Below, in pieces: positions 1-64,000 of a stretch of 64,000 nt of DNA. Position 1 is the first letter of the stretch. Every line of letters begins with the position of its first letter. The DNA is from Escherichia coli. GTDB lineage: Bacteria > Pseudomonadota > Gammaproteobacteria > Enterobacterales > Enterobacteriaceae. The position numbers and the translations under genes are program-made. The notes below the pieces were generated by a model. It searched no databases. It was not told the origin of the DNA and worked only from the letters and a program-made list of their open reading frames with translations. The stretch is taken from NCBI RefSeq assembly GCF_024223415.1, contig NZ_CP100500.1; one strand, given 5' to 3'.

Positions 1-600
1 GGCGAGTCGGTCAGTCTCTTGTCCGGTGATAAGATGAAATCCCCACCGGTCCCATCTCACCAGATTGTTGATAATGATTTTACTTCCAAATTTACAGGGA
101 GAGTTGGTTTTATAATTCCAGCTCAGTTCCCTGAAGACGTTAATCACTCCCCGCTTAAACACCTCATCCTTGTTCTGGTGCAGTTGTTCAAATGTGCTCA
201 GAATGTTCGCTTCGCTGATTTCCGGAAAATTATCGTACTCCAGTGACCGGTACCATGTATCACGGGCCTGTGCATCCATTAATGACAGCATCCCGGAACG
301 TTGCATCAGGTCACGCCAGATTTCACGGTCAAGGTTGCGGGTAATGGCTTTCATTATGGTTTCCGGTTTCTCAGTCAGCCAGCAACCACAGCGAAAATCC
401 TGTTTCATGGCCCAGTCCGGGGCGGTTTTATCTCCAATACTTTCTGTCATTGCTGAGATTTCTGTCAGTTGCCGGATAAGTGTGTCGATTTGCATCAGTG
501 TGGTCTTTCGTACAGCCAGAATGTGTCCGATTGAGGTGGAACAGATAACGTCCGTATGCCCGTTGACCACTTCAGGACGGGAGATTGTGATACCTGACAT
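1..600 (-). CDS. Conserved island-terminus protein (DUF4942-like), partial; 3' end lies beyond window start
   Basis: Minus-strand ATG at 600-598 (MSGITISRPEVVNGHTDVICSTS...), open to position 1; lies downstream of yeeW as in CP4-type islands; truncated paralogous start at 49261-49420. Confidence 0.6.
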   Translation of the reverse strand, partial: MSGITISRPEVVNGHTDVICSTSIGHILAVRKTTLMQIDTLIRQLTEISAMTESIGDKTAPDWAMKQDFRCGCWLTEKPETIMKAITRNLDREIWRDLMQRSGMLSLMDAQARDTWYRSLEYDNFPEISEANILSTFEQLHQNKDEVFKRGVINVFRELSWNYKTNSPCKFGSKIIINNLVRWDRWGFHLITGQETDRLA

Positions 601-684
601 AATCGTTTTTCCTTTTTGCCGATAAATGAAAACGTCAGCCCTGTTCAGGCTGGCGTCAGTGGAGTGAAGTATAGTGAGTGAGAC

Positions 685-1038
685 TCACGCGCTCAGGTGA
701 ATGAGTTGCAGGTGACGCAGGGTACGGACATCTTCCCTGGCCTGTTCGATACAGGGCAACAATGCTGCCGAATCCGTTTTATCCTCATTGTTGTCAAAGA
801 TAATCCCCGATTCGCAGTCGGATATTGTCCTGCAGCCACGCAATGTTGTAAACGGTGGTGGAGTGCAGGTTGACTGCTGGTCAGGGTCGTCCACCACGCG
901 GAGTGAATAACCGTATTCAGCGACCTTGTTAATCAGTTCAGTGAGCTCAACACCATCAATGTCAACGACAATTCGCCCTATATTCAGTGCCTGTACGTTA
1001 ACGCTGTCTGCTTCCAATGTCAGGGCCAGTTTCATCAT
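685..1038 (-). CDS. yeeW: YeeW-like protein (DUF5983)
   Basis: 117-aa ORF overlapping the cbtA stop by 4 bp; conserved position after the CbtA toxin gene. Confidence 0.7.
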   Translation of the reverse strand: MMKLALTLEADSVNVQALNIGRIVVDIDGVELTELINKVAEYGYSLRVVDDPDQQSTCTPPPFTTLRGCRTISDCESGIIFDNNEDKTDSAALLPCIEQAREDVRTLRHLQLIHLSA

Positions 1039-1409
1039 TTCGCCTCCGGATACTTACCCAGGGTAATGTTATTTACCGTTCTGTAATTGTCGCGGGTCAT
1101 CAGGCCGGTCGCCCTGCGAGCCCGGAGGATATCGATGCTGTTTATTAACTGAGAGCGGGTACAGGTGCTGAATCCCGGCTGGTCGGTACGCACCAGCGCG
1201 TATTTTTCCACGAGAAAGTTCACCGCATCACACAGTGAAATGCCAGCCTCAATATGCTGCTCAATCACACGTTCATCGGCAAACGGTGTGTCATGCAGTG
1301 TGAGGCCGTAATGCTGGTCCAGCAGCCGGGTCAGCAGTATCTGCCAGATTTCAAGCGGAGACGGGCGTGAACTGGCCGCTTGCTTGGGTAATACAGGTAA
1401 TGTTTTCAT
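1035..1409 (-). CDS. cbtA: CbtA (YeeV) family toxin, cytoskeleton-binding type IV TA toxin
   Basis: 124 aa, MKTLPVLP...ILLTRLLDQHYGLTLHDTPF... near-identical to remembered E. coli YeeV/CbtA. Confidence 0.9.
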   Translation of the reverse strand: MKTLPVLPKQAASSRPSPLEIWQILLTRLLDQHYGLTLHDTPFADERVIEQHIEAGISLCDAVNFLVEKYALVRTDQPGFSTCTRSQLINSIDILRARRATGLMTRDNYRTVNNITLGKYPEAK

Positions 1410-1454
1410 TTTAAGTTCTCAGTAATGGGGGAGATAAAGGTGAGATATTCGGGA

Positions 1455-1817
1455 TTATGCTGTTGTTGCGGGAACTGCTGGTGTCGGATAAACAGCCATA
1501 TAAACGTAGCCACAACTGCCGAGGGTGTCGGCTTCGCAGGTCAGCCCTTTTGCATACAGCGTGACGGTATGCTGATGACGGGGACTGAGTTCACCGCTGG
1601 TGAGCATTAATTCCAGTTGTTTCATCAGCAGCGGAAAGGCCTGGTCCGGATGGTATGCATCTGCGTCGCTGAAGCGGCCTCTGATACCGGCGCGGTCGGC
1701 AAGGTAATGCAACCGGTTACCCTCCTGCACCAGACAGGCCCCGAAACAGGGCGTCACGGTGCAGGGTAGTCCCCACCAGGGGCGGTCGTGATTGTCGTCG
1801 GGGAGTGTGTCTGACAC
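1455..1817 (-). CDS. cbeA: CbeA (YeeU) family antitoxin
   Basis: 120 aa, MSDTLP..DNHDRPWWGLPCTVTPCFGA...; immediately upstream of cbtA. Confidence 0.9.
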   Translation of the reverse strand: MSDTLPDDNHDRPWWGLPCTVTPCFGACLVQEGNRLHYLADRAGIRGRFSDADAYHPDQAFPLLMKQLELMLTSGELSPRHQHTVTLYAKGLTCEADTLGSCGYVYMAVYPTPAVPATTA

Positions 1818-1892
1818 GATAAAGTCCTCACAGAAAATCGGTTAAGAATGGTCCGGTAGTGGCGATAATTCTGCTCATCAGAATGCCCTGAC

Positions 1893-2114
1893 TCAGTTCA
1901 GGGTGACACTCATCAGGCGGACATACGGGCCAAAACTGTCCTTACGGCGTTCTGCAAATACAGCCAGCACACCGGGAATATCCTGCACTTCACGACCGGT
2001 ATACGCCTCAGCACTGCCGTGCCAGCGGTATTTACCGGTACAGAACGGAAAAAGACGGGATGTCGGATGTTGTTGGTGAATACGCATGGCTTCACCACGG
2101 GTGATAATTTTCAT
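1893..2114 (-). CDS. yeeT: YeeT-like protein (DUF987)
   Basis: 73-aa ORF in the conserved position between the radC-like gene and cbeA. Confidence 0.75.
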   Translation of the reverse strand: MKIITRGEAMRIHQQHPTSRLFPFCTGKYRWHGSAEAYTGREVQDIPGVLAVFAERRKDSFGPYVRLMSVTLN

Positions 2115-2176
2115 AATGGGATACCTCTGAAGACAGAAGATAAAAGTGAAAACAGGTGTGATGTGGTTGTGACGGG

Positions 2177-2668
2177 TTAAAGCAGACCATGTTCGGCAAA
2201 GGAGAAAACCTGGCTGCCACCGACTATCAGATGGTCCGGCACCCGGATATCCACCAGGCCCAGTGCCTGTACCAGACGTTCCGTGATAAGGCGGTCTGCC
2301 TTGCTGGGTGTGACTTCACCGGACGGGTGATTGTGCGCCAGCACCACGGCAGCGGCATTGTGGTACAGGGCGCGTTTAATCACTTCCCGGGGATGGACTT
2401 CCGTGCGGTTGATGGTGCCGGTGAAGAGGGTTTCACCGGCAATCAGCTGATTCTGGTTATTCAGATACAGCACCCGGAATTCTTCACGCTCCAGTCCCGC
2501 CATGTTCAGAATCAGCCATTCCCGTGCCGCACGGGTGGAGGTGAAGGCCACGCCGGGTTCATGAAGATGGCGGTCCAGGGCTTTCAGGGCCCGCTGAATG
2601 AGGCTGCGCTCGCCGGGCGTCATCGCTCCGGGCAGAAAGGAAAGCTGCTGCATTGTCCCTGCCTCCAT
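2177..2668 (-). CDS. yeeS: RadC-like JAB-domain protein (YeeS/YfjY family)
   Basis: 163 aa with JAMM-like motif HNHPSGEVTPSKADRLIT. Confidence 0.85.
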   Translation of the reverse strand: MEAGTMQQLSFLPGAMTPGERSLIQRALKALDRHLHEPGVAFTSTRAAREWLILNMAGLEREEFRVLYLNNQNQLIAGETLFTGTINRTEVHPREVIKRALYHNAAAVVLAHNHPSGEVTPSKADRLITERLVQALGLVDIRVPDHLIVGGSQVFSFAEHGLL

Positions 2669-3154
2669 TCAGTCGATAATGCGCATAATGGCGCTGCATT
2701 CCGGATGCTGCAGGGCGTAATCCCGCAGCCGGTAATAATGGACCGTCATGGCATAACACTCCGTACGACAGGCATGATGACTGTACGTCATCAGACAGGC
2801 AGCAATGCCGGCGGCTTCCGGGCTCATTTCAGCGCGGTTACCGTTCATGGCATTGAACAGTACCCATGTTTCGTCATCATCGTCATCCGGTTCGGGTGCC
2901 ATAAATGCCCCGCCATTGTTCAGGGTGTACAGATTCCAGATACCACCGCAGTAGTCTTCGCACAGACGGTCCATCCAGCCGAAGACACGGGGCTCCAGGG
3001 CCACCCACTGTGGAATGAGGCCAAAGTGCTGCGGCCAGAAGCTGATGCGCTGTTCATCAGGGACTATGGTGGCAACCAGTTGAGACTGGTTATTCCCTGA
3101 TGCAACGGTTACGGAAACAGAAGGTGTGGTGGAATTATGCGAAGAGGTTGTCAT
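2669..3154 (-). CDS. Antirestriction protein (ArdB/KlcA-like, YfjX family)
   Basis: Acidic DDDDDE stretch and conserved island position; start chosen at MTTSSHN after an AGGA ribosome-binding site. Confidence 0.8.
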   Translation of the reverse strand: MTTSSHNSTTPSVSVTVASGNNQSQLVATIVPDEQRISFWPQHFGLIPQWVALEPRVFGWMDRLCEDYCGGIWNLYTLNNGGAFMAPEPDDDDDETWVLFNAMNGNRAEMSPEAAGIAACLMTYSHHACRTECYAMTVHYYRLRDYALQHPECSAIMRIID

Positions 3155-3245
3155 GAGATTATTCCTTATAAAAAGCAAATGAATGGAAGAATGCCTGGGG
3201 ACTGGTACAGACGTGAGTCAGGGCTGCACTTTCAGGGAAACAGCA

Positions 3246-4064
3246 TCAGCGCAGGCTCTCCAGCAGCGTTTCTGCCATCACCCACAATGCGCGGTTGAGC
3301 CTAATGTCCGTGTCGATGCTGTGAATGGCACGGGTGTGGATACGTTTTCCTTTAGCGCTGCGACCGGAAATCCCGCCTTTCAGCATATTCTCCTGGATGG
3401 TCTGATATGCACTCCACAGGTCCTTACCGTAATCCTCCCTGCGTCGTGGCGTCAGAATGTCGGCGGTGGTGACCGGCTGATGTTCGTCACCATAACGGTA
3501 AGTCAGTGCCGCCTGTGCCAGCGCCTGACGTGCCGGTGGCGGCAGGACCAGAGACTGCATGGCATCACGCTTTTCCTCAATCCGGTCAAAAACGCCCACT
3601 ACCTCGTAAGCCCCTTCAATGACTCTGTCCACCACATTTCCCCGGTGGGGCACACGGACTTCCCCCAGAGACTGACCGCAGACGCAGCCGTTCTGGCAGA
3701 CGAATCTGAAGTAACCCGGCAGCATCTGGTAGCTGGAGGTACCGTCATGGGAGTTGAGCAGAATAATTTCAGGGACATGTTGTCCGGTTATCTCCCCGGC
3801 CCGCCGCAGACGCAGCATGTGTCTGGTGTATCCCCGGCGGCCCGGGTCGCGCACGCGGGTCTGGCAGGCGAAGAATGGCTGAAAACCTTCCCGCTGCAGG
3901 CTTTCCAGTACGGTGATGGTGGGAATGTACGCATAGCGTTCACTGCGGGAGGTATGCCGATCTTCCCCAAAAATACTGGGTACATAGTGCATCAGTTCTT
4001 CATGTGTCAGCGGACGGTCACGGCGTATCTGGTTTACATGACCAAAACGACTTGCTAATCGCAT
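3246..4064 (-). CDS. DUF932 family protein (YfjQ/YafZ-like)
   Basis: 272-aa ORF in the conserved position downstream of the island GTPase. Confidence 0.8.
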   Translation of the reverse strand: MRLASRFGHVNQIRRDRPLTHEELMHYVPSIFGEDRHTSRSERYAYIPTITVLESLQREGFQPFFACQTRVRDPGRRGYTRHMLRLRRAGEITGQHVPEIILLNSHDGTSSYQMLPGYFRFVCQNGCVCGQSLGEVRVPHRGNVVDRVIEGAYEVVGVFDRIEEKRDAMQSLVLPPPARQALAQAALTYRYGDEHQPVTTADILTPRRREDYGKDLWSAYQTIQENMLKGGISGRSAKGKRIHTRAIHSIDTDIRLNRALWVMAETLLESLR

Positions 4065-4154
4065 GATTTGCTCCTTATGAATGAGTTAGCGGTATAAATG
4101 AAAAAGCCGCGTCTCCCGGAGAAGACGCGGCCTGACCGATGAAATGAATGACGT

Positions 4155-4388
4155 TTATTGTCTGAGAAGCCCTTCACTGGCGAGCCACGCATTAAGTTGT
4201 TTGCCGGCATCGTATTCAAAATTCCAGCACCGCCAGCGCAACTGACATTCAGCATTGTGGATAACCAGCCGGAAATGCGTTCCCTGGTCATTTTCGATAA
4301 ACACATTGCGATAAGCTGTTGTGATGGCAACCGCCTGCTCTCGAGAGAAAGGGCCTTCGGGCAATAAAACAGGGTGACAGTCCGACAT
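4155..4388 (-). CDS. UPF0401/DUF905 family small protein (YkfF-like)
   Basis: 77 aa, [13 protein letters not shown]...[10 protein letters not shown]...[15 protein letters not shown] resembles the YkfF family of CP4 islands; family from memory. Confidence 0.55.
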
Positions 4389-4393
4389 ACCGG

Positions 4394-5071
4394 CTATTTT
4401 CCGATAAATTCAACGCTGGCACCGGTGGCATTACCGTCAGCACCAACCGTGACGGTCACTTTGTCGTACGCACGGTCTTCAGGATTGAACACTTCAAACT
4501 CAACCTTATTGCCTTTTACTTCGTAAGAGCCAAAATCAGCGGTTTCTGTTGTTTCCTCGTCATATTCCCGGGCGTATGCCTGCCGGGCAGCCTGCAGGAC
4601 GGAATCTTTATTAATGGCGGGTGTCTGTTTCGGGGAAAAATCGGCAAGTGATGTGACAAATTTCGGACAGACCTTCAGCATATCACCGCGGGTGAATTCC
4701 ATTCGTACACCAAATGCCTGTAAAACGGACACATCACGCTCTGCTATGGAGTGAACGGCTTTTTTGACCATTTCCGGCGCCTGTCCGACTTCCACCTCAA
4801 CAGCCCTGAATCCTGTCTGCTGATTACACATTTGTGATGTGGGGATCAGGTTACCGTTAATATTGATACGGCTGCCCAGGAGCGTCTGTACACCATTCGG
4901 GCATCCCTGCATCAGGCCGGTAATACCAATCGTGCCATTTTTCAGCATTACCAGCGCCTGACCATCTTCCGTCATGGTCTGACACCAGCCGTTTTTGACA
5001 GCCCAGTTGCCGGCGGAGGCGGAGAATGATGCCACAGTGAACAGCAGGGGAAAAAGAATTCTGGTATTCAT
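4394..5071 (-). CDS. Secreted hypothetical protein
   Basis: 225 aa with N-terminal signal peptide ([20 protein letters not shown]); same strand and spacing as neighbouring island genes. Confidence 0.6.
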
Positions 5072-5189
5072 GACTGACCTCTGAAATTAAAGAGCGTGTT
5101 ATTGATAATGACAGACGGTATACGGCAGTGGTTACCGTAATCCGTTGTCGTGTAAAGGTATACGGTTGCCACGGGGGACTCCGGGGCGC

Positions 5190-6074
5190 TCAGAACAGGT
5201 GATCCCACAGTGTGACCAGCAGGTGGATAATGCGGTCCCGGGTTTTGCGCAGAAGCTGTAACATCCAGGCCGGAAAACTGAAACGGGCAACGGCGTCGTC
5301 AAAACTTTTCCCGATGGTTTCACCAAAAGTCTGTTGTGCGTGTTTCCGGGCCTGTTCAGAGCGGTTTTCCCCCCGGATATGTGAATAAACCGCACTGGTT
5401 GCCTGTGGTGGCAGTGCGTGGATCATCAGCGACACAAACGCCGGAAGGTTCCAGCCGACAGGTGCGGCAACGGAGAGTACCGGAAATGATGAAGGGAACA
5501 GGGTTGCCACCCGGGCTGTCACCGTCGCCAGTGAGAGCGCCTGCTGACGGGACGGGCATTTTTCTGTGTCGTTCCATTCTTCAGCAGGAAACACGCGATC
5601 GGCATGGCTGAGAACAAACAGAAAACGCGAGGGATCTGCACCTTCATTCAGTAAAAACTGATGCATGGCAATATCAGCAGCATACGCACGTTCATCAGCC
5701 CGCAGGATCCAGATAATCAGATCCAGTTCGGGCAGTAACTGACTGTAAAGTGCCCGGTATTCCTGATCATGCTGTGGTGTTTCGCCAGTGCCGGGCAGAT
5801 CGACCAGCGTCATTCTTCGTTCACCGGGCTGAAAGGTAAGACGATGAGCCTGACGGGTGCAGCCGTTCAGCGGATGCGTGGCGCAGACACGGGACTGAAA
5901 AATGGCATTGCACAGGCTGCTTTTTCCGGCACCGGATTTACCCATAATGCCAATAACGGGTTCGTACTGAATGACGCTGCGAAGATGTTCAAGGATTTTC
6001 TGGCGAATTTCTTCAGGAAGAAAGGTCAGATGTGACTTTACGTGTGCGGAGAGGGAAGAATGGCTGAATGACAT
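5190..6074 (-). CDS. Island GTPase (YeeP/YkfA/YfjP family)
   Basis: P-loop GIMGKSGAGKSS and DLPGTGE motifs; 294 aa. Confidence 0.85.
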   Translation of the reverse strand: MSFSHSSLSAHVKSHLTFLPEEIRQKILEHLRSVIQYEPVIGIMGKSGAGKSSLCNAIFQSRVCATHPLNGCTRQAHRLTFQPGERRMTLVDLPGTGETPQHDQEYRALYSQLLPELDLIIWILRADERAYAADIAMHQFLLNEGADPSRFLFVLSHADRVFPAEEWNDTEKCPSRQQALSLATVTARVATLFPSSFPVLSVAAPVGWNLPAFVSLMIHALPPQATSAVYSHIRGENRSEQARKHAQQTFGETIGKSFDDAVARFSFPAWMLQLLRKTRDRIIHLLVTLWDHLF

Positions 6075-6174
6075 ACCGTTATCCTGTTGATTTCACTGAA
6101 CCGGATCACATTAATCCGGCCTATCAGTCAGGTAATATGGACGTGAAAATTTTTCCATTGACGGGAAGAAGAGT

Positions 6175-7323
6175 ATGGCTAAAAACAAAGGTATCTGTCG
6201 GAATAAAAAATGCAGCAATCCTGTTTCAGAATTTGATGAGGCAAATGCCCTGAGGTTATGTGATGATCATTATCAGTTATGGAAACGAAATAAAGAGAAC
6301 CGTCGGGTCAGGAATATTTGTCGTATAATCAGTAAATATGACAAAAGTCTGGACCGGGAGATATTTGACAGAGTAATAGATGCTGCAAGAAATCAAACGG
6401 GAAAGAGAATTGTTGAGGACGCAAAAATATTACATCAATTGCGCAATTCAAAGCAAGTAAGAAAAAGTCTTCATAATGGAGTACTCCGGTCACGGGAATG
6501 GCTCAATACACAGGAGTTACTGAGAAGAAAAAATATATCTGTTACAGGTGACTCATTTAAATCTTACATAAAGGATATTGTCAGATTATATTGCTATAAG
6601 TTTCTCTACAGCAGAGAATATCTTAATGAAAACGCATACAAAAAACAATATCAGAGAGTTATTAACCCCAGAGAATTTAATGTTCCGATACTTCAACTTG
6701 AAGTTGCATGGATCAATAATAATTGCCGTTCAAGTGATTCAAGCTCTGATATTATCATCCTTCCCAGGATGATAAGAAGAATGGTTGTATTTAATGATAC
6801 GAAGATAAATAAACAATTAGAGGAAATGTTGGGGGGGATAGCACGAAAAAAAGTCGCAGTAAGGAATAAAGGCGGTCTCTATACCAGAATAAAAAAAGAA
6901 AATGATTTTCGTTCTATGGATAGATTTATGGTGGAAATCGAAAATATCATAAGACCTGAAATATTTCCGACATCAATTTACCCGCCTTTTTCACTTTCAT
7001 TTATCGAGAGAGAATTGCCACTACTGAATCTGGCGCACTCACAGTACAAAAGAGCAATAAGTAAAAAAGTGGCGAATTCAATTTTTTATACTTTGCGAAA
7101 AACTCACGTGGCATTATGGCTGCATCTTGAAATGTTTGCTCTTGTGGCATTCATCAAACTGTATACAGGAAAAGGGTTTGAATTCATGAAAAACATGTGT
7201 GTATTTATAGATTATGATAAAGGGATAATAAAATCCACGCATGAAGAACTGCTGAGTGAAATTAAGTGTAACATTCAGTTGAATTTAAAGGTGAATCCTG
7301 ATAATTTTCCTGAATTAATATAA
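6175..7323 (+). CDS. Orphan hypothetical protein, 382 aa, AT-rich
   Basis: Long uninterrupted ORF in markedly AT-rich DNA; N-terminal Cys/His cluster (C8, C13, C29, H32), Lys/Arg-rich body, hydrophobic segment near the C-terminus; no family recognised by eye. Confidence 0.6.
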   Translation: MAKNKGICRNKKCSNPVSEFDEANALRLCDDHYQLWKRNKENRRVRNICRIISKYDKSLDREIFDRVIDAARNQTGKRIVEDAKILHQLRNSKQVRKSLHNGVLRSREWLNTQELLRRKNISVTGDSFKSYIKDIVRLYCYKFLYSREYLNENAYKKQYQRVINPREFNVPILQLEVAWINNNCRSSDSSSDIIILPRMIRRMVVFNDTKINKQLEEMLGGIARKKVAVRNKGGLYTRIKKENDFRSMDRFMVEIENIIRPEIFPTSIYPPFSLSFIERELPLLNLAHSQYKRAISKKVANSIFYTLRKTHVALWLHLEMFALVAFIKLYTGKGFEFMKNMCVFIDYDKGIIKSTHEELLSEIKCNIQLNLKVNPDNFPELI

Positions 7324-7984
7324 ATATACAATTCATGCTTTAGTAAAAATATATTGTTGTATGATGTTCAGGATGATGGTTTTAAATGGTGTTTATGATG
7401 TGAAAATATTAAATTTATATTACATTTTAATTATCGACAAAAAACACATAAAGAAATCTAAAGGGAATGAGCGTCAAATGAGCTGATATAGCGCCAGTTT
7501 GGTATGGTCATGTGATTTGATGATTAAAGCTTACGGATAATAACACTCCTCTGTGAGCCATATAAATGAGCATGCCATAATCGTCAGTTCAGAGATAAAA
7601 CTGACTGAATGATCTTATGTTATAGTAAGCAGTGTTTACCGGATACGATGACTTATCTCTCTCACATCATATGGATTCACTTTCATGGGGTAAAGCGATG
7701 GGACTACAGACGCTGATTATGATGGTTTGCTGTAAAGTTAGCACAAGTTTTTGCTGTACAGAATACGGAGTAAGAAAAATAATTCCAGAGTAAATCTGCT
7801 CTGCTTTTGAACAGAAAAGATTCATGCTTACCGTGAAAAACTGAAACCAACATTCAGTCTGCATGGATGTCTTAAGATGTTGAGAATGTCGGATATGGTA
7901 TTATATACACCTTTTCCATTAGGTCCTTTTATGTTTTCATTAAGTCGTTTTGTATGTATTCCTCCAGTGATTCATTAGTGCCTG

Positions 7985-8640
7985 TTTACGCATTTACACA
8001 CTTTTCCCATTAATCTCCTTTAAATGTGTTTCATTACGCATTGCTGTACACATTTTTGAACTGATACACATCCAAGTTAGTAAACCTGTCAGTTCTGATT
8101 TTACGTTAACTAAATCAGTTTAATGCTGCTGTAAAACAATCCTTCCTGTTTAAGCAATCAATCTGCTATTCGATTTTACTGATGTGACGTTTAACCTTTC
8201 CTGAGCTTTGGTTGTTTGTGGTTTTTGGTTTGTGTTTCGACGTTAAGCTGAGAAAAGTATCTTTACGCTAAATCAACCCGAACTTTCCTGAGGTGATCTG
8301 ACGTTCTTTTCGATGTGCTTACGACGATTCTGTTAAACGACTTTCTGGATGTTTTGATAACAATCAGATTGAGGCATTAACGATTCCTGACGTTTTGCTT
8401 TTTCATGTAAGGTCATTGTTTTCGTCATGATGTGGTTTTTCTTCTTGCATTGCGAAAGTGTGATGATTGGTTTTGGTTTTTTGATTCAGATGAGATTTAC
8501 GTTATCGATGGTTAATCGTTTTTATGGTGAGTAGTGAAACGTAACATTTTCGGGATGAGAAAATCGATTCTGATGGTGATGGGGATGATCGTGTTACGGC
8601 GTTATCTGTAAACAGGTTTTAAACGTGTCATTCGCATTCG
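7985..8640. repeat. Array of about 11 short ACGTT/ACGCT-core motifs plus CTTTCCTGAG-type repeats in AT-rich non-coding DNA
   Basis: Motifs such as TTACGTT, GACGTT(T/A/C), TTACGCT recur every 30-60 bp; no ORF of 60 aa or more spans the region. Confidence 0.45.
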
Positions 8641-8981
8641 TGATTGAGTTGTGTGATTAAGCTGTAGGTTTTGGCGTTGTTGTTGATTTGCATTGCCAGG
8701 AAGCGTTCTGGTTGCGTTTCTGGTGTTTTGTTCGAATGTTCTGTGGATCCTTTTCCCTTCAGGCTTTTCTCGTCGTCCATGTCGTTTTTAAATCCATTCA
8801 TGCTGTTGTTGCGTGTTTTGCTGCTGTGTGCAGGATTATCTTTTCGTTCCGGGATGGTTTGTTCCGTTTCAATCACTCTTAATCAGAGAGTTGTAGCATT
8901 GCTTAATGACATGATGCCGTAAAGTTTTACCGCGGTGATTAATGATGTGAAGTCAATCCAAATCAACGGAGATCTCTCATC

Positions 8982-9713
8982 ATGAATCAACCAATACACA
9001 ATGCTTACTGGTTATCCCGTTTTGACAGCCTTCTCGACAGTGCCCTGTCGCAGCACCGTGCCGTCTCGTTAATCCGGGTGGATTTACGTTTCCCTGAGTA
9101 TATGCCTGTCACCATCATGGATCCCGATCCGGATTCAGCGGTGATTTCTCGTTTTTTCGAATCCCTGAAAGCCAAAATCCAGGCTTACCAGCGGAAAAAA
9201 CGACGTGCCAACAAGCGTGTGCGTGCAACCACTCTGCGTTATTTCTGGTGTCGGGAGTTTGGCAAGGAAAAAGGCAGGAAACATTATCACGTGATATTGC
9301 TGCTCAACAAAGATACCTGGTGCTCGCCAGGGGATTTCAGCGAACCATCTTCGCTGGCGACGATGATCCTGGAGGCATGGTGCAGCGCCCTGCATCTTGA
9401 GGCCTGGCAAGGCGATGGCCTGGTCCATTTTTCCAGGTGGACGCCTTCCCGTAAACCAGCATCGTCTGATGCTCGCCCTTCTTCCGATGACACGCCTTTG
9501 TCGGGTGGATGTTCTGATACCAGGAAGGCTTCAGAAAAAAAGCCGGGTGAAGCCGCTGTTCTCTGGATCAAGCGTGGTGATGTGGAAGCGCTGCAGAAAG
9601 CCCGGAACAGAGCCAGTTATCTCGTGAAATATGAGACGAAGCAGCATGACGGTTCCGGGCAACGTAATTATGGTTGCAGTCGTGGGCCGGGGCGTCTGCT
9701 GGATGGCAGGTGA
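8982..9713 (+). CDS. Inovirus Gp2-family protein (YagK/YfjJ-like), copy 1
   Basis: 243 aa; HYHVILLLN motif typical of Gp2-family island proteins; preceded by a conserved leader motif. Confidence 0.8.
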   Translation: MNQPIHNAYWLSRFDSLLDSALSQHRAVSLIRVDLRFPEYMPVTIMDPDPDSAVISRFFESLKAKIQAYQRKKRRANKRVRATTLRYFWCREFGKEKGRKHYHVILLLNKDTWCSPGDFSEPSSLATMILEAWCSALHLEAWQGDGLVHFSRWTPSRKPASSDARPSSDDTPLSGGCSDTRKASEKKPGEAAVLWIKRGDVEALQKARNRASYLVKYETKQHDGSGQRNYGCSRGPGRLLDGR

Positions 9714-10039
9714 GCCCTGTAAAACGACATCCGGTGCCTGAGCTTATGCTACAGGACGTTGGCTGACGCCCTTAGCTCGTTTTCTGAAAAAGTCGTCCTG
9801 AAGTCATGCAACGGTATTTTTCTCTGCTTTCGCTCCTGGAAACACTCCGTCGGTAAAACCTTACTGTCCTGCTTAATGATGTGAACCGAAGTCAACGGAG
9901 ATCATTCATTCTGAACCTGCATCCGGTGTTCTGTCCCTTGTCGGTTACCTGATCTTCCCGTTCTGCCGCGGTTTTTCACTTATTCCATCAACCCCATACG
10001 CAAGCCATAACACGTCAGCGCATCCACGGGCAGGACGCG

Positions 10040-10642
10040 TTGTGGGCTGCGTATAACGGAACATATCTTATGAATGCTATCCCTTATTTCGACTATAGCA
10101 TGGCGCCCTTCTGGCCATCTTATCAGAACAAAATCATCGGCGTTCTCAACCGTGTGTTGCGCGAGCAGTCCTGCTCCCGAATACGGCGGATCCTGCTTCG
10201 TCTGCCGGGGGAACATGGCAACATCTTCAGCGACAGAAAAACCTGGTTCGGTATGGCCTTTATCGAAACCGTCAGTGCGCTGATGAATGCAACACCCGGA
10301 CGTGACCTCTGCTGGCTCCTGACTCGTCATCCTGAAAAACCGGAATACCACGTGGTGCTGTGCGTCAGACAGGAGTATTTCGACGGCCCTGAACTGGATC
10401 GGCTGATTCTGGATGCCTGGAGCAACGTACTGGGCTTCGCGTCACCGGGTGAAGCGGCACCGTACCAGAAACAGATAACCCGGGATGTGGTGCTGGACAG
10501 TTGTTCACCGGACTGCGAAGAGAGACTCAAAGAGCTGATATGGGCGTTCAGTGATTTCGCCCGCGATCATCGTGGTGTGCGCGATCCGGAAGCCCGTTAC
10601 CTCGCCGGTAATCCCTGGTATCCCGTAGCAGGCCAGCTCTGA
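10040..10642 (+). CDS. Inovirus Gp2-family protein (YagK/YfjJ-like), copy 2
   Basis: Paralogue of 8982-9713 (EYHVVLCVRQ motif); true start may be the internal Met near 10070. Confidence 0.75.
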   Translation: MWAAYNGTYLMNAIPYFDYSMAPFWPSYQNKIIGVLNRVLREQSCSRIRRILLRLPGEHGNIFSDRKTWFGMAFIETVSALMNATPGRDLCWLLTRHPEKPEYHVVLCVRQEYFDGPELDRLILDAWSNVLGFASPGEAAPYQKQITRDVVLDSCSPDCEERLKELIWAFSDFARDHRGVRDPEARYLAGNPWYPVAGQL

Positions 10643-10710
10643 AAGCTCAGCTCAGCAGATTCACCCGCATTTGCCCAACATTCATAAATCTCACAGAGGA
10701 CATTCTGACC

Positions 10711-10947
10711 ATGTTGACCTCAATGACAGGTCACGACAGCGTATTGCTGCGTGCCGACGATCCCCTGATCGACATGAACTACATCACCAGCTTCACTGGT
10801 ATGACCGACAAATGGTTTTACAAGCTGATCAGTGAAGGCCATTTCCCTAAACCCATCAAACTGGGGCGCAGCAGCCGCTGGTACAAAAGTGAAGTGGAGC
10901 AGTGGATGCAGCAACGAATCGAGGCATCACGAGGGGCAGCAGCATGA
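10711..10947 (+). CDS. alpA: AlpA-family phage/island regulatory protein
   Basis: 78 aa with HTH and conserved WYKSEVEQWMQQR C-terminus. Confidence 0.75.
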   Translation: MLTSMTGHDSVLLRADDPLIDMNYITSFTGMTDKWFYKLISEGHFPKPIKLGRSSRWYKSEVEQWMQQRIEASRGAAA

Positions 10948-11057
10948 AACGTGTTGTAATGCCGGTACGCTGGCAATGTGCAAAATACCAGCGTTGGTAT
11001 TGTGGAAGCCGGCCCTGTCCCTGGTGCTGGCGACACTCCCGCTCATCTTTCTGCTGA
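10944..11057 (+). CDS. Small Cys/Trp-rich peptide (37 aa), possible zinc-ribbon protein
   Basis: ATG overlaps the alpA stop (ATGA coupling); MKRVVMPVRWQCAKYQRWYCGSRPCPWCWRH has a C-x7-C-x4-C-x2-C pattern; below the ORF-track cutoff, read by eye. Confidence 0.35.
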   Translation: MKRVVMPVRWQCAKYQRWYCGSRPCPWCWRHSRSSFC

Positions 11058-11149
11058 CACCCTCTGGTCAGCCAGCGGACTATCGTCCTTTCCTGACCGA
11101 TTCGTCATTCCATTCTTATTGATTATAACTGGCATTACACCGGTGCCGG

Positions 11150-11760
11150 CGTGCTTTTCTGTAGATCTGCACCGGTTTAACAAAATTCGACAAGGTTTGA
11201 AGGAGTATTCTGTGCAAATAAGCGAGGCCCTAATTTCAGAACCGGGGAAAATCCAGCGTTTTGTTCAGCAGGCGGTGGACCACTAGCCGCGTCTGCTGGC
11301 AGTCCACTTCACGCTTGATTCGGCTGAAGGGAATATTGACGAGGGGCAGATTCATGCATTCTGTACTGCCTTTTACCGACAGGTGCACGAGCGTATTACT
11401 GAACGTAATCACACGGCCAGCCCATCCTCGCCGGTGGTATTACGCTGGTTGCGGGAACAACATGGAGGAGCAACAATACGATGCCTGTTGCTGTTCAGCC
11501 AGGAGCTTTTCTGCCATCCGCGAGCCAGTGTGACAGTTGATGAAGAATGTTCACAACTGGTGGATTTACTACAACAGACTTGGCAGGTGATAAGCGCTGG
11601 CGGACAATGCCGGGTGGAAAAGCGTTTTCAGGTCGTCCGGGGTGATACATCTGGCCAGTATGTTGCGTTAAAAACAGTCGCATTGTCTCTGGGGTTACCG
11701 GTTGTGATCGCCATTACCCATCGTCCGGTACAGCGCTGTACATTGATTACAGCTCAGTGA
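11150..11760 (+). pseudogene. Gp2-family gene, copy 3, frameshifted
   Basis: Gp2-like segments (LLAVHFTLD..., ...HGGATIRCLLLFSQE) spread over three overlapping frames. Confidence 0.5.
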
Positions 11761-12882
11761 ATCAGCGCAGTTGTGCAGTCAACGAGGTTTTCTGGCTTTT
11801 CGTCGGTCATTCAGCATCATTAAACGGGTCTCTGCCTCTTTCTGTTCCTGTGGTGTCACTTCCCCGCACGGCTGACCGTTCAGGTTGTAACGGGCGCCAC
11901 CTGCTATTAACGCACGGTAATAGCGCGGAGACTGCACATAAGACGCCACTGCTGCATGTAATGTACCAGCGCCAAACGCCAGTTCTCGGATGGCGATATC
12001 CTGTATCAGGTCGTCAGGTATCCCCACTTTAAGTGGTTTTGTTTTTTTCCCGGTTGAATGACTCAGGCCAGAGTTCCACAAGACGAATAATGCGCTTACG
12101 GTTTTTGCTCTGGCGTTTTGTCATGTCGCCACGGTGTTTTATCAGCAGGTTTCTGTTTATCGTTCAACTGTGGTATCTGGTCACCGGCCTTCATTTTGTA
12201 TGCTGTGTCCGTTTTATTCTGCAGCGGCGTTGCCGGTGATTTACTGAAAATACCCTGCGGTTTACGGTTAATGGTCAGAGTTACCATCAATTTTGTTACC
12301 TCGCGCTGTCAATGGAAGTAGTACCTCATCCGATATCTGAAAATGTTTTCCGGTGGATGTTACAGCGAATTTCATGTAAGACATGTTGTTGTCGGTATTG
12401 TTCAGTACTGTGCGTTGTGAGCGTATTCGTTATCAGACAGAGGGGCAGGGAACAAACGTCAGAGGTTAAGGATATCCGGGAACAAATGGCGTAAACGGAC
12501 ATCTCAGTGCCTGAGAAACAGTACAGGTCAGGCCATCATGGCCTGCAAACAGAGCCCTGGCGACCCCGTGGCCGAAAACGAAACAATAACCCGCGCGCAG
12601 TGCGAGGAATCCGGATGTGAAGCAATCAGCAGGTAATATTAATGGCAGGACCAGCAGGTTCTTTAAACAAACGAACATGCTGTAATTGATATTTTGCTTA
12701 TTGTATTTTCTTTTTAGTTATTAAATTAATTTATTTACGAAAAATTTTCTGCAGATACAGGATGGGAATTCAGGGTGTCATCACGCCTTATGATGACACC
12801 CTTCCCCTGGTTGTGGAAAACCGAAGGATATATCAGGTTCAGCAACAAAATCAGTGAGCTGAAAGATACCAGTCCCCCAGCT

Positions 12883-13902
12883 TCAGCAGCTTTCACGTAA
12901 ACATAAACAGGGCTCAATGAATATCTGATTGCTCCAGTTACCTTCTTTAATTCGTTCCAGCAAAACATTTCCTGCTTCCAGACCAATTTTCCTGTGAGGA
13001 ACGGCCATTGTTGTTAATGATGGTTGGCAAACTTTGCTGACGTCACTGTCACCAAATCCTACTACGGCGAGCTCGTCTGGAACTTTGATCCGTCTTCGTT
13101 GACATTCATAGAGAACACCGCAGGCTAACTCATCTGACACACATACCAGGGCATCCAGTTCCGGCCATGCGAGCAAAAATTCCGGTAGTTGTGATGCTCC
13201 GGTGGAAAAAACAGGTGGCAGAGCAGCGTTAATAACACGGTTGGGAGACATATGATGGCGTAACATAGCTTTATACCATCCCTGTAAATGCTGCTGAAAG
13301 ATCCACTGTTCCTGGTTAGCGCATAGCAAACCGATATTCTGATAACCACGTTGTACCAGCATATCCGTCAGCTCGAACATTGCTGCAACATTATCAATAC
13401 CAATGTTGATATCTATCGGATCAGTACGAATGGCACCGATTTCTATAACAGGAATCGAGGCATTTTTGAGCAAGTGACGCACGGTACTATTATGCTCAAC
13501 ACTAAGCAAAATTGCTGCAGCGATATTAGAAGCCAGCAGGGTTTCCAGCAGTTTTTCTTCTTGTTCCAGACGATGGCGTGACTCAGCCAGGATTATTTGA
13601 TACCCCGCTGGTTGTAGCACATGTTGCAGCCCGGCAAACATTTCCGTGCATCCCGCTTCAGCCAGGTTTGGCACGACCATTGCGATCGTGTGTGAAGATG
13701 CCGATGCCAGTGCGCTTGCAGTGAGGTTGGGCATATACCCTAATTCATTAACTGCGGCTTCAATCTTCTCCCGCAATTTATCTGAAACTTGTTCGGGAGT
13801 GCGTAACGCTCTGGATACAGTCATTGTGCCAACTCCCGCGAGTTGCGCGACATCAGCAATAGTGACTTTACCTGTACTACGACGTTTTCGGGTTATTGCC
13901 AT
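12883..13902 (-). CDS. LacI-family transcriptional regulator
   Basis: 339 aa; N-terminal HTH VTIADVAQLAGVGTMTVSRAL and periplasmic-binding-like body; divergent from the PTS/transketolase operon. Confidence 0.85.
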   Translation of the reverse strand: MAITRKRRSTGKVTIADVAQLAGVGTMTVSRALRTPEQVSDKLREKIEAAVNELGYMPNLTASALASASSHTIAMVVPNLAEAGCTEMFAGLQHVLQPAGYQIILAESRHRLEQEEKLLETLLASNIAAAILLSVEHNSTVRHLLKNASIPVIEIGAIRTDPIDINIGIDNVAAMFELTDMLVQRGYQNIGLLCANQEQWIFQQHLQGWYKAMLRHHMSPNRVINAALPPVFSTGASQLPEFLLAWPELDALVCVSDELACGVLYECQRRRIKVPDELAVVGFGDSDVSKVCQPSLTTMAVPHRKIGLEAGNVLLERIKEGNWSNQIFIEPCLCLRESC

Positions 13903-14034
13903 ACAAAATCCTGCTCAGCGACTACATATGGAGATCTTTTATTACTTATCATCAACGGCTTCCTGCACTGCCAGTAGCAGAGTATACCTCTTAATATCTG
14001 CCATAAGTCTGGATTTAATCAGTGAAATCTATTT

Positions 14035-14082
14035 TGATAGCGCTATCACAAATTCGAACAATACCTCCTGATAGCGCTATCT
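14035..14082. promoter_or_regulatory. Two LacI-type operator palindromes (TGATAGCGCTATCA)
   Basis: Perfect 14-bp palindrome at 14035-14048 and a 13/14 copy at 14069-14082 in the divergent intergenic region. Confidence 0.5.
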
Positions 14083-14153
14083 TTGTGATATTGATCGCAG
14101 ATATACCGTCGTTACTTGAATACATTCTGGTCATATAAATAAGAAATTAGGGG

Positions 14154-14603
14154 GTGGGAGTGCTTAATATCTGGCTTTCTGATTCAACAATCGCATTACG
14201 AAAGAATGCCGCAACCTGGCAGCAGGCATTAGATATCTGTGCCAGACCGTTACTGGATGCAGAGATAATTACGACGGATTATCTCAGTGCGATAAAGACA
14301 CAACATGAAAAACTGGGGCCTTATTATGTCCTGGCACCCGGGCTGGCCATGCCGCATGCCCGACCAGAAGAAGGGGCAAAAGGATTAGGTTTATCATTAT
14401 TAAAACTTGAAGAAGGTGTCAGTTTTCATACAGAGGAATTTGATCCTGTAGATGTTATCATTTTACTTGCCGCACCAGACAAACACAGTCATATCGAAAT
14501 GATATCTGCACTGGCTGAGTTATTCTCCAGCGAAAAAGATTTACATGAATTGCATCAGGCTTGCAATGTGGAGGAAATAAAAAAGATAATTTCACGGTTC
14601 TGA
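14154..14603 (+). CDS. PTS ascorbate-family EIIA component (UlaC/SgaA-like)
   Basis: PYYVLAPGLAMPHARPEEG active-site region; GTG start at 14154 or 14160. Confidence 0.8.
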   Translation: MGVLNIWLSDSTIALRKNAATWQQALDICARPLLDAEIITTDYLSAIKTQHEKLGPYYVLAPGLAMPHARPEEGAKGLGLSLLKLEEGVSFHTEEFDPVDVIILLAAPDKHSHIEMISALAELFSSEKDLHELHQACNVEEIKKIISRF

Positions 14604-14681
14604 TTACATTATAAATTCAGTCTTTTCACAACATTGCGCCGTTGCGTGATGGGACTTCTTCAACTTAAAATGGTGAATATA

Positions 14682-14954
14682 ATGAAAATTATGGCTATTT
14701 GTGGCTCAGGGCTTGGTAGTAGTTTTATGGTCGAAATGAATATTAAAAAAGTTCTGAAAAAAATGGATATAGAGGCGGAAGTGGAACATTCCGATCTCTC
14801 ATCAGCAACGCCAGGGGCTGCCGATTTATTTGTGATGGCCAAAGATATTGCTGCCAGTGCCAGCGTACCGGAAAGTCAGTTGGTGGTTATCAACAACATC
14901 ATTGATATTAATGAACTCGAAACGCAACTGCGTAACTGGTTAGCAAAACAATAA
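14682..14954 (+). CDS. PTS ascorbate-family EIIB component (UlaB/SgaB-like)
   Basis: MKIMAICGSGLGSS with catalytic Cys; start placed at the ATG at 14682. Confidence 0.8.
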   Translation: MKIMAICGSGLGSSFMVEMNIKKVLKKMDIEAEVEHSDLSSATPGAADLFVMAKDIAASASVPESQLVVINNIIDINELETQLRNWLAKQ

Positions 14955-14970
14955 CCTTAATTGAAGCGAG

Positions 14971-16365
14971 GTGGATATGTTTATCCTTGAAACGCTGAAT
15001 TTTGTTGTTGATATACTTAAAGTGCCCGCGATACTGGTCGGCTTGATTGCCTTAATTGGTCTGGTTGCCCAGAAAAAATCTTTTTCAGATGTTGTTAAAG
15101 GTACAATTAAAACTATTCTCGGCTTTATTGTACTGGGCGGTGGTGCCACTGTTTTGGTTGGTTCGTTAAATCCTCTTGGGAGTATGTTTGAACATGCCTT
15201 TAATATTCAGGGCATCATTCCGAATAATGAGGCTATTGTTTCTATTGCGCTGGAAAAATATGGCGCATCGACGGCCCTTATTATGGCATTTGGTATGGTG
15301 GCGAATATTATTGTTGCCCGCTTTACCCGCCTTAAATATATCTTCCTGACCGGACACCACACATTTTACATGGCCTGCATGATTGGTGTGATTCTGACAG
15401 TGGCTGGTTTTGAAGGTATATCACTGGTCTTTACCGGTTCTCTTATTCTGGGACTTGTGATGGCATTTTTCCCGGCATTAGCACAACGCTATATGAAGCG
15501 TATTACGGGGAATGATGACATTGCTTTTGGTCACTTTGGCACTCTGGGATATGTACTTTCTGGCTGGATTGGCAGCGTGTGCGGTAAAGGTTCCCGCTCC
15601 ACCGAAGAGATGAATTTGCCCAAAAATCTGAGCTTCCTGCGCGACAGTTCCATCTCTATTTCTCTTACGATGATGGTGATTTATCTGATCATGGCGATCA
15701 GTGCTGGTCGTGAGTTCGTTGAAAGCCAGTTCAGTGGTGGTCAAAACTACCTTGTCTACGCCATCATAATGGCCATCACCTTCGCTGCTGGTGTATTTAT
15801 TATTCTGCAAGGCGTGCGTTTAATCCTTGCTGAAATAGTTCCGGCATTTACCGGGTTTTCAGAAAAGCTGGTGCCGAATGCCCGTCCGGCCCTCGATTGC
15901 CCGGTTGTGTATCCGTATGCGCCAAACGCAGTGTTAGTTGGTTTCTTGTTTAGCTTTTTTGGCGGTCTGGTAGGGCTATTTTTGTTGGGACAGATGAAAC
16001 TGGTGTTGATTCTTCCGGGTGTCGTTCCTCACTTTTTTACCGGGGCGGCTGCTGGCGTATTTGGTAACGCTACGGGGGGACGTCGTGGCGCAATGATTGG
16101 TGCTTTTGCGAATGGCTTATTGATTACCTTCCTGCCTGTACTGTTATTGCCGGTTCTTGGGGCGATAGGCTTTGCTAATACGACCTTTTCCGATGCAGAT
16201 TTTGGTGCTGTCGGCATCGTCCTCGGAAACCTGGCACGTTATCTCTCACCTTTTGCCATCACCGGACTTGTAGTAGCGCTATTTGTGCTGCTGGTTGCCT
16301 GGAACATTTTCGCCAGTAACAAAATCGCTGCCAAAGCGCAGAAGAAGAGTGGAGCCAAATCATGA
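14971..16365 (+). CDS. PTS ascorbate-family EIIC permease (UlaA/SgaT-like)
   Basis: 464-aa polytopic membrane protein immediately after EIIB. Confidence 0.85.
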   Translation: MDMFILETLNFVVDILKVPAILVGLIALIGLVAQKKSFSDVVKGTIKTILGFIVLGGGATVLVGSLNPLGSMFEHAFNIQGIIPNNEAIVSIALEKYGASTALIMAFGMVANIIVARFTRLKYIFLTGHHTFYMACMIGVILTVAGFEGISLVFTGSLILGLVMAFFPALAQRYMKRITGNDDIAFGHFGTLGYVLSGWIGSVCGKGSRSTEEMNLPKNLSFLRDSSISISLTMMVIYLIMAISAGREFVESQFSGGQNYLVYAIIMAITFAAGVFIILQGVRLILAEIVPAFTGFSEKLVPNARPALDCPVVYPYAPNAVLVGFLFSFFGGLVGLFLLGQMKLVLILPGVVPHFFTGAAAGVFGNATGGRRGAMIGAFANGLLITFLPVLLLPVLGAIGFANTTFSDADFGAVGIVLGNLARYLSPFAITGLVVALFVLLVAWNIFASNKIAAKAQKKSGAKS

Positions 16366-17192
16366 ATGTTAAAGAATTGACTCAATTTGCACGGGATATA
16401 CGTATCCAGACGCTTAAATCATTAACTCATCTCGGCTTCGGTCATTATGGTGGCAGCATGTCGGTTGTGGAAACGCTGGCAGTGCTTTATGGCGCTGTAA
16501 TGAAAATTGATCCTGCTGCTCCCGACTGGCCTGAGCGTGACTATTTTATCCTGTCCAAAGGACATGCCGGACCTGCTCTCTACAGTACTCTGGCGCTGAA
16601 AGGCTACTTTCCACTGGAAGAATTAAGCACCTTAAATCAGAACGGAACCCGCTTACCAAGTCATCCGGATCGGCTAAAAACGTGTGGTGTTGATAGCACC
16701 ACAGGATCGCTGGGGCAGGGGATATCCATTGCCGGAGGGATGGCGCTGTCGCATAAACTGGCGGGGCGCAAGAATCGGGTTTTTTGTATTGTCGGCGATG
16801 GCGAACTTAATGAAGGCCAATGTTGGGAAGCTTTCCAGTTTATCGCGCATCATCGTTTGAATAACCTCACTGTGTTTGTGGACTGGAACAAACAGCAGCT
16901 TGATGGTCAACTGGATGAAATTATTAATCCATTTGATTTGGAAGGAAAATTCCGGGCTTTCGGTTTTGATGTCGTGACAGTGAAGGGCGATGATATTGAG
17001 GGCTTGTTGAATGTAGTTAAACCTGTCCTGCCAGCTGAGGCCAGACCGAGAGTGGTCATTCTCGATAGCATTAAAGGGCAGGGGGTGCCGTGTCTCGAGC
17101 AACTCAGTAATTCTCATCACTTACGCCTCACAGAAGAGATGAAGGGGACGCTAAACGAAACAATTCGCCAACTGGAGGCTATGCATGATTAA
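16362..17192 (+). CDS. Transketolase, N-terminal (TPP-binding) subunit
   Basis: GHYGGSMS and GDGELNEGQ motifs; 4-bp overlap with EIIC; resembles the split transketolase of ExPEC tkt1 islands. Confidence 0.85.
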   Translation: MNVKELTQFARDIRIQTLKSLTHLGFGHYGGSMSVVETLAVLYGAVMKIDPAAPDWPERDYFILSKGHAGPALYSTLALKGYFPLEELSTLNQNGTRLPSHPDRLKTCGVDSTTGSLGQGISIAGGMALSHKLAGRKNRVFCIVGDGELNEGQCWEAFQFIAHHRLNNLTVFVDWNKQQLDGQLDEIINPFDLEGKFRAFGFDVVTVKGDDIEGLLNVVKPVLPAEARPRVVILDSIKGQGVPCLEQLSNSHHLRLTEEMKGTLNETIRQLEAMHD

Positions 17193-18138
17193 TCTCGCAC
17201 CGGCAGGACAAAAAGACAGCATTGAAATGCGCAAAGTTTATGCAGATTTTATCGCGCAACAGAGTAAAAACGTCAGTTCTGTCATTGCTCTTGAGGCTGA
17301 TTTAATGAGTTCCATGGCAATGGACAGCGTGGCGCAGGATTATCCAGATCACGTCATTAATTGCGGCATTATGGAAGCCAATGTTATCGGCACAGCTGCA
17401 GGGCTGGCCTTAACCGGGCGCAAGCCATTCGTGCATACCTTTACCGCATTTGCCAGTCGTCGCTGTTTTGATCAACTCTTTATGTCGCTTGATTACCAGG
17501 GCGCTAACGTCAAAGTTATAGCTTCTGATGCGGGTGTTGCTGCTTGCCACAATGGCGGAACACATATGTCATTTGAAGATATGGGAATTGTGCGCGGGCT
17601 GGCGCATTCGGTGGTGATGGAGATGACAGATGCCGTAATGTTCAGCGATATCTTGCGTCAACTCGTTGCACTGGAAGGATTTTATTGGATTCGTACCATT
17701 CGGAAGCAAGCAGCGAGTATTTACGCACCAGGTACAACCTTTACAATTGGCAAAGGGCAGGTATTACGTGAAGGTACGGATGTCACCTTAATTGCTAATG
17801 GCATTATGGTGGTGGAAGCCCTGGAGGCCGCACGTCAACTTGAGCTGGCTGGGGTAAGTGTAGCGGTGATTGATATGTTTACGCTCAAACCCGTTGATCG
17901 GATGTTAATTAAAAATTATGCCGAAAAAACAGGACGGATCGTAACATGTGAAAACCATAGTATTCATAATGGATTAGGTTCAGCGGTTGCTGAAGTGCTT
18001 GTAGAAACTTGTCCTGTGCCCATGCGTCGGGTGGGGGTTAAAGAGCGGTATGGCCAGGTTGGAACTCAGGACTTTTTACAGAGAGAGTACGGGTTAACCG
18101 CGCAAGATATTGTGGCGGCAGCCAGAGAGCTATTGTAA
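17185..18138 (+). CDS. Transketolase, C-terminal subunit
   Basis: 317 aa, pyrimidine-binding and C-terminal domains; overlaps the upstream subunit by 8 bp. Confidence 0.85.
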   Translation: MINLAPAGQKDSIEMRKVYADFIAQQSKNVSSVIALEADLMSSMAMDSVAQDYPDHVINCGIMEANVIGTAAGLALTGRKPFVHTFTAFASRRCFDQLFMSLDYQGANVKVIASDAGVAACHNGGTHMSFEDMGIVRGLAHSVVMEMTDAVMFSDILRQLVALEGFYWIRTIRKQAASIYAPGTTFTIGKGQVLREGTDVTLIANGIMVVEALEAARQLELAGVSVAVIDMFTLKPVDRMLIKNYAEKTGRIVTCENHSIHNGLGSAVAEVLVETCPVPMRRVGVKERYGQVGTQDFLQREYGLTAQDIVAAARELL

Positions 18139-18256
18139 TTCATGGAGTTTGTTTACCATTCTGTTTTTCTTAAAAGTGAGTGTCTGTGCGGTCACTAAAC
18201 TCGGTAATAAAGCAGTTCATTGCAGGATAAGAAGCGTTTGGTTGTGTCGTTTTACC

Positions 18257-18507
18257 GTAAGAACCGACCGCCGTATGTAGCCATTAAGCCAGTATTGGTA
18301 ACGTAGGTGCCCACCTTTTCAAACTGGTGGACGCCTGTTATGGAGCAAAAACATTATCCGCAGAACCCCGCAGATCATTTTCAAATGAGTTAAACTTCAA
18401 ATGGTTAAACTGGTTTTGCAACCAGGAGCCTCTGTTGCCCGTATTGCCCGGGAACACGATATCAATGATAACCTCCTGTTCAAATGGCTCAGACTCTGGC
18501 AGAACGT
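18257..18507 (+). mobile_element. IS66-family left-end fragment (terminal repeat plus truncated orf1)
   Basis: GTAAGAACCGACCGCCGTATGTAGCCAT matches the left ends at 31477 and 37679; encodes ...IAREHDINDNLLFKWLRLWQN then similarity stops. Confidence 0.6.
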
Positions 18508-18593
18508 AAGGTAAAGGGAGATGAAAAAGGCAATAGCAGAACTGAGTGACAGTGAAACCATTCTGGCGTACAGGGTTGGATGGTGAAACTGAT

Positions 18594-18626
18594 AAAAAAA
18601 CCCCTCTGAAAATTCTGTCAGAGGGG
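18594..18626 (-). terminator. Rho-independent terminator-like hairpin (minus strand)
   Basis: 9-bp perfect stem CCCCTCTGA/TCAGAGGGG followed on the minus strand by a T7 run. Confidence 0.45.
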
Positions 18627-19365
18627 TGTAGTCAATAAGGGTGTCATATTCAACATGAAGATGTCTTCTGGGAATGTTTACATAGCAAATGCTTTCACTC
18701 CGGTAATTAATTTCCGTGATTAACTGCTTTCGATCAATAAAGGAATTGCAAAAGTGTGATCTTGTTCACGACATTGTGGATGATAATATGCCTGATGTCT
18801 GAATCCGGAAACAGTGCTCTGGCGGGTTTCATGTGAAGTTGACGGATAAAAAATCCTCACGACCAGACAGACGTGCGGTTTACGAAATTCGTAACAAGAG
18901 GCTTTTCTACGGATCACGTGGTGCGTGCCACGTGAAATTTTTGTAGCGCAAAATGTGTGATGTGTAAATACAGGAAGGAAAAAAGTTAAATCGGTGGAAG
19001 TCCATACCTGCCACGTGTACGTCTGCATTCCTCGTTTTGAACAGAATTCTCACCAGACATCGTGAATTTCTCATTCAATCATCAGAGATATTAACCAGGA
19101 TTTTTATTGTTTTGTGATAGCAGTACTTTAAATGTTCAGATGCTAAAATAAGCGCGCTTATTATAATTATAGTTATGATGTTTTATCTGTATGTATTTTA
19201 ATGATTTTCGCGTCATTGCTTTTCTGCTGCTTAAATTGAGGGCGCATATTATACACAATAATATTCCTGGTATTATTAAATTAATAAAAGAGGATTCTTA
19301 TCACTGTATTTTTGCTCCGCACTACCGTTCTGGCTGGTGAAGTAATAATACAGGAGAATAACAGA

Positions 19366-20601
<1,236 letters not shown>

Positions 20602-20624
20602 CAGGTCAGGATTTAGATATCTGT

Positions 20625-20643
20625 CCCGGGGGAGTCCCCCGGG
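20625..20643 (+). terminator. Perfect palindrome CCCGGGGGAGTCCCCCGGG after the adhesin gene
   Basis: 8-bp GC stem with 3-nt loop, 24 bp after the stop; no T-run follows, so terminator function is uncertain. Confidence 0.35.
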
Positions 20644-20661
20644 ATATAATGAGGTACAGAG

Positions 20662-21117
20662 ATGCTGGATATAATCCTGGCGACGAGAGATATTTATTTT
20701 GAAAAAGCCCTGCGAGAGATATTTGGAACCGTAAGCAGTCGAATCAGATATATAGAAGATGCCATATCAGACAGAAGAAGGGTGCAGTCAGGCAGGTCAT
20801 TCAGATATTATTTTGTATTCTGTGATGATGAGTATACAGATATTGTTCGTATTCTTTTTACCGGAGAGGCCTGCTGTATTCTGAATAAGTCGATGCTGAA
20901 TCTGAGAGCGGCCGGAGGTGTGTTGACGCTGGAAGAGCGCAGAGCGGTACTGAACCGGTATTACAGAGGTTTAAGTATTGCGGAGATTACAGAAGAGACG
21001 GGGCAGAATGACAAGACGGTATACGGTCATCTTCGTCGTGCACTGCAGCGGTCTGGATTCCGGAAGGGGCGTTTTATAAAGGGGAGAGAAGCTGCGGGGG
21101 ATTCAGGTGTTGAATAA
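20662..21117 (+). CDS. Small HTH regulator (LuxR / sigma-70 region-4 type)
   Basis: 151 aa; C-terminal LTLEERRAVLNRYYRGLSIAEITEETGQNDKTVYGHLRRAL HTH. Confidence 0.6.
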   Translation: MLDIILATRDIYFEKALREIFGTVSSRIRYIEDAISDRRRVQSGRSFRYYFVFCDDEYTDIVRILFTGEACCILNKSMLNLRAAGGVLTLEERRAVLNRYYRGLSIAEITEETGQNDKTVYGHLRRALQRSGFRKGRFIKGREAAGDSGVE

Positions 21118-21501
21118 TGTATCTTATATTGTGATATCGGTGCTGCTGCTGTTATTTTTTGTTGTATTTGTGACGAATGGTTAAGAATAAAACATGAGCT
21201 GGTGATTATCAGGACAGGTTGCTTGTATATGAAGATAACAAAGGCGGCATTTATTTTTGCGCTGTCAGTGTGGAGTGTTGCTGTGATATGTCTTTTATTA
21301 TTTGTACTGATTGTTCTGGGATAGCCATAGTGAAATAAAAAGCTGTCTGAATTAAATTATTTTGCACACATATTTTAATTCTGCACTGAATTCAGAATGG
21401 GTAATCAGTGACCGTCCTGACGGTCACTTTAAAGAAAAGGCATTTACACAGAATGGTAAACAGGTTAAGTCAGCAGAATATCACGGTTAGCACGATGGCT
21501 G

Positions 21502-21840
21502 TCATTCGGCCGATGAACAGTTGCTTAAGACAGGATTATCATTCCCTTCCACCAGATTGGCTTTTTTCCCTTTTGTGTACAGTTTATATGAGTATCTTTT
21601 ATTGATGGCTTCGTAATTGGCTCCGGAGGCCATTTTCATAAGCTGCATAGGTATCATCTCATCCATCTGATTAATCACTGCATATGAGTTCCCAGCAGTG
21701 GTGTTGATATAGACCACCTCCATTGTCTTATTTCCATTACAGACATAAGCTGTTTTTGAGATTTCTTTTGTGGCAGCGGAGGATACCATACTGCTGCTAA
21801 CAAGAATGAGTGCAAGGACGGGAGAAGAGTATTTTTTCAT
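21502..21840 (-). CDS. PliC/MliC-family lysozyme inhibitor-like periplasmic protein
   Basis: 112 aa, signal peptide, conserved Y-x-C ... SGA-x-Y ... NC pattern resembling E. coli MliC. Confidence 0.55.
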   Translation of the reverse strand: MKKYSSPVLALILVSSSMVSSAATKEISKTAYVCNGNKTMEVVYINTTAGNSYAVINQMDEMIPMQLMKMASGANYEAINKRYSYKLYTKGKKANLVEGNDNPVLSNCSSAE

Positions 21841-21979
21841 AATAACTCCTTCTGTAGGTTAAAAAAACAGGTGTTTGATCAGAATTATATTAATAATTCA
21901 TTCATCAGAAAAAAAGGTTTTTGTTATAGCAATAATAATGAGCACAATTGCTTGTGAAACTGGTGCCATTTTACGGTTG

Positions 21980-33978: not shown

Positions 33979-34784
33979 GCGTCAATACGGTGCTCCGTTG
34001 ACGCTTACCGTTTACCGGATAATGAGCGAAAATATCCTGTTGTTACATGACAAACCATCACGACCGCAGCGGGAACATAAAGGCCGAATATCGGTAAGGA
34101 AAGCGACCAGCGTTGATGTTCTGATGGCTTTGAGTTCGGTTGCGATGATGGCGAAAAAGTCCGGGTTACGTTCGCTCTGGACTGTTGCGATCGTGAAGCT
34201 ATCGACTGGGCATCCAATACGGGAGGTTACAATAAAGCGACAGTGCAGGATGTGATGTTAGGAGCGATAGAAAAACTCTTTGGCGATAAAGTACCGGAAC
34301 AGTCCATCCGGTGGTTGACAGATAACGGTTCAGCGTATAGAGCGCATGAAACACGGCAGTTCGCCAGAGAGTTGGATCTGGAGCCCTGCACAACGGCAAT
34401 CAGCAGCTCTCAGAGTAATGGAATGGCAGAAAGGTTAGTGAAAACGATGAAGGAAGACTACATTGCGTTCATACAGAAACCGAATGTAATAACGGCATTG
34501 CATAACCTTGCATAGGCGTTCGAGAATTACAATGAGAACCACCCGCATAGTGCGTTAGGTTATCTCTCACCACGGGAATATCGATGTCAGCGGATAACGT
34601 CACCTTAGATGTAGCAGTTGCCAAACAGTGACTCAAGGGCAGGCTTACCGCATACACTGACACTTAGCGGATCGACAGAATATTATTAACAGTTCATCAC
34701 TGAACGCTACATAATCAGAGTTGCATAAATAAAATGTTATGTTATAACATTTTAATACCGACATATGTTTTCGGATGTATATGA

Positions 34785-36755
34785 ATGTATATGAATGTAA
34801 TCAGAACTGTCATTTGTACATTAATTATAGTCCCGGTGGGACTACAGGCAGCGACCAGTCATTCTTCTATGGCTAAAGATACAATCACCATTGTCGCGAC
34901 AGGAAATCAGAACACGGTATTTGAAACGCCGTCGATGGTCAGTGTCGTCACGAATGACACACCGTGGAGTCAGAATGCGGTTACATCGGCCGGCATGCTG
35001 AAAGGTGTTGCCGGTCTCAGCCAGACTGGTGCAGGACGGACCAATGGGCAGACCTTTAATCTACGCGGCTATGACAAAAGCGGGGTACTTGTTCTTGTTG
35101 ACGGCGTCCGCCAACTTAGTGACATGGCAAAAAGCAGTGGCACTTATCTGGATCCGGCTCTTGTCAAACGTATCGAAGTTGTCCGCGGGCCAAACTCCAG
35201 TCTGTACGGCAGTGGCGGGCTGGGAGGTGTAGTGGACTTCAGAACTGCCGATGCAGCAGATTTCCTTCCCCCCGGAGAGACAAACGGTTTAAGTCTGTGG
35301 GGAAATATTGCCAGTGGTGACCACAGCACAGGCTCGGGGCTCACCTGGTTCGGTAAAACCGGAAAAACAGATGCGCTCCTTTCTGTCATTATGCGTAAAA
35401 GAGGTAATATCTATCAAAGTGATGGTGAGCGCGCACCTAACAAGGAAAAACCTGCAGCCCTGTTTGCGAAAGGCTCTGTCGGTATAACAGACAGTAACAA
35501 AGCAGGTGCCAGCTTGCGTCTCTACCGGAATAACACCACTGAACCGGGCAATCCCACTCAGACACATGGTGACAGCGGCCTGCGTGACAGAAAAACAGTA
35601 CAAAATGACGTACAGTTCTGGTACCAGTACGCTCCTGTGGATAACAGCCTCATCAATGTACAGTCAACGTTATATCTCAGTGATATCACTATCAAGACAA
35701 ACGGTCACAACAAAACGGCAGAATGGAGAAACAACAGAACCTCCGGTGTTAATGTTGTCAACAGGAGTCATACTCTGATTTTTCCGGGAGCCCATCAGTT
35801 AAGTTATGGCGCTGAATATTACCGTCAGCAGCAGAAGCCAGAAGGCTCTGCCACACTATATCCGGAAGGAAATATTGACTTTACATCGTTGTATTTCCAG
35901 GATGAAATGACAATGAAAAGCTACCCTGTTAACATTATCGTCGGTTCCCGCTATGACCGGTACAAGAGCTTCAATCCCCGTGCCGGAGAACTGAAAGCCG
36001 AACGCCTGTCCCCAAGGGCGGCGATTTCAGTCTCACCGACAGACTGGCTGATGATGTACGGCTCCATATCCTCTGCATTCCGAGCGCCCACAATGGCAGA
36101 AATGTACAGGGATGATGTACATTTTTACCGCAAGGGTAAACCCAATTACTGGGTTCCTAACCTTAATCTGAAACCAGAAAATAACATCACCCGTGAGATT
36201 GGCGCAGGTATTCAACTGGATGGCCTGCTTACAGACAATGACCGGCTGCAGTTAAAAGGCGGATATTTCGGAACGGATGCCAGAAACTATATTGCCACAC
36301 GCGTGGATATGAAACGGATGCGTTCTTATTCTTATAATGTATCCCGGGCCCGTATCTGGGGATGGGATATGCAGGGAAATTACCAGTCTGATTATGTTGA
36401 CTGGGTGCTTTCTTATAACCGGACGGAAAGTATGGATGCCAGCAGCAGGGAATGGCTGGGCTCCGGCAATCCTGACACACTTATCAGTGACATCAGCATA
36501 CCTGTTGGTCATAGAGGCGTTTATGCCGGATGGCGTGCTGAACTTTCAGCATCAGCCACGCATGTGAAAAAAGGCGACTCCTATCAGGCTGGCTATGCCA
36601 TACATTCCTTTTCACTGTCTTATAAGCCTGTAAGTGTTAAAGGCTTTGAGGCGTCAGTAACTCTGGATAATGCCTTCAACAAGCTTGCCATGAATGGCAA
36701 AGGTGTGCCGCTTTCAGGCCGAACTGTCAGTCTTTATACCCGTTATCAGTGGTAA
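34785..36755 (+). CDS. TonB-dependent outer-membrane haem/haemoglobin receptor (ChuA/ShuA family)
   Basis: 656 aa; GRTNGQTFNLRGYDKSGVLVLVDGVRQ plug motif, FRAPTMAEMY box, C-terminal TRYQW. Confidence 0.85.
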   Translation: MYMNVIRTVICTLIIVPVGLQAATSHSSMAKDTITIVATGNQNTVFETPSMVSVVTNDTPWSQNAVTSAGMLKGVAGLSQTGAGRTNGQTFNLRGYDKSGVLVLVDGVRQLSDMAKSSGTYLDPALVKRIEVVRGPNSSLYGSGGLGGVVDFRTADAADFLPPGETNGLSLWGNIASGDHSTGSGLTWFGKTGKTDALLSVIMRKRGNIYQSDGERAPNKEKPAALFAKGSVGITDSNKAGASLRLYRNNTTEPGNPTQTHGDSGLRDRKTVQNDVQFWYQYAPVDNSLINVQSTLYLSDITIKTNGHNKTAEWRNNRTSGVNVVNRSHTLIFPGAHQLSYGAEYYRQQQKPEGSATLYPEGNIDFTSLYFQDEMTMKSYPVNIIVGSRYDRYKSFNPRAGELKAERLSPRAAISVSPTDWLMMYGSISSAFRAPTMAEMYRDDVHFYRKGKPNYWVPNLNLKPENNITREIGAGIQLDGLLTDNDRLQLKGGYFGTDARNYIATRVDMKRMRSYSYNVSRARIWGWDMQGNYQSDYVDWVLSYNRTESMDASSREWLGSGNPDTLISDISIPVGHRGVYAGWRAELSASATHVKKGDSYQAGYAIHSFSLSYKPVSVKGFEASVTLDNAFNKLAMNGKGVPLSGRTVSLYTRYQW

Positions 36756-36773
36756 CCTCTCAGGAAATAAATC

Positions 36774-37565
36774 ATGATGAAAAATACAGGCTATATCTTA
36801 GCTCTTTGTCTGACAGCATCGGGGCATGTCCTGGCCCATGATGTCTGGATTACCGGCAAACAGGCAGAGAACAACGTTATCGCAGAGATTGGTTATGGTC
36901 ATAATTTCCCCTCAAAGGGCACGATTCCTGACAGAAGGGATTTCTTTGAAACTCCCCGGCTTTATAACGGGAAAGAGACAATAACGCTGAAGCCAACATC
37001 CACGGATTATGTCTATAAAATTGAGACTGCAGGCAACGGTAATAGCTACGTTCTGTCAACGAAAATGAAACCGGGATACTGGTCGAGAACCTCGTCAGGA
37101 TGGAAGCCTGTCAGCCGGGAGGGCAGAAATGATGTGGCATACTGTGAGTTTGTGACTAAATATGCAAAATCTTTTATTCCTGGTGAACAGCAGATGCCAG
37201 CACAACTCTATCAGTATCCAATAGGGGATGAGCTTGAAATCATTCCGTTATCCGATATCAGTCGTTTCGGTGAAGATGTGAAGCTGAAAGTTCTGTATAA
37301 AACTTCCCCGCTTGCCGGAGCCACTCTGGAGCTTGACTCTGTCAGTTATCTGAAATCATCCCGCCATACTCATGCGGCAGAGCATAAACATTCGGCTCAT
37401 AAAGCAGAACTTACCTTTGTAAGTAATGAGGACGGTATCATCACTGTACCCTCCCTTCATGTCGGGCAATGGCTAGCTAAAGTCAAAAATAAGAAAGTAT
37501 TTCAGGACAAAAACCTGTGTGATGAAACTGTCGATGTGGCAACCTTAAGCTTCTCCCGAAATTAA
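36774..37565 (+). CDS. DUF4198-like periplasmic protein
   Basis: 263 aa with signal peptide, 18 bp after the receptor stop; family from memory. Confidence 0.6.
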   Translation: MMKNTGYILALCLTASGHVLAHDVWITGKQAENNVIAEIGYGHNFPSKGTIPDRRDFFETPRLYNGKETITLKPTSTDYVYKIETAGNGNSYVLSTKMKPGYWSRTSSGWKPVSREGRNDVAYCEFVTKYAKSFIPGEQQMPAQLYQYPIGDELEIIPLSDISRFGEDVKLKVLYKTSPLAGATLELDSVSYLKSSRHTHAAEHKHSAHKAELTFVSNEDGIITVPSLHVGQWLAKVKNKKVFQDKNLCDETVDVATLSFSRN

Positions 37566-37811
37566 TAATACTATTCCTGCCCTGTAATTTACGGGCAGGG
37601 TATATCAACCGGAAATAGCCTACTGACATCCATGTATAAAGCCACATAATTATTTTGTTGATGTATCTTACCTAATACGTAAGCGTAAAGCCAATGCCGT
37701 CTGTAACTCCTGATCCTTGCAGACTAAATGTAAGCGCCCTATCAGCGACGTCTTGTGAAAATTGTCCTGTCTGGCAACAATTGCGCCCATCTATATTGAT
37801 GGACACGAACG

Positions 37812-38486
37812 ATGAATTCCCAGACAACAAAAGATATTCTCTGCTTCCGTTCTTATTTGCCTGATGCCCTACGTTTAAGATTTGAAGATAAACTGACTAT
37901 CCGAGCCATCGCTCAGCGTCTAGGTCTCAGTCATTCCACAATACATACGCTTTTTCAGCGATTTCTTGCATCCGGTATCGCATGGCCATTGCCCGATTCA
38001 GTTTCATTCGCTCAACTTGACGCCATCCTTTATGCCAACAGAAAGAAGGAATTAACAGAGCCTCAAATCAGAGAAGGCTCATGGCGAAAAGAACGGCGAA
38101 CCAGCTATAGCCGTGAATTTAAGGTCCGTCTGGCTAAGCAGGCATTACAGCCTGGTGCTGTTGTTGCCCGGATCGCCAGAGAACACGATATCAATGATAA
38201 GCTGCTGTTTAAATGGAAAAGCCAGTACGAGGACGGCTTACTGAGCGATGATGACATACAGGAATGCATGCCTGTCCCGGTGGCACTGACTGATAAGCCA
38301 GAGCCGACCAGACCAGTTACAAATCCCTTCTGGCGTAACAAGCCTGATGAGCGCCCTGAGGGGGATCCCGGAAACGTCCCACGGTGCGAGCTGCATCTTA
38401 AATCAGGTGTGGTAAAACTGTTTGACCCTCTCACTCCGGAACTGTTACGGGCGCTAATCCGCGAAATGAAAGGGGGTACCCGATGA
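37812..38486 (+). CDS. IS66-family orf1 with about 90-aa N-terminal HTH extension
   Basis: 224 aa; IAREHDINDKLLFKWKSQY core. Confidence 0.75.
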   Translation: MNSQTTKDILCFRSYLPDALRLRFEDKLTIRAIAQRLGLSHSTIHTLFQRFLASGIAWPLPDSVSFAQLDAILYANRKKELTEPQIREGSWRKERRTSYSREFKVRLAKQALQPGAVVARIAREHDINDKLLFKWKSQYEDGLLSDDDIQECMPVPVALTDKPEPTRPVTNPFWRNKPDERPEGDPGNVPRCELHLKSGVVKLFDPLTPELLRALIREMKGGTR

Positions 38487-38830
38487 TAACGCTGCCGACC
38501 GGTACCAAAATCTGGATCATCGCTGGCATCACAGATATGCGTTGTGGCTTCAATGGCCTGGCTTCGAAGGTGCAGAACACGCTGAAAGATGACCCGTTCT
38601 CCGGGCATATCTTCGTCTTCCGGGGCCGCAGTGGCAAAATGGTGAAAATACTGTGGGCCGATCGTGATGGGTTATGCCTGTTCGCCAAACGCCTGGAACG
38701 GGGCCGCTTCATCTGGCCGGTGACCCGGGAAGGGAAAGTGCACCTGACGCCAGCTCAGTTATCCATGCTACTGGAGGGGATCGCGTGGCAACATCCCAAA
38801 CGGACAGAACGGCCTGGCATCCGGATATAA
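38483..38830 (+). CDS. IS66-family TnpB (orf2)
   Basis: 115 aa; KIWIIAGITDMRCGFNGL. Confidence 0.85.
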   Translation: MITLPTGTKIWIIAGITDMRCGFNGLASKVQNTLKDDPFSGHIFVFRGRSGKMVKILWADRDGLCLFAKRLERGRFIWPVTREGKVHLTPAQLSMLLEGIAWQHPKRTERPGIRI

Positions 38831-38849
38831 CCCGTGATAAAACAAGGGA

Positions 38850-40454
38850 ATGAACAATGAACTCCCCGACGATATTGAGCTGCTTAAAGCCATGTTGCGT
38901 AAGCAACAGAGTCGGCTTCGCCAGTATACCTGTCAGGTCGCGGGCTATGAGCAGGAAATTGAACGGCTGAAAGCGCAACTCGACAGGTTGCGTCGTATGT
39001 TGTTCGGCCAGAGTTCAGAGAAAAAGCGTCATAAGCTTGAAAATCAGATCCGACAGGCAGAAAAACGACTGTCGGAACTGGAAAACCGGCTGAACACAGC
39101 CAGAAATCTTCTGGAAGATGCATCGTCAGTCACAGATTCACCTGACACCAGTCCCCCGTCAGAAAACCCGATCGCCAGTAAGCCTGAATCCCTGGGACGA
39201 AAATCTTCACGAAAACCGCTGCCGGCAGAACTTCCCCGGGAGACACATCGCCTTCTGCCTGCTGAAACCAGTTGCCCGGCCTGTGGAGGTGTTCTGAAAG
39301 AAATGGGGGAAACAATCTCAGAGCAACTGGATATCATTAATACCGCCTTTAAAGTTATTGAAACCATACGTCCCAAACGGGCCTGTAGCCGGTGCGACCA
39401 TATTGTGCAGGCGCCGGTTCCTTCAAAACCCATTGCACGCAGTTATGCCGGAGCGGGGCTTCTGGCTCATATCGTCACCGGGAAGTATGCAGACTATCTG
39501 CCGTTATACCGCCAGTCAGAAATATACCGTCGTCAGGGCGTGGAACTGAGCCGCGCCACGCTGGGGCGCTGGACCGGTGCCGTTGCTGAACTGCCGGAGC
39601 CGCTGTATGACGTGCTGCGCCAGTATGTGCTGATGCCCGGTAAAGTCCATGCGGATGATATCCCCGTTCCGGTCCAGGAGCCGGGCAGCGGTAAAACCCG
39701 GACAGCCCGGCTGTGGGTCTACGTCCGTGATGACCGCAATGCCGGTTCGGAAATGCCCCTGGCGGTCTGGTTCGCGTACAGTCCGGACCGGAAAGGCATA
39801 CATCCCTAGACTCATCTGGCCGGTTACAGCGGAGTGCTTCAGGCCGATGCTTACGGTGGCTACCGGGCGTTATACGAATCCGGCAGAATAACGGAAGCCG
39901 CGTGTATGGCTCATGCCCGGAGAAAAATCCACGATGTGCATGCAAGAGTGCCAACCGACATCACCACGGAAGCCCTGCGGCGTATCGGTGAACTGTATGT
40001 CATCGAGGCAGAAGTCCGGGGATGTTCAGCAGAACAGCGTCTGGCGGTAAGAAAAGCCAGAGCTGCGCCACTGATGCAGTCACTGTATGACTGGATACAG
40101 ACTCAGATGAAAACACTGTCGCGTCACTCGGATACGGCAAAAGCGTTCGCATACCTGCTGAAACAGTGGGATGGCCTGAACGTGTACTGCAGTAATGGCT
40201 GGGTGGAAATCGACAACAACATCGCAGAGAACGCCTTACGGGGAGTGGCCGTAGGCCGGAAAAACTGGCTCTTCGCGGGTTCCGACAGCGGTGGCGAACA
40301 TGCGGCGGTGTTGTACTCGCTGATCGGCACATGCCGTCTGAACAATGTGGAACCAGAAAAATGGCTGCGTTACGTCATTGAGCATATCCAGGACTGGCCG
40401 GCAAACCGGGTACGCGATCTGTTGCCCTGGAAAGTGGATCTGACCTCTCAGTAA
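38850..40454 (+). pseudogene. IS66-family transposase TnpC interrupted by an in-frame TAG at 39807-39809
   Basis: Two ORFs (38850-39809, 39834-40454) in the same frame; the intact copy has Glu at this position. Confidence 0.75.
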
Positions 40455-40491
40455 ATATCAATACGGTTCTGGCGAGCCGCTTACGAACAAT

Positions 40492-42205
40492 GTGAATTAT
40501 GTTAATTATGTTTTCAGGCAGATGCTTCTCTGTCTGTTATTGTTCTGGCTGCCTGTATCCTGGGCTACCGAAAGTGGCTGGTTGCGTTCTCCTGAGAATG
40601 AGCATGCCAGTATACGGATACGTGCTGATTCCGTGGTCTCCGGGGAAACACGTGTTTTGCTGGACGTTAAACTGGATAACGGCTGGAAAACTTACTGGCG
40701 CTCACCCGGATAAGGGGGGATTGCACCGTCAGTCGACTGGAAAAGTGAAACACCGGAAGTGGAGTGGTACTGGCCTGGCCTTCACGTTTTGACGTGGCCG
40801 GCATTACCACTACGGGATATCACAACACAGTCACGTTTCCCGTGGTGTTACGTGGTATATCACCTGAGAGGATCACTGGCGTACTGACCCTGCCTGTCTG
40901 CAGCAATGTCTGTCTGCTGACCGATTACCCTTTCACTGTGAATGTTTCCACACAGGATACAACATTTGCACATGATTACGCACAGGCCATGGGGAAAATT
41001 CCGCTTTCCCATGGGGTAGCGGATTCCTTAAACGCGGTTTACCGACCTGGTGGACTGCTCATTACCGCAATACGGGCAGACGGCTGGTCATCTCCGGATA
41101 TTTATCTGGATTCTGTTGATTATGCAAGCTTCGGTAAGCCGCAGATGCAGATTGACGGCAAGAATCTGCTCGCATCTGTGCCGGTCACGGACAACTGGGG
41201 AGAGGGGGCGCCGGACCTGACTGGCCAACAAGTCACACTGGTTATTGAAAGCGGCGGCCTCGCTCAGGAAAGTACGCTTACGGTTGCGGCAGGTGCAACC
41301 AAAATAGCAGAGAATGTCTTACCTCTTTGGCAGGTCACTCTGATGGCATTAGCTGGTGGACTCATTCTTAACCTGATGCCCTGTGTATTACCGGTTCTGG
41401 GGATGAAGCTGGGCTCAGTTTTACTGGTGGAAGAGAAAAACCGTCAGCAGATTCGATGTCAGTTTCTGATGTCTGTAGCCGGGATCCTTACTTCCTTTAT
41501 GGCTCTGGCTACGTTAATGACCCTTCTGCGGCTGACAAACCGGGCTCTGGGGTGGGGGATCCAGTATCAGAGTCCCTGGTTTATTGTTCTGATGACGCTG
41601 GTTATGCTGATTTTTAGTGCCAGTCTGTTTGGCCTGTTTGAGTTCCGCCTGCCTTCCGGCCTCATGACTCGTCTGGCGACATTTGGTGGTAATGGAATGT
41701 CCGGACATTTCTGGCAGGGCGCTTTTGCGACTCTTCTGGCGACACCGTGTAGCGCCCCCTTCCTCGGTACGGCAGTGGCAGTGGCGCTGACGGCATCACT
41801 ACCCACTCTGTGGGGGATTTTCTTTGCACTGGGCGTGGGAATGAGTCTTCCGTGGCTGTTGGTGGCGTTGCGACCCGGGCTTGCGTTGTGTTTGCCCCAT
41901 CCGGGAGGATGGATGAATATTTTGCGTCGGGTGCTTGGCCTGATGATGCTGGGTTCTGCCTTCTGGCTGACAACACTGTTACTGCCACACTTGGGAGTAT
42001 CCTCACACAGTACAACGAAAGAACAGGTTGTCTGGCAGCCTCTCAGTGAACAGGCGATTAAGGAGGCGCTGGCTCAGCATAAGCGGGTATTTATCGATGT
42101 GACTGCAGACTGGTGTGTTACCTGTAAATTCAATAAATACAATGTGCTGCAAAAAGACAATGTGCAGAAGTCGCTGCAGGAGGCGGATGTTGTTGCACTG
42201 CGTGG
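40492..42205 (+). pseudogene. scsB: ScsB-like (DsbD-family) thiol:disulfide interchange gene, decayed
   Basis: In-frame TAA at 40714-40716, 5-bp tandem duplication TGGCC near 40769-40779, 3' end truncated by IS629-like element at 42206. Confidence 0.7.
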
Positions 42206-42259
42206 TGAACCGCCCCGGGAATCCTGGAGACTAAACTCCCTGAGAAAGAGGTAAACAGA

Positions 42260-42586
42260 ATGACTAAAAATACTCGTTTTTCCCCCGAAGTCCGTCAGAG
42301 GGCGATTCGTATGGTTCTGGAAAGTCAGGGCGAATATGACTCACAGTGGGCGGCAATTTGTTCCATTGCCCCAAAGATTGGCTGTACACCGGAGACTCTG
42401 CGTGTCTGGGTACGCCAGCATGAGCGGGATACCGGAGGCGGTGATGGCGGGCTCACCACCGCTGAACGTCAGCGTCTGAAAGAGCTGGAACGTGAAAATC
42501 GTGAACTGCGCCGCAGTAACGATATCCTTCGCCAGGCTTCCGCTTATTTTGCGAAGGCGGAGTTCGACCGCCTCTGGAAAAAGTGA
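42260..42586 (+). CDS. IS629-like transposase OrfA
   Basis: [30 protein letters not shown]...; 108 aa. Confidence 0.85.
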
Positions 42587-43473
42587 TGCCACTGCTGGAT
42601 AAGCTGCGTAAGCTGTACGGGGTCGGACCGGTATGCAGTGAACTACATATTGCCCCGTCAACGTATTACCACTGTCAGCAACAGCAGCATCATCCTGATA
42701 AACGCAGCGCCCGTGCGCAGCGTGATGACTGGCTGAAGAAAGAGATACAGCGCGTATACGATGAAAATCACCAGGTGTACGGTGTGCGTAAAGTCTGGCG
42801 TCAGTTGTTACGGGAAGGTATCAGAGTGGCCAGATGCACTGTGACACGTCTTATGGCGGTTATGGGTTTTGCCGATGTTCTCCGGGGTAAAAAGGTCCGC
42901 ACTACCGTCAGCCGGAAAGCCGTTGCCGCAGGCGACCGCGTAAACCGTCAGTTTGTGGCAGAACGTCCTGACCAGTTGTGGGTGGCTGATTTTACTTACG
43001 TCAGCACATGGCAGGGGGTCGTCTATGTGGCGTTCATCATTGATGTGTTTGCCGGATACATCGTGGGGTGGCGGGTCTCATCGTCTATGGAAACGACATT
43101 CGTGCTGGATGCTCTGGAGCAGGCGTTATGGGCCCGTCGACCGTCCGGCACAGTCCATCACAGTGATAAAGGTTCTCAGTATGTATCGCTGGCCTACACA
43201 CAGCGGCTTAAGGAAGCCGGATTACTGGCATCAACAGGAAGTACTGGTGACTCGTATGACAACGCGATGGCGGAGAGCATCAATGGCCTTTACAAAGCGG
43301 AGGTAATACACCGTAAGAGCTGGAAAAACCGGACAGAAGTGGAGCTGGCCACACTCACGTGGGTGGACTGGTATAACAATCGACGATTGCTGGAAAGGCT
43401 GGGCCATATCCCACCGGCAGAAGCAGAAAAAGCTTATTATGCTTCCATCGGAAACGATGATCTGGCAGCCTGA
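42583..43473 (+). CDS. IS629-like transposase OrfB
   Basis: 296 aa with HSDKGSQY and DNAMAES motifs. Confidence 0.85.
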
Positions 43474-43515
43474 GTTCACAGATAAAACACTCTCCAGGAA
43501 ACCCGGGGCGGTTCA

Positions 43516-43790
43516 CTCCGGAGGTGGCGGCTTTATCTGCCAGGGGAGAGAATGTGATGACGATTGCATACCGTTCCGGCTCATCTGATGAGGTGAGCCG
43601 GAAGCTGGCTCTCAGGAGGAACAGGTTCCCGGTGATCAATGATGCTGATGGCACAATATCCCGTTTATGGAGAATTAGAGTAACCCCGACGTTCGTAGTG
43701 ATATCGAAGGGGCGGGTAATCTCCACAACCAGCGGCTGGACCAGTTCCTGGGGGATGAAGCTACGACTGCGGTGGGCCACAATAGTCTGA
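43516..43790 (+). pseudogene. Thioredoxin-like ScsD 3' fragment
   Basis: ...GENVMTIAYRSG...FPVINDADG...VTPTFVVISKGRVISTTSGWTSSWGMKLRL directly after the IS629-like right end. Confidence 0.45.
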
Positions 43791-44119
43791 GCAGAAGACA
43801 GCCTTCTGAGAAGGAAACCTTTCAGAAGACGCCCTTACCAAAGTTGGTGATGGAAAGACTGTTGGCAGAGAGACAGATGGACATATCCGGTCGCGCTTAT
43901 GAGACAAGTCTGTGGTCACAGAGCCTGTTTATCACTCAGTGTAAATGTCTTTTCTCAGTCGGGGGCCGTCCAGACGATAACTGGGTCCGATAATAAAGCT
44001 ACATCGCCCATTTTTGTGATGCTGCCTGGATTACCGGCTGTACGGCCTTGTACTGAGAAACAGAAAAAGACTTCAGTCACCCGGCGAAAACGGTCCCTGT
44101 CCCCCCGTTACCTTATTCG

Positions 44120-44239
<120 letters not shown>

Positions 44240-44301
44240 TACCCATCTGAAACCCGAACAGTTGTCCATACGCTATAACGCATTTGCAAGGATGGGTAAT
44301 C

Positions 44302-44585
44302 ATGAGTCAGCCAAATCAGCTTTGTGTGGGTATTGATGTTTCTAAAACAACTCTTGACATTGCTACTGCTAACAACGAGTTTGCTCAGTTTACTTCTTGT
44401 AACGACACCGATGGTTTTTAGCTCATCATTGCTGAATTGAGAAATCATTCGGTGGCGCTGGTTTTGATGGAGGCTACTGGTGGGTTTGAAGCTGCTGTAG
44501 CCTGTTCACTTTAGGCTGAAGGTTTTGATATAGCTGTTATCAATCCCAGACAGGCCAGGAATTTCTCTCGTGCTAAAATCAGTTA
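44302..44585 (+). pseudogene. IS110-family transposase N-terminal fragment with in-frame stops
   Basis: MSQPNQLCVGIDVSKTTLDIA...MEATGGFE...DIAVINPRQARNF interrupted by TAG codons. Confidence 0.55.
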
Positions 44586-44787
44586 TTTCCCGAGGTTGGA
44601 TAGCCCTGTCCGATCAACATTTCCCAACATAGCTCACAAAACAGACACTTTATTTATTGACTTTGTTTTAATATGTGATAAATACGGAGAAGTGGTCTAA
44701 CAGGTTTAATGATTGGTCGGACAAGATGATAATAAATGGCATTTTATATCAACCAATTTTCATGTTTATACATAGAGGAGGGATTAT

Positions 44788-45777
44788 ATGAAAATTAGGT
44801 TATTTATCCATTCGTTATTTTATTCATCAGTTCTGGTGACTTTGCTTATCAATAGCGTAAATGCCGCAGAAAAAGTGACATTAAAATTGGCACACAACCT
44901 TGAACGCAGTCATGTTGTACACCAGACTTTTGAACATCTGGCAAACGAGGTAAAACAACTTTCTAATGGCAATATTGTCATTCGTATATACCCCAGTAGC
45001 CAGATGGGTAATGCGCGAGAAACTATGGAGTTGTTACAAAATGGCGCACTGGATATGACCAAAGGTTCCGCCAGTGATCTGGAGTCTTTTGATAATATTT
45101 ATGCTATCTATAATTTGCCGTTCTTATTTAAAGATCAGGCGCACTTCAACAAAGTGGTTTTTGGTGAAGTTGGTAAAGAAATTATGGACTCAACAAAAGA
45201 CAAAGGCTTTTTTGCTTTATCAGCTTATGTAGCGGGTACTCGCAGTTTCTATGCGAAAAAACCGATTACTAAGCCAGAAGATCTTAAAGGGCTGAAAATT
45301 CGTGTTCAGCCAAGCCCGACCACCATCAAAATGATTGAACTGATGGGGGGCTCACCCACTCCAATTTCATTTGGCGAAGTTTATACTGCGATGCAGCAAG
45401 GTGTAGTAGATGGCGCAGAAAATAACGTGCCTTCCTGGGTGCAGACTCGACATATCGAAATTGCCAAAGTCTTTTCTGAAGATGAACATGCCTCAATTCC
45501 TGACTTTTTGGTTATCTCCACCAAAACATGGAATAAATTAACCCCAGAACAGCAACAAATCCTCGAAACAGCGGCGAAGAAATCCGAAGCTTATCAACAA
45601 AAATTGTGGGAAAAAATTGACGCTGACACACGTGCTCAGGCGAAAGCTATGGGTGGTGAAATCGTTAAGGTTGATAAAGCCCCATTCCGTGCCGCAGTTC
45701 AACCTCTGTTTGACGACTTCAAAAAAGATCCAAAACAAGCTGCTTTGTTAGAGAAATTCGACAACGCTGCTCAATAA
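44788..45777 (+). CDS. TRAP transporter substrate-binding subunit (DctP family)
   Basis: 329 aa with signal peptide; LKGLKIRVQPS and DGAENN motifs. Confidence 0.85.
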   Translation: MKIRLFIHSLFYSSVLVTLLINSVNAAEKVTLKLAHNLERSHVVHQTFEHLANEVKQLSNGNIVIRIYPSSQMGNARETMELLQNGALDMTKGSASDLESFDNIYAIYNLPFLFKDQAHFNKVVFGEVGKEIMDSTKDKGFFALSAYVAGTRSFYAKKPITKPEDLKGLKIRVQPSPTTIKMIELMGGSPTPISFGEVYTAMQQGVVDGAENNVPSWVQTRHIEIAKVFSEDEHASIPDFLVISTKTWNKLTPEQQQILETAAKKSEAYQQKLWEKIDADTRAQAKAMGGEIVKVDKAPFRAAVQPLFDDFKKDPKQAALLEKFDNAAQ

Positions 45778-45812
45778 TATTTCGGGCCAGTCTCTGGCCC
45801 TGATTTTCCAGG

Positions 45813-46325
45813 ATGCTTACAATGATATTTAACCGCCTGAAACTTGCGGTAGACCGCGTCATTGCCGCGTTTTCTGTCGCCGTCATGCTTGCTCTGGTTG
45901 TATGCGTAGTCTGGCAAGTATTTAGCCGCTACGTACTTAACCAGCCAAGTACATTAACCGATGAGCTGGCACGCTTTTTGATGATCTGGGTAGGATTATT
46001 AGGTGCTGCATATACCGTCGGCGCGCAGAGACATCTCTCTATCGATTTATTTGCTCTCGCCCTGAATAAGCGCAAGCAATTACTTCTTAGTATAGTCATT
46101 AACATTCTCATTTTAGGTTTTGCCGGTTCGGTCATTGTGACTGGTGGCCTGAAATTAATTGATAAAACACTGGCAACATCACAGGTATCTGCCGCGATGC
46201 AAATACCGATGGGATACGTATATATCATTCTGCCATTAAGTGGATTGGTGATGATGTTTTATGCCTTGTGTTTTATTAATCAAAGCATTCAACAACTGAA
46301 ACAACCTGCGCAGGAGGCCAGTTAA
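45813..46325 (+). CDS. TRAP transporter small permease (DctQ family)
   Basis: 170 aa, four predicted TM helices. Confidence 0.8.
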   Translation: MLTMIFNRLKLAVDRVIAAFSVAVMLALVVCVVWQVFSRYVLNQPSTLTDELARFLMIWVGLLGAAYTVGAQRHLSIDLFALALNKRKQLLLSIVINILILGFAGSVIVTGGLKLIDKTLATSQVSAAMQIPMGYVYIILPLSGLVMMFYALCFINQSIQQLKQPAQEAS

Positions 46326-47626
46326 TGGATAGTTATATCGCGCTTACACTATTTGGCTGTTTTTTTGTGCTGGTCTTTATTGGTGTGCCCATTTCGTTCT
46401 CAATCGGTATTGCGACTGTAGCTTCAATGCTGTTGATGTTTCCCTGGGATATCGCGGCAATCACTGTTTCGCAACGATTGGCTAATGGACTGGATAACTT
46501 TGCCCTGTTGGCAATCCCCTTTTTCATCTTTGCCGGAACACTGATGAACAGCGGCGGTATTGCGATACGTTTGATTAACCTCGCCCAGGTAATGGTTGGC
46601 CGCGTTCCTGGTTCGCTTGGTCATGTGAACGTCCTGGCGAATATGATGTTTGGTTCCATTTCTGGTTCAGCCGTTGCGGCAGCTGCTGCCGTTGGTGGCA
46701 CACTGAATCCCATTCAGACCAAAGAAGGTTATGATCCGGCATTTTCTACCGCTGTAAACGTCTCATCTTGTATTACTGGATTACTGATACCGCCCTCAAA
46801 CGTGTTAATTGTATTTTCCCTGACAGCTGGCGGCGTTTCTGTAGCATCGCTATTTATGGCGGGATATTTGCCAGGGATCTTAATGGGTCTCGCGGTAATG
46901 ATAGTCTGCGGCATTATTGCTAAACGCCGTGGCTACCCACTTTCAGAAAGAGCAACCTTTGCTCAGGCATGTAAAGCGTTTCTGGATGCCTTACCAAGTT
47001 TGCTTCTGGTGTTCATTGTAATGGGCGGCATTCTGGGCGGCATTTTTACCGCAACTGAAGCGTCAGCAATTGCCGTGGTCTACACATTTATTCTCTCGGT
47101 GCTGATTTACCGGGAAGTAAAATGGCGCGATTTACCCAAACTGATTCTGGAGTCGGTTGTTACCACTTCGATTGTATTACTGTTGATCGGTTTTTCCGTG
47201 GGCATGTCCTGGGCAATGACCAATGCTGATATTCCTTATATGATCAGCGACGCGTTGATGGGGATTTCTGATAACCCACTGGTCATATTGCTGCTGATTA
47301 ATATCGTCTTATTAATTGTCGGCATCTTTATGGACATGACACCGGCTGTACTAATCTTCACACCAATCTTCTTGCCGATTGCACAAGAGCTGGGAATGGA
47401 TCCGGTACATTTCGGTATTATGATGGTGGCCAACCTTTGTATTGGGCTGTTAACACCGCCGGTGGGTAGTGCGCTATTTGTTGGTTGTTCTATTTCAGGT
47501 GTGAAGATTCAACATTTGCTTAGACCATTGCTACCCTTTTATACAGCATTGCTAGTCGCATTGATGATGATCACTTACATTCCACAAATCTCTTTATTTA
47601 TCCCACAATTTCTAGGGCTGATGTAA
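46325..47626 (+). CDS. TRAP transporter large permease (DctM family)
   Basis: 433-aa polytopic membrane protein, abuts dctQ. Confidence 0.85.
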   Translation: MDSYIALTLFGCFFVLVFIGVPISFSIGIATVASMLLMFPWDIAAITVSQRLANGLDNFALLAIPFFIFAGTLMNSGGIAIRLINLAQVMVGRVPGSLGHVNVLANMMFGSISGSAVAAAAAVGGTLNPIQTKEGYDPAFSTAVNVSSCITGLLIPPSNVLIVFSLTAGGVSVASLFMAGYLPGILMGLAVMIVCGIIAKRRGYPLSERATFAQACKAFLDALPSLLLVFIVMGGILGGIFTATEASAIAVVYTFILSVLIYREVKWRDLPKLILESVVTTSIVLLLIGFSVGMSWAMTNADIPYMISDALMGISDNPLVILLLINIVLLIVGIFMDMTPAVLIFTPIFLPIAQELGMDPVHFGIMMVANLCIGLLTPPVGSALFVGCSISGVKIQHLLRPLLPFYTALLVALMMITYIPQISLFIPQFLGLM

Positions 47627-47638
47627 ATAATTAATAGC

Positions 47639-47660
47639 CGGACAATTTTTATTGTCCGGT
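47639..47660 (+). terminator. Hairpin after dctM (CCGGACAAT tttt ATTGTCCGG)
   Basis: 9-bp perfect stem 12 bp after the stop; only a short A/T tail follows. Confidence 0.4.
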
Positions 47661-47670
47661 AAAATTCATC

Positions 47671-47764
47671 GTAAGCGCTCCTTCTGTGCCGTCTTGTGGT
47701 GGTTGTCCTGTCTGGCAACAATCGCGTCCATCTATTGATGGACACGAACGATGAATTCTCAGAC
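47671..47764 (+). mobile_element. IS66-family left-end fragment truncated by IS2
   Basis: GTAAGCGCTCC terminus and an 80-bp match to 37738-37825, ending at the orf1 start codon where IS2 begins. Confidence 0.6.
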
Positions 47765-47775
47765 TGGATTTGCCC

Positions 47776-48681
47776 CTATATTTCCAGACACCTGTTATCA
47801 CTTAACCCATTACTGGCTTGCTGCCGTAGATATTCCCGTGGCGAGCGATAACCCAGTGCACTATGCGGATGCCATTCGTTATAATGCTCGAACGCCTCTG
47901 CAAGGTTCTTTGCTGCCGTTAACCCGTCTGGTTTAGGCATGATACTGATGTAGTCACGCTTTATCGTTTTCACGAAGCTCTCTGCTATGCCGTTACTCTC
48001 CGGACTCCGCACCGCCGTGCTCTTCGGTTCAAGCCCCAACATCCGGGCAAACTGCCGTGTTTCATTAGCCCGGTAGCATGAACCATTATCCGTCAGCCAC
48101 TCTACTGGAGACGCCGGAAGCTCGTTGCCGAAGCGGCGTTCCACCGCTCCTGGCATGACGTCCTGTACTGTTTCACTGTTGAAGCCGCCCGTAGTGACCG
48201 CCCAGTGCAGTGCCTCACGGTCACAGCAGTCCAGCGCGAACGTGACTCGCAGTTTTTCTCCGTTATCACAGCGGAACTCGAACCCGTCAGAGCACCATCG
48301 CTGATTACTTTCTTTCACAGCCACTCTGCCTGTATGTGCCCGTTTCGATGGCGGTACAGCAGGTTTTCGCTCAAGCAACAGCGCATTCTGGCGCATGATC
48401 CGGTAAACACGTTTGGCATTGATCGCAGGCATACCATCAAGTTCTGCCTGTCTGCGAAGCAGCGCCCATACCCGACGATAACCATACGTGGGCAGCTCTC
48501 CGATAACATGGTGTATACGGAGAAGCACATCCGTATCATCTGAGTGACGGCTGCGGCGACCATCTTTCCAGTCATCGGTTCGTCTGAGAATGACGTGCAA
48601 CTGCGCACGCGACACCCGGAGACAACGGCTGACTAAGCTTACTCCCCATCCCCGGGCAATAAGGGCGCGTGCGCTATCCAC
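47776..48681 (-). CDS. insD: IS2 transposase InsD
   Basis: 301 aa with DDE motifs. Confidence 0.9.
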
Positions 48682-49004
48682 TTTTTTGCCCGTCCATATT
48701 CAACGGCTTCTTTGAGGAGTTCATTTTCCATCGTTTTCTTGCCGAGCAGGCGCTGGAGTTCTTTAATCTGCTTCATGGCGGCAGCAAGTTCAGAGGCAGG
48801 AACAACCTGTTCTCCGGCGGCGACAGCAGTAAGACTTCCTTCCTGGTATTGCTTACGCCAGAGAAATAACTGGCTGGCTGCTACACCATGTTGCCGGGCA
48901 ACGAGGGAGACCGTCATCCCCGGTTCAAAGCTCTGCTGAACAATTGCGATCTTTTCCTGTGTGGTAAGCCGTCTGCGTTTCTCCGGTCCTAAGACATCAA
49001 TCAT
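48639..49004 (-). CDS. insC: IS2 InsC
   Basis: 121 aa from [12 protein letters not shown]... Confidence 0.85.
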
Positions 49005-49095
49005 CTGCTCTCCAATGACTAGTCTAAAAACTAGTATTAAGACTATCACTTATTTAAGTGATATTGGTTGTCTGGAGATTCAGGGGGCCAGTCTA

Positions 49096-49190
49096 TTCGG
49101 CAGCACTGTTGCCCTGTATCGAACAGGCCAGAGAGGATGTCCGTACCCTGCGTCATCTGCAGCTTCTGCACCAGAACCGGTGAATATCAC
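49096..49190 (+). pseudogene. 3' fragment of a yeeW-like gene cut by IS2
   Basis: Encodes ...[28 protein letters not shown], matching the C-terminus of YeeW at 685-1038. Confidence 0.5.
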
Positions 49191-49211
49191 TCACCACGCT
49201 TCATTACCCTG

Positions 49212-49243
49212 ACGCCAGCCTGAATACGGCTGGCGTTTTCGTT
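49212..49243 (+). terminator. Rho-independent terminator-like hairpin
   Basis: CGCCAGCC tgaatac GGCTGGCG followed by TTTTCGTTT. Confidence 0.5.
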
Positions 49244-49260
49244 TATAAACCAAAAGGAAA

Positions 49261-49420
49261 AATGATGATGTCAGATACCACACTCTCCCGCCCGGAGGTG
49301 GTCAGCGGGCATACGGACGTTATCTATTCCACCTCAGTCTGCCACATTCTGGCTGTACGAAAGAGTACACTGTTGCCAATCGACACAATTATCCGGCATC
49401 AAGTGAGCGATATCAGTTAA
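49261..49420 (+). pseudogene. Truncated second copy of the DUF4942-like gene
   Basis: MMMSDTTLSRPEVVSGHTDVIYSTSVCHILAVRKSTLLPIDTIIR then diverges and stops; paralogous to the minus-strand gene at 1-600. Confidence 0.5.
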
Positions 49421-49820
49421 CCGATATAGATGGGGAAGATGCTTTTATCCGGATTGGATCTATCGCGATGGTGCGAGTACCACTTGATGCAATGGAGCCT
49501 GTCGAGGCAGATGACGAGTAACAGAGCTCGGTATCTCAATCAGGACCTGATTGTCCTGGTTCGATGCCGAAAACCAGTGATTTTTCGTGTTGGTATCTGT
49601 GTTGGTATAGGATGGTGTTGTTTATTATTAACAATTTTAAATCATGAGGTTAAATCGCATGTTTGAGTCAGGCCTTCGCATCAATATCAAAACAATCAAT
49701 AAATAAGTCCTTTAACCTAGCCACGACCAATCATTGATCAACCACGAAATCCTCTCCGAAACACAGTCCCAATCCCTAAACCCTACGCTCAACATCGAAA
49801 CCCGCTTATCACCATCCCCC

Positions 49821-50690
49821 TCATCCCCTGAACACCTCCCGCCGGTGCCACGCCACAAACCCCTCCTGGGGATAGCATTCTTTCCCCATCGGCAAGGTAA
49901 TCGGCTTACCATCAAAATCCCAGAACAACCTGCCAACGATGCCTCCGCCGTTCACCGCCGGCGAAACCTGGATGCGCATATCCTCATCCAGACCAATGGA
50001 TCCTTTATCAAAATCCTTATGGTGAATCGCGCAGAGCGCCAGGCCGTTAGGGATTTCGCAGGGGCCGCCGTGCTGCTTCCACTTGATATGGGCCGCTTCC
50101 AGGGCGACGGAGGTATTATCATGGCGCATATTGAAGCCGCAGATAGCGCACTCATAGTTATAGGCGCGCAGCACCTGCTGGCGAAAATGCGGGTCGCGCT
50201 CTTTGCGGATCTGCAGCAGATCAAACCCCATCTCTTCAGCCAGTTCTTCCTGAATACTCTCCGGAAAGTGCGCCTCAAGGATCTGATGGGCGAGGGTATT
50301 GATCAGCTTCTTATTTCTGTTAAGTAACGCAAAATGCTGCTCATCAAAGCCGCCGGCGACGTGGCAGAGCTCCAGCTCTTTGCCGGGCGGCTGTCGGCTG
50401 CCCTGGGTTGAGCACTGTTCGCTGTTGTGTAGCTCCCAGAAGCCGTCGCCTTTCAGGCGCCAGAAGGGCATGTCCGGCCGGTACTGGCGGCGCTGCGGGC
50501 CAAAGCGTTCCAGCAGGCTATGCAGCTCATCACGTATCTCCGAGGCGTAGTCGAACATCCGCGCATGGCCGCGCTGGTATTGCGAGAGGACGTACAGCAG
50601 CAATAGTGGTTTATGCGGCGCACGCTGTTCGCCTTTGCGCCAGATGGTGATGTTCTCGATCGCGTGTTGCAGGGTCGTGCTGGAGGGCAT
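49821..50690 (-). CDS. HNH endonuclease with N-terminal recognition-like domain (putative type IV restriction enzyme)
   Basis: C-terminal HNH motif ECAICGF...AAHIKW...NGLALCAIHHKDFD; GC-rich; start at MPSSTTLQ. Confidence 0.75.
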   Translation of the reverse strand: MPSSTTLQHAIENITIWRKGEQRAPHKPLLLLYVLSQYQRGHARMFDYASEIRDELHSLLERFGPQRRQYRPDMPFWRLKGDGFWELHNSEQCSTQGSRQPPGKELELCHVAGGFDEQHFALLNRNKKLINTLAHQILEAHFPESIQEELAEEMGFDLLQIRKERDPHFRQQVLRAYNYECAICGFNMRHDNTSVALEAAHIKWKQHGGPCEIPNGLALCAIHHKDFDKGSIGLDEDMRIQVSPAVNGGGIVGRLFWDFDGKPITLPMGKECYPQEGFVAWHRREVFRG

Positions 50691-50869
50691 AGCGTTACAT
50701 TGGCAGCTAAATAAATGCGATGATGCTCGCAAAATCCTTGCCGATCAACCTACCAGATGCGGCGATTCTACGTGGATCGCGATTTAATTATCACTGCCAG
50801 TTATTTGTTCGAAAAGACCATAGCTTTCTATTTATACTCAAGCTTCGCGCCATCAGATAGCTATGTCTT

Positions 50870-51508
50870 ATGAAAAAACTACCGGACCATTTATCCAGGG
50901 AATGCATCATCGCCGCCATTCGCGCTTACGATGCAGGCGTTGCGCATCAGTTTAAAAGCGCGCGTCTGTATGAGATCGAGTTTGAGGGGCGTCGGTATCC
51001 TTCAAAAGCCATCGTCGGGTTAGCGGCCACGCTTGCGACGGGAACGGAATTTACCCCGGCGGATTTCAGCGGGGGGATTAAATCAAAATGCGTGCGTCTG
51101 TTACTGGAGCAAGGATTTACGATCGCGTCGCAGGGCGCTGGCGATGACGAGGTTGCGCTTTTCCCCGATGAGGGGCAGACGACCATGGAGTACGTGGAAG
51201 GGGCGGCGTTGCAGGTGGTGGTCAATCGCTATGAGCGCGACCGTCAGGCTCGTCAGGCGGCGCTTCGCCTGCATGGCTGCCAGTGTCAGGTATGCGGTCT
51301 GGATATGGCCAGCCGCTATGGCGATATCGGCCAGGGCTTTATCCATATCCACCATCTCATCCCGCTGGCCGGGATAAAGCAGGACTACCGCCTGAACCCT
51401 GAAACCGATCTGATCCCGGTATGTCCCAACTGCCATGCGATGCTGCACCGGCGAGATCCGCCGTTTACCCCCGAAGAGCTGAAGGCCCGGCTGCGCCCCA
51501 CAGACTGA
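50870..51508 (+). CDS. McrA-like HNH endonuclease
   Basis: C-terminal CQVCG...HIHHLIPLAG...DLIPVCPNCHAMLH resembles the E. coli McrA HNH region; divergent from the preceding gene. Confidence 0.75.
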   Translation: MKKLPDHLSRECIIAAIRAYDAGVAHQFKSARLYEIEFEGRRYPSKAIVGLAATLATGTEFTPADFSGGIKSKCVRLLLEQGFTIASQGAGDDEVALFPDEGQTTMEYVEGAALQVVVNRYERDRQARQAALRLHGCQCQVCGLDMASRYGDIGQGFIHIHHLIPLAGIKQDYRLNPETDLIPVCPNCHAMLHRRDPPFTPEELKARLRPTD

Positions 51509-51590
51509 CATCCGACAGCGCTCGCTTTAATTACATCAAACACACCACAAACCCCACGCTACCTTACCGGTAGCGTGGGCCCACTCTCTT

Positions 51591-53270
51591 TTACTTATCC
51601 CGCGTCTCGCCAGCCTCCCAGCTGTAGCTGCCATCGGCCGCTAAGCTATCGCCCAGCTCCTGATACTCGAACTGATAAAACTCAGCCTGGGTGCCGTACC
51701 CGGCGTAGTCTACCGCCGCCAGGCCGACGAACGCCCCGGTAAAGAACCCGCCGTAGCTCTGCAACACATAGTCATCGGACAGCACCGCGGCATCCAGCTG
51801 GACCGGGATCTCGGTGAACGTCACGCCATCGAAGCTGTATTCATAGCTGTAGGTCTGCTTGCGGACTTTGGTCCGGAACCAGACGTATTCCACGCCGTCC
51901 GGCACCTTGATGGCGTTATCTTTCAGGTACGACGTGTATTTCCCGCGGTTATTTTCGCCGACTTCGATGACCTTGCCGTTAATTTCATTCCAGGTCAGGA
52001 AGACGAAGCTCCAGTGGCGGTCGTTATAGTAATTCGTTAACCCGGCCATCTGCTGGTAGCTGAAGGGCTCGAATTTCACCTTCACCGCGGCGTCAAAATA
52101 GAAGGCCTGCCAGCGGCGGGCAATCAGCGACAGATCATGCGTATTGGCTAACGAGCCCTGGCCGATTAAGGTTAATTTGCCGTTACCGGTGGTGCCCATT
52201 TTGGCCGTAAACGGCACCCGCAGGGTATTCCAGTTCGGGTCGAGGGCTGGCGACGTAAAGTCATCCTGCTGGCTATTATCGCTGGCGCTTTCGGTGAAGA
52301 TGGCGTCTTTCGGTCCTTCGACGAAGGTTTTCCCGCCGTGACCGCCTTCAATACGCGGCCAGCCCTCGTCATCCCAGTACACTTTCTGGATCGCGGTTTC
52401 CCGGCCGAGGGTTGACCAGCCGCGCGGGTCGTAGATGGATTCCCCCGGGCGATTCCACGGCCGGGCGCAGAGCGAGGCGTAATACCATTCGCCTTCCGGG
52501 GTGGAGACCAGCGCGCCATGGCCCTGTTTCTGGATGTAGCTGTCCGGGGTGTCGACGTTGGTTAAGAACACGTCGCCCGGCTCGGTTTCAAAGCTGTCGG
52601 CCTCGAGGGTTTTCGACCGCGCCACCACCTCCTGGTGGGTAAACACGGTGCCGCCCTGGGCGGCAAACAGGTAGTAGTAGCCGTTCAGTTTATAGAGGTG
52701 CGGCCCCTCGACCAGCGCTACGGCGGTGCCGCGGTAGATGGTGCGCGCGGTTTCCGGCATTAACTTCAGCGTGTTGGTATCCAGCTCCGTTAAGGTAATG
52801 CCATCGAAGGGGTGATGGTACTCCCGGTGATCCCAGGTTTGCTGGACGATATATTTCCGGCCATCGTCGTCATGGAACAGCGAGGCGTCAAACCCGACTC
52901 CGTTCAGCTTGATCGGGTCGCTCCACGGGCCCCGAATATCCTTCGCGGTGGTCAGGTAGTTGGTCATGTCTTTGAAGGCGCCTTCGGTGACCTTCACATC
53001 GGTATACACCAACCAGAATTGCCCGTCGGCCCAGGAGAGCGCCGGCGCCCAAATGCCGCCGGAGGAGGGGTTGCCCTTCATGTCCAGCAGGGTGGTGGTG
53101 GAGAGCGGCGAAGGCAGCAGGTTCCAGTTTTTCAGGTCTTTCGACTCATGTAAACGCACGCCCGGAAACCACTCAAACGTCGAGTTGGCAATATAGTACG
53201 TATCCTCGACGCGAATAATACTGGGGTCGGCATTAAAGCCGCGTAATATCGGGTTTTGAATAAGTGACAT
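51591..53270 (-). CDS. xynB: Glycoside hydrolase family 43 beta-xylosidase (XynB/YagH-like)
   Basis: 559 aa; N-terminal GH43 five-bladed propeller motifs (NPILRGFNADPSI, WLVYTD). Confidence 0.85.
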   Translation of the reverse strand: MSLIQNPILRGFNADPSIIRVEDTYYIANSTFEWFPGVRLHESKDLKNWNLLPSPLSTTTLLDMKGNPSSGGIWAPALSWADGQFWLVYTDVKVTEGAFKDMTNYLTTAKDIRGPWSDPIKLNGVGFDASLFHDDDGRKYIVQQTWDHREYHHPFDGITLTELDTNTLKLMPETARTIYRGTAVALVEGPHLYKLNGYYYLFAAQGGTVFTHQEVVARSKTLEADSFETEPGDVFLTNVDTPDSYIQKQGHGALVSTPEGEWYYASLCARPWNRPGESIYDPRGWSTLGRETAIQKVYWDDEGWPRIEGGHGGKTFVEGPKDAIFTESASDNSQQDDFTSPALDPNWNTLRVPFTAKMGTTGNGKLTLIGQGSLANTHDLSLIARRWQAFYFDAAVKVKFEPFSYQQMAGLTNYYNDRHWSFVFLTWNEINGKVIEVGENNRGKYTSYLKDNAIKVPDGVEYVWFRTKVRKQTYSYEYSFDGVTFTEIPVQLDAAVLSDDYVLQSYGGFFTGAFVGLAAVDYAGYGTQAEFYQFEYQELGDSLAADGSYSWEAGETRDK

Positions 53271-53328
53271 TTCATTACACCTTTTAAAATGGAAAGTGAC
53301 GAATCGGTCTGATTTATAATTTTTTTAA

Positions 53329-54783
53329 CTACACGCGGATCTCATCCAGCTGACGGTTGATGTCGGTAACATGTTTATCGGAGATCGGATAAACCTGGAT
53401 AATCACCATCGAAATAGCGGCCAGCGCGATCGGGATCCACACCGCGGTCATAATGATCCCGTCGATGGCGCTGGCGCTCTGCACGGCGCCGCTTTCATTA
53501 AAGCCATACACCGCCAGCAGCCACAGCGGGATCGCGCCGCCGATGGTGAAGCCGATCTTGAAGAAGAGTCCCATAATGGCATTGATAATGGCGGCATTGC
53601 GTTTGCCAGATTTTAATTCGCCGTACGCGATGACTTCCGGTACCAGCGCCCACATAAAGCCGGTGGCGGAGGTTAAGCCCCACTGTTTAATAAAGGTGGC
53701 GATGTAGGCCAGCCACAGGGCGTCGTGCATCCCTTCGCGGGACCAGACGTAGGTCAGCAGTTCGCCGACGATAAACATGGCGAGGAACAGATGGAAGAAG
53801 CCTTTTTTACCAAAGATTTTTTTCAGTTTCGGCCAGAAAATCGGGAAGGCGATGCCGGGAATAGACGCGACGAGACCCACCGCGCCCATCCATTCGGAGT
53901 GGCCGACGACGTACTGGTTGAAGAAGCCGTTAACAGTGTTCATGAAGAACATGAAGGTAAAGGCCAGCATAAAGAACATGCCCAGAATAACCAGCGGGCG
54001 GTTATGTCGGAGCTCGTGGAAAAGGTCGGTGGTTTTGACGTTGGCGGTCTGCTCGGCGGTCGCGACAACGCGTTCTTTGGTGAATTTATAACAGATAAAC
54101 AGAGCCACCGCGCCGATGATCATATAGATGGCGTACACGCCAAACCAGGCGTAATTTGCCGACGGATCGGCATAATTCCCCAGATTCAGCTCAAGGCCAA
54201 AAAAGCCGGTGTCTTTCAGGCTGCGATCTTTCGGCGCCGCCATCTGCACAAACATCGGGAACAGGGTATAGACCAGCAGGTTGGCGCTGTTGGCCAGCAT
54301 CATGCGGGTACTGGTCAGTTTATCGATCGATTCCGGGTCGCGGGTCAGCGACGCATTCAGCGAGCCATAGGGAATATTGACTAAGGAATAAACCAGGTCC
54401 AGCGCCAGATAAATAATAAAGGCGAAAGCCACCGAACCTTTCACTCCGGGGATGGGCGCGAACAGTAATGCCGAGAGGATCACCAGCGGCACGCCGGCTC
54501 GTAACAGCCACGGACGATATTTCCCTGCCTTCGAGGTTCGTTTATCCACGTAGGTGCCGACCATCGGATCCCAAAACACGTTAATTATGCGGACAAAAAG
54601 AAAAATAAAGCCTGCCGTTGCCGTGCTGATGGTATTTACCGTCAGCATATGCAAAGCCAGAAAACCCCCAATTGTGCCGAAAACCAGGTTTTGCGCAAAG
54701 TCGCCCATGCCATAACCAATTCGTTCTCCACGGGTTAATTTATGATATTCATCATGCCGACTGTGCATTATGTTTTTACTCAT
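53329..54783 (-). CDS. xynT: Glycoside-pentoside-hexuronide:cation symporter (xyloside transporter XynT/YagG-like)
   Basis: 12-TM GPH-family transporter upstream of xynB; start at MSKNIM after a GGAG ribosome-binding site. Confidence 0.85.
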   Translation of the reverse strand: MSKNIMHSRHDEYHKLTRGERIGYGMGDFAQNLVFGTIGGFLALHMLTVNTISTATAGFIFLFVRIINVFWDPMVGTYVDKRTSKAGKYRPWLLRAGVPLVILSALLFAPIPGVKGSVAFAFIIYLALDLVYSLVNIPYGSLNASLTRDPESIDKLTSTRMMLANSANLLVYTLFPMFVQMAAPKDRSLKDTGFFGLELNLGNYADPSANYAWFGVYAIYMIIGAVALFICYKFTKERVVATAEQTANVKTTDLFHELRHNRPLVILGMFFMLAFTFMFFMNTVNGFFNQYVVGHSEWMGAVGLVASIPGIAFPIFWPKLKKIFGKKGFFHLFLAMFIVGELLTYVWSREGMHDALWLAYIATFIKQWGLTSATGFMWALVPEVIAYGELKSGKRNAAIINAIMGLFFKIGFTIGGAIPLWLLAVYGFNESGAVQSASAIDGIIMTAVWIPIALAAISMVIIQVYPISDKHVTDINRQLDEIRV

Positions 54784-55194
54784 TCTAAGCAGACTCCGGT
54801 TTGTTTTGTGTAGGTGAAACACTTTCTGACACAGTTGACATGGAAGAATCTATTACGTTTTTAAATTAAGTAATTATGTTTTTTTACTTCTGTGATCCTC
54901 GAAGCAAAGGCCTGTATCACCTGCGTTGAGCCGCCATCCGCCGCTAATTTTTTGGCAGACAGGCAATGTGACAAAACCGGCATTTTAATTCGCTATGCCC
55001 ACCTGAATTCCCCAGGAAGTGTACTCTATACGCGCGCGAAGCGAGATATTTAAAATAGTTTTATTTGCGAGATGGCTCACATTTGAGCATTTTCTCAATC
55101 GCTGAGTGAAATAACGTAATTGAGCAACCGACGATGAGAATACACGATGTGTCACAGTTGTTAATTTTCGGCTTCCTCAATTTCGGAGTTCATC

Positions 55195-56514
<1,320 letters not shown>

Positions 56515-56524
56515 ATTTGGCTGA

Positions 56525-56544
56525 CATGCCCCTGCGGGGGCATG
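56525..56544 (+). terminator. Hairpin after xylA (CATGCCCC tgcg GGGGCATG)
   Basis: 8-bp perfect stem 11 bp after the stop; weak T tail. Confidence 0.4.
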
Positions 56545-56844
56545 TATTCCGCCGTGTGCCCGCTGCCGGGAAATAGCGTTTATTTGTTCGTGTTGTATTT
56601 ATGCTGTCTGTGCCGAAAGGCTATCTGTTTGACTGTCTATAGAGGAACAATCCGCCGCGCGGATGGTTCTGCCATTGTGCCACCTTTTTAATATCAGTGA
56701 GGGAGGGCGAGTAGCGATAATTGTGTAATGCCTCTGTGACCGTACAAAATAAAAAATAATTTGTTCTGATGATAGCGACATATTCTGTCAGCTCAGAATA
56801 GGCTGGTTATTGTCTGAATAAAATTAACCTATATTGAGAAACTC

Positions 56845-57156
56845 ATGACAATGATAAAAAAACTTCCATTAACCATGGCGGTTATCGCCGCGTTTTTTCC
56901 GCTTACCTCTGTAATGGCGCAAGAATTTACTCAGGAACAGATCGACGCCATCGTCGCCAAAGCCGTTGATAAAGCGCTGGCCGAGCAAATTGACGCCTTG
57001 AAAGCCGCCGCCCGTGAATGCGGTCCGTTACCCGATGAGCCGTTTATTCAGATGGCGTTTCTTTCTCTGCCAGTGATCCCCGCGCTGAAACTAACCAGTC
57101 AGGGGCTATTTGATGGCGAGAAGTTTGCCTTCACCACGCTGGAAGTCACGGAATGA
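56845..57156 (+). CDS. Small ORF with porin-like signal peptide and N-terminus (possible truncated porin paralogue)
   Basis: First ~50 aa ([47 protein letters not shown]) parallel the N-terminus of the porin at 62214, then diverge. Confidence 0.4.
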
Positions 57157-57388
57157 AAAAAAGACCGTATTAGCTGATTTACGGAAAATATGTACTCCAC
57201 AAGCGTCAATATCAGACGAGGCCTGGGAAAAGATAATGTTGTCTGATGAAAGTAATCAGCAGCACATCCGTGAGGCTATTGTGGCGATGGAACGCAATAA
57301 CCAGAACAATTACTGGGAAGCGTTAGGCAAGGTTGAATGCCCGGATATGTAGACGTGAAGCTGCAGCTTCACGTCATACATTTAGCAC

Positions 57389-64000: not shown

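Follow-up and report, generated by a model that had tools for sequence, protein, structure and literature searches.

The leuX gene is a documented integration hotspot (PMC7545054). Islands residing there, including PAI II536, those of UTI89, CFT073 and S88, and KpLE2 of strain K-12, carry a repeat of the tRNA 3' end at the distal border and a terminal module of cbtA/cbeA, DUF957 and DUF4942 genes, and their composition shifts at the border. The same traits are found in the window, as the whole analysed stretch of 64,000 nucleotides of Escherichia coli DNA (contig NZ_CP100500.1) is called here. Unlike in those islands, the att copy of the window is decayed and buried in a larger island (a selC island in strain ES1), and a flank of a foreign genus lies beyond it. 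Determinants of LPS and capsule that are related to Klebsiella are listed for E. coli HS (PMC7545054), which likewise has a K. pneumoniae-like segment on its chromosome; in contrast to that case, the import in the window starts exactly at an att core, inside a tRNA island.

Comparison with other genomes revealed a joint at which the end of an E. coli-type island gives way to Klebsiella-type DNA. It is very probable that this joint is a fossil attR, where a leuX island meets a Klebsiella-type leuX flank that is now cargo in E. coli. The features on both sides of the joint are the following (strand and basis in brackets).

47765-49095 (-): complete IS2, 1331 bp, with ORFs at 48639-49049 and 47776-48681 (NCBIfam)
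49096-49660 (+): distal-end remnant of an E. coli-type cbtA/cbeA (CP4-like) island, comprising a 3' fragment of DUF957, the first 50 codons of DUF4942 (49268-49417) and a fragment of an HTH regulator (49393-49521) (E. coli alignments)
49661-49683 (+): degenerate direct repeat of the 3' end of leuX tRNA-Leu(CAA), attR-type (comparison with the tRNA and other genomes)
49680-49683 (no strand): homology switch point (island-end and K. pneumoniae alignments)
49684-49820 (no strand): Klebsiella-type spacer, 137 bp, from the att remnant to the stop codon of the endonuclease gene (K. pneumoniae record L031, 12001 onward)
49821-50690 (-): predicted phosphorothioated-DNA-binding type IV restriction endonuclease (SBD-HNH, ScoMcrA-like), 289 aa, GC3 0.72 (NF045808)
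50870-51508 (+): divergent HNH endonuclease with a ScoMcrA_N domain, 212 aa, GC3 0.66 (Pfam ScoMcrA_N, HNH weak)
51591-53270 (-): GH43 glycoside hydrolase of the beta-xylosidase/arabinofuranosidase type, GC3 0.78 (Pfam Glyco_hydro_43, GH43_C2)
53329-54768 (-): glycoside-pentoside-hexuronide (GPH):cation symporter (MFS_2), GC3 0.69 (TIGR00792, 297.8 bits, cutoff 231)
55195-56514 (+): second-copy xylose isomerase gene (xylA), GC3 0.71, product 83% identical in amino acids to K-12 XylA (sequence comparison)
56845-56984 (+): start of a Klebsiella-type carbohydrate porin gene, first ~140 bp (K. pneumoniae homology)

Sequence alignments place the homology switch at 49680-49683, where 4 bp (atca) are common to both sides. 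On the E. coli side, the homology to the island end reaches 49683 in strain FORC_031 and 49680 in the own copy of strain H8; the homology to the K. pneumoniae chromosome starts at 49680. An abrupt boundary had been predicted between 49420 and 49720; it is real and is now placed to 4 bp. The original prediction also held that the junction coincides with the truncation point of the DUF4942-like gene. The gene is indeed cut short, with only its first 50 codons present (38 of the 50 residues, or 76%, are identical to the full-length copy), but the two points do not coincide: at the DNA level the match to the full-length gene stops near 49398, some 285 bp to the left of the joint. The truncated DUF4942 gene, the HTH fragment and the att repeat make up one module, which is 95% conserved and occurs with unrelated right flanks in thousands of E. 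coli genomes. The island-end module of the window is 95% identical to positions 8688-9275 of FORC_031 (L002), where a cluster of SNF2, methyltransferase and helicase genes lies to the right of it, and 90% identical to positions 6641-6062 of H8 (L001), from which the pseudogene annotations of the fragments were taken. With a 2-kb query that included IS2, partial matches came from more than 5000 E. coli genomes, and among the matches listed, all those lacking the right block stop at query positions 781-784, which correspond to 49680-49683 of the window. The truncation of DUF4942 is a separate, widespread feature, older than the joint.

On its left side the module is cut by IS2 at 49095/49096. 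The element is complete, as judged by NCBIfam scores of 705.6 bits for TnpB (cutoff 597) and 272 bits for TnpA (cutoff 229). No 5-bp target duplication was found around it (flanks ...ctcagac|IS2|ttcgg...), as would fit a later rearrangement. H8 and ES1 share this IS2 together with its right flank. A 35-kb block (12774-47764) is flush with the left end of IS2 and is missing from H8; it resembles, as we presume, the AGI-3 island described for strain BEN2908. The 25 kb tested (12701-37700) are 99.1-99.3% identical to island DNA of E. coli GF60, BEN2908 and others. The predicted E. coli-like nature of the left side thus holds insofar as it matches E. coli islands; the side is not uniform, being a mosaic of acquired modules with a GC content of 0.35-0.56.

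A search for att-like direct repeats at the junction had been proposed, and a leuX 3'-end-like copy was found at 49661-49683. This copy, gtttgagtcaggccttcgcatca, compared with the leuX 3' end, GTTCGAGTCCGGCCTTCGGCACCA, shows three substitutions and one deletion relative to the last 24 nt of the gene. FORC_031 possesses a cleaner, near-perfect copy, TTTGAGTCCGGCCTTCGCACCA, at the identical position. The own island end of H8 has the same sequence as the FORC_031 copy, followed by short duplications of the TTCGCAC type, and in K. pneumoniae the sequence TTCGAGTCCGGCCTTC lies directly to the left of the equivalent flank. Within the window, a search for GAGTCCGGCCTTCG with up to two mismatches yielded one match, the repeat itself, with 0.4 matches expected by chance. 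The leuX 3' end, taken at 16-30 nt with up to two mismatches, had no match in the window, nor did the ungapped leuX 23-mer with up to three mismatches; the repeat is missed by ungapped searches because of the indel, and it was spotted by eye and then backed by comparison. Taken alone, the candidate att copy of the window is not above chance; it gains weight through where it lies and through the comparisons.

No tRNA gene was found in the 64-kb window; an intact leuX island would have one, with a tyrosine integrase, at its proximal end. In H8 and ES1 the integrase and the tRNA gene (Leu and Sec, respectively) are located beyond the Klebsiella-like block. As this block separates both of them from the joint, the joint appears to be a relic and does not delimit an intact element. 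The att remnant has probably lost its activity, judging by its mutated core, the IS2 590 bp away and the lack of a tRNA gene in the window.

The composition changes at the joint in a way that depends on the measure used. The GC content of 500-bp intervals rises from 0.44 (49250-49749) to 0.56-0.58 (49750-50499). Plain GC is, however, a poor marker here: IS2, to the left of the joint, reaches 0.53-0.57, and there are equally large steps at 47.7 kb and 50.3 kb. A change-point scan on plain GC did not single out the joint, because the steps at IS2 and 50.3 kb are equally large, whereas the per-gene GC3 does single it out. The five genes of the right side (49821-56514) range in GC3 from 0.66 to 0.78 (mean 0.71), compared with a mean of 0.52 (sd 0.09) for 36 genes of the left side (Mann-Whitney p=2.8e-4). 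For reference, GC3 is 0.52 in the E. coli core genes flanking the homologous island of H8 and 0.55 in K-12 xylA. In K. pneumoniae the genes neighbouring the block have a GC3 of 0.83; since the block, at 0.71, is below its neighbours, it may be accessory in Klebsiella as well. The predicted GC3-rich block to the right is borne out as regards the shift, and it is not continuous: it spans 49684-56984 and is followed by a gap (56985-62203), after which the porin gene resumes. Homology to H8 and to both K. pneumoniae records (L030 and L031) ends at 56984 and resumes at 62204. The cluster interrupting the porin gene is an E. coli accessory beta-glucoside PTS/porin cluster; this E. coli-type DNA begins at 56975, and the GC3 is 0.47-0.56 in 56985-62203 and 0.72 in the porin gene after it. 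The second xylose isomerase had been estimated to be about 80% identical to E. coli XylA, which comes close to the measured 83%.

The first gene beyond the joint is predicted to encode a phosphorothioate-dependent endonuclease of the SBD-HNH family: its product scores 438.3 bits with NCBIfam model NF045808, above the curated cutoff of 180, and contains the Pfam domains DNA-SBD_ScoMcrA (PF26340) and HNH_2 (PF13391). PDB sequence matches (5zmo and 7cc9) were obtained to the sulfur-binding domains of ScoMcrA and SprMcrA. Phosphorothioate-dependent enzymes of the ScoMcrA, SprMcrA and EcoWI type have been described (PMC6224610, PMC7470945, PMC9521924), and the endonuclease of the window shares with them the PT-DNA_restrict model and the SBD and HNH_2 domains. 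Unlike ScoMcrA, the solved chain of which has 561 residues, it comprises 289 aa and is paired with a ScoMcrA_N HNH protein. The paper on EcoWI contains nothing on the relation of EcoWI to this endonuclease. At the nucleotide level the endonuclease gene is 94.3% identical to its K. pneumoniae counterpart, and the HNH gene is 96.5% identical to that of K. pneumoniae L030 and 67% identical to E. coli's own HNH gene by nanS.

The 156-bp intergenic piece between these two genes was considered as a structured RNA or a repeat and was rejected as such: its fold z-score is -0.64 and it has no Rfam match. It is part of another Klebsiella-like fragment, common to 29 other E. coli genomes, SMS-3-5 included, where it adjoins ISKpn26. 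SMS-3-5 and the 28 others carry a second trace of the same Klebsiella flank.

The remaining genes of the block make up a putative xyloside-utilisation cluster, of which the GH43 gene is 97% identical to K. pneumoniae at the nucleotide level. The xynTB genes of Klebsiella oxytoca are a xylodextrin-utilisation operon, and yagGH of E. coli K-12 is comparable. As in these operons, a GPH symporter gene lies beside a GH43 gene in the window, a likeness at the level of domains only; unlike them, the cluster of the window also includes a second xylA and a porin gene.

The block 49684-56984 as a whole demonstrates 94-97% nucleotide identity to two K. pneumoniae chromosomal records, a 5.37-Mb chromosome record and a 550-kb linear piece, both coming from a plasmid collection. 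Raoultella planticola is more distant, with 78-82% to the block and 81% over the stretch 51571-56543; the endonuclease gene is 72-77% identical to those of Citrobacter and Enterobacter, and E. coli's own homologues are at 67-72%. The Klebsiella-like character that had been predicted for the right side is upheld by this comparison (94-97% to K. pneumoniae versus 67-72% to the endonuclease and HNH homologues of E. coli). Among the species-representative matches of the endonuclease no Klebsiella was found, the best being Raoultella with 85-86% amino acid identity, and no donor above 97% identity was found in the Klebsiella sampled, namely the two chromosome records and the species representatives. 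In K. pneumoniae the block is followed by another 12 kb or so of chromosomal genes (YbgA, DUF3833, CFA synthase, MerR, lipocalin) up to cusA, and a cbtA/yeeU island abuts its endonuclease side.

Among 5426 complete E. coli genomes, 11 have the exact joint, their identity being 99.9-100%. The leuX island of H8 is a close relative, sharing 47765-56984 of the window at 99.85%. The joint lies at leuX in H8 and in the selC island in ES1, with island DNA on both sides; in A65EC it adjoins setC in the gene order of ES1, selC being outside the stretch examined. The Klebsiella-like stretch is about 10 kb long in H8 and A65EC and ends abruptly at different points, and neither an att-like nor an IS sequence was found at these right ends. 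A contig of GCA_900482235.1 matches 48269-60690 of the window at 100%. Carriers of this rare island include ST38, poultry and other E. coli isolates. The high identity to the donor, the patchy and shallow spread and the presence at two tRNA loci point to an inter-genus segment that would have passed from Klebsiella to E. coli. Uniform best hits to a single species on both sides had been named in the original prediction as an observation that would speak against it. Both sides do match E. coli genomes at about 100%, the right side in the 11 genomes mentioned, so that the argument is borne by rarity and the comparison of orthologues and not by the species of the best hits.

A scan of species-representative genomes with the endonuclease yielded 23 loci in Raoultella, Citrobacter, Enterobacter, Silvania, Leclercia, Escherichia sp. 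and Xenorhabdus. In nine of them (Citrobacter spp., Enterobacter, Silvania and Raoultella) a leuX-derived 13-mer, GAGTCCGGCCTTC, occurs 8-81 bp past the stop codon of the endonuclease gene; by simple arithmetic, the chance expectation for a 200-bp neighbourhood is about 6e-6 per locus. The 13-mer lies 152 bp past the stop codon in K. pneumoniae and 4-4.5 kb off in Escherichia sp. E1V33 and Leclercia. The tRNA-Leu(CAA) and endonuclease genes are convergent and 5.6 kb apart in Silvania confinis and 9 kb apart in Citrobacter sp. Cu233, the interval being bounded in both by the tRNA 3' end and the repeat; in Silvania it carries an islet with a Ser/Thr kinase and a phosphatase. From these arrangements we infer that the endonuclease/HNH pair is a native chromosomal neighbour of leuX in Enterobacteriaceae. 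None of the 23 loci showed an empty site, in which leuX would directly abut the endonuclease gene, and the ancestral arrangement is thus a deduction. E. coli has its own pair, an HNH gene and a truncated endonuclease gene by nanS, where the leuX island region ends on its far side; it is 67-70% identical to the pair of the window at the nucleotide level, and most of it is present in at least 860 complete genomes. In H8, a third endonuclease fragment directly follows an integrase fragment, and it fits poorly with a simple picture in which the gene belongs to the flank only.

Three other explanations of the joint were weighed against a fossil attR. The joint might be a live border between an island and the core chromosome of the host, the host being then either a Klebsiella or a lineage of E. 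coli that has this flank. Core genes that would name the host are absent from the window, and the K. pneumoniae chromosome shows the same order of cbtA/yeeU island, endonuclease, HNH and GH43 genes. A live border is nevertheless very improbable, given that the left 25 kb tested match E. coli island DNA at 99.1-99.3% and that the Klebsiella-like block is already broken within the window, at 56984, by the E. coli-type cluster. Moreover, in H8, A65EC and ES1, the three nearest E. coli genomes for which the far end was inspected, the Klebsiella-like DNA ends after about 10 kb and is followed by an Ag43 fragment, IS66, an integrase and then tRNA-Sec or tRNA-Leu. The predicted island/chromosome boundary is consequently an island boundary, and it does not mark where island and chromosome meet in the present host, island DNA lying on both sides in H8 and ES1. 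It may also be supposed that the two parts were fused illegitimately or by an IS, the likeness to the leuX 3' end being a coincidence. An IS2 without target duplication 590 bp away has taken part in rearrangements, the att match within the window alone is not significant, and the other end of the block is itself an abrupt, illegitimate-looking joint. Against this, the breakpoint lies exactly at the end of the tRNA-like repeat, which occupies the same spot in FORC_031, the own copy of H8 and K. pneumoniae and adjoins the endonuclease gene in at least nine other genomes; besides, the module up to 49683 is kept with many different right flanks. A fusion of this kind is very unlikely.

The remaining explanation dispenses with inter-genus transfer and regards the block as an old accessory region of E. 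coli, its GC3 resulting from gene function or expression. All best matches (99.9-100%) are indeed E. coli genomes, and the block GC3 of 0.71 is intermediate, falling short of the Klebsiella-core-like 0.83. On the other hand, hundreds of E. coli genomes have their own diverged pair by nanS (67-70%), while the block is 94-97% identical to K. pneumoniae, and the neighbouring synteny runs about 12 kb further in Klebsiella only. The block is found in 0.2% of complete E. coli genomes at two tRNA loci, its 11 copies being 99.9-100% identical to one another, and this combination of rarity, two loci and near-identical copies indicates a recent spread. An old E. coli origin is accordingly given very little credence. 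All in all, the interpretation offered by the original prediction, an island/chromosome boundary or an inter-genus recombination joint, is partly supported.

The reading that we prefer, a fossil attR between a leuX island and a Klebsiella-type leuX flank, can be outlined as follows. What lies left of the joint is the final ~590 bp of an E. coli-type cbtA/cbeA island, closed by a 23-bp copy of the tRNA 3' end that has decayed. Right of the joint come the K. pneumoniae-type endonuclease gene, convergent with leuX, and the HNH gene, and then the genes for xyloside utilisation (GH43, symporter, xylA and porin). Islands entering leuX would push the old tRNA 3' end against the endonuclease gene. Since both parts meet exactly at the att core, it seems that the E. 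coli-type island and the Klebsiella-type leuX flank were joined by integrase-mediated recombination at this core, and not by homologous or random joining. The joint could have formed in a host of the Klebsiella complex bearing an E. coli-type island, or else in E. coli, where Klebsiella DNA had come in and undergone att-by-att recombination. Either way, about 10 kb of Klebsiella-type flank would have been brought into E. coli by island DNA, and the flank would now be inert cargo there inside composite leuX or selC islands. Later reshaping would include the cutting of the module by IS2 at 49095/49096 and the recombination of an E. coli cluster into the porin gene at 56984.

A bolder version of this history, which we consider rather unlikely, is that the island picked up about 10 kb of Klebsiella chromosome past attR, by aberrant excision or att-by-att recombination, in an analogue of specialised transduction, and that the endonuclease/HNH pair is a conserved 'gatekeeper' of leuX. 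Islands encoding dnd, the phosphorothioation system, integrate at leuX (PMC2663466). In several enterobacterial genera the endonuclease/HNH pair appears to be a constant companion of the leuX hotspot, which none of the papers searched was found to state, and the location of dnd islands at leuX beside a phosphorothioate-dependent restriction pair is possibly new within that literature. The gatekeeper role, if true, could explain the frequent truncation or replacement of the pair, as in E. coli.

The understanding of tRNA islands is unchanged by this case, the mechanism being a known one and part of ordinary island biology. The coordinates of the joint and the assignment of its sides help to annotate a rare E. 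coli island and its xyloside-utilisation cargo, and the relic att site would record an earlier residence of the island DNA beside the chromosome of another genus.

Besides the junction at 49680-49683, where the end of the E. coli-type island meets the Klebsiella-like block, the following features were delineated in the window.

1-845, left edge: further copy of the island-end module (DUF957, DUF4942), in inverted orientation
12774-47764: 35-kb block without a counterpart in E. coli H8, flush with the left end of IS2
50710-50865: 156-bp intergenic spacer that separates the divergent endonuclease and HNH genes
56975-63541: E. coli accessory cluster that splits the Klebsiella-like block within the porin gene

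The window carries two island termini in opposite orientations, because an inverted copy of the island-end module is present at the left edge in addition to the copy at the junction. Positions 470-773 share 85% identity with 49095-49398. The DUF4942 gene of the junction copy is cut at codon 43, whereas that of the left-edge copy is not cut there, since its homology to the full-length ES1 gene runs up to the window edge. The leuX island of the closely related H8 has its own end at 6000-6062 of the fetched locus (L001, reverse strand), where tandem 7-bp units derived from the att end (TCGCACCTTCGCACCTTCGCACC) come after the att repeat.

The ORF at 6175-7323 (382 aa) has a GC content of 0.34 and a GC3 of 0.32 in an island backbone that otherwise shows a GC content of 0.50-0.60; H8 has an annotated hypothetical protein at the equivalent position.

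The cargo of the 35-kb block, with ugpB, PTS, TonB-receptor and esterase-like (phytase-family) genes among others, is 99.1-99.3% identical to that of GF60 and other E. coli, mainly from poultry, BEN2908 among them. The block also contains IS66 and IS3-family elements, a DsbD-like gene and a low-GC TRAP transporter (GC3 0.37-0.47). In GF60, the sequence corresponding to window position 37630 is joined straight to that of 49097-49099, and there is no IS2 at that joint.

The cluster interrupting the porin gene comprises an adeD 3′ fragment, yicS, and genes of a LacI regulator, PTS IIB/IIC, a GH1 6-phospho-beta-glucosidase and a porin. A chromosomal cluster with 96% identity to it occurs whole in only 25 E. 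coli genomes. On either side of the interruption lies a copy of the porin gene's 150-bp 5′ end, at 56835-56984 and 62204-62353.

The 156-bp spacer was matched at 96.8% in 29 further E. coli genomes, where it lies without annotation. In SMS-3-5, genes of a glycosyltransferase and a pyruvyl-transferase and an IS256 fragment are located on one side of the spacer and ISKpn26 on the other. Because the spacer neighbours of K. pneumoniae strain 176 are arranged in the same way, the SMS-3-5 copy is a second, independent trace of the Klebsiella flank within E. coli. A structured RNA in the spacer was ruled out by fold and Rfam checks.

In several genera, to judge from the window (49821-51508) and the endonuclease loci fetched from other genomes (L004-L025), the leuX integration hotspot appears to have the phosphorothioate-dependent endonuclease and its HNH partner as conserved neighbours. 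In E. coli, the endonuclease gene is mostly found in truncated form. H8 possesses a third, separately diverged endonuclease fragment (L001 30045-31101; 65-72% nucleotide identity to all others), which is fused to a truncated DUF3833 gene, and a C-terminal fragment of a leuX-type integrase is found about 200 bp beyond the fusion. This order does not fit the rule that the endonuclease gene lies outside the island. According to PMC2663466, leuX is the integration site of the dnd (phosphorothioation) islands of Salmonella, E. coli B7A and Enterobacter 638. Conflict or gatekeeping may link these islands to the endonuclease/HNH pair.
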